Below, one piece after another: positions 1 through 14,841 of a stretch of DNA of 14,841 nucleotides. Each line of letters begins with the position of its first letter. Position 1 is the first letter of the stretch. Both the position numbers and the translations under genes were made by a program. Under the pieces are notes generated by a model. It was not told the origin of the DNA. It did not search any database and saw only the letters and a list, made by a program, of their open reading frames with translations. Origin of the DNA: Candidatus Fraserbacteria bacterium (GTDB taxonomy: Bacteria > Bipolaricaulota > Bipolaricaulia > RBG-16-55-9); contig JBBIOR010000044.1 in assembly GCA_037443265.1 (NCBI GenBank), positions 4,878 to 19,718 of the forward strand, read 5' to 3'.

Positions 1-2
1 CG

Positions 3-662
3 CTCGCGGAGATCCTCCGGGAGCCGGGCGGCTCCCCGCGGGTCACCGCGGAGCCCCCGCCGATGCCCTCACCCCCGAGGGTCGTCGCGGAGGCCGCGCC
101 GGCTCGGCCGGTGTCGCCCTCGCCCGAGACGCCCGAGCCGGCCCGCGCCCGGGGGTCCCTGGAGTTCGTCGTCCGGGCCGCGCCGCCGCCCGCGGAGCCT
201 CCCCCGGTTCCTCCGCCGCCGTTTGTCGCTCGGGGGACCCTCCCGCGGGCCGGGGGTGGTGGAGGGGGATTCGCGACGGAGGTGAGCGCGCCGCCGCCGG
301 GCCCCTCTCCGGAGGGCGTCGGGCCGCCCCCGATGACGCCGGGAGCGGCCCTCGCGCGCCTTCGGGCACTCCTCGCGCGGCCGGAGGTCCCCCCGGTCGG
401 AATTCCCCCGGCGGCGATCCCCCTCATCGCCCCGGAGGGGGGGAGCGTCCGGGATGAGGCGGAATCCGGAACTCCGCGCGCTCCGGCGCCGACCCCGATC
501 GCCGTCGGTCGCGAGGGGGGCCCGGTGGGGCGAGAGGTGTGGCTCTGGCTCGCGCGCGTCTTCGCCCCGCCGATGATGACCGACCAGTACTTCACCGGGC
601 CGCCCTACGTCCTGCCCCAGTCGATCCCGGGTGGCCTCCCGGTGTATCACTCGGAGCGCTAG
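3..662 (+). CDS. Proline-rich hypothetical protein, 5'-truncated (possible virion/ejection-type protein)
   Basis: The frame is open from position 3 (LAEILREPGGSPRVTAEPPPM...), so the track start at 63 is probably internal. Pro/Ala/Gly-rich; ends TAG 5 nt before the next ATG. Confidence 0.7.
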   Translation, partial: LAEILREPGGSPRVTAEPPPMPSPPRVVAEAAPARPVSPSPETPEPARARGSLEFVVRAAPPPAEPPPVPPPPFVARGTLPRAGGGGGGFATEVSAPPPGPSPEGVGPPPMTPGAALARLRALLARPEVPPVGIPPAAIPLIAPEGGSVRDEAESGTPRAPAPTPIAVGREGGPVGREVWLWLARVFAPPMMTDQYFTGPPYVLPQSIPGGLPVYHSER

Positions 663-667
663 GCCGC

Positions 668-1507
668 ATGCCGCTCGCCTCGAATCTCCGCCCGGACGCT
701 TCGGCGGACCTCCCCGCGCGTCCGCTCTCGTTCGGGGAGGCCCTTCAGCTCCTGGGGGCGCTCCCCGGTGTGGTCGTGCCGATGCGGGGCGCCTTCTCGG
801 ACTTCCCGCGCGCGACGGCGTCGTGGCTATGGCGGACGTTCGAGCGGATCTTCCCCGGCCCGGCGCGCGTCCTGCACCGCGCGCCGCAGGCCATCACGGT
901 GGAGCTCCGCCCCCCGCGGGGGCCGTCCTCGACGGAGCTCCTCGGGGAGACGACGATCTTCGGATCCCGGCGGCCCCCGGGGATGCCCGCGATGATCATC
1001 ACGATCGACCCGCGGCTGACGCCGCCGATGGGCGTGACCACGCTCCTCCACGAGGCGCAGCACGCCGCGCGGGCGTTGGCCCAGCGGTCGTGGCCCGAGG
1101 GGGAGGCGCTCGCCGTCCAGTCTCGCGCGATCCCCGAGGTCATGCGAGCCCGGGGCGTCCCGGGGGCGGTCAGAGCGGCGTTCTGGCGAGAGCCGGATCC
1201 CGAGGAGCGGATCGTCCGGCTCCTCACGGATTTTCTGGCCACGGTGCCGGCCGCGAGAGCGCAGCACCCGTTGACGGTGGTCCCCTACGGGTCGATCTGG
1301 GCTCGATGGATGCCGACCTTCCCGCGCTATGTCCCCACCGCCGGCGGCCTCGCCCCGAGCGCGATCCAGGCGTTCGATCGTCCCGGCTGGCTCCAGTGGT
1401 TCGCCTACCAGGGGTTGCCGCGCGAGCTCTCCGCGTCCCCGGAGGTCGGGACGCTCGACCAGCTGGTCCGCGCGACGCGACGGACCCCCTTCATCGCGTG
1501 GGAGTAA
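668..1507 (+). CDS. Zincin-like metallopeptidase domain protein (HExxH), 279 aa
   Basis: ATG 668 follows the previous stop (track start 539 overlaps the upstream gene). Motif IITID...GVTTLLHEAQHAA, HEAQH at 1049-1063, with a downstream PEE as candidate third zinc ligand. Confidence 0.7.
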   Translation: MPLASNLRPDASADLPARPLSFGEALQLLGALPGVVVPMRGAFSDFPRATASWLWRTFERIFPGPARVLHRAPQAITVELRPPRGPSSTELLGETTIFGSRRPPGMPAMIITIDPRLTPPMGVTTLLHEAQHAARALAQRSWPEGEALAVQSRAIPEVMRARGVPGAVRAAFWREPDPEERIVRLLTDFLATVPAARAQHPLTVVPYGSIWARWMPTFPRYVPTAGGLAPSAIQAFDRPGWLQWFAYQGLPRELSASPEVGTLDQLVRATRRTPFIAWE

Positions 1508-1513
1508 CGAACC

Positions 1514-1687
1514 ATGCCGATTCGAGAGTACTTCGGAGGTCACGGCGAGGAGGTCGCCCGGAAGATGCGCCAGCGCTACGGGGATCGCTGGCAGCGGGTG
1601 TTCTACGCGACGGCGAACGCGAGGGGCCTGGCCCCTCGGGGCGGACGGCGCCGGTCGTCCCGCGGGCGGAGGACCGCGTCCCGATGA
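1514..1687 (+). CDS. Small basic phage protein, 57 aa (MPIREYFGGHGEEVARKMRQRYGDRWQRVFYATANARGLAPRGGRRRSSRGRRTASR)
   Basis: Not in the ORF track. GGGAG upstream; fills the gap exactly; its TGA overlaps the terminase ATG (ATGA 1684-1687). The M-x-x-x-YG...VFYAT-x-N pattern resembles small proteins I recall from phage head modules. Confidence 0.8.
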   Translation: MPIREYFGGHGEEVARKMRQRYGDRWQRVFYATANARGLAPRGGRRRSSRGRRTASR

Positions 1688-3429
1688 ATCCCGCGGGGAA
1701 CCCCCCGGACGCGTCGGCTCCGACGAGTCGATCGGCGCGGTATCGCCGCGTCATGGAGGCGATGATCATCGCGGATGAGGCGGGTCGCCTCGTCCCGATG
1801 CGGTTCACCCCCTCCCAGGAACTCCTCTGGAAGGCCGTCGCCCCCCGGCTCGATGCCCACGAGCGGTTGTGGTTTGTCGTGCTGAAGGGCCGTCAGGTCT
1901 ACGCGACGACCTTCTTCACCGCGCTCGCCTTCGTCCGGACGATGGAGCGGGCGAACACCAGCTCGGTCATCATCGCGCAGGAGATCTACTCCGCGGCGGA
2001 CATCTTCCGGCGAGCTCGGCGCTTCTATGAGCACCTGCCGCTCCCGCGGCTGCGGCCGTCGAGGGTCAGCGAGATCGAGTTTCAGCTCCCCGACGGGAGC
2101 TCGTGGCTCTCCGTGGCCTCCGCGGGGAAGGTCGGGAAGGGGCGGGGGACCACGAAGTCGGTCGTCCTCGCCTCCGAGGTCGCCTACTGGACGCAGCCGG
2201 AGGTCCTCGTCGGGCTGTTCCAGGCGGTCCCGGATCTCCCGGATACGGTGTGGATCCTGGAGAGCACCGCCAACGGGATGGTCGGCCTCGGCCAGCCGTT
2301 CTACGAGCAGTGGAAAGCCGCGGTGGATGGGCGGTCGAAGCTCATCCCGCTGTTCATCCCGTGGTACGTCGTCCCCAAGTATCACCTCGACCCTCCGCTC
2401 CCGGAGGACGAGTGGGACGACGATGAGAAGCTCCTCGTCGAGGCCTTCGGGGCGCAGGGGTGCGACGGCCGGGCGCTCGCGTGGCGGCGCTTCGTCATCG
2501 GCACCAAGCTGCAAGGGTCCCGCGAGCTCTTCGACCAGGAGTTTCCCTCGACGCCGGAGGTGGCCTTCCTCTCCTCTGGGCTCCCGGCCTTTGACGCCCG
2601 GGCAGTCCTCCGGCAGCAGCGGTGGATTCGTCCGCCCCGCCTCTGCGGGATGATGGGGGAGAATGGACGGTTCTCGCCGGCCCCGCGGGAACGGGCGTGG
2701 CTGCACATCTGGGAGGAGCCCCGCGACGGACACCAGTACGTCATCGGGGTCGACACGGCGGAGGGTATCCGCGGCGGCGACTACGCCTGTGCCCAGATCC
2801 TGGACATGGGCGAGCTCGAACAGGTCGCGATCATCCATGGTCACATCGAGCCGTGGGAGCTCGCCCGTCAGCTCGCCGCCGTGGGGAAGTGGTACAACCA
2901 GGCGCTCATCGCCGTCGAGGTCCAGAGCACCGGCCGGGCGGTGCAGGACTATCTCATCCGGGTCTTCCAATACCCGAACCTGCACGTGTGGCGCGGGCGG
3001 GCGGACACCATCCGGCGCCCGGCCGCGCAGCTCTACGGGTGGGAGACCAATGTCTACTCGCGACCGCTCCTCATCGAGGCGGGCCGCCGCGCGATCAACT
3101 CGGGGTTGGTCATCCTCCACGATCGATCGACGCTGGACGAGATCGCGCGCTTCTCGCGTCTCGACAACGGCCGGTACGCCGCGAGCGTGGGCCACGACGA
3201 TCGGGTTCTTGCCCTCCTCATTGCGCTCCGCTCTCGGGAGGAGAATTACGCTCCGGCCCGATCGGTGTCGGTCTCGGCCGCGTCGGAGTACCAGCTCTCG
3301 GACCCCCTGCCGTCGGGCGTCCGCGTCGTCCACTCGGCGGAGCAGCAGTTCGTGATGCGCAAGGAGATCCACGCCGCCCTCGTCCGCCGCGCGCGGTCCG
3401 CGGTGGACCGGTCGTGGATGTCCCTCTAG
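1684..3429 (+). CDS. terL: Terminase large subunit, 581 aa
   Basis: Q motif (FTPSQ); deviant Walker A VVLKGRQVYATT; GRG then Walker B VVLASE; coupling motif ESTANG; FDQEFP; RNase H-like nuclease motifs YVIGVDTAEG..GDY, AVEVQSTG, HDDRVLAL. The track start at 631 is an open GC-rich extension over other genes. Confidence 0.95.
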   Translation: MNPAGNPPDASAPTSRSARYRRVMEAMIIADEAGRLVPMRFTPSQELLWKAVAPRLDAHERLWFVVLKGRQVYATTFFTALAFVRTMERANTSSVIIAQEIYSAADIFRRARRFYEHLPLPRLRPSRVSEIEFQLPDGSSWLSVASAGKVGKGRGTTKSVVLASEVAYWTQPEVLVGLFQAVPDLPDTVWILESTANGMVGLGQPFYEQWKAAVDGRSKLIPLFIPWYVVPKYHLDPPLPEDEWDDDEKLLVEAFGAQGCDGRALAWRRFVIGTKLQGSRELFDQEFPSTPEVAFLSSGLPAFDARAVLRQQRWIRPPRLCGMMGENGRFSPAPRERAWLHIWEEPRDGHQYVIGVDTAEGIRGGDYACAQILDMGELEQVAIIHGHIEPWELARQLAAVGKWYNQALIAVEVQSTGRAVQDYLIRVFQYPNLHVWRGRADTIRRPAAQLYGWETNVYSRPLLIEAGRRAINSGLVILHDRSTLDEIARFSRLDNGRYAASVGHDDRVLALLIALRSREENYAPARSVSVSAASEYQLSDPLPSGVRVVHSAEQQFVMRKEIHAALVRRARSAVDRSWMSL

Positions 3430-3442
3430 CGAGGGGAGCGGA

Positions 3443-3586
3443 ATGGGGCGTCGGTCGATCCCGTGCCATGAGTGCCCCACGCAGCCGCCGATGCGGCTCG
3501 TCAACGAGCGGTGGGTCGGCGGGCGGCGCATCTGGGTCCTGATGTGCCCGCAGTGCGGAGCGATCCGGGCGATCTCGGACTCGTAG
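3443..3586 (+). CDS. Small zinc-ribbon protein, 47 aa (MGRRSIPCHECPTQPPMRLVNERWVGGRRIWVLMCPQCGAIRAISDS)
   Basis: Not in the ORF track. SD GAGGGGAG upstream; CHEC and CPQCG knuckles separated by a probable beta hairpin. Confidence 0.8.
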   Translation: MGRRSIPCHECPTQPPMRLVNERWVGGRRIWVLMCPQCGAIRAISDS

Positions 3587-3604
3587 CGGAGGAGGTATGC
3601 AGCG

Positions 3605-3934
3605 ATGCGAGGATTCCCCGCCGGTGATCACCCCCCCGTCGCGGACGCCCATGCGACTCTGGGGGAGACCTGGTCGTGCGACTGGGAGGACGAGGACGGA
3701 CGGAAGTGTCCGGCCGGCGGAACCCTCCGCCAGCGATCCGGACCGGCCTTCTACCGTCATGCCTGCTTCGGCCACGAGCCCGAGCGCCCCTACCCTCCCC
3801 AGCTCCGACGCGTCTACACCGTCTGCGCCCAACACGCCGACGCCTTCATGCGGACACATGTTGTCGGAGTATCGGCTGGGCGATCTCCCCGCGTTGCCAT
3901 CGACGCTCATGGACGGATTGTCCCGCTGGGCTGA
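3605..3934 (+). CDS. Cys/His-containing hypothetical protein, putative metal-binding, 109 aa
   Basis: SD GGAGGAGGT 3588-3596. GC-ending codons dominate up to about 3853. Motifs C-x9-C, CFGH and CAQH. Confidence 0.65.
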   Translation: MRGFPAGDHPPVADAHATLGETWSCDWEDEDGRKCPAGGTLRQRSGPAFYRHACFGHEPERPYPPQLRRVYTVCAQHADAFMRTHVVGVSAGRSPRVAIDAHGRIVPLG

Positions 3935-4070
3935 GCGGTGGTCCGTCCCACCCGAGGTCGCCCTGGCGCGCATCGTCTGCCTCGTCGCGGGCGGCCAGGG
4001 GACGGACTGGCGGTGGGTCGGCCGCTCCGTTGAGGACGTGTTAGACCACTTCCTGCGCGCGAACGCCTGA
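3858..4070 (+). CDS. Small helical hypothetical protein, 70 aa (alternative start 3909); possibly ribbon-helix-helix-like
   Basis: 3' part of the track ORF 3597-4070. Codon bias shifts into this frame at about 3858; stop lies 2 nt before the portal ATG. Start uncertain, no clear SD. Confidence 0.55.
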   Translation: MLSEYRLGDLPALPSTLMDGLSRWAERWSVPPEVALARIVCLVAGGQGTDWRWVGRSVEDVLDHFLRANA

Positions 4071-4072
4071 CG

Positions 4073-5833
4073 ATGCCGCAACCCCCGATGAGTCCACCCG
4101 GGGGGCTTCCCCCGTCGAGTCGGACCCCGGCGGAGGCCGAGATCTGGCGGTGGCTGGAGAGTGCCGCCGCGGAGGCCGCTCGCGCGCGGGAAGCTATCAC
4201 CTCGTTCCGCCGGATGCATCAGCTGCTCGATCTGTACGTCGGGCGTCACTACCCCGAGTCCATGCCCTCCTTCCGCCCGCCCGTGGTGATCAACGAGCTT
4301 CGGACGCTGATCCTCGCGGAGGCCTCCGATCTCGTCGATGCGGAGCCGCGGATCTACGTCATGAAAGACCCGCGGCGAGGGGGTCGAGATGTCCAAGCCG
4401 AGCGGGCGCTCCGGGCGGTCTGGGCCCGCGAGCGCGTGGACCTCAAGCTGATCTCGGCGGTGGTGTGGGCGTGCGCGGTGGGGACGGGGTTCCTCCGGGT
4501 CACGTGGGATCCCGACCGCAACCGCGGACAAGGGGACGTCGCGGTCGAGGATCTGGATCCGCGCGTCGTCCTCCCGGATCCCGATGCCCCCGATGAGACG
4601 TCCGCGCAATTCCTCATCTACGAGACCCGGGTCGACCTTCAGGACATCCGACGGCTCTTCCCCATCCGCGGTGCGCTCGTCTCCGACCAGCCGGTGGAGG
4701 CCCTCGGGTGGCGCGGAGAGGGATCGTTCCCGTCTCCCACGACGTCCTCCGCGACGGACTCCTATCTGATCTCGGGGCCGATGTCCCCCGACGTCTCGCC
4801 CGCCTCGGACGCCGCCGCCTACCGGAAGCGCCGGGTCCGGGTCCTGGAAGCGTACGTGCGGGATTCCTCGATCGACACGGTCGTCGAACCGCTCAAGGGC
4901 CCGGACGGGGAGTTCATCCGCGATGAGCGCGGAGAGATCCAGTACCAGACCACCCGCCGGCTGAAGTACGGCCCGCACGGGGTCCGGCGGATCGTCGGGG
5001 CCAACGGTGTCATCCTGTTTGATGGGCCGAACCCGAATCCCGGAGGGGATCACGGGTTAGTTCGCATCGTGTTGGAACCGACGCTCGGGCAGTTCTGGGG
5101 TCAGGGGTTCATTCAGCAGACCGGGGAGCTCCAGCTGGCGGCGGACAAGCTGGCCTCCGCCGTGGTGGAGAACGCCATCCGGCTCAATAACGGGATCATC
5201 GTCGTTCGGGGATCGACCGGCATTGACTGGGAGACCTTCGCCGGCCTCCCGGGGCAGATTGTCCAGTTGCAGCTCGGCGGCGATTTCCAGATCCAGTATC
5301 CGCCCCCCATGCCACCCGACATGGTCCAGGCCCCGTGGCGGATGCTGGATTTGCAGCGGCGCGTGTTGGGCTTCTCTGACCCGCGGATGGGCGTCGGCGG
5401 GAAAGGGAACGTCTCACCGGAGCTCACGGAGACCGAGATCTCGCAGGCGCAGGGTCCCACGCGGCTCCGGGCGCGCTTCCTCTCCGCGGCGGTGCAGCGG
5501 TTGGCCGAGCTGATCTTCGCCCGGATGGCGGCCTTCTACACGACGCCGCGGGTGATTCCGGCGGTCGAGGGCGAGCACTTCGAACCGACGGTGTGGCAGC
5601 CCCTGGAGGACGCGGAGGCCTACACGGTCTACGTGGACCCCGCCTCCTTCCAGTTGATGTCTCGGTCGCTGCTCCGCCGGCTGTCGCTCGCGCTCTACCG
5701 GCTGGGGGCGATCGACCGTCGGTCGGTCCTCGAAGCCCTGGGGTGGCCCGATTGGGAGCTGGTGGCCTCTCGGCTCGATGAGATGGAACGGGCGATGGCG
5801 GCCGCGAAGCTCGCGGAGCGGAAGCGGCGATAG
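4073..5833 (+). CDS. Portal protein (P22 gp1-like), 586 aa
   Basis: Size and position after terL. Typical segments PPVVINELR..EPRIYV, GTGFLRVTWD, DPRVVLPDP, VILFDGPNP, FWGQG..LQ, and a C-terminal GAID...LEALGWP. Confidence 0.92.
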   Translation: MPQPPMSPPGGLPPSSRTPAEAEIWRWLESAAAEAARAREAITSFRRMHQLLDLYVGRHYPESMPSFRPPVVINELRTLILAEASDLVDAEPRIYVMKDPRRGGRDVQAERALRAVWARERVDLKLISAVVWACAVGTGFLRVTWDPDRNRGQGDVAVEDLDPRVVLPDPDAPDETSAQFLIYETRVDLQDIRRLFPIRGALVSDQPVEALGWRGEGSFPSPTTSSATDSYLISGPMSPDVSPASDAAAYRKRRVRVLEAYVRDSSIDTVVEPLKGPDGEFIRDERGEIQYQTTRRLKYGPHGVRRIVGANGVILFDGPNPNPGGDHGLVRIVLEPTLGQFWGQGFIQQTGELQLAADKLASAVVENAIRLNNGIIVVRGSTGIDWETFAGLPGQIVQLQLGGDFQIQYPPPMPPDMVQAPWRMLDLQRRVLGFSDPRMGVGGKGNVSPELTETEISQAQGPTRLRARFLSAAVQRLAELIFARMAAFYTTPRVIPAVEGEHFEPTVWQPLEDAEAYTVYVDPASFQLMSRSLLRRLSLALYRLGAIDRRSVLEALGWPDWELVASRLDEMERAMAAAKLAERKRR

Positions 5834-5843
5834 CGGGGGGACG

Positions 5844-6287
5844 ATGCGCGCAGCGTATGTCGTGGTCTCGTGCCCGACCTGCCGAGAGCCCCGGTACCAA
5901 TCGGCCCAGCCGCTCGACCTCGACCGGCTGCCCGACCGGTTGTCACCGCTGACCTTCGCCCCGGTGGCCCCGTCCGTCCCGCCCCCGCCGCAGAGCGGAC
6001 GGGCCATCTGTCATGTCTGTCACGGCCCGCTTCAGTTCCACGTGATGGATCCCCGGACGGCTCGAATAGACCAGGGGGAGTCCTCGTCGGATTCCCCGGA
6101 GGAGGCCTCGCCGGAGGAGGTCCCCGTCGGGACCCCGCCCGGGGGCTCGCCCCCTCCGGTCTCGACCGTGGAGCTCTTCCGGGCGGAGGCGGGGGAGCGG
6201 GTCCTCGGGATCCAATCGGTCGGCTCCTCGCTCAGCCCGGTGCTCCTCCTGCTCACGAGCCGGCGGGTCCTCCTCGTCGGCCGATAG
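5844..6287 (+). CDS. Zinc-finger (CPTC...CHVC) protein with acidic/Pro linker and short beta C-terminal domain, 147 aa
   Basis: ATG 10 nt after the portal stop with GGGGGGA upstream (track start 5778 overlaps the portal). Two CxxC motifs. Confidence 0.75.
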   Translation: MRAAYVVVSCPTCREPRYQSAQPLDLDRLPDRLSPLTFAPVAPSVPPPPQSGRAICHVCHGPLQFHVMDPRTARIDQGESSSDSPEEASPEEVPVGTPPGGSPPPVSTVELFRAEAGERVLGIQSVGSSLSPVLLLLTSRRVLLVGR

Positions 6288-6311
6288 CCACAGGATGAGG
6301 ATGCCACAGCG

Positions 6312-6515
6312 ATGACGGAGATTCTTCGTGCCGCCCAGCGCGGGGAGTGGATCGAGGTCCGGGGGGCGACGACCCTTCCGGGTGAGCGAACGCCCCGCGT
6401 CGTCGTTGCGGAAGTCCACGCCAGCGAAGTTCGCCGGCGGGGGGATGAAGCCCTCCGCCGGGCGATCGAGACGACCGCCCGCTACCTCGCAAGCGGAGAG
6501 GGCTCCGGGGTGTAG
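6312..6515 (+). CDS. Hypothetical protein, 67 aa
   Basis: Fills the gap in the operon; GAGG upstream; globular alpha/beta-like composition. Confidence 0.7.
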   Translation: MTEILRAAQRGEWIEVRGATTLPGERTPRVVVAEVHASEVRRRGDEALRRAIETTARYLASGEGSGV

Positions 6516-6518
6516 GCG

Positions 6519-6887
6519 ATGCCCAGCATCTGGGAGATGCCCGGGGGAGGGTGGGAGTCCATGGAGGACCTGGAGCAGCCCTTCGGGCCGTATCCGTCGG
6601 ACCTCGCCGCCGGGGCCGCGTTTGGCCTCCCGGCCCTTCGCGGAGGGCTCCCGGCTCCGCTGTCCTGGCGGTCGTCGCTGCCGCCCCTGCGCCCCATCCC
6701 GCCGCTCTCCGCGGCATCCGCGCCCGGGAGCCTTGACCCGTGGGCGCAGTTGACGCTGGCGTTGACGAGGCCTGGTGGGTTCCCCGCCCGCCCCGACTGG
6801 GGCTGGCTGCCTCCCGGCGGGTGGAGCTCGCTGCTCTGGGAGCTGCTCCGCTCGGGCGGCTGGTCATTCACCCCGGCTGGTCGTTGA
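6519..6887 (+). CDS. Low-complexity Pro/Gly/Trp-rich protein, 122 aa
   Basis: Starts 3 nt after the previous stop and ends at the SD of the next gene; three GGW motifs. Confidence 0.65.
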   Translation: MPSIWEMPGGGWESMEDLEQPFGPYPSDLAAGAAFGLPALRGGLPAPLSWRSSLPPLRPIPPLSAASAPGSLDPWAQLTLALTRPGGFPARPDWGWLPPGGWSSLLWELLRSGGWSFTPAGR

Positions 6888-6900
6888 AAGGAGGAGGAGG
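6887..6900 (+). promoter_or_regulatory. Extended Shine-Dalgarno AAAGGAGGAGGAGG
   Basis: Direct reading; complementary to the 16S anti-SD in several registers; precedes ATG 6903. Confidence 0.85.
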
Positions 6901-6902
6901 CC

Positions 6903-6935
6903 ATGCGCCGGAAGTCCCATCGTCGCAAGCGGTAA
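6903..6935 (+). CDS. 10-aa highly basic micropeptide MRRKSHRRKR (protamine-like)
   Basis: ATG CGC CGG AAG TCC CAT CGT CGC AAG CGG TAA behind the strongest SD in the window; occupies its own non-overlapping slot in the operon. Confidence 0.72.
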   Translation: MRRKSHRRKR

Positions 6936-6959
6936 CGACCCGACCCCGAGGAGGGAACC

Positions 6960-7115
6960 ATGCCAAAGCCCAAGATCATTGAGGGTCCGCTCTTCAAGAA
7001 GGCGGACAAGTCCTCGGGGCTCGGCTCGGGAGAGTCGGCCCCGTGGATGCCGCCGGACGTGGACTGCCCGGATCCCCTCGGGTATCTCCACAACACCAAC
7101 AAGAAGGGGAAGTAA
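6960..7115 (+). CDS. Small Lys/Pro-rich protein, 51 aa (MPKPKIIEGPLFKKADKSSGLGSGESAPWMPPDVDCPDPLGYLHNTNKKGK)
   Basis: Not in the ORF track. SD GAGGAGGG; GC-ending codons; TAA 3 nt before the next ATG. Confidence 0.82.
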   Translation: MPKPKIIEGPLFKKADKSSGLGSGESAPWMPPDVDCPDPLGYLHNTNKKGK

Positions 7116-7118
7116 CCG

Positions 7119-7574
7119 ATGCCTCCGTTCGACGCCGCGCCGGGTGATCCCCGGATGATGATTGAGGCCCTCTCCGCGCTGGGGGGGTCGTCCGGCGCCC
7201 TGGCGATGCCGGGGGGTCCCGGGGCTGCGCCGGGGGCTTCGGCACCCGGCGTCGACCCCCGGCTCCTGCGGATCCAGGCCCTGGGGCTCTCGGCGCTCGA
7301 CCGCGTCTTGCAGCGGGACCCGAGCGGCGAGCTAGCCCTGGAGCAGATCCGGCGGGCGCTGGAACTCTCGCAGACGCTCCTCGCGGCGGTGCTGCCGATG
7401 GTGACCGCGTGGAATCCCAAGGTCGCCAAGGACCTCCACGTCATCGGGCGTCAGATTGCCGATGCCCGTATGAACTTGAGCAAGGAGGACGAGCCGGGCC
7501 CGCCGCCCGAGGCGATGATGTCGGGGATGCCGGCGAATACCGGGATCCCCGGAGGCCCCGCGGCGCTGGGCTAG
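7119..7574 (+). CDS. Head-module protein with helical core and Gly/Pro/Met-rich termini, 151 aa
   Basis: Coupled to the upstream gene; strong codon bias; lies just upstream of the scaffold gene. Confidence 0.8.
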   Translation: MPPFDAAPGDPRMMIEALSALGGSSGALAMPGGPGAAPGASAPGVDPRLLRIQALGLSALDRVLQRDPSGELALEQIRRALELSQTLLAAVLPMVTAWNPKVAKDLHVIGRQIADARMNLSKEDEPGPPPEAMMSGMPANTGIPGGPAALG

Positions 7575-7590
7575 CCCGCGGGCCGTTCCC

Positions 7591-7647
7591 CCTCCGATGA
7601 CCCCTCGACGGAGTCCTTCCGGACCACCCGTCGGGGGAGTTGAGAGG
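7591..7647 (+). promoter_or_regulatory. Long stem-loop in the scaffold 5' leader covering the purine-rich RBS region
   Basis: 7602-7611 pairs with 7628-7637 (10 bp, one G-U). Inner hairpin GTCC-TTCC-GGAC at 7613-7624. Outer imperfect stem 7591-7598 / 7639-7647. Confidence 0.55.
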
Positions 7648-7658
7648 CGAGCCGTTCC

Positions 7659-8426
7659 ATGCCTACCATCGAAGAGGTCTTGGCGGATAAGAAGACCTAC
7701 CCCGACGACCTGAAGATCACTGTCGCGGATGGGGTGGAGACCACCCTCGGGCAACTTCGGGGAGGATACTTGAGGCAGGCGGACTACACGAAGAAGACGA
7801 CCGAGCTCGCGCGCCAGCGCGAACACCTCGAACAGCAGTGGCAGCAACAGTCCGCCGCCCTGGCCGACGCGGAACGCCGACTCCAGGAGCTCGCGGCATA
7901 CATCGTCCGAGCCAACCCGGGGGCGACGCGCGATGAGGTCAGTGAGTACTTGCAGCATGACCCCGTGGCATCCCGGCTGTACCGGGAGGCCCTCTGGCAG
8001 CGGCAGGTCCTCCAGACGATGGGCCAGGCCCTGTTGGACCTGGACCGCCGTCTGATGGAGCGGGACCGCGAGGCGATGGCGGATCAGCACCGCCGGGTCC
8101 TCGCGACCCTCAAGCAGCAGGATCCGGATCTGGACGAGGAGGCGCTCGTCCGCTTCGCCCGGGACAACTTCATCCCGCGGCTGGATCACGCCTACACGCT
8201 CTTCAAGCACGACGAGATCCTTCGTCGGGAGCGCGAGCGGGCCGCGGAGGAGGCGTCCAAGAAGGCCTACGAGAAGGCGAAGCTCGAGCTCTCGGCCCCG
8301 CCGATCCCGCTGTCCCCGCGAACGGCCTCGCCGCCACCGGAGACCCCGCAGACCCTTGACGAGGCGGCTCAGAAGGCGACCCACGATATGGATGTGATCG
8401 GGCCGCTGATCGGAGTCGCCCCGTAA
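7659..8426 (+). CDS. Capsid scaffolding protein, 255 aa
   Basis: Motif VETTLGQLRGGYLRQADYTKKTTELA, typical of podovirus-type scaffolds; long coiled coil; Pro-rich linker before a C-terminal helix; directly upstream of the capsid gene. Confidence 0.88.
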   Translation: MPTIEEVLADKKTYPDDLKITVADGVETTLGQLRGGYLRQADYTKKTTELARQREHLEQQWQQQSAALADAERRLQELAAYIVRANPGATRDEVSEYLQHDPVASRLYREALWQRQVLQTMGQALLDLDRRLMERDREAMADQHRRVLATLKQQDPDLDEEALVRFARDNFIPRLDHAYTLFKHDEILRRERERAAEEASKKAYEKAKLELSAPPIPLSPRTASPPPETPQTLDEAAQKATHDMDVIGPLIGVAP

Positions 8427-8442
8427 TCGGAGGTTTCCATCG

Positions 8443-9420
8443 ATGCCGGCGATTGGTGCAGGCCTGAGCCAGCCCCCCTTCGCGCTGGTCAAGACGGCCG
8501 ACGCCTTCACCCAGAAGTACTTCTCGCCGATCGTCGCGGACGCGGTCTTCAAGCCGTCGCCGACGTGGTGGCGGTTGCTCCGCCGGGGCCGGAAGCTCCA
8601 CGGCGGGGCGATCGTGTGGCCGGTGCTCGCCGAGGAGGTCACGGGTGGGGGTGCCTACTGGGGGGCGCAGATCCTGGACACGACCATCTACGACACGGTG
8701 CGCCCCGCTCAGCTGGAGTGGAAGGCCTACTACCAGCCGATCGTCATCCCGTACACGGACCTGGTGTTGAACAGCGGTCCGACCCAGGTGGTCAATCTGA
8801 TCAAGGAGAAGGAGGAGGAGGCGATGGCCAACCTCCTCCAGAAGCTGAGCCGGGCCCTGTTCAAGGTCCCGCCGCAGAACACGGCGCAGGATCTGGACTC
8901 GCTGGTCGACGCGGTGGCGTCGGACGCCAATGTCTACGCCGGGATCGACCGGGCGACGAACGCCTTCTGGAAGCCGTTCGTCCGGACGACCGCGGAGGCC
9001 ATCAGCGACGCCGCGCTCCAGACCGTGTATAACGCGATCGTGTACGGGAACGAGGAGCCCGATACGATCATCACCACCCACGCGGGCTTCAACAACTTCC
9101 GGGCGCTCCTGGTGGGGAACATCCGGTACCCGGACCCTGACCAGGAGACGATTCGCGCCGGCTTCCGCCGCCACCTCGTGTTCAACAACGCGGTGGTGGT
9201 CCAGGACCGGTGGGTGGCGGACTCCCCGACGGTCGCGATGTACTTCCTCAACACCCGCTATATCGACGTCCACTTCCATGAGCGGGAGTACTTCGTCGTC
9301 GACCCGTTCGTGCGGCCTCATAACCAGCGGGTCCTGATCTCGGGGGTGTACGTGATGCTGAACCTCCAGGTCCGGAACCCGCGGCTGCAGGGCGCCCACA
9401 CGGGCCTGACGAACGACTAG
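8443..9420 (+). CDS. Major capsid protein (HK97 fold), 325 aa
   Basis: SD GGAGGT; position after the scaffold. Segments GGAIVWPV, AQLEWKAYYQPIVI, YAGIDRA..FWK, PDTIITT, MYFLNTRYI, NLQVRNPRLQG match podovirus-type coat proteins. Confidence 0.92.
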   Translation: MPAIGAGLSQPPFALVKTADAFTQKYFSPIVADAVFKPSPTWWRLLRRGRKLHGGAIVWPVLAEEVTGGGAYWGAQILDTTIYDTVRPAQLEWKAYYQPIVIPYTDLVLNSGPTQVVNLIKEKEEEAMANLLQKLSRALFKVPPQNTAQDLDSLVDAVASDANVYAGIDRATNAFWKPFVRTTAEAISDAALQTVYNAIVYGNEEPDTIITTHAGFNNFRALLVGNIRYPDPDQETIRAGFRRHLVFNNAVVVQDRWVADSPTVAMYFLNTRYIDVHFHEREYFVVDPFVRPHNQRVLISGVYVMLNLQVRNPRLQGAHTGLTND

Positions 9421-9431
9421 CGGAGGTCGAG

Positions 9432-9824
9432 ATGGCCTTTGAGATTACCAACCTCGCGGTCCCGACGCTCGACGCGCGGATGCTGCCGGCCGCGCGCTTC
9501 CAGCTGGCTGACCAAACGGCGACGAGCGGGGCCCAGGCGGCACCGACCCCTCTCCGGGTGTGGCGGGCCATCATCTACCAGAAGGCCTTCACGGCCGGGA
9601 CGGGGACGGTCGGCCCGATCTACGCGATCGAGGTGGCGGATGACTCCGCCTTCACGTCGAACGTCCGGCGGATTGCCCACGTCCAGGTCAACCGAGCCGA
9701 CGAACAGACCGCGCTGCTCATCGGGATGACGCCCTTCGCGGCCGGTCAGCAGTACGCGCGCATCGTCCTCACACTGAACGGGACGGATGCCGCGACGTAC
9801 GACGCCCTGCTGGAGGGCGTGTAA
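9432..9824 (+). CDS. Probable capsid decoration/cement (beta-sandwich) protein, 130 aa
   Basis: SD GGAGGT; immediately after the capsid gene; Thr/Ala-rich beta-strand pattern (IEVADDSAFTSN, QYARIVLT). Function inferred from position. Confidence 0.6.
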   Translation: MAFEITNLAVPTLDARMLPAARFQLADQTATSGAQAAPTPLRVWRAIIYQKAFTAGTGTVGPIYAIEVADDSAFTSNVRRIAHVQVNRADEQTALLIGMTPFAAGQQYARIVLTLNGTDAATYDALLEGV

Positions 9825-9835
9825 CGCTTCGGCGT

Positions 9836-9877
9836 GGAGGATCACCCGGGGCGGTGACCCGCCCCGGGTTGACCTCC
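9836..9877 (+). terminator. Strong GC hairpin after the head genes (putative terminator or mRNA-stabilising stem; no U-tract)
   Basis: Perfect 11-bp stem ACCCGGGGCGG (9844-9854) / CCGCCCCGGGT (9859-9869), loop TGAC, extendable by GGAGG/CCTCC. Preceded by a cUUCGg hairpin at 9824-9835. Confidence 0.6.
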
Positions 9878-9940
9878 GGGGCGGAGGGATGATCAGGGTC
9901 CGCGGCACTCTGGGCGCGGGACGCGCGATGGGCTCCCTCG

Positions 9941-10861
9941 ATGGCTGATCTTCGGAATTTGATCCTCTCGATCCGCGCCCAGATCCCGGATCCGGCGGAG
10001 GCCGATGACCCCGACCTCGACGGGCCGGCCTTCCGGACGGCGGATCTCTTGAGGTGGGTCAATGATGCGGGGCGTCTGATCGCCTCGCGGGTCCCCGCCA
10101 TTCAGGATTGGTATGGGTTCCCCTCCGAGATTGGCCAGGATGTCTACGAGCTCCCGGAGTGGATTACCTCCGTCGAGCAGCTCTGGTATGAGCTGCTCCC
10201 GGCGACGCGATCCTCCGTCTTCGAGGGGACGCTGATCTCCAAAGTTCAGGGCCGCGCCTGGTGGTTTGCCCCCCACGCGGTCGGATCCCGGCCCGCGATC
10301 CACCTCTGGCCGACGCCCTCGGAAGCGGGGACGTCCACGACCCTCGCGGCGGACCTGTCCGCCTCGGACACGACGGCCATCCTGGCGTCGACCGCGGGCT
10401 TCCGCGCCTACGGGTTCGTCCGCCTTGGCAGTGCAGGGGCGGAGTTCAATCCGCTCCCCTTCCCTGAGGTGGCTCGGTATGCGGCCCTCTCGGGGTCACA
10501 GCTGACCGGGTTGGTCCGTGCCCAGGGGGGAACCATGGCCGTCGACCTCTCGGCGGGGGCCCCCGCCGTCGAGTGTAACGTCTTCCTGCGGTGCTTCCGG
10601 CTCCCCCGCCCGGTGTTCTCCGCGCGGGATCCCTTCGAGCTCCCGCCGGGCCTCTGGCCCGTCGTTGAGCTCTACGTCCTCGCGAAAGTCCGGGAGGCCG
10701 AACAAGATCACGCGACGGCCGCGCAGCTCCGCAATGAGTTCTACCAACTCGTGGACCAGCTCGGGGCGAAGTACCCGCTCGCGGTCGGGGCCCGCCAGGG
10801 CCTCCAGGTCCGTATGGCGTGGCCCGTCACGCTCTCGCCCCGGGTGGTGATCATCCCCTAA
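9941..10861 (+). CDS. Head-tail adaptor (tail tubular protein A / gp4-like) with inserted beta domain, 306 aa
   Basis: N-terminal helices ending LLRWVNDAGRLIA, GQDVYELP, IHLWPTP, and C-terminal FELPPGLWPVVELYVLAK..EQD..A, typical of adaptors; position between capsid and nozzle. Confidence 0.8.
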   Translation: MADLRNLILSIRAQIPDPAEADDPDLDGPAFRTADLLRWVNDAGRLIASRVPAIQDWYGFPSEIGQDVYELPEWITSVEQLWYELLPATRSSVFEGTLISKVQGRAWWFAPHAVGSRPAIHLWPTPSEAGTSTTLAADLSASDTTAILASTAGFRAYGFVRLGSAGAEFNPLPFPEVARYAALSGSQLTGLVRAQGGTMAVDLSAGAPAVECNVFLRCFRLPRPVFSARDPFELPPGLWPVVELYVLAKVREAEQDHATAAQLRNEFYQLVDQLGAKYPLAVGARQGLQVRMAWPVTLSPRVVIIP

Positions 10862-12432
10862 TGCCGGCGAATCTCCAGGCCCTCACCCAGATGGACTTCA
10901 GTGGGGGGGCCAACTATGTCGTCAATCCGTACCTCATCCCCCCGAACCAGCTGGCGGATGCGCGCAATGTCGTCTTCGACGAGCATGGGTCGATCCGGGT
11001 TCGAGACGGGCTGAAGAGGGTGGCGACCTCTCCGCTCACCGACCAGCCGATTCTCTTCCGGGGGTACCTCGTCCGGGACTCCGGCACGGAGGATCCGTTC
11101 ATCATCCAGCGTGTGGCGTCTGGCGTGAACCGACTGTATCGTCAGAACTCCGACGGGTCGTTCACGGCGATTCAGTTCGCCGGGGGCGCGGATTTCTCGC
11201 TGGGGGAGGATCTGCCCGACGCCGTCACCGTGGGGAACACGGCGGTCATCCTCAACGGGTACGAGACGCCCGCGCGGTTCGATGGGACGACGCTGACTCG
11301 GATCACCGCGGGCACGGGGGAGACCGTTCCTCCCGGCGGCCGGCATGGCGCCTTCCACCTGGGGTCGCTCTGGCTGTGGAACACCGCCGCGGCGGATACC
11401 ACCCTGGACGGCCCGTCGAGCCTGCGGATGAGCGGGCCGAACGATCCGAACAGTTGGCCCAACGCGAACCAGACCTTCGTCGGGAAAGGGGACGGTCAGG
11501 TCGGGATGGGGATGACCTCCTTCACCATCGTCGAGACGGGGATCTCCCCGACGGCGACGTTGGTGCTCTTCAAAAACTACTCGGCCTATCAGGTCACGGG
11601 GACGTTCGGGTCATCGAACTTCGGGGTGCAGCGGATCAAGACCGACATGGGGTGCATCGCCCCGCGGACGATTCAGTTCGTCTCGGGATTCGGCGTGATC
11701 CGACTGACCCACAAGGGCTTCGCGCTCTACAACGGGGTCGAGGACCGGTTGATCTCCGAACCGGTCCGCCCCGCGATCTTCGGCGGGGGGGAATTCACCC
11801 CCCTCGATTTCTCGACGATCCACCTCTCGTGGGCCGCCCAGGCTCAGAATCCGCCGCTGTACCTGGCCGCATGCCCTGAGTCGGGGACGTCCTTGACGCG
11901 GATCTTCGTCTACGACCTCATCCGGCGGGGCTGGTCGATCGTCGCCTTCCCCGGACCGGGCATTCGGTGCCTGACGACGGTGTTCCCCGTCTCGCGCTTC
12001 CCCCACGTCGAGCTCGGGACGACCACCGGAGGCGAGATCCATGAGTGGTTCACCGGGGAGGTGACGGACAACGGGACGGAGATCTCGTGGGAGGTGGAAA
12101 CCCGCGCGTTCTCCGGGCGTAGCCCGCTGACTCCGGCGTACTTTCGGCGGGCGATGGTTCTCGGGTCGGCTGGGCGCACCCCCATCACCGTCCAGCCCAT
12201 CGTGGACGAGGTCAGCCGCGACCCGCTGATCTACACCCCCCAGGCCGATGAGACCAGCTCGGCGCGCGAGCTCCGGTGGGAGATCCCGTTGATGGTCAAA
12301 GCGCGTCAGGTCCGGCTTCGGATCTCGGGATCGGGTCCGGCGCGGGTCCGAGGCGTCGAAGTCCACGTTGGTCCGCAACCGCTGTCCCCGTCCACGCTCG
12401 CGCAACGCCGTGGACGGACTCCGGGGGCGTAG
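10861..12432 (+). CDS. Tail nozzle / tail tubular protein B (P22 gp10 / T7 gp12-like), 523 aa
   Basis: TAATG overlap with the adaptor stop (track start 10819 is too early). DFSGG...NQLADARNV..GSIRVRDG, beta-propeller-like middle, GCIAPRTI, IFVYD...W, and C-terminal ARQVRLRISG. Confidence 0.85.
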   Translation: MPANLQALTQMDFSGGANYVVNPYLIPPNQLADARNVVFDEHGSIRVRDGLKRVATSPLTDQPILFRGYLVRDSGTEDPFIIQRVASGVNRLYRQNSDGSFTAIQFAGGADFSLGEDLPDAVTVGNTAVILNGYETPARFDGTTLTRITAGTGETVPPGGRHGAFHLGSLWLWNTAAADTTLDGPSSLRMSGPNDPNSWPNANQTFVGKGDGQVGMGMTSFTIVETGISPTATLVLFKNYSAYQVTGTFGSSNFGVQRIKTDMGCIAPRTIQFVSGFGVIRLTHKGFALYNGVEDRLISEPVRPAIFGGGEFTPLDFSTIHLSWAAQAQNPPLYLAACPESGTSLTRIFVYDLIRRGWSIVAFPGPGIRCLTTVFPVSRFPHVELGTTTGGEIHEWFTGEVTDNGTEISWEVETRAFSGRSPLTPAYFRRAMVLGSAGRTPITVQPIVDEVSRDPLIYTPQADETSSARELRWEIPLMVKARQVRLRISGSGPARVRGVEVHVGPQPLSPSTLAQRRGRTPGA

Positions 12433-12439
12433 GGCACCT

Positions 12440-14311
12440 ATGGCTGGACGAATCCCGAGCATCGTGTTGGACGAGATGGCGCTGCGCCCGCTGGGAGGGC
12501 GCCGCGCGAATGTCGCCCCAGCCGGGGTCGGCCTCCGGGGCGCGGCCGCGCACTGGCCGTCGGCCGAACGCGGCATCATCCCCGAGCTTGCCGCGATCTG
12601 GCTGGACCCGGCCTTGTTGGAGCCCCCGGGAGATCTCTTCGCGCGGGTCACGCGGGCCACGACGCAGCCCACGCCCACGCCCCTGATGCCTGTCCCGTCC
12701 CCGTCCCCGTCCCCGTCCCTGTCCCCGTCCCCGCCACTTCCCTCGGAGTCGGGCCCGATCCCGAATCTCGCCATCGAGGTCCCGACGACTGAGTCGTGGC
12801 CACAGATCCTCGCGACGCTGCTGCAAGTGGGGGAAGCCTGGAGAGAGCTGGCCAATTGGGTAAACCTTCCGGTGGCTCGTCCCGGTTGGGCGTCAGAGAT
12901 CCCGGAGGGGTCTCTCCTCGACGTGCCAGGCCCGGCCTTCTGGGAGGAGACCTATGGAGGCCCCGGATTGCCGCGAGGGATCGACCCGCAAGATTTCGCC
13001 CCCGGGGAGCCTATCCCGACGGTGCCCACCCGCCCGCCGTGGGCCCAGTTTGGCCCCTTCCGCGAGCCCGGGTCGATCCTCCAGGCCCCGCCCCTTCAGC
13101 TGGGCGAGCCCACGCTCGGGGGGTCGTTCGCCGAGCTCCCCGGGTTGGATCTGGGGCCCTCTCGACCCCTCTGGGCCCCGCCCGAAGGGGAGAACCTGCT
13201 CGGCGCTCGGCCGTTGAACCTCTCGCTGGATGAGGGCGTCCCCGCAGCCGCGTCGGGAGACGTCGGCACTCCGGGGATGCTCGGCCCCGCGGCGCAGACC
13301 CTCGGGGGCATTGCGGGGTTGATCTTCGCCCCCGACACGATGTCGCGCGGGATCGCGGCCATGAACACCGCCGCCGGCCTGGCGGGGATGGGCGCGGCGG
13401 CGGGCATCCTCCCCGCGGCGGCCGCGGCGTTGGGACCCGTCGTGGGGCTCGGCGCGGCCGTCCCGGTGCTCGGGAAGCTGCTCTTCGGGAAGGACCGGCC
13501 GCACTGGCCCGAGGGGTTCGTCGAGATCCCGAGTCAGGGGGGCGCGGCGGTGAACCCCGCGACGGGCGTGATCCTGTGGTATCGGGGGGGCGGCCGCTAT
13601 GAGCTCTCCCCCCAGACGCGGGAGGGGAGGCCGGTCACCCCCCAGCAGCTCGTCGAGTGGGCCATCTTCCCGCGCGGCGAGCTCGCGCAGCAGTCCGAGT
13701 ACCGAGCCGTCGTCCCCGAGATCGCGGAGCGGCTCATCCAGCAGACGGGTCCCTCCCTCGCGCCGTTCCCGACGCCCGAGTCGGTCATCCCGGCCGAGCT
13801 CCGGACGGCCCCCGAGGTGCAGGCGAGCCTCCCGCGCCTGCGGGAGACCGCGGCTCGGCAGGAGGCCCGCAACGCCCTGGAGATGGCCCAGCGGCTCCCC
13901 GAGGGCTCTAGTCCATCCGACATCACCGCGGGCCTCTCGGCGGCGGCGCGCCAAATCCTGGAACAAACCCCGGAGGCCCTCGCGCGGATCGAGCGGCCGT
14001 GGGAATTCATCACCGAGTACGGGGAACCGATTCCCCCCGCCGCGCTCCCCGCGCCGCCTCCCGCCCCGCCCCCGCCACCTCCGGCACCTCCGTCTCCCTC
14101 GAGGCCTCTGGAGCCGTCGAGGCCGAGGGGGAGGGAGGCTCCGTCATGGCTGAGCGCGCGGGAGCGCCAGCTCCTGGGCCACGACCTCTCGAACCGGGAG
14201 TACTGGAAGCGGCGAGGGTACACCGATGCCGAGATCGACAACGTGATCCGAGCCCGCGGCGGGATCGTCTCGGGGTCCGAGGCGCGGGCCCGCGGGTGGC
14301 GGTCGGCGTAA
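12440..14311 (+). CDS. Pro-rich putative internal virion / DNA ejection protein, 623 aa
   Basis: ATG 7 nt after the nozzle stop. PT/PS repeats, a long Gly/Ala hydrophobic segment (13277-13492), a poly-Pro tract, and a C-terminal RGYTDAEID motif. Position matches P22 gp7/gp20/gp16 and T7 gp14-16. Confidence 0.65.
   Translation: MAGRIPSIVLDEMALRPLGGRRANVAPAGVGLRGAAAHWPSAERGIIPELAAIWLDPALLEPPGDLFARVTRATTQPTPTPLMPVPSPSPSPSLSPSPPLPSESGPIPNLAIEVPTTESWPQILATLLQVGEAWRELANWVNLPVARPGWASEIPEGSLLDVPGPAFWEETYGGPGLPRGIDPQDFAPGEPIPTVPTRPPWAQFGPFREPGSILQAPPLQLGEPTLGGSFAELPGLDLGPSRPLWAPPEGENLLGARPLNLSLDEGVPAAASGDVGTPGMLGPAAQTLGGIAGLIFAPDTMSRGIAAMNTAAGLAGMGAAAGILPAAAAALGPVVGLGAAVPVLGKLLFGKDRPHWPEGFVEIPSQGGAAVNPATGVILWYRGGGRYELSPQTREGRPVTPQQLVEWAIFPRGELAQQSEYRAVVPEIAERLIQQTGPSLAPFPTPESVIPAELRTAPEVQASLPRLRETAARQEARNALEMAQRLPEGSSPSDITAGLSAAARQILEQTPEALARIERPWEFITEYGEPIPPAALPAPPPAPPPPPPAPPSPSRPLEPSRPRGREAPSWLSARERQLLGHDLSNREYWKRRGYTDAEIDNVIRARGGIVSGSEARARGWRSA
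12695..12730 (+). repeat. Hexamer tandem repeat (CCGTCC)x6, one unit CTGTCC, encoding PSPSPSPSLSPS
   Basis: Read directly from the sequence. Confidence 0.9.
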
Positions 14312-14326
14312 GCGGAGGCGACGACC

Positions 14327-14728
14327 ATGTGGTCGTTCAGCTCGGTGCTCGACACCTTGATCAAGCTCGCGCAGCTCACGCTGGCGGGGTTCGGCGCGTA
14401 TCGGATGTTCAACCCCCCGACGTTCCGTCTGCCTCCTCCGCCTCCTCCGCCTCCCCCGCCCGAGCTGCCGAAGTTCGAGTTTCCGGAGTTCGAGTTCCCC
14501 TCCTTCGAGACCCCCCCGCTCGAGCCCCCGCCGCCGAACTATGAGGCCATCGCCCAGCGGGCCAGCCGAGCGAGGGCCGACCTCCAGTCCCGAGGCGTCT
14601 TCAGCGGGGGGGCGGTCTCCATCCCCGCGATGCTCCCGCTGATCGGTGAGGACAACCCCGAGACGGTCGCGGAGGCCCTTCGGCGCTTCGGCCCGAAGTA
14701 CGGGTGGCCCGCGACGATGCCCTTCTAG
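14327..14728 (+). CDS. Putative ejection/pilot protein with N-terminal hydrophobic helix and Pro10 tract, 133 aa
   Basis: SD GGAGG; N-terminus VLDTLIKLAQLTLAGFGAY; Pro10 at 14432-14461; FEFPEFEFPSFE repeat; DLQSRGVFSGG. Confidence 0.7.
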   Translation: MWSFSSVLDTLIKLAQLTLAGFGAYRMFNPPTFRLPPPPPPPPPPELPKFEFPEFEFPSFETPPLEPPPPNYEAIAQRASRARADLQSRGVFSGGAVSIPAMLPLIGEDNPETVAEALRRFGPKYGWPATMPF

Positions 14729-14730
14729 CC

Positions 14731-14841
14731 ATGGCCTGGTACGACCGACTCTCCAGCCTCTTCAGCGATCCCCTCGGGTGGCTCGCGGGCCTCGGGTCGC
14801 TTGGGAACCTCTACGCGGGCTACCAGCAGCAGCGGCTCTTC
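14731..14841 (+). CDS. Putative DNA pilot/ejection protein, 3'-truncated (MAWYDRLSSLFSDPLGWLAGLGSLGNLYAGYQQQRLF...)
   Basis: ATG 2 nt after the previous stop and open to the window end. A Gly-rich hydrophobic helix followed by a Gln run, as in pilot-protein N-termini. Confidence 0.65.
   Translation, partial: MAWYDRLSSLFSDPLGWLAGLGSLGNLYAGYQQQRLF

Follow-up and report, generated by a model that had tools for sequence, protein, structure and literature searches.

A polycationic micro-gene, probably one of a conserved family, in the head operon of a P22/SU10-like phage

The window, as we call the whole 14,841-nucleotide stretch of DNA that was analysed, carries a phage head operon whose genes run in the order portal, p169, p67, p122, micro-ORF, p51, p151, scaffold and capsid (Table 1). 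Judged from the matches of the portal, scaffold and capsid proteins, the head module appears to be of the P22/SU10-like type and the phage is a probable podovirus; a match to the SU10 adaptor scored 23.9 bits, under the Pfam cut-off of 27. The contig itself probably derives from a phage and came into a metagenome-assembled genome (MAG) by mis-binning, and its capsid gene is present in 2 of 61 genomes of the lineage to which that MAG is assigned, the window's own being among the two. A scan of positions 5700-8600 for promoters and terminators returned one weak promoter-like site, at 7640, and no terminator. In the slot, by which we mean the portal-to-p151 interval, neither PHROGs nor Pfam recognised a protease gene.

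Table 1. Features of the head operon, in positions of the window
Feature	Position	Strand	Evidence and remarks
Portal protein, P22/SU10-like	4073..5833	+	phrog_156 (3e-25), PF16510 (9.9e-14), PF23899 (3.1e-09); upstream edge of the slot
p169 (family F6) and p67	5778..6515	+	Small genes after the portal gene, in relatives too
p122	6519..6887	+	Pro/Gly/Trp-rich ORF; GC3 0.84-0.92 in its frame; TGA stop at 6885-6887
Shine-Dalgarno (SD) run of the micro-gene, AAAGGAGGAGGAGG	6887..6900	+	Followed by CC, then the micro-gene ATG
Micro-gene	6903..6935	+	10 codons and TAA, product MRRKSHRRKR; ATG at 6903-6905, TAA at 6933-6935
SD of p51, GAGGAGGG	6948..6955	+	13 nt past the micro-gene stop; -12.1 kcal/mol
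p51	6960..7115	+	Small Gly/Pro/Ser-rich protein with motifs GPLF and PDPLGY; the window's form of family F3
p151 (family F1)	7119..7574	+	Helical, with Pro/Gly-rich ends; kept between F3 and the scaffold gene (tblastn, clustering)
Head scaffolding protein	7659..8426	+	phrog_3927 (E 4.8e-10)
Major capsid protein	8443..9420	+	phrog_9953 (E 2.6e-36); bait for collecting relatives

A sequence-only reading of this DNA had given the micro-gene a slot of its own between portal and scaffold. The location stands, but the micro-gene is not the sole occupant, given that p169, p67, p122, p51 and p151 lie there too. For these five, and for the relatives' families F3, F5, F6, F9, F18 and F1, Pfam, PHROGs and NCBIfam hold nothing usable, the best of the profile matches being that of one F9 protein to DUF3008 (E 0.099, below the cut-off of the model). 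The likeness of p67 to family F5 is one seen only by eye, and p122 has relatives in 0 PHROG families, in 0 Pfam families and, by tblastn, in none of 94 related loci. The assignment of p51 to F3 comes from its motifs, matched by regular expression and by eye against the F3 list; BLAST did not join them. The AlphaFold model of p151 (mean pLDDT 73.5) has four helices and finds no fold match in the PDB at E <= 0.001.

The micro-gene is too short for gene finders. Direct reading of the sequence bears out the SD, the CC spacer, the ATG, the ten basic codons and the TAA that had been described, as well as the SD belonging to the next gene. The codons that follow the ATG are CGC CGG AAG TCC CAT CGT CGC AAG CGG, so that the product has 5 Arg, 2 Lys, 1 His and 1 Ser and a net charge of +7, His excluded. 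The first A of AAAGGAGGAGGAGG is the final base of the p122 stop codon, and 24 nt separate the end of the micro-gene from the start of p51. Paired with a generic anti-SD, AAAGGAGGAGGAGG has a duplex energy of -11.9 kcal/mol, which lies near the 1st percentile when every 21-mer of the window is ranked, and its purine run is the longest among the SDs compared. On the same scale p51 reaches -12.1, the ORF at 3597 -12.4 and the capsid gene -10.2 kcal/mol; the claim that the micro-gene has the strongest ribosome-binding site of the head operon thus holds as a place among the top three, not as the first.

How readily would such an ORF arise by chance? When the search is limited to ORFs of 8-30 codons in which Arg/Lys make up 60% or more and the SD core spans 5 nt or more, exactly one is found in the window with both strands counted. 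First-order Markov simulations that matched the window in length and dinucleotide composition were run 300 times, and 1 of the 300 held at least one such ORF (mean 0.003). Loosening the limits (SD at least 4 nt, Arg/Lys at least 50%) brought the simulation mean to 0.083. Among sequencing runs, those listed as holding window DNA comprise one DNA run and no RNA runs. The Logan assembly of that single run is identical to the window over 6300-7700, at a depth of 17.6. Since this run probably comes from the sample in which the window originated, the identity excludes only one assembler's slip at the stops.

Relatives were found via the capsid protein, which has 148 homologues. As a single query in IMG/VR the capsid protein gave no confirmed relative, and IMG/VR relatives were retrieved with the capsid alignment A1 instead. 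No cultured member of the capsid clade was found, the best cultured capsid match being Mx9 at 30% identity, and at the DNA level positions 5800-8500 matched none of 50,697 phage records. The closest capsid relatives, 73% and 72% identical, occur only in Logan assemblies and lie outside the slot comparison. Among relatives whose DNA was compared, the closest is L096 (capsid 66% identical), with a 59-aa basic protein in its slot and no micro-ORF. Another relative, L097, was found in a Terracidiphilus MAG, which hints at soil hosts of the Acidobacteriota type.

We scanned 52 non-redundant loci, the window and 51 relatives, for ORFs behind an SD that encode 8-30 aa, half or more of them Arg/Lys. 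The plus strand of the slot (63.3 kb) holds 26 of them, a count that, like the others given for these loci, overstates independent support because the loci are interrelated and some are near-duplicates (L010/L011, L068/L069). In the controls we found 0 on the minus strand of the slot, 0 on the plus strand outside it (365 kb) and 2 on the minus strand outside; under looser rules the four figures are 52, 1, 5 and 3, in the same order. A scan of related phages for an SD-led basic micro-ORF at the syntenic position had been named beforehand as the test that could refute the sequence-only reading, and it came out in favour: 25 of the 33 loci with a complete slot are positive, 24 of them with a stand-alone gene, as the hit in L008 is an internal start of a longer gene. 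The other eight complete slots have no micro-ORF, and L009, L041 and L042 have no polybasic slot ORF of any kind; the micro-gene would therefore be dispensable, or replaceable by host cations. In three cultured phages that are distantly related, Mx8, Mx9 and Bradyrhizobium phage ppBjS10J-1, neither the slot nor its surroundings contained an SD-led polybasic ORF. A motif scan of IMG/VR with the pattern E-R-R-G-R-x-K-G gives no measure of family spread, since among the 80 loci listed as matches one is a micro-ORF, on L005's own contig, and 29 are one conserved off-frame stretch on contigs that, all but three, share one sample number.

The codons of close relatives have changed far more than their peptides. 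L019 and L075 differ by 10 synonymous and 0 non-synonymous changes over 24 sense codons; the corresponding counts are 6 and 1 for L019 and L020, 7 and 1 for L020 and L075, and 4 and 1 for L068 and L069, while a 15-residue basic tail is identical in L077 and L093 despite 4 synonymous changes. As read from these codons, the micro-gene family is under purifying selection on its peptide. One might still suspect a chance ORF, the window being 70% G+C and Arg codons being abundant in such DNA. As far as sequence data go, this explanation is ruled out by the 1 in 300 simulations, the enrichment by slot and strand and the synonymous bias, and we give it almost no credence. The same three lines of evidence point to a real gene family, and the micro-gene of the window is, in our estimate, very probably a real and conserved gene.

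What do its members look like? All 31 that we catalogued, and the micro-gene of the window, are ORFs of at most 35 codons with an ATG or GTG behind an SD; among the 31, ATG starts 30 and GTG one, and each has a GGAG-type motif upstream. Their products are 10-28 residues long and end in an Arg/Lys/Gly/His tail, at least half Arg and Lys, that runs up to the stop, as in ...RKKHRK, ...GHKRK and ...KHKRY; in the window 7 of 10 residues are Arg or Lys and the end is ...HRRKR. The window's micro-gene also lies on the head-gene strand, in the portal-p151 interval and directly 5' of the PDPLGY gene, and F3 is the conserved downstream neighbour in the family, separated from the micro-gene by 8-186 nt where the F3 start was clear (17 loci). 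Duplication is frequent, with 1-3 tandem copies per locus, and the same kind of tail is found fused to the slot families F9 and F18. Longer members begin with a short hydrophobic or acidic N-terminal piece (e.g. ...TVLERRGR...), whose ERRGR core is absent from MRRKSHRRKR. Closest in form to the latter are the 10-14-mers of L085, L027, L089 and L034, a likeness for which a low-complexity 10-mer allows no statistic. Eleven relatives' peptides (20-24 aa) matched 0 families in Pfam (E <= 10) or NCBIfam, curated models of small basic ribosomal proteins included, the window's 10-mer being below the 20-residue minimum. We found no description of such phage micro-genes in the sequence libraries or in the literature searched, which lay outside subscription journals; within that scope this conserved polycationic family of the head operons is undescribed.

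The fused tails of F9 and F18 raise the thought that the window's peptide is itself an extension: the p122 TGA shares its frame with the micro-ORF, and read-through would add a basic C-terminus, ...AGR-x-KEEEA-MRRKSHRRKR, to p122. A shared frame is a one-in-three chance, however, and the micro-ORF has its own ATG and near-optimal SD, just as the relatives' micro-ORFs stand alone with theirs. There is no sign of recoding either, as genes in the window end with TGA, TAA and TAG alike, and we consider read-through very improbable. The strong SD, the short gap and the next SD just behind the stop would also suit a purely cis-acting upstream ORF, whose translation loads ribosomes or hands them to p51 and the genes behind it, the peptide being irrelevant. 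Termination-reinitiation is plausible as a side effect. As the whole explanation it is improbable, because peptide sequence and composition are kept while codons change, Arg is written CGN in 176 of the family's 183 Arg codons and hence forms no purine-rich ribosome-binding tract, the distance to the next gene varies, and that gene has a strong SD of its own. We propose that the ORF is actually translated and that its product would be the shortest form of a polycationic micro-protein family.

What, then, could such a peptide bind? Its Arg-rich composition and the E-R-R core of its relatives recall the RNA-binding arginine-rich motif (ARM) at the N-terminus of the lambda and P22 N proteins, which is likewise short, rich in Arg and built round an E-R-R-type core. 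The peptide would in this case control the translation or stability of the late mRNA by attaching to one of its hairpins, and an alignment does place a GC hairpin directly after the stop in L019, L020 and L075. Against it, the RNA fold of 6840-7000 is no better than shuffles (z = +0.85; 162 of 200 shuffles as good), only 24 nt lie between the micro-gene and p51, the corresponding gap ranges from 8 to 186 nt among relatives, and the spacers of 8 relatives share no consensus structure. The ARM of lambdoid N, moreover, opens a larger early antiterminator that binds boxB RNA, whereas the micro-gene is stand-alone and late and ends after 10 codons. An RNA-binding role is, on balance, rather unlikely. 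Short polycations also bind ribosomes and membranes as well as DNA, and the peptide might act late on host ribosomes, nucleoid or envelope, for example in host shut-off or as a help to lysis. It is composition that speaks for such a target; the gene sits in the head module, away from lysis and early genes, the peptide has no amphipathic or hydrophobic segment, and none of the 11 relatives' peptides matched any family, ribosomal proteins included. We regard a host-directed function as quite unlikely.

The position of the micro-gene directly ahead of F3, p151, scaffold and capsid would also fit an assembly cofactor, a polycation that attaches to acidic surfaces, whether on the scaffold, on p151, on the portal or inside the capsid, and either nucleates the procapsid or aids displacement of the scaffold as DNA enters. 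Scaffold (net charge -8) and p151 (-3) are acidic, and the ERRGR core and hydrophobic N-terminal pieces of the longer members are what a specific protein partner would call for. The acidity of these neighbours is modest, though, and the variable copy number and length and the presence of tails on unrelated small domains fit bulk charge better, which makes an assembly cofactor unlikely.

Bulk charge is at the centre of the role that we propose instead, that of a DNA counter-ion, packaged or active in packaging; it is the leading candidate, if not quite a probable one. The peptide would be made late and in bulk, alongside the scaffold and capsid proteins, and would work through its charge by binding nucleic acid, most likely the phage DNA during packaging. 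It would then remain inside the head and, as a counter-ion supplied by the phage itself, take the place that polyamines and Mg2+ have in other tailed phages; in vitro packaging of lambda, T7 and P22 DNA requires polyamines. We count the top-three SD within a tightly packed late operon towards bulk late expression, and the variable copies and the tails fused to F9 and F18 point to a dosage-type electrostatic binder of low specificity. In longer members the N-terminal piece could serve as an anchor that attaches the tail to a protein of the head, and MRRKSHRRKR would be the bare tail. Other observations weigh against a counter-ion. From the conserved ERRGR core and the pieces at the N-terminus one would expect a partner more specific than bulk DNA, and an unattached 10-mer may not persist for long in the cell. 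With a charge of +7 for each peptide, simple arithmetic requires thousands of copies to offset even a few percent of some 100,000 phosphates (for an assumed genome of ~50 kb). Finally, the micro-ORF is missing from the eight complete slots and from the three cultured phages named above, and L096 has its 59-aa protein instead.

Virus-encoded polycations are familiar from other systems. Protein J of the Microviridae (phiX174, G4, alpha3; ~24-38 aa) is very basic; it is taken into the capsid together with the genome and neutralises the charge of the DNA, one end being basic and the other tethered to the capsid. Like J, the micro-protein is tiny, highly basic and encoded by the virus in its morphogenesis module, and it would likewise be packaged. 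J, in contrast, belongs to ssDNA phages that have neither portal nor terminase, whereas the micro-gene is found in portal-bearing phages, and the polarity is reversed: J has a basic N-terminus and a hydrophobic C-terminus, and the family described here has a basic C-terminal tail, so that tethering would be the mirror image of that in J. The 11 relatives' peptides gave no match to the J family in Pfam. Adenovirus mu and VII, baculovirus P6.9 and the protamines are short Arg-rich proteins that condense dsDNA in the virion or the sperm head; they range from 19 to ~170 aa, have no sequence relation to the micro-proteins and serve core-type genomes of eukaryotic viruses rather than naked DNA packaged by a motor. 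The internal proteins IPI-III and internal peptides of T4 are pre-loaded in the prohead and kept with the DNA, but they depend on a capsid-targeting sequence and processing by the prohead protease, and their sizes and sequences are unrelated to those of the micro-proteins.

A nearer precedent comes from mycobacteriophage Patience. According to the paper on it (PMC4324244), the genes for gp10 and gp11-18 and gene 111 lie after the portal gene and before the protease gene, and their products were found by mass spectrometry in CsCl-purified particles; gene 111, which annotation had missed, was discovered in this way. By our computation gene 111 encodes 37 aa with a net charge of +14 and gp10 has 65 aa and +26; in the paper the word "basic" occurs 0 times, the charge of these proteins passes unremarked and no role is proposed for them. 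We count these polybasic virion proteins as a precedent for the counter-ion, and they soften the earlier contrast with tailed phages as generally thought to rely on polyamines and cations. The likeness is that of a tailed phage with a polybasic product encoded after the portal gene, presence in the particle having been seen for Patience only. By eye, several Patience proteins and several micro-ORFs begin in the MARR/MAKR manner. Patience is nevertheless a siphovirus of Actinobacteria, and most of its basic proteins are much longer (65-295 aa).

Taken to the whole clade, the counter-ion would become a broader proposal, which we offer tentatively as possible but rather doubtful. A clade of tailed phages of soil, sediment and groundwater would encode its own protamine-like counter-ions of 10-28 residues, make them in bulk with the capsid proteins and load them into the head with the DNA or ahead of it. 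Packaging and virion stability would thereby be freed from host polyamines and from the ionic strength outside; anchor-plus-tail forms would tether the DNA to the shell as J does, and the decapeptide would be the free tail.

ORFs of this length are dropped by gene finders, which is how a head-operon component that is conserved and under selection went unseen. For this clade a simple annotation rule follows, to seek SD-led Arg/Lys-rich micro-ORFs between the portal and PDPLGY genes. If the products are packaged polycations, they would bear on an old problem, namely how the electrostatic cost of DNA packed at near-crystalline density is met in tailed phages. They would also give genetics access to a new variable that influences virion stability, ejection pressure and habitat adaptation. 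If the clade-wide proposal is true, these phages would be an exception to the textbook picture of naked DNA neutralised by small ions only. Should the peptides serve another role, as assembly cofactor or RNA binder, they would still constitute a compact and testable family near the lower limit of gene size.

The micro-ORF lies among small ORFs that separate the portal and scaffold genes of the window, in the order p169, p67, p122, micro-ORF, p51, p151. The sequence-only reading had called a ten-codon gene here, and it was right: in the window sequence, an ATG led by a Shine-Dalgarno (SD) run opens an ORF for MRRKSHRRKR that ends in TAA. Profile searches of the window identified the larger genes around it and gave no family match for the micro-ORF or for any of p169, p67, p122, p51 and p151; p151 is modelled as a helical protein, with no PDB counterpart. 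G+C makes up 70.2% of the window, and from ~5850 to ~8400 a single coding frame stands out by its third-position GC.

Features of the window around the micro-ORF
Feature	Position	Strand	Basis or remark
Large terminase	ORF ending at 3429		profile search
P22/SU10-like portal	4073-5833		profile search
p122	6519-6887		
SD run AAAGGAGGAGGAGG	6887-6900	+	followed by CC, then ATG at 6903
Micro-ORF (MRRKSHRRKR)	ATG 6903, nine further codons, TAA 6933-6935	+	window sequence
p51	6960-7115		
Scaffolding protein	7659-8426		profile search
Major capsid protein	8443-9420		profile search
SU10-adaptor-like protein (weak)	9941-10861		profile match below Pfam cut-off

With a duplex energy of -11.9 kcal/mol against a generic anti-SD, the SD of the micro-ORF ranks among the top three of 16 starts examined. 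It is therefore strong, and not uniquely the strongest of the head operon as had been claimed: p51 (-12.1) and an ORF at 3597 (-12.4) score above it, and the capsid gene reaches -10.2. The next gene, p51, begins 24 nt downstream and has an SD of its own, as the sequence-only reading also noted; a rival explanation for so short an ORF in this place is that it is a mere uORF. On the other side, the TGA of p122 lies 15 nt upstream and in the same frame, and a second rival makes the peptide the tail of p122, produced by read-through. p122 itself is an odd Pro/Gly/Trp/Leu-rich ORF with GGW/PPGGW repeats and coding-type GC3, for which no search made found a relative. The RNA around the micro-ORF is no more stably folded than shuffled sequence (z = +0.85), and no terminator or convincing promoter was found in its neighbourhood. 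Such an ORF is hardly expected by chance: 300 first-order Markov simulations, scanned on both strands for 8-30 codons, an SD core of at least 5 nt and at least 60% Arg + Lys (R/K), gave a mean of 0.003, and the window holds 1.

Seven consecutive ORFs, from p169 to the scaffold gene and including the micro-ORF (window 5778-8426), have start coordinates divisible by 3. This is 2.6 kb of one reading frame broken only by six stop codons (chance ~(1/3)^6); the homologues in L096, a related locus, lie in mixed frames.

The window is positions 4878-19718 of a 25.4-kb contig, C44, within a 1.69-Mb MAG. C44 has 70.5% G+C against 56-63% in the other 43 contigs, which marks it as most likely a phage contig placed in the wrong bin; inside the window C44 carries phage genes only. 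Thus, the MAG taxonomy is probably uninformative about the phage host. A second, independent assembly of the sole public run holding this DNA, probably the source sample, is identical over 6300-7700.

Phage records searched at the DNA level gave no match to the window, and among cultured phages the capsid protein has distant matches only (best, Myxococcus phage Mx9, 30% identity). A large protein collection holds 148 capsid homologues, with identity down to ~46% among the 120 matches listed. We used an alignment of 44 of them to retrieve related loci: 21 from IMG/VR, 71 from JGI and other metagenomes and 2 from GTDB genomes. After dropping duplicates and loci in which less than 1.2 kb preceded the capsid gene, 52 were kept, including the window. 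ORF clustering revealed a conserved order: portal (F4), F6 (p169-like), F5, variable small genes (F7, F9, F10, F18), F3, F1 (p151-like), scaffold (F0) and capsid (F2). Neither 11 micro-peptides of relatives (20-24 aa) nor the neighbouring proteins match a family in Pfam, NCBIfam or PHROG.

A first scan of portal-to-capsid intervals found SD-led polybasic micro-ORFs in many relatives. For a controlled count, the slot was defined independently of the micro-ORF, as the stretch between the portal match and F1. ORFs in the 52 loci were counted if they spanned 8-30 aa, were at least 50% R/K and had an SD core of 4 nt or more. The + strand of the slot (63.3 kb) has 26 and its - strand 0; outside, the + strand (365 kb) has 0 and the - strand 2. 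With the rule relaxed to ORFs of up to 35 aa that have a net charge of +5 or more and five or more R/K among the ten C-terminal residues, the counts are 52 and 1 on the + and - strands of the slot, and 5 and 3 outside. By this relaxed rule, the check that the sequence-only reading had asked for, SD-led basic micro-ORFs at the syntenic position of relatives, was positive in 25 of the 33 complete slots, a figure that takes in the window; in L008 the ORF is an internal start inside an F9 gene, leaving 24 loci with stand-alone micro-ORFs. Because the loci are related to one another, some being near-duplicates, the counts cannot be read as independent events.

Among the 8 complete slots without a micro-ORF, L004, L006 and L031 carry instead a 53-64-aa F9 or F18 protein with a polybasic C-terminal tail, L007 an F9 protein whose tail is weaker, and L096, the closest locus compared (capsid 66% identical), a 59-aa basic protein. 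The slots of L009, L041 and L042 hold nothing polybasic of either kind, and no such micro-ORF was found in Mx8, Mx9 or ppBjS10J-1.

F9 (L004, L008, L031, L037, L039) starts MP.xSExQRRFMG and has a weak DUF3008-like match (E 0.099); F18 (L005, L006, L034) contains ..ISHL.R.KGW.Q.RAVA... Both sit in the micro-ORF slot, and their polybasic C-terminal tails resemble the micro-peptides, as though such a tail could move between genes as a unit. F3, a conserved and so far undescribed Gly/Pro/Ser-rich protein of 45-90 aa, has SPLY and PDPLGY motifs and no family or structure match found; p51 (..GPLF....PDPLGYL..) was assigned to it by motif, BLAST giving no link. F3 always lies between micro-ORFs and p151, 8-186 nt downstream of the micro-ORF in 17 loci with a clear F3 start, and may be a functional partner of the micro-peptides. 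The 186-nt spacer of L019 contains, by eye, an opposite-strand tRNA-gene-like stretch (3620-3700; GGATTTGAACC, complement of a T-loop). Just upstream of the micro-ORF or F3, L052 (1010-1090), L009 (4620-4660) and L042 (4560-4610) show a terminator-like hairpin with a T-run, which suggests a separate transcription unit for their capsid operon, beginning at that point; no comparable signal is present in the window. A motif scan also returned a near-identical 26-codon start-less stretch in at least 29 IMG/VR contigs (L103-L181), all but three with one sample number, probably an off-frame reading of an abundant phage's conserved gene unrelated to the micro-ORF family.

The family includes MARRRGRKKHRK and MRKRGRKKKRY (both L027), MARRKHKRGGKRK (L089), MRKSRKHKRY (L085), MARRGRRRHSRKGSRK (L021), MEMIRERRKKGRHAKRK (L045), MLEHVICERRGRKRGRRR (L068) and MSTQPEHTVLERRGRKKGRKGRRM (L019, L075), with two tandem copies each in L022 and L061. 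The basic tail reaches the stop codon in all members; the 31 catalogued start with ATG (30) or GTG (1), all behind a GGAG-type motif. Judged by codon comparison, the micro-gene is selected as a peptide, since most differences within close pairs are silent: synonymous and non-synonymous changes number 10 and 0 for L019-L075 (24 sense codons; stop TGA/TAG), 6 and 1 for L019-L020, 7 and 1 for L020-L075, and 4 and 1 for L068-L069. Between L077 and L093 the 15-residue tail is identical despite 4 synonymous changes, and the 3 replacements all fall in the N-terminal five residues. Distant pairs keep composition, not sequence (L045-L081: 2 and 7). A purine-rich RNA tract as the conserved element is ruled out because 176 of 183 Arg codons are CGN. 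The spacers of eight relatives share no common RNA structure; a GC hairpin directly after the stop is common to L019, L020 and L075.

On these comparisons of sequence, the micro-ORF is a conserved, selected, SD-led micro-gene within the late head operon. Its copy number and length vary, and within the slot its tail also occurs joined to small, unrelated domains. Such a pattern is expected of a low-specificity, dose-dependent electrostatic binder; enzymes and sequence-specific regulators would not be expected to show it. Such a peptide would bind a polyanion. Phage DNA, bound while it is packaged or afterwards, would be the likeliest target, given that the micro-gene directly precedes the genes for scaffold and capsid. 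The packaged DNA-condensing peptide of the sequence-only reading becomes a packaged or packaging DNA counter-ion, plausible, unproven and proposed here tentatively. Its further rivals are a protein-binding assembly cofactor, an ARM-like RNA-binding peptide and a polycation directed at the host.

Microviridae J and the core peptides of adenovirus and baculovirus are analogues of a DNA counter-ion of this kind. A published precedent is the mycobacteriophage Patience, with highly basic particle proteins encoded between portal and protease: genes 10-18 and gene 111, the latter of 37 codons and found only by MS, yield particle-associated products in CsCl-purified virions (PMC4324244, text and Table 1). 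Net charges that we computed from the GenBank record are +14 for gp111, +26 for gp10 and +6 to +49 for gp11-18, a property that the paper leaves undiscussed (PMC4324244).

We found no account of such tailed-phage micro-genes in full-text literature, a coverage that omits most subscription journals. The micro-gene family is thus undescribed, while virus-encoded polycationic peptides are already known as a kind. To this family the window adds a minimal, anchor-less 10-residue form, a link to the F3 'PDPLGY' gene and a link to the tail-bearing F9 and F18 proteins.
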